Shown one piece after another: positions 1 to 64,000 of a stretch of DNA of 64,000 nt. The notes below the pieces were generated by a model. It worked only from the letters and a program-made list of their open reading frames with translations. It was not told the origin of the DNA and ran no database searches. The stretch is from an uncultured SAR86 cluster bacterium (lineage in GTDB: Bacteria; Pseudomonadota; Gammaproteobacteria; Magnimaribacterales; D2472). Both the position numbers and the translations under genes were made by a program. Numbering within the stretch: the first letter of the stretch is position 1; each line of letters begins with the position of its first letter. The stretch lies in contig CACNUQ010000001.1 in the NCBI GenBank assembly GCA_902623685.1, positions 51,667 through 115,666 on the forward strand. The letters run 5' to 3'.

Positions 1-359
1 TCACCGGCTTGAATTGAAAATGGATATTTATGCTTAGGCGCATGAAACAGTGTCTGTCCGGACAAACCAATTGCCAAAATTTGATTTTTATTTATTTTGT
101 TTTTTACAAGAAACCTATTTATAGATTTGCCAAATGCAATACCTATTTTTTTATCTAGTTCAATATATTTATTTAGGCTTAATTTCTGATGTTGGATTAC
201 ATTTGAAATATCTTTCCTTAAGCTATTAGGGTATTTGTAGGAACCAAAATTTAATAATTCTATTTGTTTATTGGTAATACTTACTGAACAAATATCAATT
301 CCATCGTGACTAGTACCACTCATTGTGCCAATAAAAATTTTACCGGAATAGCTTTTCAT
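1..359 (-). CDS. anmK: Anhydro-N-acetylmuramic acid kinase, 5' part (runs off the window edge)
   Basis: Not in the ORF track. Manual translation from ATG at 359: MKSYSGKIFIGTMSGTSHDG...ILAIGLSGQTLFHAP...FSIQAG, matching the AnmK GxMSGTSxDG and GQTxxH motifs. Usual neighbour of M23-tyrS. Confidence 0.92.
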   Translation of the reverse strand, partial: MKSYSGKIFIGTMSGTSHDGIDICSVSITNKQIELLNFGSYKYPNSLRKDISNVIQHQKLSLNKYIELDKKIGIAFGKSINRFLVKNKINKNQILAIGLSGQTLFHAPKHKYPFSIQAG

Positions 360-1596
360 TAGGATCTTTAGATAATAACTCATCTGATATTTGTATGTAA
401 TTATTTCTTTGTACTTTAAATAGATTCATTTCAGATTTATTGATTGGAGATGCTGAAGGCAATGCGACTTTTAAAGGATCAGTCCTTTTCTCTCCAATCC
501 TAAACTCATAATGCAAATGGGGAGCTGTAGCCAAACCTGAGTCACCAACATAACCTATAGTTTGTCCCTGAGAAACTTTAATTCCTCTAGAAATACTCGA
601 GTGATATTTGTCTAAGTGAGCATATAAAGTTGTTATTTCACCTCCATGCCGAATTACAATTGTTCTTCCATAACCACTTTTCCATCCAACCGACTGAATA
701 ACACCCTCGCCAGTTGCTCGAATGGGGGTACCTCTTTTAGCAGCATAATCAACACCATTATGAGCTCTTATAGTGTTTAAAATAGGATGTCTTCTGTTTG
801 GATTGAAATGGGAGCTGACATAGGCAAAATCAAGTGGAGCTCTTAAAAAAGCTTTTTCTAAACTCTTGCCGTCATCATTGAAATATTCCCATTTTTTGTT
901 CCTACCTTTGTATCTAATTGCTGTGTATCGATTATTCTGATTATAAAATTCAGCCATTAAAATGCTCCCATTTCTAATTTGCTGGCCATCAACAAAGGGT
1001 GTTTCATAAAGAATTTTAAATCTATCACCAGCCCTGATGTCAAAAACAAAATCAATATCCCAACCAAAAATATATGCTAGATCCATTATTACACTTTCCG
1101 GAATTTCGCTTTTCAATCCAGCTAAATAGAAAGATGAATCTATTAATCCAGTTTTAAAGGAGTTAATAAGCTCAGGCTTTTTCTCAATTTTTTTTATTGC
1201 AATTTCAGGAAAAAGATTAATTTCATATGAAAGAAGGGGCCCTTTGTTGATAATAATTTTACTTAACTCATCACCTGAAGATATAAACTCCAATCTGTCC
1301 TTAGGCCTTATACTTTTTACTTCACCAGTTTTATCTTCCCTAAAAATTTTATAAGTATCATTTAGTGAGACTTTATATTTTTCAAATATTAAAGATAAAT
1401 TTTCACCTTGTTCAACAATATGGATATCTCTTGATTGAATATTTTGATCATTTTGAATATTTATAGATAAGGATTCCGAAATTACTTCAGGAGCTAGCTC
1501 TTCTTGCTCAAGCCCAGCATCATAAATTAATAGTATTACAAAAACTGCAATGAAGACGAATGGCAATATTCTTATGTTGGGTTTATAAGTATTCAC
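340..1596 (-). CDS. M23 family murein DD-endopeptidase (MepM/OapA-like) with N-terminal TM helix and LysM-like segment
   Basis: HNGVDYAA and PHLHYE zinc motifs, YAHL. GTG start; the true start may be ATG 1675 across a homopolymer frameshift (see findings). Confidence 0.9.
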   Translation of the reverse strand: MNTYKPNIRILPFVFIAVFVILLIYDAGLEQEELAPEVISESLSINIQNDQNIQSRDIHIVEQGENLSLIFEKYKVSLNDTYKIFREDKTGEVKSIRPKDRLEFISSGDELSKIIINKGPLLSYEINLFPEIAIKKIEKKPELINSFKTGLIDSSFYLAGLKSEIPESVIMDLAYIFGWDIDFVFDIRAGDRFKILYETPFVDGQQIRNGSILMAEFYNQNNRYTAIRYKGRNKKWEYFNDDGKSLEKAFLRAPLDFAYVSSHFNPNRRHPILNTIRAHNGVDYAAKRGTPIRATGEGVIQSVGWKSGYGRTIVIRHGGEITTLYAHLDKYHSSISRGIKVSQGQTIGYVGDSGLATAPHLHYEFRIGEKRTDPLKVALPSASPINKSEMNLFKVQRNNYIQISDELLSKDPNEKLFR

Positions 1597-1721
1597 AGTT
1601 TTAAAAAATAATTTGACTCACTTTGGCAGGCGGACTGTGATCATTTTTATTGATTTTTCTATTGGCCAGCCTCATGATTTCATACATTTATTTGATTAAA
1701 TACTATAATAAATGATAACTA

Positions 1722-2909
1722 ATGAAAGAAGATCTAAATTTAATCAAACGAGGCATTGATGAGCTGATTGGCGAGGATGAGCTTCTGGCAAAACTCAAAT
1801 CCAAGAAGCAGCTTATTGTAAAAGCTGGTTTTGATCCTACTGCACCAGATTTGCATCTAGGCCATACAGTCTTGATCAATAAACTTAGGCATTTTCAACA
1901 ATTAGGACATCAAATAATATTTTTAATTGGTGATTTTACTGGAATGATCGGAGATCCTTCAGGAAAAAATAAAACTAGACCTCCATTAGATAAAACTGAT
2001 ATTGACGAGAATGCAAAATCTTATAAAACGCAAATTTTTAAAATTTTAGACTCTAAGTTAACAGATGTAAGGTTTAATTCAGAATGGAGCAAAAAACTCG
2101 GTGCTGAGGGAGTAATCAAACTTGCATCTCAATATAATTTAGCCAGAATGCTTGAGCGCGATGATTTTAATAAAAGGTATAAGTCTAATCAGAGCATTGC
2201 TTTGCATGAATTATTATATCCTCTGATTCAAGCTAATGATTCAATAACCTTGCATGCGGATGTAGAGCTCGGTGGTACCGATCAAAAGTTTAATCTTTTA
2301 GTAGGCAGGGATCTTCAAAGGGCATTTGGCCAAGAGCCTCAAGTTGTTATCACTGTTCCAATTCTAGAGGGTTTAGACGGAAAAAATAAAATGTCTAAAT
2401 CTTTAGATAATTATGTTGGAATCGATGAGTCTCCAAATGAAATGTTTGGAAAAATTATGTCTATATCAGATGAACTCATGTGGAGATGGTTTGATCTGTT
2501 GAGCTTTAAATCTTCTGACGAAATTAACGCCTTAAAATCTCAGCAAGATAATGGAAGGAATCCAAGAGATATAAAAATTGAATTAGCCAAAGAGCTAATT
2601 GCTCGCTTCCATGACGAAAAATCAGCAAATGATGCAGAATCAAACTTTATCGATCAATTCCAAAAAAAGAATATTCCAGATGATATTGAAGAAATATTGC
2701 ATAAAATTTCAGGTGAGTCTATTCCACTAGCTAATTTGTTAAAAGATTGCGGCATGACTTCAAGTACTTCTGAAGCAATGAGAATGATTCAGCAAGGAGC
2801 AGTAAGAATCGATGAGCAAAAAATAACTGATAAAACTCATCAAGTTTTTATTGGTACCTCAGCAGTTTATCAAGTGGGCAAAAGAAAATTTAAAAAAATT
2901 ATCCTTTGA
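1722..2909 (+). CDS. tyrS: Tyrosine--tRNA ligase
   Basis: [13 protein letters not shown] (HIGH), KMSKS, C-terminal S4 domain ending QVGKRKF. Confidence 0.98.
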
Positions 2910-2944
2910 ATTTCATAATATAATTAATCCTAAATACACACATC

Positions 2945-3637
2945 ATGCAACAATTTTTATCTTCCATTAATTTTTGTCTAAGTAATATAGGTTATTTATT
3001 TATATTATGTGTGCCTGTAATTACTCTTGAGGTTGCATTAGCGAGTCTCATAGGTTCCATAGACATTCAAACAAGCTCTGATAGCGCAGCTCTTGAAGCA
3101 ATTGGTGAAATATCCTTTCAATTTTCTATTCTTTTGATTGCATCAATAATATTATCTGTTGCATTGAGTGGAGGTTGTATGGTGGCCTTTCGTTCATTAT
3201 CAAATGGAAATTCAATAACGCCATATCAAGCACTTTTTGCAGGCTTGAAAAAGTTTTTTCCTCTCTTGTGGGCAAATATCATGCATTCCATTGCATATGG
3301 ACTAGGCTTTCTAATGTTAATTTTGCCAGGTTTTTATTTATATGGTCGCTTGGGTTTATTCCCTTTATTTATTATGTTTGAAGAGAAGGGAGCCATGGAT
3401 TCTCTTGGCGAATCTTGGAATCTAACCGAAGAATTTGCAACTAAATTATTTCTCCTTACAACAACATTCATGAGCATCCAATTAATTTTTGGACTTTTAG
3501 GTGGAACTATTATTGCTGATGGAAGTTTATGGTTTTTGGTAATTACTACATTAATTAAATATGCAACTTTAATGCCTCTGTTTTATTTATTTTTTAGTCT
3601 GTACAAGTCTGTAAAGCAAAGCCAACAAACAGGATAG
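2945..3637 (+). CDS. Integral membrane protein, YciC/UPF0259-like
   Basis: About 6 hydrophobic helices; 'L.ILPG.Y' and 'SL.ESW.LT' patterns typical of this family. Confidence 0.55.
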   Translation: MQQFLSSINFCLSNIGYLFILCVPVITLEVALASLIGSIDIQTSSDSAALEAIGEISFQFSILLIASIILSVALSGGCMVAFRSLSNGNSITPYQALFAGLKKFFPLLWANIMHSIAYGLGFLMLILPGFYLYGRLGLFPLFIMFEEKGAMDSLGESWNLTEEFATKLFLLTTTFMSIQLIFGLLGGTIIADGSLWFLVITTLIKYATLMPLFYLFFSLYKSVKQSQQTG

Positions 3638-3646
3638 TTTATCAAG

Positions 3647-4057
3647 ATGAAAATTTTAGTCATGGGATTACCTGGAAGTGGCAAAACTTACCTAACTCAG
3701 AGATTAGTGCCTTTGCTTAACGCCGCCTGGTACAACGCTGATCAAGTAAGGAAGATGGCAAATGATTGGGATTTTTCTGATGCGGGAAGAGCACGGCAAT
3801 CTATGAGGATGAAAGCTTTTGCGGATTTTGAGAAGTCACATGGAAGGTATGTTGTGTGCGATTTTGTTTGCCCAACAAAAGAAACTCGGGAAAATTTCAG
3901 TGCCGATATTGTAATTTGGATGGACACAATTAAGGAAGGTAGATACGAGGACACTAATAAACTTTTTCAAGATCCTGAAAGAGTTGATTTTCATATAAAA
4001 GAGTGGAATGAACACAATCATGATGACATTGCCAAGGAGATATTGAAGAATGTTTGA
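3647..4057 (+). CDS. Short adenylyl-sulfate-kinase-like P-loop kinase
   Basis: Walker A GLPGSGKT, then NADQVR and DFSxxGR motifs like APS kinase, but only 136 aa. Confidence 0.75.
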   Translation: MKILVMGLPGSGKTYLTQRLVPLLNAAWYNADQVRKMANDWDFSDAGRARQSMRMKAFADFEKSHGRYVVCDFVCPTKETRENFSADIVIWMDTIKEGRYEDTNKLFQDPERVDFHIKEWNEHNHDDIAKEILKNV

Positions 4058-4442
4058 TTGGAAAAAGCCAACAGTTCAAATGCTTGGAAGATGGCAGCCT
4101 TGGCATGATGGCCATCAAGAATTATTTAAAAGATGCTTAGCTAAAACTGGTCAAGTAATCATTCAAGTTAGAGATGTGCAAGGAGCATCAGGGGGAGACG
4201 GGCAAGATGATAATCCTTTTAATTGGGAGGAAGTTTGCGCGAATATTGAGTCTGGTCTATTAAATGATGGTTTTAGAAGGGGCGTTGAGTATGAAATTAT
4301 GCTGGTACCAAATATTGTTAATATAACTTATGGGAGGGGAGTAGGCTATTCATTTGAGGAAGAGGTTTTTGATAGTTCTGTCACCGAAATCAGCGCAACC
4401 AAAATTCGTCGGAAACTTCGTGAAGAAGGTAAATTAGATTAA
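4050..4442 (+). CDS. HxGH nucleotidyltransferase (cytidylyltransferase/NadM-like)
   Basis: GRWQPWHDGH, NPF and ISATKIR motifs; overlaps the upstream kinase by 8 nt. Confidence 0.8.
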   Translation: MFDWKKPTVQMLGRWQPWHDGHQELFKRCLAKTGQVIIQVRDVQGASGGDGQDDNPFNWEEVCANIESGLLNDGFRRGVEYEIMLVPNIVNITYGRGVGYSFEEEVFDSSVTEISATKIRRKLREEGKLD

Positions 4443-4447
4443 CCTTT

Positions 4448-4465
4448 GACTTGGTTTCCCAAGTT
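4448..4465 (+). terminator. Possible short terminator hairpin between the kinase/transferase pair and tRNA-Ile
   Basis: GACTTGG-TTTC-CCAAGTT hairpin followed by a T-rich tract. Confidence 0.35.
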
Positions 4466-4501
4466 AATTGTTTAGTTTATAATCGCTTTTCCCAATTTAT
4501 T

Positions 4502-4579
<78 letters not shown>

Positions 4580-4654
4580 TATTTGTTAGCTAACAAACTC
4601 ATTTTTTTTGCTATATTATTTTTAACTTCTAATCTTTGAGGAAAAATTTTTTTA

Positions 4655-6217
4655 ATGAATAAGATCTTCTTTTATTTTTTTCTTTCGTTTGGCTTAAACA
4701 TTTTTGCGCATCCAGATTCTGTTTTAAAAAAGTATTCTGATGAATTAGCACATCTTCCATCTCCTCTTCCAGACAGAGTTGTTTTAACATGGAATGATGA
4801 TCCTGCCTCAACTCAGGCAGTAAACTGGAGAACAGATACATCTGTTTCAGAGGGCCTTGCTCAGATAGCAATAGCAAACTCAAATGGAAGGGCGCTTAAT
4901 CCAAAAGAATTCAAAGCAGAAACAACTTATTTTAAAAGCGACATCAATGAAGCTCATTATCATAGCGTCATCTTTAGGAACCTGAAGTCAGATACTCTTT
5001 ATGCATATCGAGTTGGAGACGGTGCAAATTGGACAGAGTATTATCATTTCAAAACTGCAAGCTCTAAAGAGAAACCTTTTAGCTTTATTTATTTCGGTGA
5101 TGCACAGAATGAGGTAAAGACTCATTGGTCAAGAGTATTCAGGGAGGCATTTAGAGACGCCCCAAGAGCTGCATTTACACTTCATGCAGGAGATCTTGTT
5201 GATGTCCATGATATGGACTCACAATGGGGAGAGTGGCATCAAGGGCCCGACTGGGTAAATGGAACTATTCCTGTTATTGCAACCCCAGGCAATCATGAAT
5301 ACCCCTCGGACTCACAAACTAAGAGAATATGGGTAACCAAAGAAGGCAAAACTATAAATATTGATATTAAATCTTACAAAAATGATATTCCAGGAATAAT
5401 GATATTGGATATTGAAGACTCTGAAGGAAATGCTGGAACAATAAAAATTAAAGATAATGGAAAAATAATAACTGTCGATAAGGGAACCGAATTAATAACA
5501 GGATTTTTAAATCAAGAACTGGTTGATAAATCTATTTTAGGTGGCAAAGCTCCACTATATGATCGCCAAAGAAACTCAAATATCATAGAAAAAGTAAGCA
5601 CCCATTGGAGACCGCAGTTCTCTTTTCCAATTCAAGATGTACCAGATGAAAGATTAAAGGAAACTTTATATTACCTAGACTATCAAGGAGTTCGTTTTAT
5701 ATCATTAGATTCTAATATTGCTCTTGATGATCAGGTGAGTTGGTTGAAAAGAACCCTTGAAAATAATCCAAATCGTTGGACGGTAATCACTTTTCATCAT
5801 CCATTCTATTCTCCAGCTTCTGACAGAGATAATAACGAAATGCGCCAATTATGGAAGCCAATATTAGATCAATTTAAGGTTGACTTAGTATTAAGTGGCC
5901 ATGATCACACTTATTCAAGGACTGGCCTAATTGAAACTAAGAATATTAAAAATATTCCAACAGGCTATCAACAAGCATATGATCCAAATATTGGAACAGT
6001 GCATGTAGTTTCTGTCAGTGGCCCAAAAATGTATGAAATTACAAAGGGAAGATATGCTAAAAAGCTTGGGGAGAATACTCAGCTCTATCAAATTATTGAT
6101 ATTAATGAGAATAACTTAAGATTTCGTGCCTATACTGCTACGGGAAAGCTATATGATGAGTTTTTGCTCAAAAAGCGCCCAGGAAAGCCAAATTTATTAA
6201 TAGAGCAAAGCCAGTAA
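4655..6217 (+). CDS. Secreted purple-acid-phosphatase-family metallophosphoesterase (FN3-like + calcineurin-like domain)
   Basis: Signal peptide; GDAQ, GDLV, GNHE, HHP and GHDH metal-binding motifs. Confidence 0.88.
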   Translation: MNKIFFYFFLSFGLNIFAHPDSVLKKYSDELAHLPSPLPDRVVLTWNDDPASTQAVNWRTDTSVSEGLAQIAIANSNGRALNPKEFKAETTYFKSDINEAHYHSVIFRNLKSDTLYAYRVGDGANWTEYYHFKTASSKEKPFSFIYFGDAQNEVKTHWSRVFREAFRDAPRAAFTLHAGDLVDVHDMDSQWGEWHQGPDWVNGTIPVIATPGNHEYPSDSQTKRIWVTKEGKTINIDIKSYKNDIPGIMILDIEDSEGNAGTIKIKDNGKIITVDKGTELITGFLNQELVDKSILGGKAPLYDRQRNSNIIEKVSTHWRPQFSFPIQDVPDERLKETLYYLDYQGVRFISLDSNIALDDQVSWLKRTLENNPNRWTVITFHHPFYSPASDRDNNEMRQLWKPILDQFKVDLVLSGHDHTYSRTGLIETKNIKNIPTGYQQAYDPNIGTVHVVSVSGPKMYEITKGRYAKKLGENTQLYQIIDINENNLRFRAYTATGKLYDEFLLKKRPGKPNLLIEQSQ

Positions 6218-6221
6218 AAAA

Positions 6222-8357
6222 TTAGTTAACTATTGTTAGTTCCTTAAGGATATTATCTGCACCTTCTACTTTTTCGAGAGTCCATAATAGATATCTTGAG
6301 TCAACAGAGATGCTCCTCGCTTGAGAAATATATTTATAATCCGCAATTATAGTTTCTAACATGCCATCAAAAGCTAAGCCCACTAAATCAAAATCTGAGT
6401 TAATGGTTGCTGATCCGGAGTTACCATTTGTAATATCTAGAGTAGATATAAAATTTACTGGCACCGAGTCGATAGGCTCAAAATAATAAGTTCCATAATC
6501 TTTTTCAAATATCTTATTTAATAATTTGTCACCAACATTGAATGGCTCTTCGCCAGAATGTTTTTCTGCTATGCCTTCAAGAGTTGTAAAAGGTTTGTAA
6601 TAAACTCCATCTCTAAGCTCAACCCCTGATACATTTCCATAAGTTACTCTTAAGGTTCCATTTGCATCTGCATAAATTTCTTTTTTATTTGATTGATAAT
6701 ATTGCCTTAAAAGGCTAATAAAATTTGATTTTAGAAGCTGCCTTCTTGCGCTTCTTTCATCATATTTTTTTTCATAAACCAAAGTTTCAGGATAAATACT
6801 TCTTACAAAACGAATTAAAGGATCGTTAGATGAATCTAATTCATCCAAGCTCATGTCTTTGAGCTTCATCATTGCATCAGCTGTTATGAATTCTGAGGAA
6901 TATAATTCGGAAACTTTTTTCTTTGTGAGCTCAAAATTTTCATCAAGCAACAAATTTTTACTATAGTCAGGTCTACGCAATTTAGCATCAAAATTACTGT
7001 AACTACTTAATCTGTCAAGAAAGATTGCCTTATCTACTCTGCTATCAAACGAATAATCCATTCGTTTAATTCCATTTCTTATTCTTTCCTGATCTCTTTC
7101 TTGATAACCCTGCTTTCTTTCTTGATCAGGTTTACCTTGCTCAACTGCGTTTCTATAGATTCTTTGTGCCATAGATATTAGGGTTGAGTTACCATAGTAT
7201 CTTCTTGCCAAGTTCTCATCTAACGATTCATCTATTAGGTCTAATAACTCCTCCAAAAGACTTAGTTCAGTTTTACTTCCATTTGAATTTGCAAATTTCA
7301 AAAATTGCTCCCAATTTTCTTTTTCTATTTCTAAAAGATTAAAGTTTTTTGCACCATTATTTTGGCCAGATATTTTTTTGTAGTAATTTTCAAATCCGCT
7401 TTTTCTTCCTCTGTATTTTAATTTTGATCCATCAGCTTCATTTGTATGATCATCAATTAATTTAATGCCCCGTTGTAGATACTTGATTGATTCTTCGAAT
7501 CCAGTGGTTAAATCCCAGTTTATTTCATTATAAGTAAGCAATCGATTGGTTCTACCTGGATAACCTAAAACCATTACAAAATCTCCGTCACTGACTCCCT
7601 TTGCAGATATTTTCAGAAAAGATTTTGATTTGTATGGAATATTTTCTTTATTGAATTCTTCAATGGATTCATCTTTGCCAACATAAGCCCTTAGCAAAGC
7701 AAAATCGCCGGTATGACGAGGATACATCCAATTATCTATCTCTCCTCCATACTCTCCAACATATGCTGGAGGAGCATAAACAAGTCGAACATCCTTGATT
7801 TTTAAAACTTTTTCTAACTTGTATGTCTCGCCGCTAAAAAAAGATCTAACCCTACATTCAATTTCTTCAGAGCTTTCACAATTTTTAATGATTCTTTTTT
7901 TATTTTCTTCAATCAACTCAGACCGTCTTAAACTTTCTGTTTGATCTGATATTCCCTTTAGCACATCATCTGTAATCTCTATACTTGAGGTAGTGATATA
8001 AACTCTTGAGCCAGGTGCAGATCTTTTTTCTGCATCTTTTGTTTTTGCAACAAAACCTGTTTCAAAAAGGTTTTCATTTTTTGAGCTATTAAATTGAAGG
8101 AAAGAGCTTTCAATGCAGTGATAATTGGTTGCAATTAGCCCATCAGGAGAAACAAATGCAGCAGAACAACCGCCTAAACTGACTATGGCATTCATTGGAT
8201 GAGAGAACAAATCAGTCAAACCAGATACATCTTTTGAAAATCCAGATTGCTTGAGTTCTTTTTGAAGTTTTGTGAGCTCATAGGGCTCCCACATACCTTC
8301 ATCAGAGGATAAATTAAAATTTATCAGTATTAAAAAATAGATAATAGATTTTTTCAT
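6222..8357 (-). CDS. S46 family dipeptidyl peptidase (DPP7/DPP11-like)
   Basis: Signal peptide, DEGMW, TNYHC, DNWMYPRHTGDF, catalytic GNSGS. Confidence 0.93.
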   Translation of the reverse strand: MKKSIIYFLILINFNLSSDEGMWEPYELTKLQKELKQSGFSKDVSGLTDLFSHPMNAIVSLGGCSAAFVSPDGLIATNYHCIESSFLQFNSSKNENLFETGFVAKTKDAEKRSAPGSRVYITTSSIEITDDVLKGISDQTESLRRSELIEENKKRIIKNCESSEEIECRVRSFFSGETYKLEKVLKIKDVRLVYAPPAYVGEYGGEIDNWMYPRHTGDFALLRAYVGKDESIEEFNKENIPYKSKSFLKISAKGVSDGDFVMVLGYPGRTNRLLTYNEINWDLTTGFEESIKYLQRGIKLIDDHTNEADGSKLKYRGRKSGFENYYKKISGQNNGAKNFNLLEIEKENWEQFLKFANSNGSKTELSLLEELLDLIDESLDENLARRYYGNSTLISMAQRIYRNAVEQGKPDQERKQGYQERDQERIRNGIKRMDYSFDSRVDKAIFLDRLSSYSNFDAKLRRPDYSKNLLLDENFELTKKKVSELYSSEFITADAMMKLKDMSLDELDSSNDPLIRFVRSIYPETLVYEKKYDERSARRQLLKSNFISLLRQYYQSNKKEIYADANGTLRVTYGNVSGVELRDGVYYKPFTTLEGIAEKHSGEEPFNVGDKLLNKIFEKDYGTYYFEPIDSVPVNFISTLDITNGNSGSATINSDFDLVGLAFDGMLETIIADYKYISQARSISVDSRYLLWTLEKVEGADNILKELTIVN

Positions 8358-8417
8358 AGTTATTAGGTACTAATTAATTGGTCGATAGATTAACATAGGC
8401 ATTGATGTTTTTTTAGA

Positions 8418-10535
8418 CTAGTTTTTTTGCGTAAAACTCAATGCGGTTCCATATATGTCGGCAATTTCATTTATTAATTTATTTCTAGGTATTCCTGCTC
8501 CATGACCAGATCTTGTTTCAACCCTTAACATGATTGCATTATCACAACTTTGAAGATTTTGAAGCCTAGCAGCAAATTTATATGAATGTGACGGCACAAC
8601 CCTATCATCTCTATCCGATGTCGTTATTAATGTAGGTGGATAGCACACACCTGCTTGAATATTATGGTATGGAGAATATGCATATAAATTTTTAAAATCA
8701 TCTAAATTTTCTGGTGACCCATAATCTGATTCCCAAGCCCAGCCAATGGTAAATTTATTGAAACGCAACATATCCATGACGCCAACTTGTGGAATTGCAA
8801 AACCAAATAAATCTGGGTTTTGCAACATTACAGCTCCGACAAGTAATCCTCCATTTGACCTTCCTTGAATAGAGGTAGATTTGGGTGAGCCAATTTTGTT
8901 GGTATGTAAAAATTTTGCTGCATACGCAAAATCGTCAAAAACATTCTGCTTATTCAGCAACATTCCTTGCTCATGCCAGCTCTTGCCGTATTCGGCTCCC
9001 CCTCTTAGGTTTGCCAATGCAAACACTCCGCCTTGATTCATCCAGGCAAGATATCTTTTTGAGAATCTTGGTAATATTGAAATGTTGAAACCACCATATC
9101 CATATAGCAAAACAGGGGTCTTTGAATCTATTTGCAAATCTTTCTTATGAGTTATGTGGAGAGGAATAAGAGTTCCATCCTTCGAAGGAAAAAACTCTAA
9201 TCTTGTCTCATAATTATTTGGATCAAAATTTGTGAGATTTTCTTCCCAAAAAAGTTCTGAACCACCAGTTAAAAGATTTAATTCATAAATTTGAGTTGGC
9301 TGTTTGAAATTTGTAAAGCTGTAAAAAATACTTTCATCTTCTTTTTTTCCAGCCAATCCAGATATCGTGCCTAAAGATTCTAATTCTAGAGAGCCCATTT
9401 CTTTGCCATCTTTTGAAAAATATTTAATATTAGAGAAAGTATTATTCAAATAATTTATGACAAAGATTTGGTTGATTAAATCTACACTCCTTATAGATGA
9501 AGCAGTTTCAGAAATTATTTCTTCGAAGCCTAAATTTAAATTATTAAAGTCCAAACGAACCACTTTTCTGTTTGGAGCCATGTGATCGGTTAAAAACCAT
9601 AAGTAGTTATCCTCAGAATCTATGAAGGTATAACTCGCAACAAATTCATCAACAATAGATATGAATCCTTCATCTTCGTATCGACTTATAGATATTAAGT
9701 TTCTATCATCAGTTCCTTTTTCTGTATATAGAATCTTATATTGACCATCATCTGAAACCGCAATGGAACTTGATAATAAAGGATCATTTTTATTCCAAAT
9801 TATAATTTGATCATTGATTTGATTGGTCCCAATTACGTGAAACATTAGTTTTGGACTACTATTTAAATCTAATAATTCCTCCCCGTCTGGCTTAAGATAT
9901 TTTCTGTAAAAAAACCCACTGGAATCAGGAGACCATTCAGCACCAGAAAATTTAGACCATTCAATCACATCATCAAGGATCTCTCCAGAAGTAATATTCA
10001 TAATTTTCCATGTTCTCCAGTCTGAACCCCCATCTGACTTTGCAAATGCAATCCATTCAGCATTTGGGCTGACGCTCACTGATGCTAAAGAAACAGTTCC
10101 ATCATTTGAAAAATTATTAGGATCAATAAGAATTCTTTCTGGGCAAGATTCACAGTCTTTTATCATTAATCTGTTTTGCTCTAGTTTCCCAGTATTAAAA
10201 TAATAAAAAATTTTGTCTTGTACTTTAAATGGGGTACTTACATATTCACTAGTCCAGATTAATTCAAGATCTTGTTTAATGCTTTTTTGAAATCTATTTT
10301 TTACAAATTTTTGTGAATAGTTATTTTGCAATCTGACCCATTCTTTCACTTCATCATTAGTAAAATCTTCAAGCCATCTGTATGGGTCGCTTATTTTTTG
10401 CCCATGATACTTATCAAAATGAATAATCTCCTTAGATGCAGGAATGCCTATGTCTTTTTTACTACAAGCAGCAATTAGGATTAGTCCAATAATGACGGGC
10501 AATAAACTATAAATCTTTTTATTAATGTTTTGCAT
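8418..10535 (-). CDS. Prolyl oligopeptidase (S9A), probable lipoprotein
   Basis: DPYRWLE, YGYGGF, GRSNGG nucleophile, DDRV, GHG; lipobox IAAC. Confidence 0.95.
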   Translation of the reverse strand: MQNINKKIYSLLPVIIGLILIAACSKKDIGIPASKEIIHFDKYHGQKISDPYRWLEDFTNDEVKEWVRLQNNYSQKFVKNRFQKSIKQDLELIWTSEYVSTPFKVQDKIFYYFNTGKLEQNRLMIKDCESCPERILIDPNNFSNDGTVSLASVSVSPNAEWIAFAKSDGGSDWRTWKIMNITSGEILDDVIEWSKFSGAEWSPDSSGFFYRKYLKPDGEELLDLNSSPKLMFHVIGTNQINDQIIIWNKNDPLLSSSIAVSDDGQYKILYTEKGTDDRNLISISRYEDEGFISIVDEFVASYTFIDSEDNYLWFLTDHMAPNRKVVRLDFNNLNLGFEEIISETASSIRSVDLINQIFVINYLNNTFSNIKYFSKDGKEMGSLELESLGTISGLAGKKEDESIFYSFTNFKQPTQIYELNLLTGGSELFWEENLTNFDPNNYETRLEFFPSKDGTLIPLHITHKKDLQIDSKTPVLLYGYGGFNISILPRFSKRYLAWMNQGGVFALANLRGGAEYGKSWHEQGMLLNKQNVFDDFAYAAKFLHTNKIGSPKSTSIQGRSNGGLLVGAVMLQNPDLFGFAIPQVGVMDMLRFNKFTIGWAWESDYGSPENLDDFKNLYAYSPYHNIQAGVCYPPTLITTSDRDDRVVPSHSYKFAARLQNLQSCDNAIMLRVETRSGHGAGIPRNKLINEIADIYGTALSFTQKN

Positions 10536-10626
10536 GGCTCTAGTATATAAGACTTAACATAATCTCTATAAATTTTTGAGGTAACTAAATTTTTACTTTT
10601 TATTATATTTATCGTATCTTGAGCCC

Positions 10627-11940
10627 ATGTCTCCAGTAGATCATTCAGAATCAAATATGCAGAAAGTTGCTCTTACTGCATTGGCTGGTACTAGTATCGA
10701 ATGGTATGACTTCTTTCTATACGGCGCCGCCGCTGCTTTAGTATTTCCAACAGCATTCTTTGGAGAAGCCACGCCTTCTACAGCTCTGATCTTATCTCTA
10801 CTAACTTTCGCGGCTGGCTTTATTGCAAGGCCAATTGGAGGAATTATTTTTGGTCATTACGGCGATAGAATAGGGAGAAAAAAAACTCTAGTAATAGCAC
10901 TAATATTAATGGGAGTTTCTTCTACCCTCATAGGACTTTTACCAACCTATGCAATGATTGGAGTTACCGCACCAATTTTACTTACTTCTTTGCGTTTTGT
11001 TCAAGGACTTGCAATTGGTGGTCAGTGGGGAGGAGCCATGTTACTGGTTACTGAGAGCGCTCCATCTGACAAAAGAGGTTTTTATGGTGCTTTTGCTCAA
11101 GCTGGAGCTCCAATAGGAGTTATCCTTGCAAATCTTGCATTCATTGTCACAAGTTCACTTGTTTCAGAGGAATCTTTTTATTCGTGGGGATGGCGCATTC
11201 CATTTCTTGCAAGCGCTATTTTGATTGGAATTAGTATGTATATTCAATTGAACCTTGAGGATACTAAAGCATTTCAAGAACTTCAGCAAAGAAAACAAAA
11301 CGTTGATACAAAAGAAGAACAAATTAAACAATCACCTATTCTTGAGGCAATAAGAAAGTATCCAAATCGAATCGCTTTGGCAGCTGGAGCTTTTCTTTCA
11401 ATCCAAGTAACCTTTTATATACTTATAGCTTTTCTTCTTGCATATGGTGTTTCAAGTGCTGAAATATCACGGGATGACATGTTAGCAGCTGTATTAATTG
11501 CCTCAGCAATTATGGTTCCAAGTCAATTTATGTTTTCTCTTATCTCAGATCGTCACGGAAGAAAAGGAATATTTATGACAGGGGCAATACTCACAGGTTT
11601 ATGGGCATATGCAATATTTCCCCTTGTCGACACCGGTAATTTTTACCTAATAGTCTTAGCTATTACAATTGGGCTTGTATTTGTAGGCATGATGTATGGT
11701 CCCCAGGCAGCATTTTTTACAGAGTTATTTTCAACTGAAGTTAGATATTCAGGAGCAACACTTGGCTATCAATTTGGGGCAATTCTTGGAGGAGCATTTG
11801 CGCCAACCATTGCCGCATTCTTGTGGAATAACTATGGTATTTTTTGGGTCTCTGTTTATATATCTTTTGCCTCCTTATTAACTTTATTTTCCGTGATGGC
11901 GCTCACGGAGACATACAAAATTAGCTTAAACGACGATTAG
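10627..11940 (+). CDS. MFS transporter, metabolite:H+ symporter (MHS/ShiA-like) family
   Basis: GTSIEWYDFFLY, GDRIGRK, WGWRIPFL motifs; about 12 TM helices. Confidence 0.92.
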   Translation: MSPVDHSESNMQKVALTALAGTSIEWYDFFLYGAAAALVFPTAFFGEATPSTALILSLLTFAAGFIARPIGGIIFGHYGDRIGRKKTLVIALILMGVSSTLIGLLPTYAMIGVTAPILLTSLRFVQGLAIGGQWGGAMLLVTESAPSDKRGFYGAFAQAGAPIGVILANLAFIVTSSLVSEESFYSWGWRIPFLASAILIGISMYIQLNLEDTKAFQELQQRKQNVDTKEEQIKQSPILEAIRKYPNRIALAAGAFLSIQVTFYILIAFLLAYGVSSAEISRDDMLAAVLIASAIMVPSQFMFSLISDRHGRKGIFMTGAILTGLWAYAIFPLVDTGNFYLIVLAITIGLVFVGMMYGPQAAFFTELFSTEVRYSGATLGYQFGAILGGAFAPTIAAFLWNNYGIFWVSVYISFASLLTLFSVMALTETYKISLNDD

Positions 11941-12020
11941 AAAAAATTGCACTAAGAATATCTAATATTTTTTAAGAAGCTATATCTTTTTTAAATCAGT
12001 TTTAATACTATAAAAAATAA

Positions 12021-12105
12021 TGCAAAGGGGTGGTCATTTTGGCCTGAGATCTTTTTTTTGAAACCCTTTGAACCTGATCCATACAATAGTGGCGGAGGAA
12101 TTGCA
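12021..12105 (+). ncRNA. TPP (thiamine pyrophosphate) riboswitch
   Basis: GGGGTG...CTGAGA...ACCCTTTGAACCTGATC...AAT...GCGGAGGAA core; P1 = TGCAA(12021-25)/TTGCA(12101-05); directly upstream of a TBDR-PnuC-kinase operon. Confidence 0.93.
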
Positions 12106-14210
12106 TGCAAACCAACATAAATATTTTTTTCTTACTTCTCTTTATCCCCTTAAGCATTAATTTGTTTTCTGAGAATATTGAGGAAATTGTAGTAAAAGGT
12201 GATTGGCGTGAGTCAAGCATTCTTGAAGAGGATTCAAGCATTGTAATTTTGAATTCAAAAATTTTAGATTCGCAACCTATCAAACATTTTGAAAACCTCT
12301 CATACTTAGTTCCAAATTTAAATTTTGCTGCTAGTGATTCAAGGGCAAGACATTTTCAAATCAGAGGCATTGGTGAGAGGTCTGGTTATGAAAGAACTCC
12401 CAATTCAGCTGTTGGATTCATAATTGACGATATTGATTATTCAGGTCAAGGTGGTATTGCAACCACTTTTGATGTTGATCAAATTGAAGTTCATAGGGGG
12501 CCTCAGGGATCAAGAATAGGCTCCAATGCTTTGGCAGGGTTAATTTATGTTCAAACAAAAGAACCGACTGATGAGTTTGAAGGAATTAGTGAGATAACAT
12601 ACGGAGATTTTGGGACTTTAAGTACAGGTATTGCATTTGGCGGTCCGTTAAAATCAAATAATAATCTTACCTATAGATTTGCATTGCGCAAAGATTATTC
12701 CGATGGATTCAGAAAGAATTTATTTCTAGGAAAATCCAATACATCCAAAAAGGATGAAAATACTTTTAGATTTAAATTCAATTGGAAAATAAGCAACGAA
12801 ACTTTAGTTAAACTTCTCATAACCCAAATAGATTTAAATGATCCTGCTGATATTTGGACCATAGATGGAAGTTTAAATACTCTTTCTGATAGACCAGGGA
12901 TGGATTCTCAAAAAACTAATGGATTTGGCATAAAACTTTCTCATGCATTTAAAAATTTTGGATTCCAAAGTCTAACCAGTATCACCGATACAGATGTTGA
13001 ACTAAGTTACGATGCAGATTGGGGTAATGCTAATTCTCATTTTCCTTATACATATGATTATTATTCTGAAACATTAAGAACTAGAGAAACATTTAGTCAG
13101 GAATTTCGATTAGTTTCAGATGCTGCAAATTTTAATGATGGTCTTAATGCGGAATGGGTATTAGGCATAAGTTATTTTGATGTCAAAGAAATCAACATAA
13201 AAAATGATGACGGTATATACGGAGACCCCTCTGATCCATTTGGGCCCTATGCAAGCCAGTCCTCTTCGAAAAGTAACTTTTCCTCTGAAAATTATTCACT
13301 TTTTGGAAATCTTGATTACTTTATTAGTGAGAATACAAAGTTTTCTATTGGTGCAAGATTGGAAGCTTATGAAGCAAAGTATTTTGACTCATATGGAGAG
13401 TCGTTCAACCCTTCAGATAATATGTCCGGAGGCAAAATCTCACTTAGTAGCTTTTTGAATGATCACTTGAATATTTTTGTTAGTGTAGCCAGAGGGTTTA
13501 ATCAAGGTGGTTTTAATCTCAATCTTGGTTTAGACCCAAATTCTCAAAATAATAATTTGTATTTTGATCCTGAGTTTCTTACCAATTACGAATTTGGCCT
13601 CAATGCAAAAACATTAGATTCAAAAATCAATATTTCTTCGGTTATTTTTTACTCTGATCGATCAGATCAACAAGTTCTAATATCCACTCAAGTTGATCCA
13701 ACCGATCCCAATACTTTTTCCTTTCTTACTCAGAATGCTGCAGAAGGAACAAATTTTGGACTTGAGTTAAATCTAGATGCTCAACTTAATGAATATTTAA
13801 ATATCTTTACAAGAGTTGGATTACTAAAAACTGAAATTAAAAATTGGAAGTCCCGTCCAGATCTTGAGGGAAGGGCTCAAGCACATGCCCCCGAAAAAAG
13901 TTATGCCTTTGGAGTGAATTGGTTAATTTCTGACAAAGCATCATTAACCATAGACATTACTGGCAAAAGTGCTTTTTACTACTCAGATTCCCATAATAAT
14001 AAATCTCAGTCATATGCATTAACAAATTTTAGTTATGAATATGCAATTGATAATTGGACCTATTCTTTGTGGGCAAGAAATATTTTTGATGAATATTACT
14101 CAACCAGAGGTTTCTATTTTGGAAATGAAGCTCCAAACTTCGAAGACACATTATATGAGCGTCATGGCGATCCAAGGCATGTCGGTCTAAGTGTAAGATA
14201 TGATTTTTGA
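12105..14210 (+). CDS. TonB-dependent receptor, probable thiamine uptake
   Basis: TonB box EEIVV, plug motifs IRGIG and IEVHRGPQG, C-terminal YDF; under a TPP riboswitch. Confidence 0.9.
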   Translation: MQTNINIFFLLLFIPLSINLFSENIEEIVVKGDWRESSILEEDSSIVILNSKILDSQPIKHFENLSYLVPNLNFAASDSRARHFQIRGIGERSGYERTPNSAVGFIIDDIDYSGQGGIATTFDVDQIEVHRGPQGSRIGSNALAGLIYVQTKEPTDEFEGISEITYGDFGTLSTGIAFGGPLKSNNNLTYRFALRKDYSDGFRKNLFLGKSNTSKKDENTFRFKFNWKISNETLVKLLITQIDLNDPADIWTIDGSLNTLSDRPGMDSQKTNGFGIKLSHAFKNFGFQSLTSITDTDVELSYDADWGNANSHFPYTYDYYSETLRTRETFSQEFRLVSDAANFNDGLNAEWVLGISYFDVKEINIKNDDGIYGDPSDPFGPYASQSSSKSNFSSENYSLFGNLDYFISENTKFSIGARLEAYEAKYFDSYGESFNPSDNMSGGKISLSSFLNDHLNIFVSVARGFNQGGFNLNLGLDPNSQNNNLYFDPEFLTNYEFGLNAKTLDSKINISSVIFYSDRSDQQVLISTQVDPTDPNTFSFLTQNAAEGTNFGLELNLDAQLNEYLNIFTRVGLLKTEIKNWKSRPDLEGRAQAHAPEKSYAFGVNWLISDKASLTIDITGKSAFYYSDSHNNKSQSYALTNFSYEYAIDNWTYSLWARNIFDEYYSTRGFYFGNEAPNFEDTLYERHGDPRHVGLSVRYDF

Positions 14211-14793
14211 ATATTTTCAAACCCATTGGCTGGAATTAACAGCAGTTATTTTAGCCATCCTCTATCTTTTATTAGCAGTAAGACAAAATATCTTATGCTG
14301 GCCAGCTGGAATTATCAGCTCTATTTTATATTTTTTTATCATGAAGTCGGCAGGGCTATATATGGAGGCATATCTGCAGATTTTTTATGTTTTTATGGGT
14401 TTTTATGGTTGGTCACAATGGAACAAAGTTAACAACAAGTTTTTTATTGTAAATACCTGGAGTCGATTAAAGCATTTTTACGCTATTTCTCTGGTTTTGA
14501 TTCTTTCAATTTCATCAGGCTTATTTATGCATTCCTATACTGATGCAGCTCTTCCATTTTTCGATGCATTTGTAACGTGGGGAGCAGTTATTGCAACTTA
14601 TATGGTGGCAAAAAAATTAATTGAAAATTGGATTTATTGGTTTGTAATTGACACTATTTCAATATTACTTTTTATATCAAGAGGCCTCTTACCTACAGCT
14701 TTTTTATTTGGACTCTATTTAGTCATAATATTTTTTGGGTATAAATCTTGGAAAAAAATTCTAGATACAGGCAATGAAATCACTGCTAAATAA
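14200..14793 (+). CDS. PnuC-family transporter, probable thiamine transporter PnuT
   Basis: Pnu motifs (WP.G, LQ..Y, YGW..W, ENW.YW...D); operon context. Confidence 0.88.
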   Translation: MIFEYFQTHWLELTAVILAILYLLLAVRQNILCWPAGIISSILYFFIMKSAGLYMEAYLQIFYVFMGFYGWSQWNKVNNKFFIVNTWSRLKHFYAISLVLILSISSGLFMHSYTDAALPFFDAFVTWGAVIATYMVAKKLIENWIYWFVIDTISILLFISRGLLPTAFLFGLYLVIIFFGYKSWKKILDTGNEITAK

Positions 14794-15553
14794 AATTGAA
14801 TCTATACCGGGAGCTTTTACTTTAAAGGATAAGCTTTCATCAAGTCTAATTTCTGAAGTTTACGAATGCACCTATAACCAAACTAAGGCAGTAATAAGAT
14901 TTGATCTTCCTGCTGCTTCTAAGTTAGCAATTGATCGAGAAAATGAGGCCATAGTTCTAAATAACATTTTTGATTTAGGCATATCTCCATCTCTGATTTA
15001 TTTTGATCCATCAGCAGGAATAATGATTTGGAAGTATATTGCTGGAACCAAGCCGGTTTTTGATCAAGAAAAATCTAATACTTTTTCTTTGATAGATTTA
15101 GGCAGGTCTCTTGCTTGTATTCATAGTTCGCCAATACCTGCAAATTCAAAAAATATTTTTAGAGATTCTATGAATTTGTATGAAAGTCTACTTGAAGAAA
15201 GTCAAAATGAAATGTTCTTTAGGACAGCATCTGATTTGTATAATGAGTTAGTTGATGATGGAGTAAAGATGGTTTTTTCTCATAATGATTTACATTCTGG
15301 AAATTTAATCTGGAACTCAAAATATTATTTTCTTGACTGGGAATTTTCTAGCAGCAACCATCCTTGTTTTGATATTGCATCATTAGTAAGAAGTTTTAAT
15401 TTAAATGAAAATCAAATTCGTTTTCTTTCAAAAGGTTACCAGCCTAATGATGAAATTTTTAATTTTGATGTTCTACAAAAATGGATAACATTTATAGATT
15501 TCCTTGATCAGATTTGGGAAATTGCACTAACAAAATTATCAAAAAATCTATAA
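14774..15553 (+). CDS. Choline/aminoglycoside-kinase-fold phosphotransferase, probable thiamine kinase
   Basis: IDRENE, HNDLHSGN (Brenner motif), LDWEFS; third gene of the TPP operon. Confidence 0.8.
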   Translation: MKSLLNKIESIPGAFTLKDKLSSSLISEVYECTYNQTKAVIRFDLPAASKLAIDRENEAIVLNNIFDLGISPSLIYFDPSAGIMIWKYIAGTKPVFDQEKSNTFSLIDLGRSLACIHSSPIPANSKNIFRDSMNLYESLLEESQNEMFFRTASDLYNELVDDGVKMVFSHNDLHSGNLIWNSKYYFLDWEFSSSNHPCFDIASLVRSFNLNENQIRFLSKGYQPNDEIFNFDVLQKWITFIDFLDQIWEIALTKLSKNL

Positions 15554-15591
15554 AATTATTTACTAGTTATTTTCAATTAAGGTTTATAATT

Positions 15592-16068
15592 TTGAAAAAG
15601 TTTTTCTTAGTTTCCATAATATTCACACTAATAATTTCGGCTTGCAGTCAGGCACCAGACGTTGAGGCTAATTTAAATCAAGCAGAGGCTTTTTTAGAAA
15701 AAAATTTATTAAATAATGATGTGATAGAGGTAGAGCCAGGCCTTCAGTATATGGTGTTAGATTCTTTTGAGGATTCTTCATTGCATCCAAATTTATCAGA
15801 TACTATTACAGCTGATTTTCATGGAACGCTTATTGACGGATCAGTTTTTTGGAGCTCTATTGAGATAGGTGAGCCTTTAACTATTCAGCTTTCACAATTA
15901 ATCCCTGGATGTCAAAAAATAATTTCTCTTATGCAGGAAGGTGATTTTTGGCGAGTCTTTATTCATCCCGATCTTGCATATGGCAAAGAGGGCAGGCCAA
16001 CCATACCCCCTAACTCTGTTCTAATATTTGATATTACGCTTCACTCGATTCAGCAAAAAAATTCCTAA
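15592..16068 (+). CDS. FKBP-type peptidyl-prolyl isomerase, probable lipoprotein
   Basis: GLQY, GTLIDG, LAYG, IPPNSVLIFDI. TTG at 15592 gives a clean signal/lipobox (ISAC) and is preferred over the track start 15514. Confidence 0.88.
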   Translation: MKKFFLVSIIFTLIISACSQAPDVEANLNQAEAFLEKNLLNNDVIEVEPGLQYMVLDSFEDSSLHPNLSDTITADFHGTLIDGSVFWSSIEIGEPLTIQLSQLIPGCQKIISLMQEGDFWRVFIHPDLAYGKEGRPTIPPNSVLIFDITLHSIQQKNS

Positions 16069-16111
16069 AGTTATGACAAAATATCACTTTTAAGTTCATA
16101 ATAGCTACCAA

Positions 16112-16309
16112 ATGTTAGTAGAAAAATTCTTTGATCATATTACAAATTGGAGTAAATTTTGGTTTGGATTAATTTTCCTTGGAAGTATTATTAATGAACT
16201 GGCTAATCAATCCGGCATGTTTGTCTCTGTACCCAGTTTATACCTCTGGACATATGGTTTAGGTGCAATGATAGGCTTAATAGCAAAAATTCGGGGAGCA
16301 TGGTTTTGA
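16112..16309 (+). CDS. Small two-helix membrane protein, unknown function
   Basis: 65 aa, two hydrophobic segments; overlaps the desaturase start. Confidence 0.6.
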   Translation: MLVEKFFDHITNWSKFWFGLIFLGSIINELANQSGMFVSVPSLYLWTYGLGAMIGLIAKIRGAWF

Positions 16310-17202
16310 TGAACTCTAAAGATGTTTCAGCTGAATTTTCATTTGAAAAAGAAAAAGCGATAGCTAAAAGTTTCTCTCAGAGGTTCCAATGGGAAATGAT
16401 TTTAATTGGAATAGGGCAGGCTGTGATTTGGTTGTCACTATGGCCCTTAGTCATTAAGGGAATTGTCCCTCTATGGGCTGGGTTTTGTATTGCAAGTCTA
16501 TGCGCTTGCTTTGCGTATTTACCATCGCATGAATCTCAACATGGAAATTATTCTCGGGGCAATCCTAAAATGAGATGGCTTGACTCACTTGTTGGGCACA
16601 TAACACTTATCACACTTATATCTCCATACGAGATCCTAAGAGTTACTCACATGAAACATCATGCCTATACAAATGATCATGAGAAAGATCCCGATTATCT
16701 AAGCGCTCACTCTGGGTCTCTAATGAAGACAATAAAAAGGGCTGCGGATGGTTCATCTGTATCTGATTATGAAAAATGTCTTGAAGTTTTTGCAAATGAT
16801 AAAAACTTTGTAAATTCTTATACAAAAGCCATACCTATTGCATTGCTATACAGAGCAACTTTGCTCACTTTAGTTCTCATTTTTCCTTTAGAGACTTTGC
16901 TGTTGTGGTGGATACCAGCAAAGATTGGAACTGTATATACAGTTGTATTTTTTGCCTACCTTCCCCACCTTGGAACCTCAAAAGGGCGATATCAAGATAC
17001 GCGTTTTTGGTCGCATTGGATGCCAAGATATTTCAATCATTCTATGCAACTACATTTTATTCATCATCTCCATCCAGGCATTGGTCACTACGATGAACCA
17101 AAAGCTATTGAGGCTCTCAAACCATTCTTGCAAGCAAGAGGTGTTCCAGGAGCAGATGAAATTCCAGATAGAATAACCTTTAATCCCTTAATTAAAATAT
17201 AA
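16300..17202 (+). CDS. Membrane fatty-acid desaturase / carotenoid hydroxylase (CrtR-like) family
   Basis: Three His boxes HESQH, HMKHH, HFIHH; DPD after box 2; YLPH. Confidence 0.85.
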   Translation: MVLMNSKDVSAEFSFEKEKAIAKSFSQRFQWEMILIGIGQAVIWLSLWPLVIKGIVPLWAGFCIASLCACFAYLPSHESQHGNYSRGNPKMRWLDSLVGHITLITLISPYEILRVTHMKHHAYTNDHEKDPDYLSAHSGSLMKTIKRAADGSSVSDYEKCLEVFANDKNFVNSYTKAIPIALLYRATLLTLVLIFPLETLLLWWIPAKIGTVYTVVFFAYLPHLGTSKGRYQDTRFWSHWMPRYFNHSMQLHFIHHLHPGIGHYDEPKAIEALKPFLQARGVPGADEIPDRITFNPLIKI

Positions 17203-17311
17203 CTTATATTTTTATTTTTAGTGATCTAGCGAATAGCTAATCCAATAAAATTATGCTCTGAGAAATTTTAATTTCTTAGTTGTATAATCTTTCGCTTGGA
17301 GGAAATAAAAA

Positions 17312-18085
17312 ATTAAAATTGTAGTTGTAAGCGGCGGTTTTGACCCAATTCATTCGGGCCACATAGAGTATTTTAAATGTGCTAAAAATCTAGGTGATTA
17401 TTTAATAGTTGCTCTTAATAGCGATGAATGGCTGAATAAGAAAAAAGGTAAATTTTTCATGCCGTTTCGTGAGCGAGAAATCATAACTCAAAACTTAGAG
17501 ATGGTTGATGAAGTCATAAGCTTTGAAGATGATGAGAAAGGCAGTTGTTGTGATGCCTTGGAAAAAGTAAAACTAAACTATCCTGAAGATGAAATCATTT
17601 TTTGTAATGGAGGTGATAGAGGTGCTGAAAATATTCCTGAAATGAATGTTAAAGGTGTATCTTTTAAATTTGGAGTTGGAGGAGAACAGAAGATCAATTC
17701 CTCTAGCATTATTCTCAGAGAATGGCAGCATGAAAGCGAGGAGAGGGTTTGGGGTAAATTCTACAATTTATTTCAAGATCATAGACTAAAATTAAAAGAG
17801 CTTGTTGTGCAACCAAATCAAGGTATGTCATTTCAAAGACATCATCAAAGAAGTGAAATATGGTTTGTAAGTAGAGGATCTTGCATTGTGAGACATAGCC
17901 TTGACGGTCCAGAGAATGTGAATGAAACAAATCTTTCAACTGAAGACGTATTTCATATTAAACAAGGTGAATGGCACCAATTAATAAATCCATTTGAGGA
18001 ATCATGCCATATCATAGAAATACAATATGGAGAGTTGACCAGTGAGGAGGATATAGAGCGGCTATTTTATTATGATAAAGATTAA
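17312..18085 (+). CDS. Fusion of a cytidylyltransferase-like (HxGH) domain and a mannose-6-phosphate-isomerase-type cupin; no canonical start codon
   Basis: The frame of track ORF 17459 extends upstream through KIVVVSGGFDPIHSGH...LNSDEWL to an in-frame TAA at 17306. NGGDR and KINSSS motifs; cupin part R.WG...SFQRHHQRSEIW...IEIQYG...EEDIER. Confidence 0.85.
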   Translation: MKIVVVSGGFDPIHSGHIEYFKCAKNLGDYLIVALNSDEWLNKKKGKFFMPFREREIITQNLEMVDEVISFEDDEKGSCCDALEKVKLNYPEDEIIFCNGGDRGAENIPEMNVKGVSFKFGVGGEQKINSSSIILREWQHESEERVWGKFYNLFQDHRLKLKELVVQPNQGMSFQRHHQRSEIWFVSRGSCIVRHSLDGPENVNETNLSTEDVFHIKQGEWHQLINPFEESCHIIEIQYGELTSEEDIERLFYYDKD

Positions 18086-18247
18086 TTAATCTTTGAGCTT
18101 TTCTTCAAGCTCTTCTACTCTTTTTTCAAGTTTTCTAAACTCTGATTCTTTTATAAATCCAGAGTCTTGCATAAATTTCTCTAAGGCTGGCTTTAACATT
18201 TTTTCCATGCCCTTAAGATCACCTGCCATTTTTAATGGATTGAACAT
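18086..18247 (-). CDS. 53-aa coiled-coil protein, UbiK/BMFP-like (not in ORF track)
   Basis: Strong SD TAAGGAG 6 nt before ATG; MFNPLKMAGDLKGMEKMLKPALEKFMQDSGFIKESEFRKLEKRVEELEEKLKD*. The family call rests only on the 'EF..LE.R...LE' heptads. Confidence 0.7.
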   Translation of the reverse strand: MFNPLKMAGDLKGMEKMLKPALEKFMQDSGFIKESEFRKLEKRVEELEEKLKD

Positions 18248-18340
18248 AATTGTCTCCTTATAAATTTCAATATGGGGGTTTTTTCTATATTTCCAATTCT
18301 TTTCGTTGCATCATATACAATAAATAAAAACGGAGTTCAT

Positions 18341-18757
18341 ATGAGTTTTTCAAATTATTTAGACAGTGTTGCCAAACCTTTTGTAGGCTTGGCCCCATGG
18401 ATTTTAAGATTCGTCTTAGGGGTGTCATTTATTCTTCATGGTTTAGGTAAATTTCCATTACCTCCTGAAAAAATGGTGCCTTGGTTCGAGAGTATGGGAT
18501 TTTTTGCACCAGAAATAGTGACTAGTTTAGTCGCGATTGGAGAGGTTGGAGCTGGAGCTGCAGTTATTATTGGTGGCTTTTTAGGGAGAGCAGGGCATTT
18601 AGTCACCCGTCTTGGCGGTGGCGCTGTAGTAGTCATAATGATTGGAGCATTTTATCTAGCGCATCCTGACTGGTTTATTACACAAAAGTTATTTATGAGT
18701 GAACAAATATTCATATTTGCATTAGGCCTTTATTTTGCAATTAAGGGCAATGATTAA
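18341..18757 (+). CDS. DoxX family membrane protein
   Basis: LR..LG..F..HG..K motif, 4 TM helices; ATG 18341 has a GGAG SD and is preferred over the track start 18272. Confidence 0.85.
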   Translation: MSFSNYLDSVAKPFVGLAPWILRFVLGVSFILHGLGKFPLPPEKMVPWFESMGFFAPEIVTSLVAIGEVGAGAAVIIGGFLGRAGHLVTRLGGGAVVVIMIGAFYLAHPDWFITQKLFMSEQIFIFALGLYFAIKGND

Positions 18758-18770
18758 AGTTTAAAAAAGC

Positions 18771-18814
18771 TTGCATTTGTAAATGAGAATGATTATCATT
18801 TTCATTCTCATTTA
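18771..18814 (+). promoter_or_regulatory. Sigma70 promoter overlapped by a Fur box
   Basis: TTGCAT(18771)-17 nt-TATCAT(18794); AATGAGAATGATTATCATT matches the Fur consensus; perfect 13-bp inverted repeat TAAATGAGAATGA (18780-92) / TCATTCTCATTTA (18802-14). Confidence 0.85.
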
Positions 18815-18863
18815 GGCTATTTAGTCTCTTTGAGCGTATTTACTTTTAAGGAGAATAAATTTC

Positions 18864-21065
18864 ATGGAAAACAAATGGCCTAATATTCAAACAAAAATAC
18901 ATTTTGTAATTATGGGATTGCTTGCAATTCTATTTTTTGTTCCAGCTTTTGCTGATACAAATTATGATCTTGAGACAATCGAATCTGTCAGTATCATAGG
19001 AACCTTTCAAGATCCGTCAGATGTTCCCGGATCTGTAACAGTAATTTCCAACGAAGATCTGCAAAAAGTAATTGATACAGATATCCATAAAATTCTTTCT
19101 GCAGTTCCTGGAGTTTTCTTTAGAACAGAAGATGGTTATGGTTTAAGACCAAATATCTCTATTCGAGGAACAAGTTTAGATAGATCTGGAAAAATATCTA
19201 TAATGGAAGATGGAGTATTGGTTGCACCCGCACCATATACATCTGCATCGGCATATTATTTCCCAACTACTGCAAGAATTCATGCTGTTGAAGTTCTAAA
19301 AGGACCATCTGCAATTACTCAAGGTCCTAGCACTATTGGTGGAGCTTTAAATCTTATAAGTACACCTATCCCTACTGAAGGAAAAGGTAAATTTGTCCAA
19401 GAGCTTGGTGATAATGGCATGACTAGATCTCACTTAGTTGTGGGTGGAGAGAGTGGTTCATTTGGTGGCATGGTTGAATTCCATGAACATGCTACTGATG
19501 GATTTGATTCTATTGCTAATGTAGGAGGCGACACTGGTTTTCAAAAGTCTGACATGTTAGTCAAACTTAGATATACATCAGGAGATCATCAGTTATTATT
19601 CAAGTTTCTTGACTTAGATGAGTCTTCTGAACAGACATATGTTGGCCTTTCTCAGGCAAGTTTCAATAAGAATCCAAGAATGCGTTATGGCATGACTCAG
19701 TACGACATGATGGATAATGATGGAGAGCAGGAATCCATCACATATAAAGGGTCTTTTGGTAATTTTGATGTTATTTTTACATCGTTTAGCAATGATTATC
19801 ACAGAGACTGGTTTAAGGTAGATAAAGCTAATAATAGCAAGACAGGCGGAGTGAGTAACAGTATAAATGGCGTTATTGAGGCAGCAAATGCTGGTAATGC
19901 AATTGCTCAAGGGATTCTTGATGGTACGCAAGCTACTGAAGTAAAGTTAAAGCATAATAATAGATTCTATGGCAATGAAGGGATCCAGTTTCAAGTATCT
20001 ACCGATATAGAAAATCATTCTATAACATTTGGTTACAGAGACTTAGAAGACTATGAAAGCAGAGATCAGGGATATGAATGTTTCCAGCAAAGAAGTAATC
20101 GAACAAATTCAGCCCTTTATGTTTGTGGTAGTGGTTTCACTGGTAGTAATAACAGATTAAGAGAAACAGAAGCTACTTCATATTTTCTTCAAGATACTAT
20201 CTCAATGGATAAACTTACCTTAACTCTAGGTTACAGATCAGAAGAGTACGACAAAGTTGAAAATAGATGGAAAGATGGGGTTAGTGGTAGTAGAAAAGTG
20301 CCAGATCCTAAATATGTTAATAAAACATCTACAGGAGATTATTCAACCTTCGGTATAGGTGCAACATATGATATGAATGAAAATCTTAAGCTTGTTGCAG
20401 GTTTCCACCAAGGAATGTCACCTGTATTTAATGGTGATGCGGAAGAAGCTGATAATATCGAATTAGGCTTTAGATATAACAAAGGCAGTACTGCTCTCGA
20501 AGTTATGTATTTCTCAAGCGATTATGCAAACTTAGTAGCAGAGTGTAAAAACTCTAATGGTGGAGACTGTGATCCTGGTGATACATTCGATGGAGGAGAA
20601 GTTGATGTTTCTGGCCTAGAAGTCGATGCATCATATATTGTTCAAGGCAATGGGGTAAGTTTTCCTATAGCTGTTACCTTCTCATCAACTGATGCTACTT
20701 TTGAAAATAGTTTCGATAGTGATTACTTTGGTGTGGTTGCATCTGGTGATGATCTTCCATATATTCCTAGTTCAGTCTTAGCACTAAGTGCAGGCTTCAT
20801 AACTGAAGATGGCTGGAGTGGATATTTGAGAATGGCTGATCATGGAAGTTCTTGTTCTACAGCTCAGTGCGGTGCTTTTGAAAATATAGATTCATACAGC
20901 TATGTAGATCTTTCTATTAGAAAGAGAGTTAGCGAAAAGTTAGATGTGTACGGCGTTTTAGAAAACGCAACAGATAATGAGGATATTGCTGCTAGAGCTC
21001 CAAAGAGTGGGGCAAGATCACAAAAACCTCAAACATTTAAAGTAGGATTTAGTTATAAGTTATAA
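18864..21065 (+). CDS. TonB-dependent iron receptor, FecA-like
   Basis: EDGYGLRPNISIRG, MEDGV..APAPY, VEVLKGP plug motifs; C-terminal beta strand; AAGGAG SD; Fur box upstream. Confidence 0.92.
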   Translation: MENKWPNIQTKIHFVIMGLLAILFFVPAFADTNYDLETIESVSIIGTFQDPSDVPGSVTVISNEDLQKVIDTDIHKILSAVPGVFFRTEDGYGLRPNISIRGTSLDRSGKISIMEDGVLVAPAPYTSASAYYFPTTARIHAVEVLKGPSAITQGPSTIGGALNLISTPIPTEGKGKFVQELGDNGMTRSHLVVGGESGSFGGMVEFHEHATDGFDSIANVGGDTGFQKSDMLVKLRYTSGDHQLLFKFLDLDESSEQTYVGLSQASFNKNPRMRYGMTQYDMMDNDGEQESITYKGSFGNFDVIFTSFSNDYHRDWFKVDKANNSKTGGVSNSINGVIEAANAGNAIAQGILDGTQATEVKLKHNNRFYGNEGIQFQVSTDIENHSITFGYRDLEDYESRDQGYECFQQRSNRTNSALYVCGSGFTGSNNRLRETEATSYFLQDTISMDKLTLTLGYRSEEYDKVENRWKDGVSGSRKVPDPKYVNKTSTGDYSTFGIGATYDMNENLKLVAGFHQGMSPVFNGDAEEADNIELGFRYNKGSTALEVMYFSSDYANLVAECKNSNGGDCDPGDTFDGGEVDVSGLEVDASYIVQGNGVSFPIAVTFSSTDATFENSFDSDYFGVVASGDDLPYIPSSVLALSAGFITEDGWSGYLRMADHGSSCSTAQCGAFENIDSYSYVDLSIRKRVSEKLDVYGVLENATDNEDIAARAPKSGARSQKPQTFKVGFSYKL

Positions 21066-21070
21066 CAGTT

Positions 21071-21282
21071 TTCTCATAGGAGGTTACCATCAAAAGTTGT
21101 GGTAGCTTTACTCCCTGAACCCTTCATTATGTTCCCTAAGACGAACACAGGGTTTACGGTAACCTCCTTTGAGGAACCTTCTCAAAAGGAGTCAATAGAA
21201 GGATAAGACTTCGATTCCCCTCATCCTGTTCTCTATTCTCATCCGATTATAGGGTTTTTATTGGCTCCTTGCGAGAGTTTTT
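21071..21282 (+). ncRNA. Candidate structured non-coding RNA: two tandem three-way-junction units
   Basis: Unit 1: AGGAGGTTACC(21078-88)/GGTAACCTCCT(21158-68). Unit 2: AAGGAGTCAATAGA(21186-99)/TTTATTGGCTCCTT(21257-70). G-U pairs favour the + strand; T-tract at 21278-82. No family recognised. Confidence 0.6.
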
Positions 21283-21300
21283 CTATTTACTTAGACAATA

Positions 21301-21328
21301 TTGCACTGCAAAAGATATCTAGTACAAT
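21301..21328 (+). promoter_or_regulatory. Sigma70-type promoter of tRNA-Ala
   Basis: TTGCAC(21301)-16 nt-TACAAT(21323), 13 nt before the tRNA. Confidence 0.6.
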
Positions 21329-21341
21329 TGTCACCTTATAT

Positions 21342-21417
21342 GGGGCTATAGCTCAGCTGGGAGAGCACCTGCTTTGCAAGCAGGGGGTCGGCGGTTCGAT
21401 CCCGCCTAGCTCCACCA
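21342..21417 (+). tRNA. tRNA-Ala (TGC)
   Basis: GGGGCTA/TAGCTCC acceptor stem with G3-U70, CCTGC-TTTGCAA-GCAGG anticodon arm, TTCGATC T-loop, CCA. Confidence 0.98.
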
Positions 21418-21421
21418 TGAG

Positions 21422-22315
21422 TTATTCAATTACCATTAAATCTTCTGCTACCTTTATATTGCCACTAAAAGTTCGTCTAGTTTCTTGAAGAATTTCATCA
21501 GGAGTTGAGCCCCAAAAAAGTATATGAGATAGCAATAAAAGTTGAGGCTTAGCTTTTGAGGCTATCTCTCCGACTTCAAGCGTTGATGTGTGATGACCTT
21601 GGTGATATTTTTGCCAATCTTTCGTTTTTTCTAGAAATCCAGCTTGAGAGTAGACTTCATGAACTAATATGTCTGCTTTATAAGCTAATTTCTCTATTGT
21701 CTTGGATGGCCCAGTATCTCCTGAAAATACAATGACTTTATCTTCTGTAGTGAATTTAAAACCGTAAGCATCATCAAAACTTCCATGCGGAACCTTAAAT
21801 GCTTCAACTTTTACATTTTCATCCTCGTATATTAATCCTTCTTCAATAGATTTAAATTTATATTTATAGCCTTTTTTATTTGATGGTTGTGTGCCAAAAA
21901 TTCTGTAATTAATGTCTTCTTCGTATGCCATAAGAATAGAACTTGCCATTTTATCTAATCCGCTTGGCCCAAATAATTTCATTTCCTTATCCCTGCCCAT
22001 AATCCATGGAGTGAGCAATAAATCTGCCAAGCCTGCAGAATGGTCAGAGTGAATATGAGTTAAAAAAGCATATTCAAGATTTTTAACAGATAATGCTTTT
22101 ATATTTCCTCCCCATTCTGGAGAGAGAGCGGCAGCACTTCTGACAACGCCTGGTCCAAAATCAACTAAGTAGGCTTGATCATTTACTATTACTGCATAAG
22201 CTGAACCTTTTCTTTCCGGATCAGGATTGGGAGTACCGGAACCCAGCACTATTAATTTAGTCGCAGCATTTAAAATGAATGGTAAGAGCAACAATGGTAA
22301 AAATAATTTTTTCAT
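21422..22315 (-). CDS. Secreted MBL-fold hydrolase, RNase Z/AtsA (arylsulfatase-like) family
   Basis: Signal peptide; LGSG.P, THIHSDH, SGDT, LVHE, HT motifs. Confidence 0.85.
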   Translation of the reverse strand: MKKLFLPLLLLPFILNAATKLIVLGSGTPNPDPERKGSAYAVIVNDQAYLVDFGPGVVRSAAALSPEWGGNIKALSVKNLEYAFLTHIHSDHSAGLADLLLTPWIMGRDKEMKLFGPSGLDKMASSILMAYEEDINYRIFGTQPSNKKGYKYKFKSIEEGLIYEDENVKVEAFKVPHGSFDDAYGFKFTTEDKVIVFSGDTGPSKTIEKLAYKADILVHEVYSQAGFLEKTKDWQKYHQGHHTSTLEVGEIASKAKPQLLLLSHILFWGSTPDEILQETRRTFSGNIKVAEDLMVIE

Positions 22316-22377
22316 ATTTGATATATCAGATTACAATTTATTAATAGATTAAATAATACAGTTAATTTGTCATAACA

Positions 22378-22854
22378 ATGCCAGAATATTTATCCATTTC
22401 TCAAATTATGCAATCAGCTGTCACTCCAGTGTTTTTGTTGGCTGGAATTGGCGCGTTGTTAAGTGTCATGACAGGAAGGCTAGGAAGGATTACTGATAGA
22501 CTAAGATATCTTCAAATTTTTATTTGTAAGGTAGATTCTGATGATAAAGAGATATTGCTTTCAAATCGCAAAAGACTTATTTCAAGAGCTAAATTTATAA
22601 ATACATCAATTTTCTTTTGTGCTCTTAGCGGATTGATTGTATGTATTGTTATTGGTTCGTTATTTGTTGGCGGCATTTATCAAATATTACTGGATGGCTT
22701 TATTTCTGTTGCATTTATTTTTTGCATGCTGTGTTTAATACTTGCCCTTATTTTTTTAATTTTTGAAATTTTGTTTGCTACAAAAACTTCTCGTAAAAAC
22801 TTACTTAAAACTGAAACAGTGATATCTAAATATCTCGATGATAGCGGGAAATAG
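22378..22854 (+). CDS. DUF2721-like membrane protein
   Basis: AVTPVFLLAGIG...RLGRI.DR.R motif, 3 TM helices. Confidence 0.75.
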   Translation: MPEYLSISQIMQSAVTPVFLLAGIGALLSVMTGRLGRITDRLRYLQIFICKVDSDDKEILLSNRKRLISRAKFINTSIFFCALSGLIVCIVIGSLFVGGIYQILLDGFISVAFIFCMLCLILALIFLIFEILFATKTSRKNLLKTETVISKYLDDSGK

Positions 22855-22857
22855 TTC

Positions 22858-23349
22858 GTGAGTTTATCTATATCACTTATTGGGATGGCAGGAGCTGGCA
22901 AGTCATCAATTGCATCTGAGCTTGCGAGTAAATTAGATTTTAAAACAATTGATTCTGATAAGATGATCGAGCAATCCCAAGACTCATCTCTTCAGGGAAT
23001 ACTCGATCTTTTGGGGTATGAAAGATTTAAGAGGATTGAAGAAGAAATTCTTTTAAGTGTCGATTTTAATAAAATTATTTTATCTACTGGCGGCAGCGCT
23101 GTTTATAGTCAAAAAGCTATGGAATATCTAATGCAGAACTCAAAAGTATTTTTTTTAGAAGTTCCATTAAACATCATTCTTGAAAGAGTTGAAAATTTTT
23201 CTCAGAGAGGATTTATAAAATCACCTGATCAGACTATTAGTGATGTTTTTGAGGAACGAGAATATTTATATAAAAAATATTGCCATCATGTAATTGACAA
23301 CTCTTTTGATGTCTCTAATGGAGTCTCTCAAATTCTAGAATTATGCTAA
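22858..23349 (+). CDS. aroK: Shikimate kinase
   Basis: GMAGAGKS Walker A, D.D, F...EE, STGGSAV, R.YLY. Confidence 0.88.
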   Translation: MSLSISLIGMAGAGKSSIASELASKLDFKTIDSDKMIEQSQDSSLQGILDLLGYERFKRIEEEILLSVDFNKIILSTGGSAVYSQKAMEYLMQNSKVFFLEVPLNIILERVENFSQRGFIKSPDQTISDVFEEREYLYKKYCHHVIDNSFDVSNGVSQILELC

Positions 23350-24162
23350 ATTTTTTATTCTCTCTAACACTCCAATTACATTAGCATATTGTCTATTTTC
23401 TCCATAGACACCAGTCACTCCAGCTAATTTCAACCTTTCATTGATTCCATTTATAACAAGTGAAAGTAAAGATGTTCTCCCAATAAAGTAAGCTTTTTTA
23501 GAGCCTATTAAAAGTGCATTAAGGTAAGCAATTGTGCCTATAACCTCGCCAATACAGTTGCATAATGCAGCTGATGTATTTTCTATAGTGTCAGCATTGG
23601 AAAATTTTGCTTTTCCAAAATTAACAGCGGTAAGATCTGGAGATAAATTTCCTATCTTATTTACCGCATCTCCAATTAGAAGATCTAGATGATTTCTTAA
23701 ACCCTTTTCCCCAAATTCATTTATCTCATGTCCTGAACCATTTTCAAATAATAAATGCCCAAGACCCTCAAGCATCCCACCGCCAACGGCAATTCCTCCG
23801 AGATGATTAAAATTGTTATTATCTACGTGGACGCATGCTGTGCCAGTTCCAGCACTTACAACAAGCGCAGGCTCATCTCTTAATTTATAGAGTTTTTTTG
23901 CACCAAGACCAATTGCATCGATTTCATTCACCTTTATAATTTTTTTTGACATCAAACTGTCATCAAGATCAGATGATTTGCCGCCTGTAACCCCAAATAC
24001 TTCAACCTTTGATATTGGAATATCAAATTTAGAAAGTATTTTTTTTATAAGATCAGTAGTTATATTTTGACTTGAAGAGGGAGTGCTGAAGAACTGAGCA
24101 GAGTTTTTAGAGAATATAGCTATATCTGTATTTGAAATTCCAAAGTCAAAGGCTGCTAGCAT
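23341..24162 (-). CDS. Type II (Fumble/CoaW-like) pantothenate kinase
   Basis: ASKHA motifs DFG.SNT, TGG, NE.DA..G, VSAGTGT, GG.AVGGG, DLL.GD, TA.NFGK. Confidence 0.8.
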   Translation of the reverse strand: MLAAFDFGISNTDIAIFSKNSAQFFSTPSSSQNITTDLIKKILSKFDIPISKVEVFGVTGGKSSDLDDSLMSKKIIKVNEIDAIGLGAKKLYKLRDEPALVVSAGTGTACVHVDNNNFNHLGGIAVGGGMLEGLGHLLFENGSGHEINEFGEKGLRNHLDLLIGDAVNKIGNLSPDLTAVNFGKAKFSNADTIENTSAALCNCIGEVIGTIAYLNALLIGSKKAYFIGRTSLLSLVINGINERLKLAGVTGVYGENRQYANVIGVLERIKNLA

Positions 24163-24365
24163 TATTTCTTAGCATCGTCTTTTACTTCTTCTGCTTTACC
24201 CTCAATAATTGTAGATCTATTTTTAAAAAAAGATTTTCTTCGACGATTTCCCCATTTGATTCTGTCATCTCGATCCATCTGTTTTTTAGACGCTCTAATT
24301 TTTCCAAGGTTCATAAAGACAAATAGTGAGAATATAGCCAGAATGCTAAAAAAAATAGCATTCAT
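24162..24365 (-). CDS. Small basic protein with N-terminal TM helix
   Basis: 67 aa; abuts both neighbours with 0-1 nt spacing. Confidence 0.65.
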   Translation of the reverse strand: MNAIFFSILAIFSLFVFMNLGKIRASKKQMDRDDRIKWGNRRRKSFFKNRSTIIEGKAEEVKDDAKK

Positions 24366-25106
24366 CTATCTGCTTCTAAGTTTCATTAGAAGTCGAAGTA
24401 TTTCAATGTATAACCATACCAAAGTGACCATCAGTGAAAAAGCTCCATACCATTCCATGTATTTTGGTAAGCCTTGTTCCGCACCTTCTTCAATAAAATC
24501 AAAGTCTAAAACAAGATTAAGCGCTGCAATTCCAACAACGAATAACGAAAATCCTATTCCAAACATTCCATTTGAGTGAATAAAACCAATGCCTGAACCA
24601 AAAAACGACATGATAAAACTGACGAGATATAAAAGAGCAATACCCATGGTTGCTGAGAAAATCATTAGTCTAAAGTTTTCTGTGGGTTTAATGATGCCAC
24701 TTTTATAACAAAATAATAAGGATGCTAGAATACCAAAAGTTAGCCCTATTGCTTGTATACCGATGCCGGGATATTGAGCTTCTGCAAATACTGTAATTCC
24801 TCCAAGAGCAATTCCCTCAAAACCTGCATAAAATGGTGCAGTGGTTCCAGCTTTTGCAGGATTTCTAAAGATTGTAACGAAAGCAAGAATTGTTCCAATG
24901 ATTAAGCCGGGCATTGCCAATGCAGGCACATTCCAACCAATAAATGCTCCACCAAAACAAAGTGATAATAAAATAGCTGTTTTATTTACAGCTCCGTCTA
25001 GAGTCATCCTCTCTGACTGAGGAACTGCACCGGTATCATCAAAATTTCTTGTAAAGGCTGGATTTCCCGATCTTCCAAAAGTATTTAAAGCAGAGTGTTT
25101 AGACAT
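24366..25106 (-). CDS. Bax inhibitor-1/YccA family membrane protein
   Basis: S.NP.F, MT..G..NKT, LDFDFIE.G, EWY.AF.L.VTLVWLY.E.LRL motifs; AGGAG SD. Confidence 0.9.
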   Translation of the reverse strand: MSKHSALNTFGRSGNPAFTRNFDDTGAVPQSERMTLDGAVNKTAILLSLCFGGAFIGWNVPALAMPGLIIGTILAFVTIFRNPAKAGTTAPFYAGFEGIALGGITVFAEAQYPGIGIQAIGLTFGILASLLFCYKSGIIKPTENFRLMIFSATMGIALLYLVSFIMSFFGSGIGFIHSNGMFGIGFSLFVVGIAALNLVLDFDFIEEGAEQGLPKYMEWYGAFSLMVTLVWLYIEILRLLMKLRSR

Positions 25107-25166
25107 AAATATTCTCCTAAAAAAGCTATTATGAATTACTTATGGGCTTAAGCACAAATTTAAAGG

Positions 25167-26204
25167 TTAAAGCTTATCTATCCAATCTGAAATAAGTTCT
25201 ATACCTGTTTCGTCTGAAAGTGCTCTTCCTGATTCTGGCATCATGATCCCTGGATCAAGTGACTTCATTCTATAAAGGAGGATTGAATCACTAGGATGAC
25301 CTGGAACTATTGAATATTTTAAATTACCACTTGCACGTCCAGCAGCAACTGGTTTTTTATAAATTCCAATTTGCTCTTTACCTCTTTCAGTATAATTTAA
25401 GTATAAGCCTGTGGTATCTGCTGAGCCACCTGGAATATGACAATGGCCACAATTAATATCAAGGTATGCCCTAGCTCTATCTTCTAGTAAAGCATTAACA
25501 TCTGCATAATTAGATATTGAGGCTGATCCAAGATTTTCATTTATCCACCCTAAAGCTGCCCAGTAAACTAATTGATTCATTTCCCCATTTTTATATTGCA
25601 CTATCTTATTCATATTTCTTGCCTTAGGTCCAATGGGAGTCATTACTTTTTTTAATTGATGGCATTCCTTACATTGGTTCTGATTTGGCGCTCGATATCT
25701 TATATTAATAATTTCTCCTGACGAGTTTATGAATCTAGTAGGAATTGTTGCACCAGCAATCGCTCTTTTCGCATCTGTTTGATCCTCATTCCAAACATAG
25801 CTTATTGCCTCCCAGCCATCGTTGGTATTAATTAATAGGCGAGTCTCTAGTAATTCTGCTGCCATTGGACCATTCTTATTAAGATATGCAAAAGTTTTAA
25901 TAAGAACTGAGCCAACCGGGAAAATAAAAACTTTATTTTTTACATAGCCAATTTTTTCTCCTTTAGGTACGTATACAAAACGAAGCTTATCAGTCTCATC
26001 TGAAAATAATGCACTTTTTAAAGAGTATGGGTGAACATCTTCTACAGGTATTTGATTTTTTAAATCTTTAAAAAAACCATATTGTGATAAAAATTTAGGT
26101 GTATTTAAAAAATTTTCAAAATCGTAATCGCTTATGTTTTGAGACTTAGATTCAAAACAAATGAATAAAGTAATTAATAAGGATATTTTTTTAAAAAGTT
26201 TCAT
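25167..26204 (-). CDS. SO2930/HNE_0200-like diheme c-type cytochrome
   Basis: Two CxxCH motifs (CKECH, CGHCH), LFSD..K.RF, FPVG..L.KTF, ETRLL, MMPE.GR; signal peptide from ATG 26204 (track start 26222). Confidence 0.85.
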   Translation of the reverse strand: MKLFKKISLLITLFICFESKSQNISDYDFENFLNTPKFLSQYGFFKDLKNQIPVEDVHPYSLKSALFSDETDKLRFVYVPKGEKIGYVKNKVFIFPVGSVLIKTFAYLNKNGPMAAELLETRLLINTNDGWEAISYVWNEDQTDAKRAIAGATIPTRFINSSGEIINIRYRAPNQNQCKECHQLKKVMTPIGPKARNMNKIVQYKNGEMNQLVYWAALGWINENLGSASISNYADVNALLEDRARAYLDINCGHCHIPGGSADTTGLYLNYTERGKEQIGIYKKPVAAGRASGNLKYSIVPGHPSDSILLYRMKSLDPGIMMPESGRALSDETGIELISDWIDKL

Positions 26205-27432
26205 CAAACTCAACCTTTTCAAGTGGAGTTATCTCTCCATCAAATTCATTAATATCTAAAATAGCTGGCTCAAAAAAGGGGAGCATATAACCAATTGGTT
26301 TTATAGCTAGCATTGTTGCATCACCATTGTTAGTAATGATCATTTTTTCGTTTTCGGGTTGACCAAAAACAAGTTGGGACAATGGCAACAAGCCATCCCA
26401 GAAAATATCCGGCATGTCACCACCGGACAAATCAAATAGTATTTGAGCTAGCTCTCCCTTGCTAGTATCAGGATTATATCCAGTTGGGCCGAATTTATTT
26501 CCATGAATTTGAACTGATTTTGGGTGGGGGTAATAAGCTTGATCATCTGTATCATTTCCATAAGTTACTACGGCAATATTTACAGTATCATTCTCTCCAA
26601 TTTCATTATCAAAAATTTCAACATCAGAATTTGCTTGGATTATTATTCCAGTGCCTCTAGGGACTTCCCCCACAATATTTCCTTCGGGTGCAAAGTTGTC
26701 AGTATTGTTACCAACTGAACGATTCTTAAATACACGCACATGATGTCCGCCCTGTTGTGGCAAACCAGGTAAATCAAAAACTAATATTCCACCAGTATTA
26801 TTGGTTGCGATATTATTATAAACATCTGCAAAATATGAATTTTCAATTTCAATACCAGCAACATTAAATTCAGCTCTACTATTTCTAACAATTATGTTCT
26901 GAGATTGGCCAACATATATTCCTGCATCAGATGCGCCTATCGCAATACAACCGTCTATTAAAACATTCTTAGATTCGACCGGATATAGCCCATAAGCTCC
27001 ATTATCTGAACTGGGCCCATTAGTCCATTCAGTTTTCACTCGTAAGAATTTTATATTTGTAACGCCTTTTACTTTTATTGCATCACCTTTAGCATTTTGA
27101 ATAGCAAGATCCTGAAGTGTTACATTATCTGAGGTAACACTGAGTCCTTGAGCGCCGCTGAGCTGATTGCTGAAGTCGAGGATTGTTTGTGACATACCTT
27201 CTCCTTCAATTTGTACTCCTGCTACATCAAGTGAAAGAGAGTCTTCCAGACTAAAGACCCCTGCAGAGAGTCTTATGATATCTCCAGGCTCTGCAAGAAT
27301 TAAAGCTTCTTGGATTTCTTGATAAGAATTTTCAGAAGGTTTAATTACTTGAACTGCAGCAAATATAGGGACACTTACAAAAAGTGACGCTATTATAAAA
27401 AATTGATTAGATAACCTGAGGAATTTCACCAA
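26191..27432 (-). CDS. Secreted parallel beta-helix repeat protein (usual partner of the SO2930-type cytochrome)
   Basis: NGAYGLYPV, GASDAGIYVGQS, NVAGIEIENS, NNTGGILVFDLP, NFAP.GNIV; signal peptide. Confidence 0.87.
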   Translation of the reverse strand: MVKFLRLSNQFFIIASLFVSVPIFAAVQVIKPSENSYQEIQEALILAEPGDIIRLSAGVFSLEDSLSLDVAGVQIEGEGMSQTILDFSNQLSGAQGLSVTSDNVTLQDLAIQNAKGDAIKVKGVTNIKFLRVKTEWTNGPSSDNGAYGLYPVESKNVLIDGCIAIGASDAGIYVGQSQNIIVRNSRAEFNVAGIEIENSYFADVYNNIATNNTGGILVFDLPGLPQQGGHHVRVFKNRSVGNNTDNFAPEGNIVGEVPRGTGIIIQANSDVEIFDNEIGENDTVNIAVVTYGNDTDDQAYYPHPKSVQIHGNKFGPTGYNPDTSKGELAQILFDLSGGDMPDIFWDGLLPLSQLVFGQPENEKMIITNNGDATMLAIKPIGYMLPFFEPAILDINEFDGEITPLEKVEFDETF

Positions 27433-28525
27433 ATTTTTCTAAAGGTTTTTCAAGTTCATTCCAATCACATTCAAAGTCGTCAGGAGCATGTTCATACTCG
27501 AGCAAACCTAATGCTTCGAATTTTGGCCTTACTTTATCTGTCAGGAGGCCAATTCTTGAGAGATTTGGCATAATTCTTGTGAAAAGGAAGTTTGTAAAAG
27601 CAGTATTTGCTGTTGTTGATAATGCAAATTTTCTTGCTTCTTCTTCAGACATTTTAAGATATTTCTGCATCGCTTTAGTATTAATAAGTCTTTCTCTTGA
27701 GATAACACAAGCCTCGTATGCAAATTCTGCTCTTTCTTCAATTTCCTCAGGCGTCAAGGTTTTTATGAAATCTTCTAAGTAATTTATTCCGAAGGTAACA
27801 TGCCTTGCTTCGTCTCGAATTATGTAATGAAGTAGCTGAGTTAGTAGTGGATCCTTGGATAAACTTTTCAACATTTGAAAGGCCGCTAATGCCAAACCTT
27901 CAATAATAATTTGCATTCCAATAAATTTTAGATCCCATCTAGGATCAGTTAGAATTTTATCTAGCAGAAGTTTTAAATTTTGATTAATCGGATAATGCAT
28001 TCCAATTTTTTCTTGAAGATAACGATTAAAAACTTCTACGTGCCTTGCCTCGTCAAAGGTTTGTGAAGCTGCGTAAAGTTTAGCGTTATAAGTAGGCGCA
28101 CACGCAGTTAGTTGCGATGCTACTAGTAATGCCCCTTGTTCTCCATGAAGAAATTGACTTAAGAGTTCTGCAGCGTCATGACGATCAAATTCAATTTTTT
28201 CTTTTTCACTCAAGCTTTCATATGCTTCAAGTGTCTCATGAGGCAAATCTTCTTCAGCTTGCATGATTCTCTCATCAGCAGGATGATTATAGTCCCAGTT
28301 AAGGTCCATAGAACCATTCCAGTTTAATTCTTTGCCTAATTCATAAAGCTTTTTAATTCTGTTATCGGCAACTGTATAGTCCCAATTGTAGGCACCAGTT
28401 AAGGGAGTGTTGAATATTTCAGCAACATCTTCAACTTGTTGAGGAGTAAGATTTAATTCATTCTCAACGTCAAGATCGAATTTCAAAATATCTTTTGGGG
28501 GCCCATCAACTTTTTTTATTTTCAT
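27407..28525 (-). CDS. Ferritin-like diiron protein (AurF/aldehyde-decarbonylase-like)
   Basis: Diiron ligand set HGEQGA...DEARH...EGLA...DEARH; no signal peptide. Confidence 0.85.
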   Translation of the reverse strand: MKIKKVDGPPKDILKFDLDVENELNLTPQQVEDVAEIFNTPLTGAYNWDYTVADNRIKKLYELGKELNWNGSMDLNWDYNHPADERIMQAEEDLPHETLEAYESLSEKEKIEFDRHDAAELLSQFLHGEQGALLVASQLTACAPTYNAKLYAASQTFDEARHVEVFNRYLQEKIGMHYPINQNLKLLLDKILTDPRWDLKFIGMQIIIEGLALAAFQMLKSLSKDPLLTQLLHYIIRDEARHVTFGINYLEDFIKTLTPEEIEERAEFAYEACVISRERLINTKAMQKYLKMSEEEARKFALSTTANTAFTNFLFTRIMPNLSRIGLLTDKVRPKFEALGLLEYEHAPDDFECDWNELEKPLEKFGEIPQVI

Positions 28526-28583
28526 TTTTATTAACTCTTTATCTTTATAACAGCGCGAGATTTACAATACTATATGCTTTTTT

Positions 28584-30353
28584 TTAATCATTGAAAAGTT
28601 CTGTAAGTTTGTCAAGAAGTGCCTCAGCTAACTCTTCAGCTCGATTAATTGTAATAGATTTTTCATAATATTTTGTCACATCATGCCCAATTCCAATTGC
28701 AAGAAGCTCAACACTGCTCTGTGTTTCTATCATGTTAATAATTTGGCGTAAATGATTATCTAAAAAATTACTATGATTTGTTGAAAGAGTGCTGTCATCA
28801 ACCGGAGCTCCATCCGAAATTACAATTAAGATTTTTCTTTCTTCATTTCGCTTGCTTAATCTTTGATGAGCCCAAGCCAATGCCTCTCCATCTACATTTT
28901 CTTTTAATAGGCCTTCTCTTAACATAATTCCAAAACTCTTTCTTGCTTTTCTAAAATTATCATCAGCAGATTTAAAAATAATATGTCGCAAATCATTTAA
29001 TCGACCTGGATTTGAGGGACTGCCTTGATTAACCCAAGCTTTTCTTGCATCACCACCTTTCCAATGTTTTGTAGTAAAACCTAATAACTCAGTTTTGACA
29101 TAACATCTTTCAAGCGTACTTCCTATGATATCCCCGCAAATTGCTGCCAAAGTCATTGAGCGACCTCGCATTGACCCAGAACTATCAATTAAGAGTGATA
29201 CAACTGTATCTTTAAACTTGCTTTCACTTTCTTGCTTAAAACTTAAAGGATCCCCAGGCCTTGTTATCACTCGATGAAGCTGAGCCGTATCAAGTAAGCC
29301 TTCCTCAAGATTATAATTCCAGCTTCTATTTTGTTGAGCTTGTAATAGTCTTTGAAGCCTGTTGGCTAATTTTCCAATAGTAGTTTGATAAGGCGAAATA
29401 AGTTGATCTAGCTGAATCCTTAGTCTTTGTGACTCCTCAGGCGTTGCTAAATCAATTGCGTTGACTATTTCATCGAACTGAGAAGTGAAAATTTGATAAT
29501 CTTCATAGGCTGTTTGATCTATTTCTTCGTTAAAATTTCTTGTTAAATCTATCTCTTCATCTATTGAAGTTGAATCAATTGGAGCTTGAGCCTCTTCTAA
29601 TAAAGCATTATCTTCATCTGCTTGACCCTCTGCTTGAGCTTCAATCATTTGATCATCTGAGGTTTGTTCGTACTCTTCTTGATCTTCATTCTGAGCTTGT
29701 TGTTCCTCTGGAATTGAATCATCTCCTAATGATTCTTCGTCGCTATTAGTTTGTGGTTCATGCATCAAATCAAGATCTTTCATCAATTCAAGAGCAATTG
29801 ATTGAAAGTCCTCTTGTGATTTTCGAGCTTCAATTAGTCTTTTGCCTAATTCATTGATATTTTTAGGGGCTGCAGATTGAAAAGCACTAACAATATTTTT
29901 GCTTTCTTCATGCAATTCATCACCATTAAGTTTTTTTAACCATAAGTTCGTGGCCAATGGGTTAATTGATGGGATTTTATTATCGATGTTTTTCTTCGCC
30001 TCAGCATTTAAAAATAAACTTAAGTTGCTCTTTGCACCAGGAAAAGTTTCTCCTCCAATCATCTCAACTCTTGAAAGTTCAAGCTCAGCAAAAAAATCTC
30101 TAGCTATTTTTGGCATTTTAAGAGGAGGATTTTCTTTATGATAAAGATGCCAAAAAGCTTGGAAATCTGCTTCTCCTCTCCATGAACTAATTTGAGAGGA
30201 AGATCTTGGAGGATTTTGTAAAGAGATTTGAGTCAAAGAAGGAGGTCGACTAGAGGCTTGTGAAGTGCTTTCTAAACTTGGATTATTGGATATTGCCCTT
30301 GTTGTTGAAAGGACTGCCTGCTTAAACTCCTCCCGATTCTTTACCCAGCTCAT
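28584..30353 (-). CDS. cobT: CobT-like protein (acidic linker + C-terminal VWA domain)
   Basis: [75 protein letters not shown]. Confidence 0.9.
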
Positions 30354-30356
30354 TAA

Positions 30357-31340
30357 TTATGATGTTGGATTATGGCTTTCTTCAAGATCTTCACCAAAAC
30401 ACCTTTGAAAATACTCTGCAACAATTGGTCTTTCAGCCTCATCACATTTGTTAAGAAACGATAGCTTGAAAGAATGCTTAATATCTTTAAATATAATGTA
30501 GTTTTGAGCCCAAGTTATTACAGTTCTGGGAGACATTAATGATGATATATCCTCATTTATAAAACCTTGTCTTGTAAGATCAGCAAGCTGGATCATACTT
30601 TTTATTAAAGCTTTATCTTTAGCTGATTTCAGTTCGGGAACTTTGCCTGTAACAACATCGATCTCGTGTGAGCGCTCTAAATAATTTAGTGTTGACAATA
30701 TGTGCCAACGATCCATTTGCCCTTGATTAATTTGTTGTGTGCCATGATAAAGACCTGTTACATCTCCCATACCAACAGTATTAGTGGTTGCAAATAATCT
30801 GAAGCTTGGATGTGGAGATATTACATGATTTTGATCCAATAAAGTTAATTTACCCTCTACCTCTAGAATCCTTTGAATAACAAACATGACGTCAGGTCTT
30901 CCTGCATCATATTCATCAAAAACAATTGCAACCGGATTTTGAATGGACCATGGCAAAATACCTTCTCTGAATTCGGTAATTTGTTTCTCATCTTTTAGTA
31001 CAATGGCATCTTTGCCTAATAAATCAATTCTGCTTATGTGACTATCAAGATTAATTCGAACACATGGCCAATTAAGTCTAGCTGCTACTTGTTCAATGTG
31101 TGTTGATTTACCTGTTCCATGATATCCCTGAATCATTACCCTGCGGTTGTGTTCAAAGCCAGCTAAAATCGATAGTGTTGTATCTTTATCAAATACATAA
31201 GTTGAGTCAATTTCAGGCACCCACTGTGTCTTTTCTTTATAGCCTTTTACTGAAAGATTGGAATCAATATTAAATGTTTTTTTTACATTAATTTTTAGAT
31301 CGGGTGTATCTGGCAGGCTGATTCTTTCTGAGTTTATCAT
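30357..31340 (-). CDS. cobS: CobS-like MoxR AAA+ ATPase
   Basis: GYHGTGKSTHIEQVAARLNWP, DEYDAGRPDVMFVIQR, GLYHGTQQINQGQMDRW, MSPRTV. Confidence 0.93.
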   Translation of the reverse strand: MINSERISLPDTPDLKINVKKTFNIDSNLSVKGYKEKTQWVPEIDSTYVFDKDTTLSILAGFEHNRRVMIQGYHGTGKSTHIEQVAARLNWPCVRINLDSHISRIDLLGKDAIVLKDEKQITEFREGILPWSIQNPVAIVFDEYDAGRPDVMFVIQRILEVEGKLTLLDQNHVISPHPSFRLFATTNTVGMGDVTGLYHGTQQINQGQMDRWHILSTLNYLERSHEIDVVTGKVPELKSAKDKALIKSMIQLADLTRQGFINEDISSLMSPRTVITWAQNYIIFKDIKHSFKLSFLNKCDEAERPIVAEYFQRCFGEDLEESHNPTS

Positions 31341-31455
31341 TTGTCTATATTTTAGTATTTTCAGGAGCAGATATGCTAACTTTTGATGAGATAAAGTTCT
31401 AGTTTTAATTGATTCAATGTAAGATAAATTTTAATTCAATAAAACATCAAAACTA

Positions 31456-32316
31456 ATGAATAGTGCCCTTAAACACACACTTGAACTTTTTAACTTAACT
31501 AGGGTTGATAGAGATCTTTACTCCTGGACAGGAAAAAGTGTTGGCTTTCAAAGAATCTTTGGTGGTCAGATTATGGCTCAATGTTTAATAGCCGGATACC
31601 AAACAGTTGAAAAAGCAAGATGGGTTCACTCATTTCATTCATACTTCCTAAGACCAGGAGATTTTGAGCAAAATATCATTTTTGAAGTAGATCGAATTAG
31701 AGATGGGAAGAGTTTTACTACTCGAAGAGTCAATGCGATTCAAAATGGAGAAGCAATTTTTAGTTGCTCTATTTCATTTCAAAAGAGGGAAAAAGGCTTA
31801 AGTCATCAAATCAAAATGCCAAAAATTGTAGGTCCGGAGAAACTTAAAAGTGATTTGGAGTTAAGAAAAGATGTACAAAACAAAATTCCTAAAGATTATT
31901 TACCAATGTGGCTCAGAGAAAGAGAGATCGAAACGAGACAAGTTGAACCCATGGATTTATTGAAAGCAGAAAAACTACCCCCTTACAGGAGCACTTGGAT
32001 GAAACCAACTGGAAAGTTACCCAAAGACGAAAGAATCCACCAAGCATTATTATTATATTGTTCAGATATGGGGTTACTTGGGGCAGCTGTAAATCCTCAT
32101 GAGGTAAATTTTATGTCAAAAAAATTTCAAAGTGCTAGCTTAGATCATGTGATGTGGTTTCACGGAAAAGTTAATTTTAATAACTGGATTTTGCATCATA
32201 TGCATAGCCCAATTTCTCAAAACGCTAGAGGTTTTTCCCGAGGATCGATATATACCAAAGCAGGAAAATTAATTGCATCAACAGCGCAGGAGGGACTTAT
32301 GCGCATTTGGGATTAA
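31456..32316 (+). CDS. tesB: Acyl-CoA thioesterase II
   Basis: FGGQ, HSFHSYFLRPG, RDGKSFTTRRV, ASLDH.MWFH, QEGL.R. Confidence 0.93.
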   Translation: MNSALKHTLELFNLTRVDRDLYSWTGKSVGFQRIFGGQIMAQCLIAGYQTVEKARWVHSFHSYFLRPGDFEQNIIFEVDRIRDGKSFTTRRVNAIQNGEAIFSCSISFQKREKGLSHQIKMPKIVGPEKLKSDLELRKDVQNKIPKDYLPMWLREREIETRQVEPMDLLKAEKLPPYRSTWMKPTGKLPKDERIHQALLLYCSDMGLLGAAVNPHEVNFMSKKFQSASLDHVMWFHGKVNFNNWILHHMHSPISQNARGFSRGSIYTKAGKLIASTAQEGLMRIWD

Positions 32317-32376
32317 TGCTCTTAATGATTATTTTTTTCCCAAAGATTGCTATAGTTGTTCTTTAATTTTTAACAA

Positions 32377-32796
32377 ATGCTATCTATATTCAAAAAAAAA
32401 TTATTTTCTGATATTTCCGGAACTGCTGAGGATATGCCGCCACATGTTTCTGCCGTTTTATGTTTAATGATCGAAATTGCTCGAATGGATGGGAAAGTTG
32501 ATGATGAGGAGATAGAGGAAATTAAAAATTTTTATTTGGATTTATATCCGGAGGGTAATTTTTCAGAAGCATTCCAAGAGCTAAAAGAATGGACAAGTCA
32601 TAAGGAGTCTTTTAATCCATTTATTAATATTATCAATAGTAACTGCACTAAAAGAATGAAACTTGAGATTCTATCGAATATCTGGAGTGTTATTTTGTCA
32701 GATGATAAAGTTGATCAGTATGAAAATTCACTGTTTATGCAAATAGGCGACATGCTGCTAATTAGTGATGAGGAGCTTACAGCGATTAAGAGCTGA
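32377..32796 (+). CDS. TerB-like family protein
   Basis: L..E.A..DG.VD..E and SD..VD.YE motifs. Confidence 0.8.
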   Translation: MLSIFKKKLFSDISGTAEDMPPHVSAVLCLMIEIARMDGKVDDEEIEEIKNFYLDLYPEGNFSEAFQELKEWTSHKESFNPFINIINSNCTKRMKLEILSNIWSVILSDDKVDQYENSLFMQIGDMLLISDEELTAIKS

Positions 32797-33700
32797 CCCT
32801 CAGATGATTTAATAGAACCCCTTCAAATTGCATGAGAATTTCAGGCTCGATTAGATGTCTCATGTTATCAATTATTTGAAGTCTGCTATGCGGAATTAAT
32901 TTGTGCATCTTATATGCATTTCTTACATGTATCATAGGATCATCTTTGCCATGAATAATTAACGTTGGAGCTTTAATTTTTTTAATTTTTTTTAATCTGT
33001 CCTTTGATGCAAGAATTGACAGAAGTTGTCTTGCATAACCTGACCCATCTTGAGAGCGATTTAAGTTTTCCATTGTTTCTTTTCTAAATTCAGGAGTGTC
33101 AACAATCCTGCCTTTCATACCAATTAGTGAAACCATTTTTATTTCCCTTTTGATTATCTCATCGTATGAAGCATTTGGATTTTTTGATCTTTCCAGCATA
33201 ATTTCTCTGACTGCCTTTGATGGAGCATTAATTGGGCTGGGGGTGGATGCAGTAGAAGCAATCAATGTAAATGTTTTAACTTTCTCAGGATACATAGCGC
33301 TAATGATCTGAGCAATCATTCCGCCCATGGAGGTACTCAAAATATGAGCCTTTTTAATTTCTAAAGTTTCCAATAGCTTGATTCCATCATCTGCCATATC
33401 ATCAATTTTATACTCAGATTTAATAGGCAATCTAAAAAAGTATTTGATGTAGTCCAATGCAAATGACGGCGTGTTGGTAAATCTGGATGATAAGCCAACA
33501 TCTCGATTGTCATAAGTAATAGGTCGAAAATTATTCTCTTGTAAGAAATTTATTAGATGTTGTGGCCAATGAACAAGTTGCGCTCCTAGTCCATGTACCA
33601 TTAGTATTGGATCACCATCTTCAGGACCATAATCACGATAAAAAATTTTTACTCCGTTATTTTTTGAAAAGCCTTCTTTATAGTGCTGGTTTGTTCCCAT
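32786..33700 (-). CDS. Alpha/beta-fold hydrolase (esterase-like)
   Basis: HGLG, DNRDVGLS, TSMGG nucleophile, HG.DDP, terminal His; ATG 33700 preferred over the track start 33736. Confidence 0.87.
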   Translation of the reverse strand: MGTNQHYKEGFSKNNGVKIFYRDYGPEDGDPILMVHGLGAQLVHWPQHLINFLQENNFRPITYDNRDVGLSSRFTNTPSFALDYIKYFFRLPIKSEYKIDDMADDGIKLLETLEIKKAHILSTSMGGMIAQIISAMYPEKVKTFTLIASTASTPSPINAPSKAVREIMLERSKNPNASYDEIIKREIKMVSLIGMKGRIVDTPEFRKETMENLNRSQDGSGYARQLLSILASKDRLKKIKKIKAPTLIIHGKDDPMIHVRNAYKMHKLIPHSRLQIIDNMRHLIEPEILMQFEGVLLNHLRVSS

Positions 33701-33770
33701 GAATTTTATACTAATGCACTTCCTAAATATTACCAACTGCTGACAAGACTGCTATAGTCAATGAAGATTT

Positions 33771-35129
33771 ATGAGTCGTAATACAGTATCAAATAAAGTC
33801 AGAGCAGCTTATGGCATCGGAGATTATGCAATTTGTTTGTATTGGAGTGGAGTGGGTTTATATCTTTTATATTTTTATACCGATGTTGTTGGAATATCAC
33901 CACTTCTTGCAGGTTGGCTTTATGCTCTAGGAATTGCTTGGGACGCAATAACAGATCCTTTTATGGGATATCTAGCAGAAAGAACTAGAAGCAAGATGGG
34001 AAGTTATCGACCATATATTTTTTATGGCGCAATTCCGCTAGCTTTTTCCTTTATTTTACTATTTTGGGTTCCTCCATTTGAGGGAGTAAAACTTTTTATT
34101 TTCTTGCTAGCTGTAAACTTATTACATAGAACCTGTTTTACAATTGTCAGCGTTCCATATTCATCTCTTACAGCAAGGATTACTGATGATAGTGACGAAA
34201 GAACGAAATTAACCACTGCGAGGATGATAGGCGCCTCTTTTGGCACCCTCACAGTCTCAGCTTTAGGCTTCCCAATAGTTTTGTTCTTTGGCGGGACAAA
34301 TGAAGCTTATGGATTTATCTTCCTAGGCATTCTATGTGGTCTTATGGCAGTCCTGGTTTTAAGCATTACTGTAAGATTTGTAAAAGAAAGAGAATTCAAT
34401 TCTTCCATAATTCAATTACCCAGCTTTGCAAAAGTATTTAAGTCAGTTGCTAATAATTATCCATTTTGGATTGTCTTTGCATCAATACTTATCCTTGGCT
34501 CAACTTCCATAATGTTTAATAACAACTTAATTTATTTTGTAAAATACTCTCTTGATTTGCATGAATATCAAGGACTAATTCTCGGGATAAGCAGTGGCTC
34601 AGCTCTTTTGGCCATTCCACTATGGGCATATGCAGCACTAAAAATTGGTAAAAGAAATTCATGGATGGCATCAATGACATTACTAATAATTGGATTTTTA
34701 TTTTTTTATTTTTCTCCCATAAATTCTTTGAATGAACTACTGCTTATTCTCGGCTTTATTGGAATTGGAAATGGAGCAACAGGAGTTTTATTTTGGTCAA
34801 TGCTTCCAGATACTATTGAATATGGAGAATGGAGAACAGGCGTTAGAACAGAATCATCACTATATGGTTTTATGACCTTTGCTCAAAAAGCAGCTATTGC
34901 AATGGCTGCTCTTTTACTTGGTCTGGTTTTAACTCAAATTGGTTTTGAGCCTAATACAGTTCAATCTGAGCAAACTTTACAGGAATTAAAATTTATTATG
35001 ACCTGGATACCATTAACTGGCATTTTCCTTAGTTTTATTTTGGTATCTTTTTATCCGATTAATAAAACATTTCATCAAAAATTAATTTTTGAAATAGAAA
35101 GAAAAAAATTGAACCATGAAACAAATTAA
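33771..35129 (+). CDS. GPH (MelB-like) glycoside:cation symporter
   Basis: YG.GD, FYTDV.G, DAITDP.MG, PY.SL, ER..L...R, MLPD.IEY.EW.TG.R.E motifs. Confidence 0.92.
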   Translation: MSRNTVSNKVRAAYGIGDYAICLYWSGVGLYLLYFYTDVVGISPLLAGWLYALGIAWDAITDPFMGYLAERTRSKMGSYRPYIFYGAIPLAFSFILLFWVPPFEGVKLFIFLLAVNLLHRTCFTIVSVPYSSLTARITDDSDERTKLTTARMIGASFGTLTVSALGFPIVLFFGGTNEAYGFIFLGILCGLMAVLVLSITVRFVKEREFNSSIIQLPSFAKVFKSVANNYPFWIVFASILILGSTSIMFNNNLIYFVKYSLDLHEYQGLILGISSGSALLAIPLWAYAALKIGKRNSWMASMTLLIIGFLFFYFSPINSLNELLLILGFIGIGNGATGVLFWSMLPDTIEYGEWRTGVRTESSLYGFMTFAQKAAIAMAALLLGLVLTQIGFEPNTVQSEQTLQELKFIMTWIPLTGIFLSFILVSFYPINKTFHQKLIFEIERKKLNHETN

Positions 35130-37119
35130 TTGGGGAATCATTGGCTCAGGTTCAATAGCGTCTGCTTTTGCGCACTCTATAAAATCAACTTCAAATTCTA
35201 AATTGATAGGCTTATACGGTAGAAATGTTGATACAACAAACGCTTTTGCTAAAAAATTTAATATTTACGCTTATTATCAATTAAATGATTTGTTATTTTC
35301 GCCTGAAATAGATGCTGTTTATGTCGCAACACCGCACAGCGAACACTTTGCTCATACATTTCAAGCTATTAAAAATAACAAGCATGTTCTGTGTGAAAAG
35401 CCATTTACGATGAATGCATATGAGAGCATGATTCTCATAGATCTAGCCAAACAATCAAATATTTTTTTAATGGAAGGATTTATGTATAGAACTCATCCCC
35501 AAACAAAGAATATTTTGGATAATTTAGATATTTTTTTAGGTGATAAAGAGAAAATATTAATTGAAGCCTCATTTGGCTTTGCTGCTAAGGTTCCAAAAGA
35601 TCATAGATTAAGAAATCCTGATCTGGGTGGAGGAGCAATACTAGATATTGGATGTTATCCCCTAACGATATGTAAGTTAATAGCTGGTCATTTGCAAGGA
35701 CTTCCGTTTGCTGAACCTAGAGAGTTTTCAGCCACAGGAGAGCTAGATGAGACTGGTGTTGATCTTCAATCTCACGCTCATATTATTTTTTCAGATTCAA
35801 CTGAAGCAAAAATAAGTTGCGCAATAAATGAAAATTTTTCCAATGATCTAGTAATATCTAATGGTAAAAAATCTATTGCTGTTAATCAACCATGGCATTG
35901 TGGACAATTTCAAGATGGAAGATCCTCTATTTTGGTAACTACTCCTGATCTAGGCAAACAAGAAATTTCGTTTATTGATGAACTTGGTTTATTTACTCGA
36001 CAAATTGAGCATGCATCGAGTTGCATATTGCAGCAAAAGGCAGAATCGGAGTTTATCACTCACACTGAAACACAAAGTAATATGTTTTGGCTTGATCAAT
36101 GGAGAGAAAAAATGAGCATTGAATGCCCAAAAAATAATTTAAAAAATTCTCCAATATTTTCATCAAATACTTCTCAAATAAGAAAACCAATTCTAAAAAA
36201 AATAACCCTTCCAAAAATTAATAAGATTGGTTCAAGGCTTGCATTAGGTTGTGATAATCAAATCTCTGAGCTCCATGCATTTACAATGTTTGATCACTTT
36301 TATGAGTCGGGAGGAAGAATATTTGATACCGCCTATATCTATAATCATGGAAAAGGCGATAAGTATCTTGGTAACTGGATAAACTCGAGAGGAGTTTCAA
36401 AAGACTTAATCGTCATTGGGAAGGCTGCTCATACACCTCAATGCGAGCCAAAATTTATTCGACCTCAAATTCTTGAATCACTTGATCGGCTTAATATCTC
36501 AAAAATAGATATTTTTTGTCTCCACCGAGATAATAGGGATGTACCGGTCGATGAATTTATTGATGCATTGTCAGATATTAGAGATGAAGGTCTAATTCAC
36601 ATATATGGAGCCTCAAATTGGGAGTTAGATAGATTCTCTTCTGCAAGAGCTTACGCAATAAAAAATAAAAAAGAACCATTTTCAGTATTAAGCAATAATT
36701 TTAGCTTAGCAGAAATGATTCAACCAGTATGGCCAGGTTGTGTCGGAGTAAATGATAGATTTTTAGAATATATTATTAGCGAAAAGATTTTATTATTTCC
36801 TTGGTCTTCTCAGGCAAGAGGATTTTTTATCAAAAAGAAAGAACAGACTTCTAATGAGCATTTTTCAAATCCAACTTTGGATGAAGAAATGAGGGTTTGG
36901 CATTATGAAAAAAACCTACAGAGAAGAGAAAAGTGCTTTGAGTTGGCCGAGAAAAAAAGTGTAGAACCTATACAAATTGCCTTGGCGTATGTTCTGCACC
37001 AATCCGATTTAATTTTTCCACTAATTGGTCCAAGAAATTTATCTGAGACCAGTAGCTCAATTGAAGCGACGAAAATTAAGCTCTCTGTCAAAGAACTTCA
37101 AGAGCTTTCTCAAGGTTGA
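35116..37119 (+). CDS. Gfo/Idh/MocA oxidoreductase fused to an aldo/keto reductase
   Basis: N-half: WGIIG.G.IA, CEKP, GGGA.LDIGCY. C-half: FDTAYIY, LHRD, GASNW, WSSQARG, IGPR. Confidence 0.88.
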   Translation: MKQINWGIIGSGSIASAFAHSIKSTSNSKLIGLYGRNVDTTNAFAKKFNIYAYYQLNDLLFSPEIDAVYVATPHSEHFAHTFQAIKNNKHVLCEKPFTMNAYESMILIDLAKQSNIFLMEGFMYRTHPQTKNILDNLDIFLGDKEKILIEASFGFAAKVPKDHRLRNPDLGGGAILDIGCYPLTICKLIAGHLQGLPFAEPREFSATGELDETGVDLQSHAHIIFSDSTEAKISCAINENFSNDLVISNGKKSIAVNQPWHCGQFQDGRSSILVTTPDLGKQEISFIDELGLFTRQIEHASSCILQQKAESEFITHTETQSNMFWLDQWREKMSIECPKNNLKNSPIFSSNTSQIRKPILKKITLPKINKIGSRLALGCDNQISELHAFTMFDHFYESGGRIFDTAYIYNHGKGDKYLGNWINSRGVSKDLIVIGKAAHTPQCEPKFIRPQILESLDRLNISKIDIFCLHRDNRDVPVDEFIDALSDIRDEGLIHIYGASNWELDRFSSARAYAIKNKKEPFSVLSNNFSLAEMIQPVWPGCVGVNDRFLEYIISEKILLFPWSSQARGFFIKKKEQTSNEHFSNPTLDEEMRVWHYEKNLQRREKCFELAEKKSVEPIQIALAYVLHQSDLIFPLIGPRNLSETSSSIEATKIKLSVKELQELSQG

Positions 37120-39535
37120 TAGATGACTTTAAAATAATATTTTTTGAGGATGGCCCTATTAAAATTTCATATGATCCCCCTTTAATCTGCCATCTTTTTC
37201 CATCTATAGACCAGTATGAAAAATTTCTTTGAGTAAGTATTATCTCAACATTTTTTTCATCATTAGCATCAATATTGACTTTACAAAAGCCTTGAAGTGT
37301 CTTGATAGGCTCATTCTCTAAAATATTTGAATAACGAATATAACATTGGGCTATTTCAGAACCTGCAGTTTCTCCTTTATTTTTAATAGTGAATTTGCAT
37401 AAAACTTCTTTGTTATCTTTTAGTTCTACTTCTAAATTTTTATACTCAAATTCTGTATAGGATAAGCCATGGCCAAAGCAAAATAGAGGCTTAATATCTT
37501 TCTTTTCATACCATTTATAACCAACTAAAAGTTTTTCGCCATAGTTCATTTGTAAATTTTCACCAGGGTATGATTCAAAAGCTGGAGTGTCTTCAATTCT
37601 TGCAGGGAATGATGTTGGCAATTTACCAGAAGGATTTATTGAACCAGACAAAATATCATACAAGGCATTACCAAATTCCTGTCCCGCAAACCATGCTTGC
37701 AATACAGCCTTTGCTTTATCTAATAAGGGAATATTTACTGGTGAGCCAGTATTAATTACTAATGCTGTATTTTCGTTAGCATTTAGTACTGCTTCAATTA
37801 GAGTATTTTGATTCGCAGGTAAATTAAAATCAGCTCTATCATTGCCCTCAGTCTCCCAGTCAGAGTTGGTTCCAACAATTAAAATTACTTGATCTGCTTC
37901 AGAGGCAATATCAATGGCCTCTGAAAATAAATCAACCTCATCAGGAGGTTGACAGCCAATATAGACAGCGGGGAAATTACCTTGAAAATAATACTCTATT
38001 ACTATTTTATAGGTTTCTCCTTTTTTAAAATTTGCAATTCCTTTTTTGGAGGCTGATCCAAAAGTAAAAAATGCCTCACCCGGCTCAATATTATTCCAAT
38101 TATCAATAAGCTCTTTATTATCAATAAACATGCGACACTGGCCTATACCAAAAATCTCAAATTCATGCGGGCCAGAAATATCTGGAGCATATTCACAGGA
38201 AAATTTTACTGATGTTTTTGGTCTCTCCTCTTTAGCAATTATCTCTTTGGCAAAACCTTCAAAGACCCAGAATTTACTACCTATTAAATTTTCTTGAAAG
38301 AGTAAATTTTTATCAAAACTTTCTCCATCAAAGTATTCCACTAAGAAACCCTCCGAGGATTTCATCAGCTTTTCATTAATTTTTGGAAGATACTTATGCG
38401 TATGACAACCTTTTGAATACAAAATTTCTGTTTTAGCTCCTATTCTTTCTTGAATTGCTTCAAGTGGATGAACTTGATAATGGGGTCTTAGGCTCGCACT
38501 CCCACCTCCAATAATCTGTGCCTCTTTTGCATTAGGGCCAATTATTGCTAATTTTTTTATATCTTTTTTCAGGGGTAACATACCGTCGTTTTTTAAAAGA
38601 ACCATTCCGTCAGCCGCTGCTTTTCTTAATAATTTTCTATGCTCGGGATTATCAATAGCCTCTTCATTCTTGATTTCTGGTTGATCAAAACGTTTTGAGA
38701 ATTCTGCTATAGATAAGATTCTTTTTACCTTGTCGTCAATTAAATCTTCTGCAACTCTTTTGCTTTTGATTGCATCTATCAATGCATTTCCCCAAACATT
38801 GCCTGGTCCAGGCATTTCAAGATCTAGTCCTCCATTTGCATTTTCTTCAGTTTCAAGAGCTGCTCCCCAGTCACTTACAACATATCCATCAAAACCCCAT
38901 TCTTTTTTTAAAATATCTATTAGTATTTCCTGATGTGAACTACAGTAGATATTATTTAATTTGTTGTAAGCACTCATTACAACTTTTGCATTTCCTTCTT
39001 TCACTCCTATTTCAAATGGAAGAAGATATATCTCTCTGAGTGTTTGTTCATCAATATTTGAGCTGATTGAATGCCTTTCAAACTCAGTATCATTGCCTAC
39101 AAAATGCTTCAGGCAGGCTGCAACATTTTGAGATTGGACGCCCTGAACGTAACTAGATGCAATTTTTCCAGTTAAAAATGGATCTTCTGAAAAATTCTCA
39201 AAATGTCTGCCACCCAGCGGATGTCTATGAATGTTAATGGTAGGACCTAAGAGCACATCCACATCTTTTGCTTGAGCTTCTTCGCCCAAAGCCACCCCTA
39301 TTTTTTTGACTTGATCTAGATCCCAAGAAGAGCTAATGGATATAGCGCAAGGAAAACAGGCTGATGATTTTCCTGAATTGGAATCTCCTCTTACACCATT
39401 TGGTCCATCCGACATCTTAATGCTTGGAATACCTTTTCTATCAATCTTATTGGTATACCAACTATTAAATCCACTCAGAAGAGATACTTTTTCTTCTAAT
39501 GTAAGGTCATTAATAATTTGATCTATCTTACTCAT
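37088..39535 (-). CDS. GH3 beta-glucosidase with PA14 insertion and FnIII domain, cytoplasmic
   Basis: SDGPNGVRG, GR.FE.FSEDP, KHF, MSAYN, SDW nucleophile, FGHGLSYT; no signal peptide. Confidence 0.93.
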   Translation of the reverse strand: MSKIDQIINDLTLEEKVSLLSGFNSWYTNKIDRKGIPSIKMSDGPNGVRGDSNSGKSSACFPCAISISSSWDLDQVKKIGVALGEEAQAKDVDVLLGPTINIHRHPLGGRHFENFSEDPFLTGKIASSYVQGVQSQNVAACLKHFVGNDTEFERHSISSNIDEQTLREIYLLPFEIGVKEGNAKVVMSAYNKLNNIYCSSHQEILIDILKKEWGFDGYVVSDWGAALETEENANGGLDLEMPGPGNVWGNALIDAIKSKRVAEDLIDDKVKRILSIAEFSKRFDQPEIKNEEAIDNPEHRKLLRKAAADGMVLLKNDGMLPLKKDIKKLAIIGPNAKEAQIIGGGSASLRPHYQVHPLEAIQERIGAKTEILYSKGCHTHKYLPKINEKLMKSSEGFLVEYFDGESFDKNLLFQENLIGSKFWVFEGFAKEIIAKEERPKTSVKFSCEYAPDISGPHEFEIFGIGQCRMFIDNKELIDNWNNIEPGEAFFTFGSASKKGIANFKKGETYKIVIEYYFQGNFPAVYIGCQPPDEVDLFSEAIDIASEADQVILIVGTNSDWETEGNDRADFNLPANQNTLIEAVLNANENTALVINTGSPVNIPLLDKAKAVLQAWFAGQEFGNALYDILSGSINPSGKLPTSFPARIEDTPAFESYPGENLQMNYGEKLLVGYKWYEKKDIKPLFCFGHGLSYTEFEYKNLEVELKDNKEVLCKFTIKNKGETAGSEIAQCYIRYSNILENEPIKTLQGFCKVNIDANDEKNVEIILTQRNFSYWSIDGKRWQIKGGSYEILIGPSSKNIILKSSINLEKALEVL

Positions 39536-39577
39536 GAGTTAATCTTAATTCCTTTAAAGCTAAAAACACACTCTTAT

Positions 39578-40291
39578 ATGCCACCAGAGTTTATTATCTT
39601 CTTCTCTATATTATCTTTTTTAACCTCTTTATTAACTTCTATTTTTAGTGTTGGCGGTGGTCTGATAATGCTTGTTGCACTGGCCCAATATTTTTCGCCT
39701 GGAATACTTATCCCGTTGCATGGGGCAATTCAGCTCTCAAACAATTTATCAAGAACTTTTGTGTATCGGGAATTTTATAAATGGAAGCTTATTAAAAACA
39801 TTTTAGCGGCTAGTATATTCGGTGCATTTAGTGGAATTTTATTATTTGGCTCTGTACCAGAACAATTTTTAATTTGGCTAATTGCTGGCACTATTTTATT
39901 TTTTACGTGGGCTCCTTTAGATAACTTTATTCTCTCCATAATGAGAAATGATTGGTTTTGTGGATTTATTTCTGGTTTTGCAGGTGTTTTTATCGGGGCA
40001 AATGGACCTTTAGTAACGGCTTACATGAGAACAAAAAACTTGTCACCGGAAGTATTAGTAGCCAATCATGGCGCCGTTATGATTTTTCAGCATTCTTTTA
40101 AAATTATTTTATTTATATATTTTTTTAGTTTTTCTCTTTTAGAGTACCTTTTATTTATTTTTGCCCTTGCTGTTGCTGGTTATGCGGGCGCATTACTAGG
40201 TAAAAAATTAATTTCATATATTTCATACGAAAAATTCTATATTTTCCTGAAGTTACTTTTATCTGCGCTTGCTTTAATTTTATTATTCTAA
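39578..40291 (+). CDS. TauE/SafE (TSUP) family membrane transporter
   Basis: GGG near the N-terminus, P.HG..QL.NN, G..GP; ATG 39578 preferred over the track start 39518. Confidence 0.8.
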   Translation: MPPEFIIFFSILSFLTSLLTSIFSVGGGLIMLVALAQYFSPGILIPLHGAIQLSNNLSRTFVYREFYKWKLIKNILAASIFGAFSGILLFGSVPEQFLIWLIAGTILFFTWAPLDNFILSIMRNDWFCGFISGFAGVFIGANGPLVTAYMRTKNLSPEVLVANHGAVMIFQHSFKIILFIYFFSFSLLEYLLFIFALAVAGYAGALLGKKLISYISYEKFYIFLKLLLSALALILLF

Positions 40292-40362
40292 GGGATTTAT
40301 AAAATAATAATGTGCATTGATTTAAAATTCTTCGTACAATCAAATTAACAAATGAGAATTAT

Positions 40363-41250
40363 ATGAAATTAGTAGCGGGGCTTTTTGGCCTAGAAAATTT
40401 TTATGGCGGAGATATTTTATCTTTAATCGAAATTTCTCAAATGGCTGAAGAGCTAGGCTTTGACTCTGTTAGTGTTACCGATCATGTAGTAATGGGTAAA
40501 AATCTTCACAAATATCCATTCGGAAAATTTCCACTTCCATCTGAAGCACCATGGTATGAGCCATTATCACTACTAACTATGATTGCCTCAAATACAAAAA
40601 AGATAAACTTAGCTACAGCTGTGCTTATTGCACCCCTCCGAAATCCTGCATTACTAGCAAAGAATGCTGCTACCCTGGATGCTATTTCTAAAGGGCGCTT
40701 AGAACTCGGAGTTGGCCTAGGTTGGCAAAAAGAAGAATTTGATACTGCTGGGGTTAGCTTTGAGAATCGAGCAGAGATCTTTTGGGAAACTTTAGATATC
40801 TGTAAATTACTATGGGAAGACAGCCCAGTTTCATTTCATGGCAAAAACTTTAATTTTGATGATATTTGGTGTCATCCTCAACCTGCTCAAGGTAAAGATT
40901 TGCCTTTATTATTTGGCTTAAAAATGACGTCTGAAAATGCTTCCAGAATTGCTAAAGTTGGACATGGATGGATTCCGATTAAAACAAGTAGAGAGTTTAT
41001 TTCTGAAGGAAAAGAAATATTGTCTGAAGCTTTTATTAAAGCGGGAAGGGAGGATCAGCCAAGAATTAGGGGCCAACTTCCCACATGCATTGATGATAAT
41101 GGTGTTCCTAATATCGAGCTCACTCTTCAGGAATTAGAAAAATCTTTTGCTGCCGGTTTAAATGAAGTTGAGATTTTTCCAATAAATTTTGTGCAAGAGC
41201 CTGATGATATTTATAAAGTTCTTAAATTAATTGCAGGGGTAAAAAAATAA
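40363..41250 (+). CDS. Luciferase-like (LLM) flavin-dependent oxidoreductase, Rv2161c-like
   Basis: AEELGFDS..V.DHV, PLRNP.LLAK..ATLD.IS.GRL.LGVG.GW..EEF, P.P.Q. Confidence 0.87.
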   Translation: MKLVAGLFGLENFYGGDILSLIEISQMAEELGFDSVSVTDHVVMGKNLHKYPFGKFPLPSEAPWYEPLSLLTMIASNTKKINLATAVLIAPLRNPALLAKNAATLDAISKGRLELGVGLGWQKEEFDTAGVSFENRAEIFWETLDICKLLWEDSPVSFHGKNFNFDDIWCHPQPAQGKDLPLLFGLKMTSENASRIAKVGHGWIPIKTSREFISEGKEILSEAFIKAGREDQPRIRGQLPTCIDDNGVPNIELTLQELEKSFAAGLNEVEIFPINFVQEPDDIYKVLKLIAGVKK

Positions 41251-41687
41251 TGGAAGAAAATATTGTTTCATCAAAGGTATCAAATTTAATGGCACCAACA
41301 AAATTATCAAATTTATATGCAATGTACATTGATAATAGAAAGTTTTCGTCTCTTGGTACTATTATGTGGGACGAATTTTCTATGCATGGACATTATGAGA
41401 TTAACGGCTTAAAGAATTTCATAGCTGCTATGCAGCAACTAGAAAACTATAAAAGTACCATGCATCAAATCATGAATGTAAATGGAGAATGGCAAGAAAA
41501 CACTTATAAAGGACAAACATACTGTATTGCTAGTCATATGTTTGACAAGGATGGTAAAACACATAAATTGGACATGGGCATAATTTATGGCGATGTTATC
41601 GAGGTGCGTGAGAGTAAGGCTAAATTCATTTCCAGAAATTTTAACCTTCAATGGCAAAAAACAGATATTTTAGATACTTTAGAGTAA
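41250..41687 (+). CDS. SnoaL/NTF2-like protein
   Basis: YA..ID.R, TMH...N, YC.A.H, Y.D pattern; 1-nt overlap with the LLM gene. Confidence 0.8.
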   Translation: MEENIVSSKVSNLMAPTKLSNLYAMYIDNRKFSSLGTIMWDEFSMHGHYEINGLKNFIAAMQQLENYKSTMHQIMNVNGEWQENTYKGQTYCIASHMFDKDGKTHKLDMGIIYGDVIEVRESKAKFISRNFNLQWQKTDILDTLE

Positions 41688-41689
41688 AG

Positions 41690-42592
41690 TTAATTTCTGT
41701 TAGATTGTCTTAGGCATTGTTCAAAAAAATCAATTAATAAATTCATGTTTTCCATTCCTGCGTAATCTGGCCTTGTAACAAGCGCTATCTCACGGTGAGG
41801 GCCTGGCTCATTTAGATGGGCAATAAAGAAGTCTTTTTTACTTCCTATTAATTCCTTTAGAGCCATTTTAGGTATTAAGGTTGTTCCCATTCTTCCCTTC
41901 ACTAATTGAATAATTGTATTAAGACTCGAAGCCTTTAATGAATATTTGCTAGAGGAAGAAAAGTTACATGCACCAAGGATATGGTCTTTTAAGCAATGAC
42001 CATCTTCAAGGAGTAATAGGTCAGCATTTTCTAATTCGGAAGCTTTAATTTCAGTTTTACCAGCATTTTTATCTTGAGTGTTTGACACCCAAAAAAAATC
42101 TTCTTCCCAGAATTTAAAGGTAGTTAAATCTTTGGTGTCATATGGAAGTGCTAAAATCGCCATGTCTAAATCACCTTCATTAACTTTATCTAATAGTATT
42201 TGAGATTGCCCTTCTTCTATTTTAAATTTTAAATTGGAAAATTTTTTTCTTACTTTCGGTAGTATTAATGGAAGAAAATATGGACTTATTGTAGGAATGA
42301 TGCCGAGAGATATTGAAGAACCAAGGAATCCCGAACTATGTTGAGCAAGTTCATTAATACTATTGATCTCTAATTTTATTTTCTTAGCTTTGGCTAAAAT
42401 TTCTTTTCCTATGCTAGTCAAAATAACTTTTTTATTGTTTCTCTCAAAAATTTTTACGCCTAGATATGATTCCAGCTCAGTAATAGCATTACTTAATGTT
42501 GATGGTGATATAAAACATTCATCAGCCGCCTTTTTAAAGTGTAAATTCTTTTCAACTGCTAGGGCATATTTGATTTGTTTAAGGGTCAGCAT
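41690..42592 (-). CDS. oxyR: Hydrogen-peroxide-sensing LysR regulator
   Basis: LysR HTH; EDGHCLKDHILGAC carries both redox cysteines 9 residues apart; divergent from katG. Confidence 0.9.
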   Translation of the reverse strand: MLTLKQIKYALAVEKNLHFKKAADECFISPSTLSNAITELESYLGVKIFERNNKKVILTSIGKEILAKAKKIKLEINSINELAQHSSGFLGSSISLGIIPTISPYFLPLILPKVRKKFSNLKFKIEEGQSQILLDKVNEGDLDMAILALPYDTKDLTTFKFWEEDFFWVSNTQDKNAGKTEIKASELENADLLLLEDGHCLKDHILGACNFSSSSKYSLKASSLNTIIQLVKGRMGTTLIPKMALKELIGSKKDFFIAHLNEPGPHREIALVTRPDYAGMENMNLLIDFFEQCLRQSNRN

Positions 42593-42705
42593 ATATATAT
42601 TAAAATTCTATCATTTAAAAAATCGAATGTAACATTCTTTTTTTATATATTTACCAATATATAAAATTTGTTGTAATATTATCGTTACCACAGCTTACGC
42701 AGTGA

Positions 42706-44874
<2,169 letters not shown>

Positions 44875-44894
44875 AAAAGTCTACCCAATTAAAG

Positions 44895-44920
44895 AAAAGG
44901 GGCTTATTAGCCCCTTTTTT
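44895..44920. terminator. Rho-independent terminator after katG, probably bidirectional
   Basis: AAAAGGGGCT-TATT-AGCCCCTTTTTT. Confidence 0.88.
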
Positions 44921-44949
44921 ATTTAAAAATTTTTTATCAAACAGATAGC

Positions 44950-45130
44950 TCAATAATGAGGGGGTTTCTCATAATCTATTGGAGGGAAAGATGATTTTTT
45001 TTAGCGAAGTATTTTTTCTCTTATTCTTAGAATATTTTGACATTACATCAGCCGCATCATCTACTGCAGATGGCAATTCTTTCTTATTAGATCTTGATTT
45101 ATGTATGTAAGTTGTTTTTCTTATGCTCAT
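44950..45130 (-). pseudogene. Small ORF with a SlyX-like EKPPHY C-terminus, interrupted by one extra base in an A8 run
   Basis: From ATG 45130 the frame reads MSIRKTT...TSLKKIIFPSNRL* (stop ends 44969). Removing one base of the run at 44995-45002 gives ...LKKSSFPPIDYEKPPHY*. Confidence 0.4.
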
Positions 45131-45194
45131 AACCATTATTTTACATAATCATTATATATTTTGATCAATTAAGAATGTTTAGTATCATTCGATA

Positions 45195-45677
45195 ATGAAA
45201 ATTGCAATTTATCCAGGGTCATTTGATCCAATAACATTTGGGCATATTGATATTGTAGAGAGAGCCGCTAGCCTTTTTGATAAAGTAATTCTTGGTGTCG
45301 CTGAAAGTCAATCTAAGAATCCACTGTTTTCCGTAGATGAGAGAATAGAGCTTATCTCAGATATTTTTAAAGATAATTCTAAGATTGAGGCCATAGGCTA
45401 TTCAAAACAGCTAACAGTTGATTTGGCTAGAGATAATAATGCTACTGCAATTATCAGAGGTTTGAGAGCTGTTGCAGATTTCGAATATGAATTTCAATTG
45501 GCAACAATGAATAGAAGCTTGGCTCCAGACATTGAAAGTATATTTTTTACTCCAAAGGATACCCTAATATATGTTTCATCTAGCTTGGTGAAAGAAATTG
45601 CTACTTTTGGCGGTGATGTTTCAAGGTTTGTTCCAGAAAATGTCAAAGTCGCCTTAGAAAATAAAATTGCTGGCTAA
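45195..45677 (+). CDS. coaD: Phosphopantetheine adenylyltransferase
   Basis: YPGSFDPITFGH, RGLRAVADFEYE, SSSLVKE. Confidence 0.97.
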   Translation: MKIAIYPGSFDPITFGHIDIVERAASLFDKVILGVAESQSKNPLFSVDERIELISDIFKDNSKIEAIGYSKQLTVDLARDNNATAIIRGLRAVADFEYEFQLATMNRSLAPDIESIFFTPKDTLIYVSSSLVKEIATFGGDVSRFVPENVKVALENKIAG

Positions 45678-46486
45678 ACTTGGCATTTTTTACAAAAAAA
45701 TGTTGCTCTTTGTGCTTGAACGATCCTTGTTATTTCTTCTTTTTTGCAAGATAAACAATTTTTATTGCCACGATCGTAAACAGATAAATCAATTTTAAAA
45801 TAACCTTTATTACCGTCTGGTTGATAAAAATCTTGAAGAGTGGTTCCGCCTGCTTCTATGGCCTGCTTCAAGATTATTTTTGTTGATTCAGCAATTCTAA
45901 TATTTTCTTTTTTTGTTAAAGTTTTGCATTTTCTTGTTGGTCGAATTTTCGAATTAAATAAAATTTCATTTGCATAAATGTTTCCTATGCCAACAACATT
46001 TTTTTGATTCATTAGAGCATTTTTGATTGGCGATTTAGATTTTTTAGTCTTATTAAAAAGATACATACCATTAAATTCTGAGGATAATGGTTCTGGCCCA
46101 AGATTCTTTAATAAGAAATGATTTTTAGGGTCTCTAATAAAATGCATTGAACCAAATCTTCTTGGATCATTAAAAATTATTTTTTCATCCTCAAAAATAA
46201 ATTCAATATGGTCATGCTTTTTGTAAAATTTTGAATTTTTTTTATCAATTCTGAGAGTTCCCGTCATACCTAGATGAATCAAAATTTGAAATTCATCAAC
46301 ATTTAAAAGTATGTATTTAGCTCTTCTCGTAATATTTTTTACTTTTTTTCCATGCAGCTTTTGAAAAGGCTTTCTATTTACTTTCCATCTTAGGTTAGGA
46401 TTAAAAATTTTTATAGATTCAATATGCTGATTTCGGAATTTTTGAATTGCTTGAACTGAGGTTTCTACCTCTGGCAATTCAGGCAT
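45674..46486 (-). CDS. mutM: Formamidopyrimidine-DNA glycosylase
   Basis: PELPEVE, HLGMTG, DPRRFG, GIGNIYA.E, C-terminal C4 zinc finger. Confidence 0.97.
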   Translation of the reverse strand: MPELPEVETSVQAIQKFRNQHIESIKIFNPNLRWKVNRKPFQKLHGKKVKNITRRAKYILLNVDEFQILIHLGMTGTLRIDKKNSKFYKKHDHIEFIFEDEKIIFNDPRRFGSMHFIRDPKNHFLLKNLGPEPLSSEFNGMYLFNKTKKSKSPIKNALMNQKNVVGIGNIYANEILFNSKIRPTRKCKTLTKKENIRIAESTKIILKQAIEAGGTTLQDFYQPDGNKGYFKIDLSVYDRGNKNCLSCKKEEITRIVQAQRATFFCKKCQV

Positions 46487-46491
46487 ATTTT

Positions 46492-47823
46492 TTAACCGAG
46501 CAAATTGTTGATTTCAAGAAGATTCTCAGGAGTAAGAGTCCCGGCAGCTAAGTGCAAGCGAAGGGTTGTTATTAAATAATCATATTTAGCATTTGAAAGA
46601 TTTCGTTCTGCACTATATAGATTTTTTTCTGCTTGGAGCAAATCAACAATATTTCTGGTGCCAACCTCATATCCAACTCTCGTGGCTTCAAGCGCACTAG
46701 ATGCTGAGACAACTGCTTGTTTTTGCGCTCTAAGATTTGCAACTAATGTAATAACATTGGAGTATTGGCTTCTTACATCTTGTATAACGCTTCTTTCAGT
46801 AAATAATGCATCTTCAGATGATTTATTTGACTCTGCATATGCTTGCTTAGTTCTAGATATAACAGCTCCGCCTTGAAATATTGGCATCGAAAGTTGCAGG
46901 CTGTATGTGTCTCGTTGAGTTTCATCTGGAACAGTAATATTGAAAGCACCCCCAGTATTAAGTCCATCAAAAGAATATTGATTAGTTTCTGATTCTGATT
47001 GTGTTCCTACAATATCTACTTTTGGCAAGTGATTTGATGCTACGCTTCTAGCGTTATTTTTTGATGCAAATTTTCTCAGGTTAGCAGCTTGTAACCTAAA
47101 ATTATTTTTTACAGCCTTTCTTGCCCATTCTTCTTTAGATGCTGGGACGGGATTTGATACGTTTAAGTCATTAACCAATCCATCAATAGAAATAATTTCT
47201 CTCCCCACTAATGCATTTAAAGATTCTTTTGCTGTATAAACTTCTCCTTCAATTCTTGTTCTTGCTGCAAGGCTTAGATCAAATGCTAATTGAGCCTCCT
47301 GAACTTCTGTAATTGCAGATAAACCTACTTCATATCTTTGTCTAATTTGATCTAACTGTTTTTTTATAGCTTTTTCTTCTGATCTGGCAGCACTTAAATT
47401 ATCAATTGCTCTTAAAACATTAAAGTAAAGCTCAGCTGTTCTTACTATCAAAGCTTGTTGTGAGTATGCAAAATCTGCCTCTGCAGCATCCGTAAGAAAT
47501 TTAGATTGTCGATATTTAAACCAAGAATCAAGCCTTAGCAATGGTTGTGTTAAGCGAGCAGAAGTACTGAAATTATTATACTCATTTTGAAGGTTGCCAT
47601 TTTGATAGTATTCATTCCAATTTGTTTGAGCGCTGATCGAAATATTTGGAAGTAGCCCAGCCCTTCCTTGAACTTTAATCTCTTTGCCAGATAAATATGA
47701 AAACTCTGCAGATTTATATTGTGGATCATTTTCCAATGCATCGTTATAAATATCTAAAAGACTATCAGCTGGGACGTTAACACCGAAGCAGAGTAGTATT
47801 GCGAGCAATATATTATTTTTCAT
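46492..47823 (-). CDS. tolC: TolC outer-membrane efflux channel
   Basis: Signal peptide, A..NDP, LLP, YF.VL.A, GYEVGTRNIVDLL.A; divergent from parE as in other Gammaproteobacteria. Confidence 0.92.
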   Translation of the reverse strand: MKNNILLAILLCFGVNVPADSLLDIYNDALENDPQYKSAEFSYLSGKEIKVQGRAGLLPNISISAQTNWNEYYQNGNLQNEYNNFSTSARLTQPLLRLDSWFKYRQSKFLTDAAEADFAYSQQALIVRTAELYFNVLRAIDNLSAARSEEKAIKKQLDQIRQRYEVGLSAITEVQEAQLAFDLSLAARTRIEGEVYTAKESLNALVGREIISIDGLVNDLNVSNPVPASKEEWARKAVKNNFRLQAANLRKFASKNNARSVASNHLPKVDIVGTQSESETNQYSFDGLNTGGAFNITVPDETQRDTYSLQLSMPIFQGGAVISRTKQAYAESNKSSEDALFTERSVIQDVRSQYSNVITLVANLRAQKQAVVSASSALEATRVGYEVGTRNIVDLLQAEKNLYSAERNLSNAKYDYLITTLRLHLAAGTLTPENLLEINNLLG

Positions 47824-47851
47824 ATTGATTATTAATGTTTACAGTGCACAC

Positions 47852-47881
47852 ATTAGAACTTAAATGTGACATATATGTCAA
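47852..47881 (-). promoter_or_regulatory. tolC promoter with an overlapping palindromic operator candidate
   Basis: Minus-strand TTGACA (47881-76)-18 nt-TCTAAT; perfect 14-bp palindrome TGACATATATGTCA at 47867-47880. Confidence 0.55.
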
Positions 47882-48023
47882 GTTAACTTTACATTTAAAT
47901 ATAACTCCAGTTATTTTAATCTATTGTAAATAAATCTCCTAAAATCTATTAAATTAAAACAATTCTTTTAATTTACTTAGAGTAGAATATTAATAAATGG
48001 CTTAGAAGTATTAGGAAAAATAA

Positions 48024-49913
48024 TTGGCTAAAAATTACGATTCAGAGTCGATAGAAGTTCTATCAGGCTTAGATCCGGTCCGAAAAAGACCGGGCATGTA
48101 TACAGATACCTCTTCGCCTAATCATCTAATACAAGAGGTTTTAGATAATTCCATTGATGAGGCCTTAGCAGGTTATTGTTCCAAGATAAAAGTTTCTATT
48201 CATAAGGACGGGGTAATATTAGTTACTGACGATGGAAGAGGCATGCCAGTAGATATTCATCCAGAGCATAAAGTTTCAGGCGTTGAGTTAATAATGTGTA
48301 GGCTTCATGCTGGAGCTAAATTTTCAGGCGAGGATTATAATTTTTCTGGAGGTTTGCATGGCGTTGGTGTTTCAGTTGTAAACGCTCTATCAAAAACCCT
48401 GTCTGTCGAAATTAAAAGAGATGGACAAAAGTTTGAGATGAAATTTAATGGCGGTGAAAAAAAATCTGATCTTAAGAAAATTGGAGATATTGGACTTAGA
48501 AATACTGGAACAGCCATAAGTTTTGTGCCAGATGATCAATACTTCGAAACAGTAAAAATTGATAAATCAAATCTTAAACATTTACTTAAGGCAAAAGCTG
48601 TTCTGTGCCCTGGACTAACAATTGAATATTTTGATGAGAAAAAAAGCGAAAAAATTTCATGGAATTATGAAAACGGCCTCATTTCTTATTTATCAGAATC
48701 TTCTGAAGACATAGAGTTGCTTTTGGGAGAATCAATATCTTGCAGTAAATCTGGAGACGATAATGCGCTTGATTTTGTCTTAAACTGGTCAACTAAGCCA
48801 GCAAGGAATTTAATGAATGAATCCTATGTAAATCTTATTCCAACTGCACAGGGAGGATCTCATTTGAATGGATTCAAAGCAGGTCTTCTTGAGTCAGTCA
48901 AAGAATTTTGTGAATTTAGAAATTTAATTCCGAAAGGTTTAAAAATAAATGCTGATGATGTGGTGCAACATAGTACTTTTATTATTTCCTCTAAATTAAC
49001 AAACCCTCAATTCGCTGGGCAAACTAAAGAGAGGCTAGATTCAAAAGATCATCAAGCTTTTGTTAACTCCACAACAAAAGATATTCTAAGCATCTGGTTT
49101 AATCAGCATACAGAAGAAGGTGAAAAATTGGCTGAGTTGGCCATTGCTTCAGCTCAAGCAAGAGTAAAAGAGACGAAAGTAGTTGATCGAAAGAAAACTT
49201 TTCAAGGTCCAGCTCTCCCTGGCAAACTTTCAGACTGCAACAGCACAGATTTATCGGAAACAGAATTATTTTTTGTAGAGGGAGATTCTGCAGGTGGCTC
49301 TGCCAAGCAGTCAAGAGAAAGAAAATTTCAAGCAATCATGCCCCTAAGAGGTAAAATTTTAAATACCTGGGACCTTGAAAGTGCTGAGATCATTAAATCG
49401 GCTGAAATCAAAGATATTGCAACTGCCATTGGTGTAAATCCTGGAAGTTCAGACATTGAATCACTGCGTTATGGAAAAATATGTATTTTGGCTGACGCAG
49501 ACTCAGATGGTCTACATATTGCTACGTTACTATGCGCTCTTTTTCTGCGACATTACAAACCATTGATTCAAGCTGGACATATTTTTGTAGCAATGCCTCC
49601 ATTATTCAGAATAGATTGTGCAAAAGAAGTTTTTTATGCCTTAGATGAAGATGAAAAAGACTCTATAGTTAAAAATTTAAAAACTAGGGCTGGTAAACCA
49701 AAAATTGATATTCAAAGATTCAAAGGTTTAGGTGAGATGAATCCTTCTCAATTAAGAGAAACGGTAATGGATCCGAAAACAAGAAGGCTTGTAAAGCTAA
49801 CTATTACCTCTTCAGATAATGTAAATAACATGATGGATCTATTGCTATCAAAAAAGAATGCTGGAGCAAGAAAAGAATGGCTTGAAAAAAGAGGCAAAAT
49901 TGTAAGTGTTTAG
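48024..49913 (+). CDS. parE: DNA topoisomerase IV subunit B
   Basis: [62 protein letters not shown]; TTG start. Confidence 0.97.
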
Positions 49914-49915
49914 TT

Positions 49916-52204
49916 ATGAGTGTAAATAAAAATATTGATTCAATAAGTCTTAAGGATTACGCCGAAGAATCTTATCTCAATTATTCAATGTACGTTATTT
50001 TGGATCGTGCTTTGCCGCATATCGGTGATGGCATGAAACCTGTTCAAAGAAGAATTTTATATGCAATGAGTGAGTTAGGTTTGAATGCAGGCTCAAAATA
50101 CAAAAAATCCGCTAGAACTGTTGGAGATGTTATTGGTAAATTCCATCCCCATGGAGATAGTGCTGCATACGAAGCAATGGTTTTAATGGCCCAGCACTTT
50201 TCTTTTAGATATCCCCTTGTTGATGGTCAAGGGAATTGGGGCACCCAAGATGATCCAAAGTCTTTTGCAGCAATGCGCTATACAGAATCAAAACTTACAG
50301 GATTTGCTGACTTACTTCTTTCAGAATTAAAACTTGGGACTGTAGATTGGCAGCCTAATTTCGATGGTTCATTATTAGAGCCAACTTTGTTGCCAGCAAA
50401 GATACCTAGCATTTTATTGAATGGGACCACTGGAATTGCTGTTGGAATGGCAACTGATATACCTTCTCACAACATAAACGAGGTAATAGATGCAGCCATT
50501 CATGTTCTAGACAACCCAAAAGCAACTACAAAAGACTTGTTAAAATATATTCAGGGTCCTGACTTTAGTAATCCTGCGCCGATTATTGTTTCTCCAGAAG
50601 AACTTCAAGAAATGTATGAAACTGGTAGAGGAGGTTTTAAAGTACGAGCTTATTGGGAAGTTGAAGGTAATGATATCATTGTAAGAGCTCTTCCTCATCA
50701 GGCTTCCGGATCCAAAATTCTTGAACAAATTGCAGATCAAATGCAAAAAAAGAAACTTCCAATGGTTGTTGATTTAAGGGACGAAGGAGATCATAAAGAG
50801 CCTGTAAGACTTGTCATCTCATTAAAATCTAACAGAATTAATGCCACTGAAGTTATGAATCATCTTTATGCGACATCCGATCTTCAAAAAAACTACCGAG
50901 TAAACATAAATTTAATTAGTCTAAAGGGCTCACCTAGAGTCTTCGCACTTAATGACTTAATAGCTGAATGGTTAAAATTTAGGCAGCAAACTGTTTTAAG
51001 GAAATTGGAGCATAGACTCGATCAAGTAGATGACAGAATTCATGTATTAGAAGGATTATTAATTGTTTATCTTGATCTTGATAAGGTGATAAAAATTATA
51101 AGAAATAGCGATGATCCCAAAAAAGAATTAATGAAAACCTTTAAAATTTCAGAGATTCAAACAAATGCCATTTTAGAAATACGACTAAGACAGTTAGCAA
51201 AACTAGAGCAAATTAAGCTTGAGGAAGAGAAAGGTGACCTTGAATTAGAGCGGGCAGAGCTTGAAAAGATCATTAAATCTAAAGCTAGATTAAAAACATA
51301 TATAAAAAAAGAGCTTAAAGATATTAAAGATAAATTTGGAGATGAGAGAAATTCTCCAATTGAGTCTTTTTCAGATGCAAAGGCATTTTCTGAGGAAGAA
51401 ATGGTTACATCAGAAGCTGTAACAATTATCCTTTCAAAAGCAGGATGGATCAGATCTGCTAAGGGGCACGATGTAGAAGCGAGCAATCTTACTTACAGAG
51501 GAGATGATAAATTACAGCATTTTGCTAAAGGAAGAAATAATCAAACAGCTGTTTTCTTTGATTCAGGAGGCAAGGCTTTCTCACTTCAAGCACATTCTTT
51601 GCCATCTGCAAGAGGTATGGGAGAGCCGTTGACTGGTCGAATTGTATCTGAGTCTGGGGTTACTTTTGAAGGAGTTGCAATTGGAGCAGATGAATCAAAA
51701 ATATTAATCTCTAATACTGCTGGGTTTGGTTTTATAAGCATCCTGTCAAATGCTATTTCAAATCAAAAGAAAGGTAAGCAATTTATGAAAACTCCCGAAG
51801 GATCAAATGTGATCTCGCCAATTGCAATCAATGAAAATCACAAGTTTGTTGTTGCTACTTTTCGCTCGCAGGATAGAAAAGGCAAAGTAAGCAATAAGAT
51901 GTTGATTTTTCCAATTGAAGAATTACCAATTTTGCCTAAAGGAAAGGGAAACAAGTTAGTGAGTATCTCTTCCAAAGCTTTTAAAGATAAATCTGAATTT
52001 ATGATGGATGTTTGTTGCTTGGCTGAAGATAGTAAGCTACATATTCATCACGAGGGAAAAACTGGTGGTAAAACTTGGACGATTAAAGAATTGGAAGATT
52101 ATATTTCCTCAAGAGCAAAGCGAGGTAGAGTCTTGCCAACAGGATATAACGGAATGATCAAATTAAAGGAGATAGAAATATCTAAGGATGCTGCTCCTGA
52201 ATAA
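49916..52204 (+). CDS. parC: DNA topoisomerase IV subunit A
   Basis: [43 protein letters not shown]. Confidence 0.97.
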
Positions 52205-53393
52205 CGGCTTTTAAAATTTTTAGTCCTTTCAAGATAAGGTGATCTTCAATAATAAGACTTGGCGCTAATCTAATAGTATTATCGTTTGCTTTAAGTATCA
52301 TTAATCCTTTTTCATAACAAGCTTTCATGACGGTATCTAGATTAAAATTCTCCTTAACGTTTAATTTACACCCAATCCATAGTCCAGAACTTCTAATAGC
52401 ACTGAAACACTTATAATTTTCGTTAATTCTTTCCAACTCTTTTAAAAAGATTTTTTCTTTTTTCTTGACCCCATTAAGCAATGTCTTTTTTGTAAGTAGA
52501 GTCATAACTTGCTCAGCTACTGCACAAGCAAGAGGGTTCCCACCAAATGTTGTACCATGAGATCCAAGTTGCATGCATTGCGCTATTTTAGTTGTAGTTA
52601 AAACTGCTGCTATTGGAATTCCGCCACCAATTCCTTTGGCACAGCACATTATATCTGGCTTAATACCGAACTGTTCATATGCAAATAAGGTTCCTGTTCT
52701 TCCAGCTCCCGATTGAACTTCGTCTATAATAATCAAAACTTTATTTTGTTTGCATAGCTTCTTAATTTTTTGTATGAAATCTTTTTTTGCCTTAATGATG
52801 CCAGCTTCGCCCTGAATTAGCTCTATTATTACTGCTGCTGTATTTCTGGTTATTACTTTTTCTAAATTTTTTGTTTCATTAAAAGGATGATTTTTAATTC
52901 CACTTGGCATGGGCCCGAATCCTTTAACAAATCTGTCTGAGCCATTAAGAGCAATTGCCATCATGGTTCGACCATGAAAAGCATCAGAGAAAGACACTAT
53001 TTCATTTTTCTTTTTACTTATATTTTCATATGCATGTTTCCTAGCTGTTTTGATTGCACCTTCAACTGCCTCCGCTCCAGAATTAGCAAAAAAAACTTTT
53101 TCAGCAAAGGTGTGCTTGCAAAAAATTTTAGCCAATCTCATGGCTGGCTCGTTAACCAACAGGTTCGAAAGATGCCATATCTTTTTGGATTGCTCTACTA
53201 ATGCTTTATTTAGAATTGGATGGCAATGTCCTAAACTAGATACAGCAATTCCAGAAGCAAAGTCTATATACTTTTTGTTTTTTTTGTCCCAGACTATAGA
53301 TCCCTTTGCTTTTGATGGAATAAAGTTAGCCGGCTTGTATGTCGGCATCATATATCGGTTAAAATCTGTTCGAGTGACCATTATAGGGACCAT
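52182..53393 (-). CDS. argD: Acetyl/succinylornithine aminotransferase (class III PLP)
   Basis: [40 protein letters not shown]; the start may be 53381. Confidence 0.9.
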
Positions 53394-53399
53394 TGTAAT

Positions 53400-53891
53400 A
53401 TGATTAAGATTGAAGAGACTACAGAAAATAATTTTTTAATAGAGATTTCCCCTAATTATTCATTAAGAGGCTGGAATAGAATAATATTTTTAAGTAGTCT
53501 AGTTTTTATATGTCTTTCCATTGGAGTATTTTTTCTGATAATGGGTGCAGGGTTAGTTCTCCCATTTGCCGGTTTAGAGGTAGTTCTAGTTTTAACTTGT
53601 TTCTATCTTAGTTTTCGTTGGAGCAAACAAAAAGAAATCATTTATATCTCAAATGATAAAATTAAATTAGAGAAGGGTAGACTTTTTAAAGAAAAGACTT
53701 GGGAAGAATTTAGAAGTTTTGTTGTGCTTGAGGTAGAGAGGGATCAACATAATTCTGATAAATTTTGTTTTCAATCTAAGGGGAGGCGTTTTTATTTTGG
53801 ATCTTTTTTAAATGACGAAGACAAACTGATTCTTAAAAATGAACTTAAAAGAATTATCAATCAGCTCAACACTTTATCTCCAGGCCTTTAA
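53400..53891 (+). CDS. DUF2244 family membrane protein
   Basis: PN.SL, GA..VLPFAGLE, G.FL...K motifs. Confidence 0.8.
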   Translation: MIKIEETTENNFLIEISPNYSLRGWNRIIFLSSLVFICLSIGVFFLIMGAGLVLPFAGLEVVLVLTCFYLSFRWSKQKEIIYISNDKIKLEKGRLFKEKTWEEFRSFVVLEVERDQHNSDKFCFQSKGRRFYFGSFLNDEDKLILKNELKRIINQLNTLSPGL

Positions 53892-55115
53892 TTTTTTTGG
53901 AATCATTTCCATTTTTCCAGCTTGATAATTTGTATTTTTAATTTCCTTAGATTTTCCACCAATTAAAGGCTTAAAATATTGTCTGGCCTTATTTGTCATC
54001 CCAAATCCATCAGATGCAATGAATCCCGCAGGAAGTTTTTTTTCAACATTAGCAATTTTTTTAAGCGGCGCTGGAACGATCTCCCATTTGTATGGAGAGG
54101 AACTTTTTCTTTTGATCACTGGCATCACTCCATTAAATCCTTTCATTGCATACTGAACTGCCTTTTTACCTACTTGATATGCATGGATTCTATCCACTTC
54201 AGATGATAAGTGAGTTGCGCTTCTTTGAAGATAATCAGCGACAGCCCAATGATTTTTAAGTTTTAATTTTTTATTAATTAAGCCTGCTAAATAAGGTGCT
54301 ACACCTCCAAGTTGGCTGTGACCAAATGCATCTACAGAGTCTGACTCAGCTAAAAATTTACCTTTAGAATTTTTGACGCCCTCTGAAGCAACAATAACGC
54401 AAAACCCATTTTTTTTAACCATTTGTTTTACTTTCGCTAAAAATTTAACCTGATTAAAATTCACTTCTGGGAGCAATATAATATGAGGAGCATTCGGATG
54501 ACTCTCTTGGGCTATGCAACTTGATCCAGCTATCCAGCCAGCATGTCTGCCCATAACTTCAAGAATAAATACTTTTGTTGAAGTTTCGCACATTGACTCG
54601 ACATCCAAAGCGGCTTCAATTGTTGAGGTAACAATGTATTTAGCAACTGAGCCAAATCCTGGACAACAGTCGGTTACTGCAAGATCATTATCAACAGTTT
54701 TAGGTATTGCAATGCATTGAAGAGGGTAGTTGAGCTTATTGCTTATTTGTGAAATTTTCAGAGCAGTATCTGCAGAATCATTACCTCCATTATAAAAAAA
54801 ATAGCCAATATTATGAGCTTCGAAAACTTCAATTAACCTTTCATACTCTAGTAAATTTTCATTGATGTCTTTTAATTTATATCTACAAGAACCAAAGACA
54901 CCACCTGGACGAAATTGCAGACTTTCAATAAATTTTTTTGATTCTTTTGAGGTATCTATTAAGTCTTCCCTAAGAGCTCCAAGGATTCCATTTTTAGCAG
55001 CATAAACTTTTACAATTTTTTTAGATTTTCTAGCCTCCAAGATTACCGCACTAGCAGAAGCATTAATTACTGATGTAACTCCACCTGATTGAGCATAAAG
55101 CGCATTTTTTTTCAT
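53874..55115 (-). CDS. pfp: 6-phosphofructokinase, pyrophosphate-dependent type
   Basis: QSGG.T.VIN, GGNDS (Asp at the phosphoryl-donor position), PKTVDND, EVMGRHAGW, DAFGH.QLGG. Confidence 0.88.
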   Translation of the reverse strand: MKKNALYAQSGGVTSVINASASAVILEARKSKKIVKVYAAKNGILGALREDLIDTSKESKKFIESLQFRPGGVFGSCRYKLKDINENLLEYERLIEVFEAHNIGYFFYNGGNDSADTALKISQISNKLNYPLQCIAIPKTVDNDLAVTDCCPGFGSVAKYIVTSTIEAALDVESMCETSTKVFILEVMGRHAGWIAGSSCIAQESHPNAPHIILLPEVNFNQVKFLAKVKQMVKKNGFCVIVASEGVKNSKGKFLAESDSVDAFGHSQLGGVAPYLAGLINKKLKLKNHWAVADYLQRSATHLSSEVDRIHAYQVGKKAVQYAMKGFNGVMPVIKRKSSSPYKWEIVPAPLKKIANVEKKLPAGFIASDGFGMTNKARQYFKPLIGGKSKEIKNTNYQAGKMEMIPKKLKAWR

Positions 55116-55175
55116 TAGTTTATAAATTAATTAATATGGTCTATGGTAACAAATGTTACCGATAAATATTTAAAA

Positions 55176-56477
55176 ATGAAAATTCATATTTTAGGCATTT
55201 GTGGCACCTTTATGGGAGGCCTTGCGCAGATTCTTGTTGAAAAAGGACATACTGTTTCTGGGAGCGATAAGCAATTTTATCCTCCCATGTCAGATCAACT
55301 CAATTCTCTGGGGGTAGACATGATAGAGGGCTATGAAGAATCTGCATTGCCTCTTGCAGATTTATATGTAATTGGTAATGCATTAAGTCGAGGCAACCCG
55401 TCTGTTGAATATATTTTAAGTAAAAAGCTCGACTATACTTCGGGTCCTAAAATGTTAGGAGAGATTATTCAAGACAAAACGGTAATTGCAGTATCCGGAA
55501 CACACGGCAAAACATCAACATCTTTTTTAATATGTGAAATTTTTCAAGCTAACGGCATTGATGTTGGATTTTTAGTTGGTGGCGTGAGCGACTCATTCAA
55601 AAATTCTGCACGCCTAGGATCGTCGGATTTTTTTGTTATTGAGGCAGATGAATACGATTCAGCTTTTTTTGATAAGCGCTCAAAATTTATTCACTATCAT
55701 CCTGATACTTTCATTATAAATAACATTGAATTCGACCATGCTGACATATTTGAAGACTTGTCAGATATTTTGAAACAATTTCATCATGCTGTTAGAACAG
55801 TTCCTAGCAATGGCCACATTTTATATCACTGTAACGATAAAAATGTTTTAGAGCTTCTAGAAATGGGTTGCTGGTCTAATTCACATGCAATAGGACAAAA
55901 AGAAAACATTCAATTTTCAATTGAAGAAGGTTTAATTAAATTTGAGAGTGAAAAATATAATATTAATGATCTTCCTATGCATGGTTCTCACAACCTAAAT
56001 AATGCGGTAATGGCAATGTATGCTGCTTTTTTACATGGCATTCATCTGAGAGAGTCCTTTGCAGCTCTCAAAGAATCAAAAGGTGTCAAAAGAAGGTTTG
56101 AAATAGTGTTTCAGGATAGAAATAAATTTGTTATCGATGACTTTGCTCATCATCCCACCGCAATTAAAAATACAGTTCAAGCTACTGTGAGTCACTTTGC
56201 TACTAAGAAAATACTTGGAATTGTTGAACTGGCTTCAAACACTATGTCACAGGGGCATCATGGGCAAGATCTTTACAAGTCTACATGTGAACTAAATAAA
56301 GTTTATTGGCTTAATTTATCAGGTAAAAAGAATCAGGAATTTGAATATGATTCACTCAAAGCGCTATTGGAAAATTTAAAAAAGGAAATTGAAAATTTTG
56401 ATGTTATTCTAATTATGAGTAATAAAGATAGTAAAAAAATATCGGAGCCAATAATTGACCTCATCAAAAGCAAATAA
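55176..56477 (+). CDS. mpl: Murein peptide ligase
   Basis: IHILGICGTFMGGLA, YPPMS.QL, GTHGKTST, EADEYD.AFFDKRSKF, DDFAHHPTAI; ATG 55176 preferred over the track start 55143. Confidence 0.95.
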   Translation: MKIHILGICGTFMGGLAQILVEKGHTVSGSDKQFYPPMSDQLNSLGVDMIEGYEESALPLADLYVIGNALSRGNPSVEYILSKKLDYTSGPKMLGEIIQDKTVIAVSGTHGKTSTSFLICEIFQANGIDVGFLVGGVSDSFKNSARLGSSDFFVIEADEYDSAFFDKRSKFIHYHPDTFIINNIEFDHADIFEDLSDILKQFHHAVRTVPSNGHILYHCNDKNVLELLEMGCWSNSHAIGQKENIQFSIEEGLIKFESEKYNINDLPMHGSHNLNNAVMAMYAAFLHGIHLRESFAALKESKGVKRRFEIVFQDRNKFVIDDFAHHPTAIKNTVQATVSHFATKKILGIVELASNTMSQGHHGQDLYKSTCELNKVYWLNLSGKKNQEFEYDSLKALLENLKKEIENFDVILIMSNKDSKKISEPIIDLIKSK

Positions 56478-57054
56478 ACTGCCAGTATTCCCCTTGGGAT
56501 TAGTTGTATTGCCAGGAACTATACAAGCACTTCAGATTTTTGAACCTAGATACCTTTCAATGGTAAAAAATTGCATGAGAACTGATACTGGCTTTGTAAT
56601 CACCCTAAGTACAAATAATCAATCTGGTGAAAGTTTTATGTCGCAGGGAACTTTTGTTGAAATAATCGATTTCAATCAATTACCCAATGGATTACTAGGG
56701 ATAACTGTTAAAGGAACTCAAAAAGTATCAATAAAATCTGTTGAGCAACTTGAATCTGGGCTCCATTACGCTTCTATTTCTCCAATAGCTGAGCCTGTAG
56801 TTGATGATCAGGCTGTCTTAGCTCAATTTCCTGAACTAATAAATGTTCTTAGTCAACTCAAGGAACATCCACAAGTTAAATCTTTGCCTTTAGAGATTGA
56901 TCTTCTGTCAGCTGAATCTGTAAGTTATCAATTAGCAGGCCTCATTCCAATAACCCCGATTCAAAAACAATCTTTGCTTGAAGCTTTTGATGCATCTCAA
57001 CGCATGAACATGCTTGCCAAAATAGTCAATAAAATTTCAGAAAACTCCTCTTAA
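56455..57054 (+). CDS. Stand-alone Lon N-terminal (substrate-binding) domain protein
   Basis: LPVFPL..V.LPG...L.IFEPRY..MV; KQ.LLE; no ATPase or protease domain. Confidence 0.88.
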   Translation: MTSSKANKLPVFPLGLVVLPGTIQALQIFEPRYLSMVKNCMRTDTGFVITLSTNNQSGESFMSQGTFVEIIDFNQLPNGLLGITVKGTQKVSIKSVEQLESGLHYASISPIAEPVVDDQAVLAQFPELINVLSQLKEHPQVKSLPLEIDLLSAESVSYQLAGLIPITPIQKQSLLEAFDASQRMNMLAKIVNKISENSS

Positions 57055-58058
57055 ATTTTTAATAACTGCTTGCCTTTATTTTCTCCAGTAAAGAGTCTAT
57101 TTAAAGTTTGCGGGCAATTTTCAATACCTTCTTGAATGTCTTCTCTATGTTGCAGTTTTCCCTCCAAAACCCATGTTGCAATTTCTTCCAACGCTTTTTC
57201 AGAATTAGGTAAATAATCTAGAACTAAAAAACCTTGCATTGTTGCTCTTTTGATAATTAAAGAAAATAGATTATTTGGACCATCCGCTGGTCTAGTTGAG
57301 TTGTATCCAGACGAAATTCCCCCGCATAATAGAACACGAGCATTGATATTGATTAACTCAAGAACAGTTTCAAGTATTTCACCACCAACATTATCGAAAT
57401 ATATATCAATTCCATTCTTAGCTACTTTTGGTAATTCTTTATGCACATCATAGTTTTTATAGTCAATTACATCATCGGCACCTATGCTTTTTAGCCAATC
57501 ACATTTTTCTTTGCCTCCTGCTATTCCTATTACATGACATCCCTTAAGTTTTGCAATCTGGACCACAACAGAGCCTGTAGCACCTGCAGCTCCTGATACT
57601 AAAACCGTTTCTCCAGATTTTGGCTTTCCAAGCTCAACCAATCCATAGTATGCAGTTATGCCAGTTGAGCCCATTACGTTTAACATGGTTGGCATAGGCA
57701 GGAGATCAGGAATCACTCTGAATCTGTCTTCAACACTAGGCTTTGTAAGACAATGAGTTTGCCAACCAACTAAACCGAAGGTTAAGTCACCAGTTTTGTA
57801 ATCAGGATTTTTAGAATCTATTACTCTACCTATTCCGCCTGATCGAACAACTTCATCAATTTGAACAGGAGGAAGATAACCTGGTACATCATTCAACCAA
57901 CTTCTTTGGGTTGGATCAAAAGAGAGGTATATATTCTCAATGAGTATCTCGCCCTCATTAATTGCCGGCAGCTCCTCATTAACAAGTTCAAAATCTGAAT
58001 CTTTTACTAAACCAATGGGCCTTTCTTTCAAAATCCATTTTTTATTTTTAATCATCAT
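57051..58058 (-). CDS. NADP-dependent oxidoreductase, MDR PTGR/CurA-like
   Basis: L..RP.G, YLS.DP..R, TAY.GL, SGAAGATGS, FDNVGG, LF.G.N.GK; ATG 58058 preferred over the track start 58100. Confidence 0.9.
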   Translation of the reverse strand: MMIKNKKWILKERPIGLVKDSDFELVNEELPAINEGEILIENIYLSFDPTQRSWLNDVPGYLPPVQIDEVVRSGGIGRVIDSKNPDYKTGDLTFGLVGWQTHCLTKPSVEDRFRVIPDLLPMPTMLNVMGSTGITAYYGLVELGKPKSGETVLVSGAAGATGSVVVQIAKLKGCHVIGIAGGKEKCDWLKSIGADDVIDYKNYDVHKELPKVAKNGIDIYFDNVGGEILETVLELININARVLLCGGISSGYNSTRPADGPNNLFSLIIKRATMQGFLVLDYLPNSEKALEEIATWVLEGKLQHREDIQEGIENCPQTLNRLFTGENKGKQLLKI

Positions 58059-58114
58059 GACAAACCCCCCAAGAAAATTTCTTTTTTTGTCTTTCAACAA
58101 ATTTATATCTTACT

Positions 58115-58555
58115 TCATTCATAGGTAGCCTTCCTTTGAAGAGGAGGTTTTTTTGCCTTAAACCTAATCCAATTAAGGGCTTTAAATATAGATGGTATTA
58201 AAACGAGTTTTTGTTCCAGTTTATATTTGCCTGGATAGTTAACCAACAATAATCCAGTAATTATTGTAAGTAATCCTTGGCCTGGTAAAACCAACATCAA
58301 TAGACCTCCAATGATTAGCGATAGCCCGATTATATTTTTTCCAATTATTACTACAAATCTAAGGATCGGTTTTTGTTCTTGCCATTTAGAGGGTTGTCTT
58401 TTAGAAGGCAAAAAATAATCCTCGGGTATTTGAGCAATAAACCAACTAATCCCTAAAATACTGATCAAAAAAATAAATATAGAGGATATCCCCATACCAA
58501 TAAGAACTTCAGGATGATCAACAAACCATTGGATAAAAGAATTAATAAAATTCAT
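58115..58555 (-). CDS. PGPGW-domain membrane protein
   Basis: IP.DYF, KN..G, MLVLPGQGLLTI, PGK..LE, NW.R.KA.K.PL. Confidence 0.8.
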   Translation of the reverse strand: MNFINSFIQWFVDHPEVLIGMGISSIFIFLISILGISWFIAQIPEDYFLPSKRQPSKWQEQKPILRFVVIIGKNIIGLSLIIGGLLMLVLPGQGLLTIITGLLLVNYPGKYKLEQKLVLIPSIFKALNWIRFKAKKPPLQRKATYE

Positions 58556-58714
58556 TTATCTATCTTAATCAAAAGATTGATTGAAAGAGTATATAAATTA
58601 GATATATTTTATAGATTTATTAAAATAAGTTAGATATTCTGATAATTAATCTTGTACATAAACTTAAAACGACTTCAAAAAATTTTAAAAATCATTATCA
58701 GGTGAACAACATCT

Positions 58715-59050
58715 ATGGACCTTGATTTAAAAACAATTTGTCTTGAATCCCTAAATGACTTGAAAGCGCAAAATATTCTAGTTTTAGATATTCGAGATAT
58801 ATCAGGCTTTGCTGATTGGCTTGTTATTGGTACAGCATCTTCTTCAAGGAATGCAAAAGCAATTGCTAATAAATTGATTGAATCAATTAAAGTGCATCAG
58901 AAAAATTTAGTTGGTATTGAGGGTGAAGATGACTCTGAGTGGATATTAATTGATTGTGGTGATGTTATTGTAAATATCATGCAAAAAGAAACTCGTGAAT
59001 TTTATGATCTAGAGAGTCTGTGGGGTGAAAAGACTCTCGTTTCAGCATAA
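58715..59050 (+). CDS. rsfS: Ribosome silencing factor
   Basis: D.KA.NI..LD, W.L.D.GDVIV.IM....R.FY.LE.LW. Confidence 0.94.
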   Translation: MDLDLKTICLESLNDLKAQNILVLDIRDISGFADWLVIGTASSSRNAKAIANKLIESIKVHQKNLVGIEGEDDSEWILIDCGDVIVNIMQKETREFYDLESLWGEKTLVSA

Positions 59051-59514
59051 TGAAATGCAAAATAATTAGCATCAGCCATAAGCTATCTAATTGGGAGCAT
59101 CAAGCACTTCAATTTTATTCAAAACAACTGCCCTCAAGTTTTAAAATCTCCTATGCTGAGGCAAAGCCCGCATCTTCAAAAAATTTAGATAAAGAATCAA
59201 TATTAGAGGCCGAAAGACTAGAGCTTGTTAAATATATCGACAGTGATTCACATGTAATTTTGTGGGACAGAAAAGGAAAAAAAATCAACAGTAATAGTTT
59301 CGCAGCCCTTTTGCAAGATAAGATTGATCTCGGAATAAGTATAAACTTTATCATTGGAGGTTCGCATGGGGCGTCAGAGAAATTATTCAAAACATCAAAT
59401 TTAATTTTATCAGCCTCAGAGTTAACTTTTCCTCACAGACTTTTTAAAATATTTTTAATGGAACAAATATACAGAGCAAGCACGATTCATAGAAATCATC
59501 CATATCACAAATAA
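59050..59514 (+). CDS. rlmH: 23S rRNA pseudouridine-1915 N3-methyltransferase
   Basis: F.IGG..G, S.LTFPH.L....L.EQIYRA, HPYHK. Confidence 0.93.
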   Translation: MKCKIISISHKLSNWEHQALQFYSKQLPSSFKISYAEAKPASSKNLDKESILEAERLELVKYIDSDSHVILWDRKGKKINSNSFAALLQDKIDLGISINFIIGGSHGASEKLFKTSNLILSASELTFPHRLFKIFLMEQIYRASTIHRNHPYHK

Positions 59515-61349
59515 TGATTTTTGAAGAGAGACAAATCGAGAAAAATAATTTTTCTTCAAGAGCAATTATTCTTTTTGTAATAATTATGCTAAGTCTGCTT
59601 GCAGTTCTCATACAGGTCTTTACTTTACAGATATCTGGATACAATGATTATCAGATCGCTGCACTAAAAAATAAAAATTATACAGTTCCTGTGCAAGCAT
59701 TAAGGGGCGAAATTTTTGATAGAAATGGAAAAGTCCTTATCAAAAATGAACCAACTTTCGATTTAATTACACAACCTAATTTAATTGATGATATAGATTC
59801 TTTCTTAGATGAGATTCAGCCTGTAATTTTCCTATCAGAATCAGACAAATTTCAGTATAAGAAGCTCCACAAAGAAAAAGCATTTGCAAATAAAGAATTG
59901 GTTCTTAAAAAAGATCTTTCTAAGAAAGAAATCGCTAGATTTAATGTAAGGAGTTTTAATTTTAAAAATGCATTTATAGCAAAGCGCTATAGAAGGATAA
60001 GCGAGTATCCTAATATTTTTTCTCATGTTTTAGGCTATACCTCACGAACTGAAGATGCTTATAAATCAATGCCTGAGATACCCCGAAGCCATTGGAGAGA
60101 TGCTGAATTAGTATATGCGCAGGGTCTTATCACGGGTCGAACAGGATTAGAGGAGATATATGAGGACCATTTAAGTGGAATTCACGGTGAAAGAGTATAT
60201 GAAATAAATGCAAGAGGAAAACTTGTTCAATCATTGTCTCTTATAAAACCTTCAAAAGGATCTGATTTGTATACAAATTTAGATATCGAAGCTCAAAAAA
60301 GTGCAGCAAAATTCCTTGGTGATAGAAGAGGTGCGGTTGTTGCAATAGACCTTGATTCAGGCGGGATCAACGTTTTATATAGTTCTCCAACTTACTCAAT
60401 AAATCAGCTATCAAACGGAATGAATGAAGATGATTTTCAGATTCTAATTAATGATGCTGATAAACCTTTTTTTAATAGAGCTCTCCAAGGAAGATATCCA
60501 CCAGCATCAACTATTAAGCCTGCTATTGGAATGTATGGGCTATCAAACAATATTGTTGATTGGGATTTTGAGATGAAAGATCCAGGGTTTTTTACTCTAC
60601 CGGAGACTGGAAGAGTTTTCAGAGGATGGCGAAAGGGAGGTCATGGCAAAGTTAATTTGCAAAAAGCATTTTTAGTTAGCTCTAATACTTACTTTTTTTC
60701 TCTAGCATATCAAGCTGATATTGAGGAATTATCTAATCACTTAAAAAGTTTAGGCTTCGGACAGAAAGTTTGCTTGGATTGTTTTGATGAGGATCAAGCA
60801 TTGGTCCCAACTCCTGAATGGAAATACAGCATTATGAACGTAGGTTGGGTAAAGGGGGATACGGTAAATATAGGCGTTGGACAAGGTTATTTATTAGTAA
60901 CTCCAATGCAGTTGGCAAACTATGCTTCTTTGCTAGCAAAAAAGGGAATATTCAATAAACCTGCAATTGTTACTCAAGATAAATTAAAAAAACCTTTAAA
61001 AATTTGGCAAGATAGCAGATTTAATGATTCAGATTGGAATAAAATGCATCAGGCTTTATTAGGAGTTATTGAAAGCGACTATGGAACTGCAAGAAGCATT
61101 CGTGATCTTAAGGAATTTGAAGTAGCTGGAAAATCTGGTACAGCTGAGCTTGTAAGCTTAGATAGTAAGGAAGCGTATCAAGAAGTTAGAACATCAGAAT
61201 TGTTGAGAGATCACTCTATTATTATTGTTTTTGGTCCAATGCCTAATCCCAAATATGCTGTTTCAGTAGTAATTGAAAATGGTGAGAGTGGTGGAGCTGT
61301 TGCTGGACCAGTTGCAATTGAGGTTTTAAAGAGCCTGATTAATGAATAA
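59514..61349 (+). CDS. mrdA: Penicillin-binding protein 2
   Basis: RG.IFDRNG, STIK (SxxK), SSN, KSG; ENG..GG..A.P. Confidence 0.95.
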   Translation: MIFEERQIEKNNFSSRAIILFVIIMLSLLAVLIQVFTLQISGYNDYQIAALKNKNYTVPVQALRGEIFDRNGKVLIKNEPTFDLITQPNLIDDIDSFLDEIQPVIFLSESDKFQYKKLHKEKAFANKELVLKKDLSKKEIARFNVRSFNFKNAFIAKRYRRISEYPNIFSHVLGYTSRTEDAYKSMPEIPRSHWRDAELVYAQGLITGRTGLEEIYEDHLSGIHGERVYEINARGKLVQSLSLIKPSKGSDLYTNLDIEAQKSAAKFLGDRRGAVVAIDLDSGGINVLYSSPTYSINQLSNGMNEDDFQILINDADKPFFNRALQGRYPPASTIKPAIGMYGLSNNIVDWDFEMKDPGFFTLPETGRVFRGWRKGGHGKVNLQKAFLVSSNTYFFSLAYQADIEELSNHLKSLGFGQKVCLDCFDEDQALVPTPEWKYSIMNVGWVKGDTVNIGVGQGYLLVTPMQLANYASLLAKKGIFNKPAIVTQDKLKKPLKIWQDSRFNDSDWNKMHQALLGVIESDYGTARSIRDLKEFEVAGKSGTAELVSLDSKEAYQEVRTSELLRDHSIIIVFGPMPNPKYAVSVVIENGESGGAVAGPVAIEVLKSLINE

Positions 61350-62430
61350 ACACTTTCAAAAAATATACTTTGATCCCTATTTATTTTTTAGTCTTTTACT
61401 GCTCTCCGGACTTGGACTTTTCTTTCTTTTTTCCGCCTCAAATGCAGACTTCAGCATCGTCTTGAAGCAATTTGTTTATGTTGTTGCTGGGTTTATTATT
61501 ATGATTTTGATCAGCCAGCCTGATCCAGATATTTTCAGAAGAACTTCAGGGCTTTTTCTTATTTTTTCATTCTTGCTGCTTGGCATCACATACTTGTTTG
61601 GCCCAGAGATTAATGGAGCACAAAGATGGGTTAGGATTGGACCTTTTTCGTTTCAATCATCTGAATTATTAAAGCTTGCAGTCCCGATTTTTTTAGCTAA
61701 TTTTTTATTCAACAAAAAACTTCCAATTCAAAGAAATGAAATATTTCTAAGTTTATTAATTATTTTTTTCTGTTTTTTTATAGTATTTAGACAGCCAGAT
61801 CTTGGAACTGCTTTAATTATTGCTTTCTCCGGACTCTTTGTTCTTTTTCTGTCTGGCTTAAGTTGGACTTTTATGGGAGGGTCCCTTGTATTATTAATAT
61901 TAAGTTCACCCTTTATTTGGAATATTCTTTTGCAACCATTCCAACGACAAAGAATTGCAACGTTTTTCAATCAAGATTCAGATCCATTCGGAGCTAGCTG
62001 GAATATAATTCAGTCCAAAGTTGCAATAGGTTCAGGCGGCCTCTTTGGAAAAGGTTTCGGGGAGGGTTCACAAACACAATTAAACTTTCTTCCAGAAACA
62101 GAAACTGATTTTATTTTCTCTGTCATCGGAGAGGAGTTCGGATTTCTTGGAGTATTATTATTACTAAGTATTTATTTATTTATATTGTTAAGGTGTTTTT
62201 ATTTAGCTTTAAATGCAAGAGATAGATTTTGTAGACTGGTAATTGGAGGACTTACACTAACTTTTGCTGCAAATTTAATTATAAATTTATGCATGGTGGT
62301 AGGACTTCTTCCAGTTGTAGGCATGCCTCTGCCATTTATTAGTAAAGGAGGATCATCTTTAATATCATTATTTTTTGCTTTTGGCATAATTATATCTATG
62401 AGTACCCATAAAAAATTCTTACCTCAATGA
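61342..62430 (+). CDS. rodA: SEDS peptidoglycan glycosyltransferase RodA
   Basis: GAQRW, Q.SE..K, QPDLGT, AIGSGG..GKG, FLPE.ETDFIF...EE.G, G.PLPFIS.GGSS. Confidence 0.95.
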   Translation: MNKHFQKIYFDPYLFFSLLLLSGLGLFFLFSASNADFSIVLKQFVYVVAGFIIMILISQPDPDIFRRTSGLFLIFSFLLLGITYLFGPEINGAQRWVRIGPFSFQSSELLKLAVPIFLANFLFNKKLPIQRNEIFLSLLIIFFCFFIVFRQPDLGTALIIAFSGLFVLFLSGLSWTFMGGSLVLLILSSPFIWNILLQPFQRQRIATFFNQDSDPFGASWNIIQSKVAIGSGGLFGKGFGEGSQTQLNFLPETETDFIFSVIGEEFGFLGVLLLLSIYLFILLRCFYLALNARDRFCRLVIGGLTLTFAANLIINLCMVVGLLPVVGMPLPFISKGGSSLISLFFAFGIIISMSTHKKFLPQ

Positions 62431-63458
62431 AATATTTTTTTTTAGTTTTGCTTTTTTTATCAAATAACATTTTTTCTGATTACTCTAAGCATCCAGATGC
62501 GAAAGAAGTTATTGCAACATTGGTGCGTGATCATGGGTTTGAAAAGAGTTATGTAGTTAAGGTTCTTGAATCTGCAAAGAAACAAGAGAAAATTCTTAAA
62601 TCAATGTCATCTCCAGCAGAATTTACTTGGACTTGGGATAGGTATAAAAAACTTTTTTTAGAGGATAAAAGAATCACAAACGGTAGAAAATTTATTAAAG
62701 AGAATGCTTCTCTTTTTGATCAAGTAGAAAATGAATTTGGTGTGCCAAGAGAAATCATTACCTCAATCTTAGGAATTGAGACTAGGTATGGAAAAATTAA
62801 AGGCAGTTATAGAGTGCTTGATAGCTTAGCGACACTTGGTTTTGATTTTCCAAGGAGATCTAAATTCTTTAAGAGTGAACTTATTCAGTTTTTTATTTTA
62901 ACCAGAGAGAATAATTTAGATATTAATTCAGTCCAGGGATCATATGCTGGAGCCATGGGCTATGGACAATTTATTTCCTCAAGCTATCGAGCATATGCAG
63001 TTGATTATGATGGAGATGGATATGCTGACTTATTTAATTCAGTGCCAGATGCTGTTGCAAGCATTGCAAATTATCTAAAAAAACATGGCTGGAAAAGAGA
63101 TGGCGTAATTGTAAAAAAAGTCCAACTAAATAATGTTAGTAAGACTTATAAACTTGCAAGCAATTCTAAGAAATTTATTCCTCTGCTATTTACAGAGGGA
63201 TACGAAGAAAACTATATTATCCGAGAGGGTGATAGCTTATTGTCAATCGCCATAGACAATAATCTTGAGTTACAGAATTTAATGAGAATAAACAATATCG
63301 AAGATAAAAATCTTATCAAGACTGGTCAAACGATTATTTTAGATAAGCCAAAGGATCTATATTTTATTGGTGATGATAATTTTATTGCTATTACGAAATA
63401 TAATCGCAGTCATTTTTATGCAAAAGCCGTGTATGATTTATCTTTAGAATTTAAGTAA
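62427..63458 (+). CDS. mltB: Lytic murein transglycosylase B family with an internal LysM domain
   Basis: G.ETRYG, LATL.F, GSYAGAMG..QF..SSY..YAVD.DGDG, NF..IT.YN.S..YA.AV; LysM at about 63213-63341. Confidence 0.9.
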   Translation: MKYFFLVLLFLSNNIFSDYSKHPDAKEVIATLVRDHGFEKSYVVKVLESAKKQEKILKSMSSPAEFTWTWDRYKKLFLEDKRITNGRKFIKENASLFDQVENEFGVPREIITSILGIETRYGKIKGSYRVLDSLATLGFDFPRRSKFFKSELIQFFILTRENNLDINSVQGSYAGAMGYGQFISSSYRAYAVDYDGDGYADLFNSVPDAVASIANYLKKHGWKRDGVIVKKVQLNNVSKTYKLASNSKKFIPLLFTEGYEENYIIREGDSLLSIAIDNNLELQNLMRINNIEDKNLIKTGQTIILDKPKDLYFIGDDNFIAITKYNRSHFYAKAVYDLSLEFK

Positions 63459-63468
63459 TGTCCATATA

Positions 63469-64000
63469 ATGAAAAAATTATTTTATATTTTCCTTTTTGC
63501 ACCATTTTGTATTGATGGGTTGGCACAGTCCATGGTTCCAAAGGCTCCTAAATTAAATTTAGACAGTTATATATTGCTTGAGGCAAGCACTAATACTGTA
63601 ATAGCAGAATATAATTCTGATAATCAAATATCTCCAGCAAGTATGACTAAGGTGATGACTGGTTATGTAATTGCCGATCAAATTGCTTCAGGCGCAATAA
63701 CTCTTGACGACAAAGTTTTAATAAGTGAAAAGGCTTGGAAAACTGGTGGATCAAAGATGTTTATTGAGGCAGGTAAGAGGATTTCAGTTCGAGATCTATT
63801 ATCTGGAATAGTCATTCAGTCAGGTAATGATGCTACCGTTGCAATGGCAGAATATGTTGCGGGCTCAGAAGAAGGATTTGTTGATTTTATGAACGCCTAT
63901 GCTTCAGAATTAGGTTTAAGTAACACTTTATTTCAAAATGCTGTTGGTTGGACAGATCCTAATCATTTTTCATCTGCTAAAGATTTGGCAAATATAACAA
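63469..64000 (+). CDS. dacA: D-alanyl-D-alanine carboxypeptidase PBP5/6 (DacA/DacC), 5' part
   Basis: Not in the ORF track (runs off the edge). MKKLFYIFLFAPF...PASMTK (SxxK)...GGSKMFI...QSGNDA (SxN). Confidence 0.92.
   Translation, partial: MKKLFYIFLFAPFCIDGLAQSMVPKAPKLNLDSYILLEASTNTVIAEYNSDNQISPASMTKVMTGYVIADQIASGAITLDDKVLISEKAWKTGGSKMFIEAGKRISVRDLLSGIVIQSGNDATVAMAEYVAGSEEGFVDFMNAYASELGLSNTLFQNAVGWTDPNHFSSAKDLANIT

Follow-up and report, generated by a model that had tools for sequence, protein, structure and literature searches.

The 64-kb stretch of DNA analyzed here (the window) carries a TonB-dependent receptor gene at 18864-21065 (733 aa, Plug and β-barrel domains; + strand, as are all features described below), whose mRNA is the parent of a block of structured RNA that begins 5 nt past the TAA stop codon (21063-21065). 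The block holds two modules: unit 1 (21071-21175), a three-way junction defined by its fold, by a covariance model (R1) and by covariation, and unit 2 (21179-21277), which folds into a long basal stem with two inner hairpins and is followed by a T5 tract (21278-21282). The basal stem of unit 1, P1, pairs 21071-21076 with 21170-21175 and 21078-21088 with 21158-21168 (TTCTCA/TGAGGA plus AGGAGGTTACC/GGTAACCTCCT), and the inner hairpins of this unit are AAAGTTG..TAGCTTT and TGAACCCT..AGGGTTTA. P2 spans 21093-21109 and is followed by an unpaired ACUCCC strand (21110-21115), by P3a (21116-21123/21149-21156) and by P3b (21130-21134/21143-21147), which closes the loop CCUAAGAC (21135-21142); in unit 2, an unpaired UUCCCC tract lies at 21215-21220. 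Sequence, coordinates, stems and T5 tract are as the initial annotation of this DNA had described them, and the block is indeed richer in G+C than its genome (42% vs 34.7%). Downstream, the promoter-like boxes of tRNA-Ala (TTGCAC, 16 nt, TACAAT; 21301-21328) mark the 3′ boundary of the element, and tRNA-Ala(UGC) itself (21342-21417) is its constant downstream neighbor. These boxes are kept in 20 of 20 aligned intergenic regions, TACAAT being kept in other genera too, and they were missed by a consensus promoter scan because the −35 box matches at only 3 of 6 positions.

Upstream of the receptor gene, the promoter region (18771-18803) comprises TTGCAT (18771-18776) and, just 3′ of it, the Fur-box-like site GAAAATGATAATCATTCTC (18785-18803), with 2 mismatches to the 19-mer Fur-box consensus. 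It is the only such site in the 64-kb window, where 0.20 would be expected. Among 13 relatives drawn from genera g1, g5 and g9, 12 have the same box, at 1-3 mismatches, ahead of their orthologous receptor gene; the receptor ORF of the thirteenth is broken, so that it could not be judged. Fur itself was found in 26 of 31 relatives. The Fur-box-like site of the promoter first placed at 18771 is real. The parent receptor has Plug and β-barrel domains but falls under every curated siderophore-receptor cut-off, and its ribosome-binding site (RBS), AAGGAG (18848-18853), is unlike the GGGG type of most other receptor genes.

Scans of 20950-21450 called neither a promoter-like nor a terminator-like site. 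As no promoter of their own was found for the modules, we infer that they are made from the Fur-boxed receptor promoter. Part of the window is present in 20 RNA runs from 8 studies, and contigs from 4 of these runs (4 studies) cover 21012-21234 (0 mismatches), 21000-21212, 21030-21180 (0 mismatches), 21057-21195 and 20986-21086. All but 21057-21195 bridge the receptor stop codon under a 31-letter rule, and the stop is bridged in 4 of 4 runs; 20664-20971 and 21236-21323 are gaps in the RNA libraries that no contig covers. Co-transcription with the receptor, as had been suggested, is plausible. The bridging contigs are compatible with it, but they do not establish that one RNA molecule spans the stop or rule out carried-over DNA, and they carry no information on RNA ends, strand or level.

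Synonymous variation is unusually low at the end of the receptor gene. The last 9 sense codons and the stop (21036-21065) have a third-position entropy of 0.55 (mean over 19 genomes), compared with 0.97-1.28 in the nine preceding 10-codon bins, and this halving hints at a functional element that starts inside the coding sequence. The low variation may mark a site of processing, a weak −10 box (TATAAG) or a portion of the RNA itself. TATAAG (21055-21060) encodes Tyr-Lys and lacks a usable −35 box, leaving it a weak option as a promoter element of the RNA's own.

The machinery available for processing and action was surveyed across the genus. Hfq (PF17209) was not detected in any of the 32 genomes searched in the genus, which are 55-92% complete, although positive controls were; of 31 relatives, 26 have RNase III and 25 have RNase E/G. 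The window's own assembly (82% complete) has no match to Fur, RNase III, RNase E or CsrA; we take the missing Fur, RNase III and RNase E to reflect incompleteness.

Fold, covariation and sequence constraint

The + strand of 21066-21300 has a minimum free energy of −75.2 kcal/mol, compared with −51.95 ± 4.26 for shuffled sequences (z −5.46; 0 of 200 as good), and folds as two independent modules, each with a long closing stem and two inner hairpins. Folding is a little less stable for the minus strand (−71.8 kcal/mol, z −4.5). Unit 1 scores 126.8 bits with R1, a model built from 20 sequences, and when 65 distinct unit-1-type sequences are placed on it, 95.6% of 2329 cells pair, compared with 42-59% for slid partners. 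Compensatory change is seen in 16 of 36 unit 1 pairs, values that none of 500 shuffles reach; two-sided changes are distributed over P1 (11/16), P3a (3/8) and P3b (2/5), and P2 is invariant. These counts lean towards R1 because the alignment was fitted to the model. An independent MAFFT/RNAalifold analysis of 20 genomes recovers the same helices, with 8 of 36 pairs compensatory.

Wobble pairs assign the strand. Two P2 pairs are G-U or U-G on the + strand in all 65 distinct sequences, as are pair 56-104 in 42 and pair 5-129 in 38 of them, and approximately 14% of paired cells overall are + strand G-U, which would become A-C mismatches on the minus strand. Therefore, the RNA has the same orientation as the receptor gene, and the earlier proposal that pairing is maintained, with wobble on the + strand, is supported by covarying stems among homologues. 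The same consideration removes a minus-strand CsrB/RsmZ-type sponge from the candidates, as its G-U pairs become A-C; CsrA, moreover, was not found in the 82% complete assembly. By inspection, the 3′ half of P2, UGGUAGC, could alternatively pair with the P1 5′ strand GUUACCA (GCUACCA in relatives), which hints at a conformational switch between P1 and P2 pairing.

Judged by nucleotide identity, unit 1 is constrained far more strongly than the gene in front of it. Across the genus (171 genome pairs), its interior has an identity of 0.92, compared with 0.80 for the covarying basal stem, 0.72 for the last 300 nt of the receptor gene and 0.53 for third codon positions. Some 60 interior nucleotides are nearly invariant, loops and junction included, among them AAAGUUGUGGUAGCUUUACUCCC and the CCUAAG motif; the junction strand ACUCCC is invariant, and the hairpin AAAGUUGUGGUAGCUUU is identical in 65 of 65 distinct sequences. 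What variation the interior does show is concentrated in the internal loop and includes 1-2-nt indels. A reading frame is open throughout unit 1, but these indels among homologues show that it is not a gene, and we rejected unit 1 as coding sequence. The internal loop also decides the fate of a putative complement to a Shine-Dalgarno-spacer-start arrangement, which had been put forward as the pairing segment: TTCATTATGTTCCCT is present at 21123-21137, but its internal-loop bases CATTAT vary in sequence and length among homologues, and the complement is therefore not a conserved feature.

Unit 2 presents a different pattern. Its basal stem shows compensatory changes at 6 of 15 pairs (18 genomes), and its interior differs between clades, with a (U/C)YCCCC tract kept in 17 of 18 sequences and only CCC in the remaining one. 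When R1 is run with filters off, its alignment covers the whole of the window's unit 2 and scores 18.5 bits on the + strand, compared with 9.6 bits on the minus strand; the unit 2 of another clade scores 10.4 bits. In genomes of the G047/G048 type, the second copy scores 52-67 bits and is clearly paralogous to unit 1. It follows from these alignments that the two units do share one plan, as was first noticed by eye, and by this sequence comparison unit 2 is a diverged paralogue, or diverging duplicate, of unit 1. The tandem copies share the unpaired C-rich motifs ACUCCC, UCCCUAAG and UUCCCC.

Occurrence and relation to known families

To the extent that genomes and metagenomes sample it, unit 1 belongs to one genus and to one place in the chromosome. 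It was found by BLAST in 20 of 31 other genomes of genus g1 and by R1 in 18 of the 31, and the 9 other genera of the family gave no real R1 match (139 family genomes searched). The matches seen outside g1 are spurious: an R1 match of 21.8 bits in G001 lies inside a 901-aa ORF, and three weak BLAST matches in genus g5 are 19-nt chance matches. A degenerate core pattern run against all species genomes, a set from which near relatives may be missing, returned 21 matches, of which one is real by R1 (46.4 bits, cut by a contig end) and the other 20 are chance (12.9-18.1 bits). In metagenome contigs, a pattern scan gave 80 loci, 55 of them with R1 matches; of the 47 contigs on which both flanks were assessable, 45 have the order receptor tail, unit(s), tRNA-Ala, and 12 contigs have two clear unit-1-type copies in tandem. 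The genome loci all (20 of 20) read receptor gene, unit 1, second module, tRNA promoter, tRNA-Ala, and the gene order is the same even at a locus whose receptor has a different C-terminus (L023). BLAST and the covariance model both find a single locus in the window's 1.31-Mb genome, and relatives have one locus each, with the exception of G029, in which two contigs match. We read the modules as genus-specific, vertically inherited elements of approximately 105 nt each that lie in the 3′ untranslated region of the mRNA from a Fur-boxed receptor gene.

Copy number at the locus is 0, 1 or 2. Within genus g1, G021 has neither module nor terminator in a receptor-to-tRNA spacer of 60 nt, and G045 has one diverged copy whose kinship was recognized by reading the sequence and which R1 does not detect even with filters off. 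The corresponding spacer of genera g4, g5 and g9 contains one A-tract/hairpin/U-tract structure, confirmed in 4 of 4 spacers folded; one of them, L079, drew no call from the terminator scan, probably because its T-run is absorbed by a stem extension, and folding shows the hairpin and U-tract. In genus g8, another gene precedes tRNA-Ala. For the modules themselves, we discarded a Rho-independent terminator, as the scan made no call and only 6 of 20 aligned genome loci (L009-L014) have a T-run after unit 2.

No named family accounts for the block. At gathering score, Rfam 15 finds only 2 tRNAs and a TPP riboswitch in the whole window, and a search of 20900-21500 at E ≤ 10 finds nothing in 21066-21341 near its gathering score, the best sub-threshold models there being eukaryotic miRNAs and lncRNAs at 15-17 bits. 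ARAGORN detects no tRNA-like gene in the receptor-to-tRNA spacer. A dispersed repeat of the REP or MITE kind is rejected by the single locus per genome, by BLAST as by covariance model, and by the lack of repeats in the window or genome. Accordingly, three computational checks on the initial annotation, for a match to Rfam, for a repeat and for covariation among homologues, all came out in its favor. Our literature search found no description of this RNA. An abundant non-coding RNA has been reported near sugar-metabolism genes (PMC3358033) and is probably a different one. The modules therefore constitute a strongly constrained, previously undescribed family of structured RNA, encoded on the + strand at a fixed locus.

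Candidate functions of the modules

The job of this family is probably gene regulation, a candidate function that we derive from sequence. Crude duplex scans over 1193 start regions gave no enrichment for iron-protein mRNAs, and a scan with the whole interior performed no better than shuffles against the same regions. The three unpaired C-rich segments pair better with the start regions of receptor genes than with others (Mann-Whitney p 6e-7 to 2e-6), with 2, 6 and 8 of 100 composition-matched shuffles doing as well, and receptor genes make up 8 of the top 40 predicted targets among 1193, where 0.6 would be expected. The best predicted targets would thus be the G-rich RBSs of other TonB-dependent receptor genes, a lead that was found post hoc and that consists largely of C-runs meeting G-runs. 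GGGG occurs at −20 to −4 in 10 of 18 receptor genes vs 28 of 1175 other ORFs (Fisher p 1e-11), and GGGGAA in 7 of 18 vs 4 of 1175; GGGG-type sites are also found in ribosomal-protein genes. Module-less genomes have GGGG-type receptor sites equally often (6/12 in G021, 7/16 in G126 and 8/17 in G077, compared with 7/17 in G041), and there is therefore no signal of co-evolution. Other receptors share the unusual GGGGA RBS across the whole bacterial family. TTAGGG is weakly over-represented in start regions (8 vs 4.4 expected), and the ORF ranked 40th of 1193 has CAGGGAG in its start region, complementary to CUCCCUG; by eye, we take its N-terminus to be aconitase-like.

Our tentative first choice is a 3′UTR-borne RNA, made together with the receptor under iron limitation, that is processed and pairs through C-rich segments independently of Hfq, with other receptor mRNAs as best candidate targets. 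Transcription from the Fur-boxed receptor promoter would occur when iron is scarce, and RNase E and/or RNase III would then probably release the modules. These may act without Hfq as anti-Shine-Dalgarno-like base-pairing RNAs, their unpaired C-rich stretches pairing with G-rich RBSs. The best candidates would be the GGGGA-type sites on mRNAs of the remaining TonB-dependent receptors of the cell, the parent using AAGGAG. Under iron limitation, the iron receptor would in this way gain a larger share of outer-membrane transport capacity. That G021, of the same genus, has neither module nor terminator counts against this reading.

By analogy, the modules would work most like two groups of known RNAs. 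The first comprises the 3′UTR-derived sRNAs of enterobacteria, which include CpxQ, SroC, DapZ and MicL. Like these, the modules lie directly 3′ of a stop codon on the coding strand with no intervening terminator, and are apparently made from the promoter of the parent gene; they would therefore inherit the regulation of that gene, here by Fur. An AU-rich stretch before the stable stem is, as in these RNAs, a plausible RNase E entry site. Whereas 3′UTR-derived sRNAs consist of a seed and a terminator hairpin, the modules are two closed three-way junctions; they also lack homology to these RNAs and occur in a genus without Hfq, and their processing and action in trans are only proposed. The second group comprises tandem C-rich anti-Shine-Dalgarno sRNAs, namely the CcsR1-4 'cuckoo' RNAs of Rhodobacter, LhrC1-5 of Listeria and RsaE/RoxS of Firmicutes. 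The modules resemble them as tandem homologous repeats with unpaired C-rich motifs complementary to G-rich RBSs, in a possible Hfq-independent mode of action and, for CcsR, in apparent co-transcription with an upstream ORF. Unlike them, the modules form a three-way junction with a 17-bp clamp and display ACUCCC, UCCCUAAG and UUCCCC where those RNAs have CCUCCUCCC or UCCC loops. As no Rfam model matches, the modules are members of none of the CcsR, LhrC, RsaE or 3′UTR-derived sRNA families, a comparison that for CcsR, LhrC and RsaE counts only if those families are in the Rfam library.

OmrA and OmrB offer a further comparison. They are free-standing, Hfq-dependent genes under EnvZ-OmpR control; the modules, in contrast, are not free-standing genes and have no homology to them. 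In E. coli, both are reported to repress FepA receptor synthesis (PMC11979758). The likeness lies in the tandem RNA pair and in TonB-dependent receptor mRNAs as targets, which here are predicted only.

A cis-acting 3′-end element is the likeliest alternative to a base-pairing RNA, though we consider it rather unlikely. Such an element would stand in for the plain terminator that sister genera have and shield the mRNA from 3′ exonucleases without any trans target, and it might also insulate the Fur-controlled transcript from the constitutive tRNA-Ala unit or process it. The modules do occupy the exact place of the terminator hairpin of g4, g5 and g9, with a T-run after unit 2 in the window's clade, and the combination seen in unit 2, of a fast-evolving interior with a closing stem kept by compensatory change, is expected if shape matters more than sequence. 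A stabilizer, however, leaves unexplained the approximately 60 near-invariant interior nucleotides of unit 1 next to coding sequence that is 72% identical. The U-tract, moreover, is absent after unit 2 in 14 of 20 loci, the terminator scan was negative, and G021 lives without modules and without a terminator.

The rigidity and invariance of unit 1 raise the alternative of an RNA with a protein or small-molecule partner, whether as RNP component, sponge or tandem aptamer-like sensor, that pairs with no mRNA. The 17-bp clamp joins the ends of the module and makes it more rigid than is usual for a base-pairing sRNA, and the invariance includes paired regions; both count against base pairing, the latter fitting a protein- or ligand-binding RNA equally well. 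A three-way junction with an invariant ACUCCC strand, the AAAGUUGUGGUAGCUUU hairpin and a conserved CCUAAG, invariant also at paired positions, is what a binding RNA could look like; some aptamers and sponges typically occur as tandem copies, and the alternative UGGUAGC/P1 pairing hints at a switch. We nevertheless consider a binding RNA unlikely: Rfam returns no riboswitch or RNP RNA, CsrA was not found in the one genome examined (0/1, assembly 82% complete), and the location 3′ of a gene and upstream of a tRNA with its own promoter leaves no obvious expression platform.

The initial annotation had favored a role like that of RyhB and PrrF1/PrrF2, Fur-repressed iron-sparing sRNAs, with repression of Fe-S and haem protein mRNAs as its means. 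The modules share with these RNAs a tie to the Fur regulon, here through a conserved Fur-boxed promoter, and the tandem duplication of PrrF1/PrrF2, and the aconitase-like ORF, identified by eye and ranked 40th of 1193, would be one candidate target. They differ in the place of the Fur box, which is at the receptor promoter, 2.27 kb upstream, rather than at the RNA, in matching no covariance model for RyhB, PrrF or any other sRNA in Rfam, in belonging to a genus from which Hfq is missing (0/32 genomes), and in that iron-protein genes are not prominent among the top predicted targets; the Shine-Dalgarno-start pairing segment proposed for them is not conserved. The modules lack three of the four properties by which we compared them with RyhB and PrrF, and an iron-sparing role of this type, which these results leave unsupported, is improbable. 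A non-functional relic (a decayed mobile element, a pseudo-tRNA or a neutrally drifting expanded terminator) would suit confinement to one genus, a copy number of 0, 1 or 2, divergence in G045 and absence from G021, but is very improbable given purifying selection (0.92 identity vs 0.53 at synonymous sites), compensatory changes in the stems, a single locus per genome and no tRNA-like gene by ARAGORN.

The base-pairing RNA of our first choice can be put in a more specific form, which we think quite unlikely as a whole: an mRNA-borne riboregulator confined to one genus, in which the C-rich 3′ modules of a Fur-controlled receptor transcript throttle translation of the other TonB-dependent receptors. 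It possibly originated by expansion of the receptor gene's terminator hairpin. If true, this would be a direct RNA link from iron status to the outer-membrane transport fleet in a streamlined bacterium that lacks Hfq. If the function is only cis-acting, the locus would still be a clean case of a terminator site taken over by an element of complex structure. The ocean bacteria concerned have small genomes, are abundant and make heavy use of TonB-dependent receptors, with 19 Plug-domain matches in 1.3 Mb, and an RNA family wired to the Fur regulon would give a concrete handle on post-transcriptional control in the lineage and on its balance of iron versus carbon uptake.

Possible RNA-level signals at the receptor gene end and in unit 1

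Synonymous variation is approximately halved over the final nine sense codons of the TonB-dependent receptor gene (window 21036-21065), with an entropy of 0.55 vs about 1.1 in the rest of the last 300 nt, and an AAG lysine codon is conserved among these nine codons. The low variation suggests an overlapping RNA-level signal immediately 5' of unit 1, the first structured module (21071-21175, + strand).

Within unit 1, UGGUAGC (21100-21106) in the 3' half of the first inner hairpin, P2, can pair with part of the 5' strand of the basal stem, P1 (at 21084-21089), where the window reads GUUACCA and most relatives read GCUACCA. A similar sequence is present in the 3' strand of P1, GGUAAC in the window and GGUAGC in most relatives. 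By base complementarity, an alternative and mutually exclusive helix between P2 and P1 is therefore possible, and this predicted helix would be the first to form during transcription.

Locus variants and possible origin of the module

The number of modules varies among loci. Two clear unit-1-type copies are found at L026 and L028, the loci of genomes G047 and G048, and on 12 metagenome contigs, and both genome loci carry a further long-range stem element after the two copies and before the tRNA promoter. Locus L165 holds one unit only, and the tRNA lies 64 nt beyond it. In genome G029, the complete receptor-module-tRNA locus is present in two differing versions (L018 and L033) on two contigs of one bin, probably reflecting a strain mixture within the bin. 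In G041 (L096; compare L023), the receptor preceding the modules has the same N-terminus and a different C-terminal end (697 aa, ending in VRFSIRKTF) that resembles the tail of the receptor preceding tRNA-Ala in two genomes of sister genus g9 (L071, L072), and this receptor gene may be a recombinant.

The plain terminator of G051, a member of sister genus g5, has a stem, GAGCUAC/GUAGCUC (within L067 1577-1699, minus strand), that resembles P1 of unit 1 at loci of the G047 type (L026). Judged from these sequences, the module may have originated by expansion of a terminator loop. The likeness could instead be coincidental, as terminators of other genera bear no resemblance to the G047-type P1 stem.

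Neighboring genes and receptor ribosome-binding sites

tRNA-Ile(GAU) and tRNA-Ala(UGC) are usually neighbors in the rRNA spacer. Each is isolated in the window (4502-4579 and 21342-21417), with 17 kb between them, and no rRNA was called in this stretch; contig C2 of the same genome carries another tRNA-Ala-like gene, with 91% identity. Converging on the tRNA-Ala gene is a minus-strand gene (21422-22315) for a metallo-beta-lactamase-fold protein, which scores 110-117 bits against RNase Z models, under their cut-offs of 252-363. The window also holds a TPP riboswitch aptamer (12016-12117, + strand; 61.7 bits vs a gathering score of 54.3).

Comparison of start regions revealed an unusual, G-rich (UGGGGAA-like) ribosome-binding site common to TonB-dependent receptor genes. 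In the window's genome, where the start regions examined include those of C21:9106, C2:101253 and C2:75751-77928, it precedes 10 of 18 Plug-domain receptor genes vs 2.4% of other ORFs, and it is similarly frequent (6/12 to 8/17) in four other genomes from three genera (G041, G021, G126 and G077). Some ribosomal-protein genes likewise carry such a site, which may be a mark of high expression or of a common regulator.
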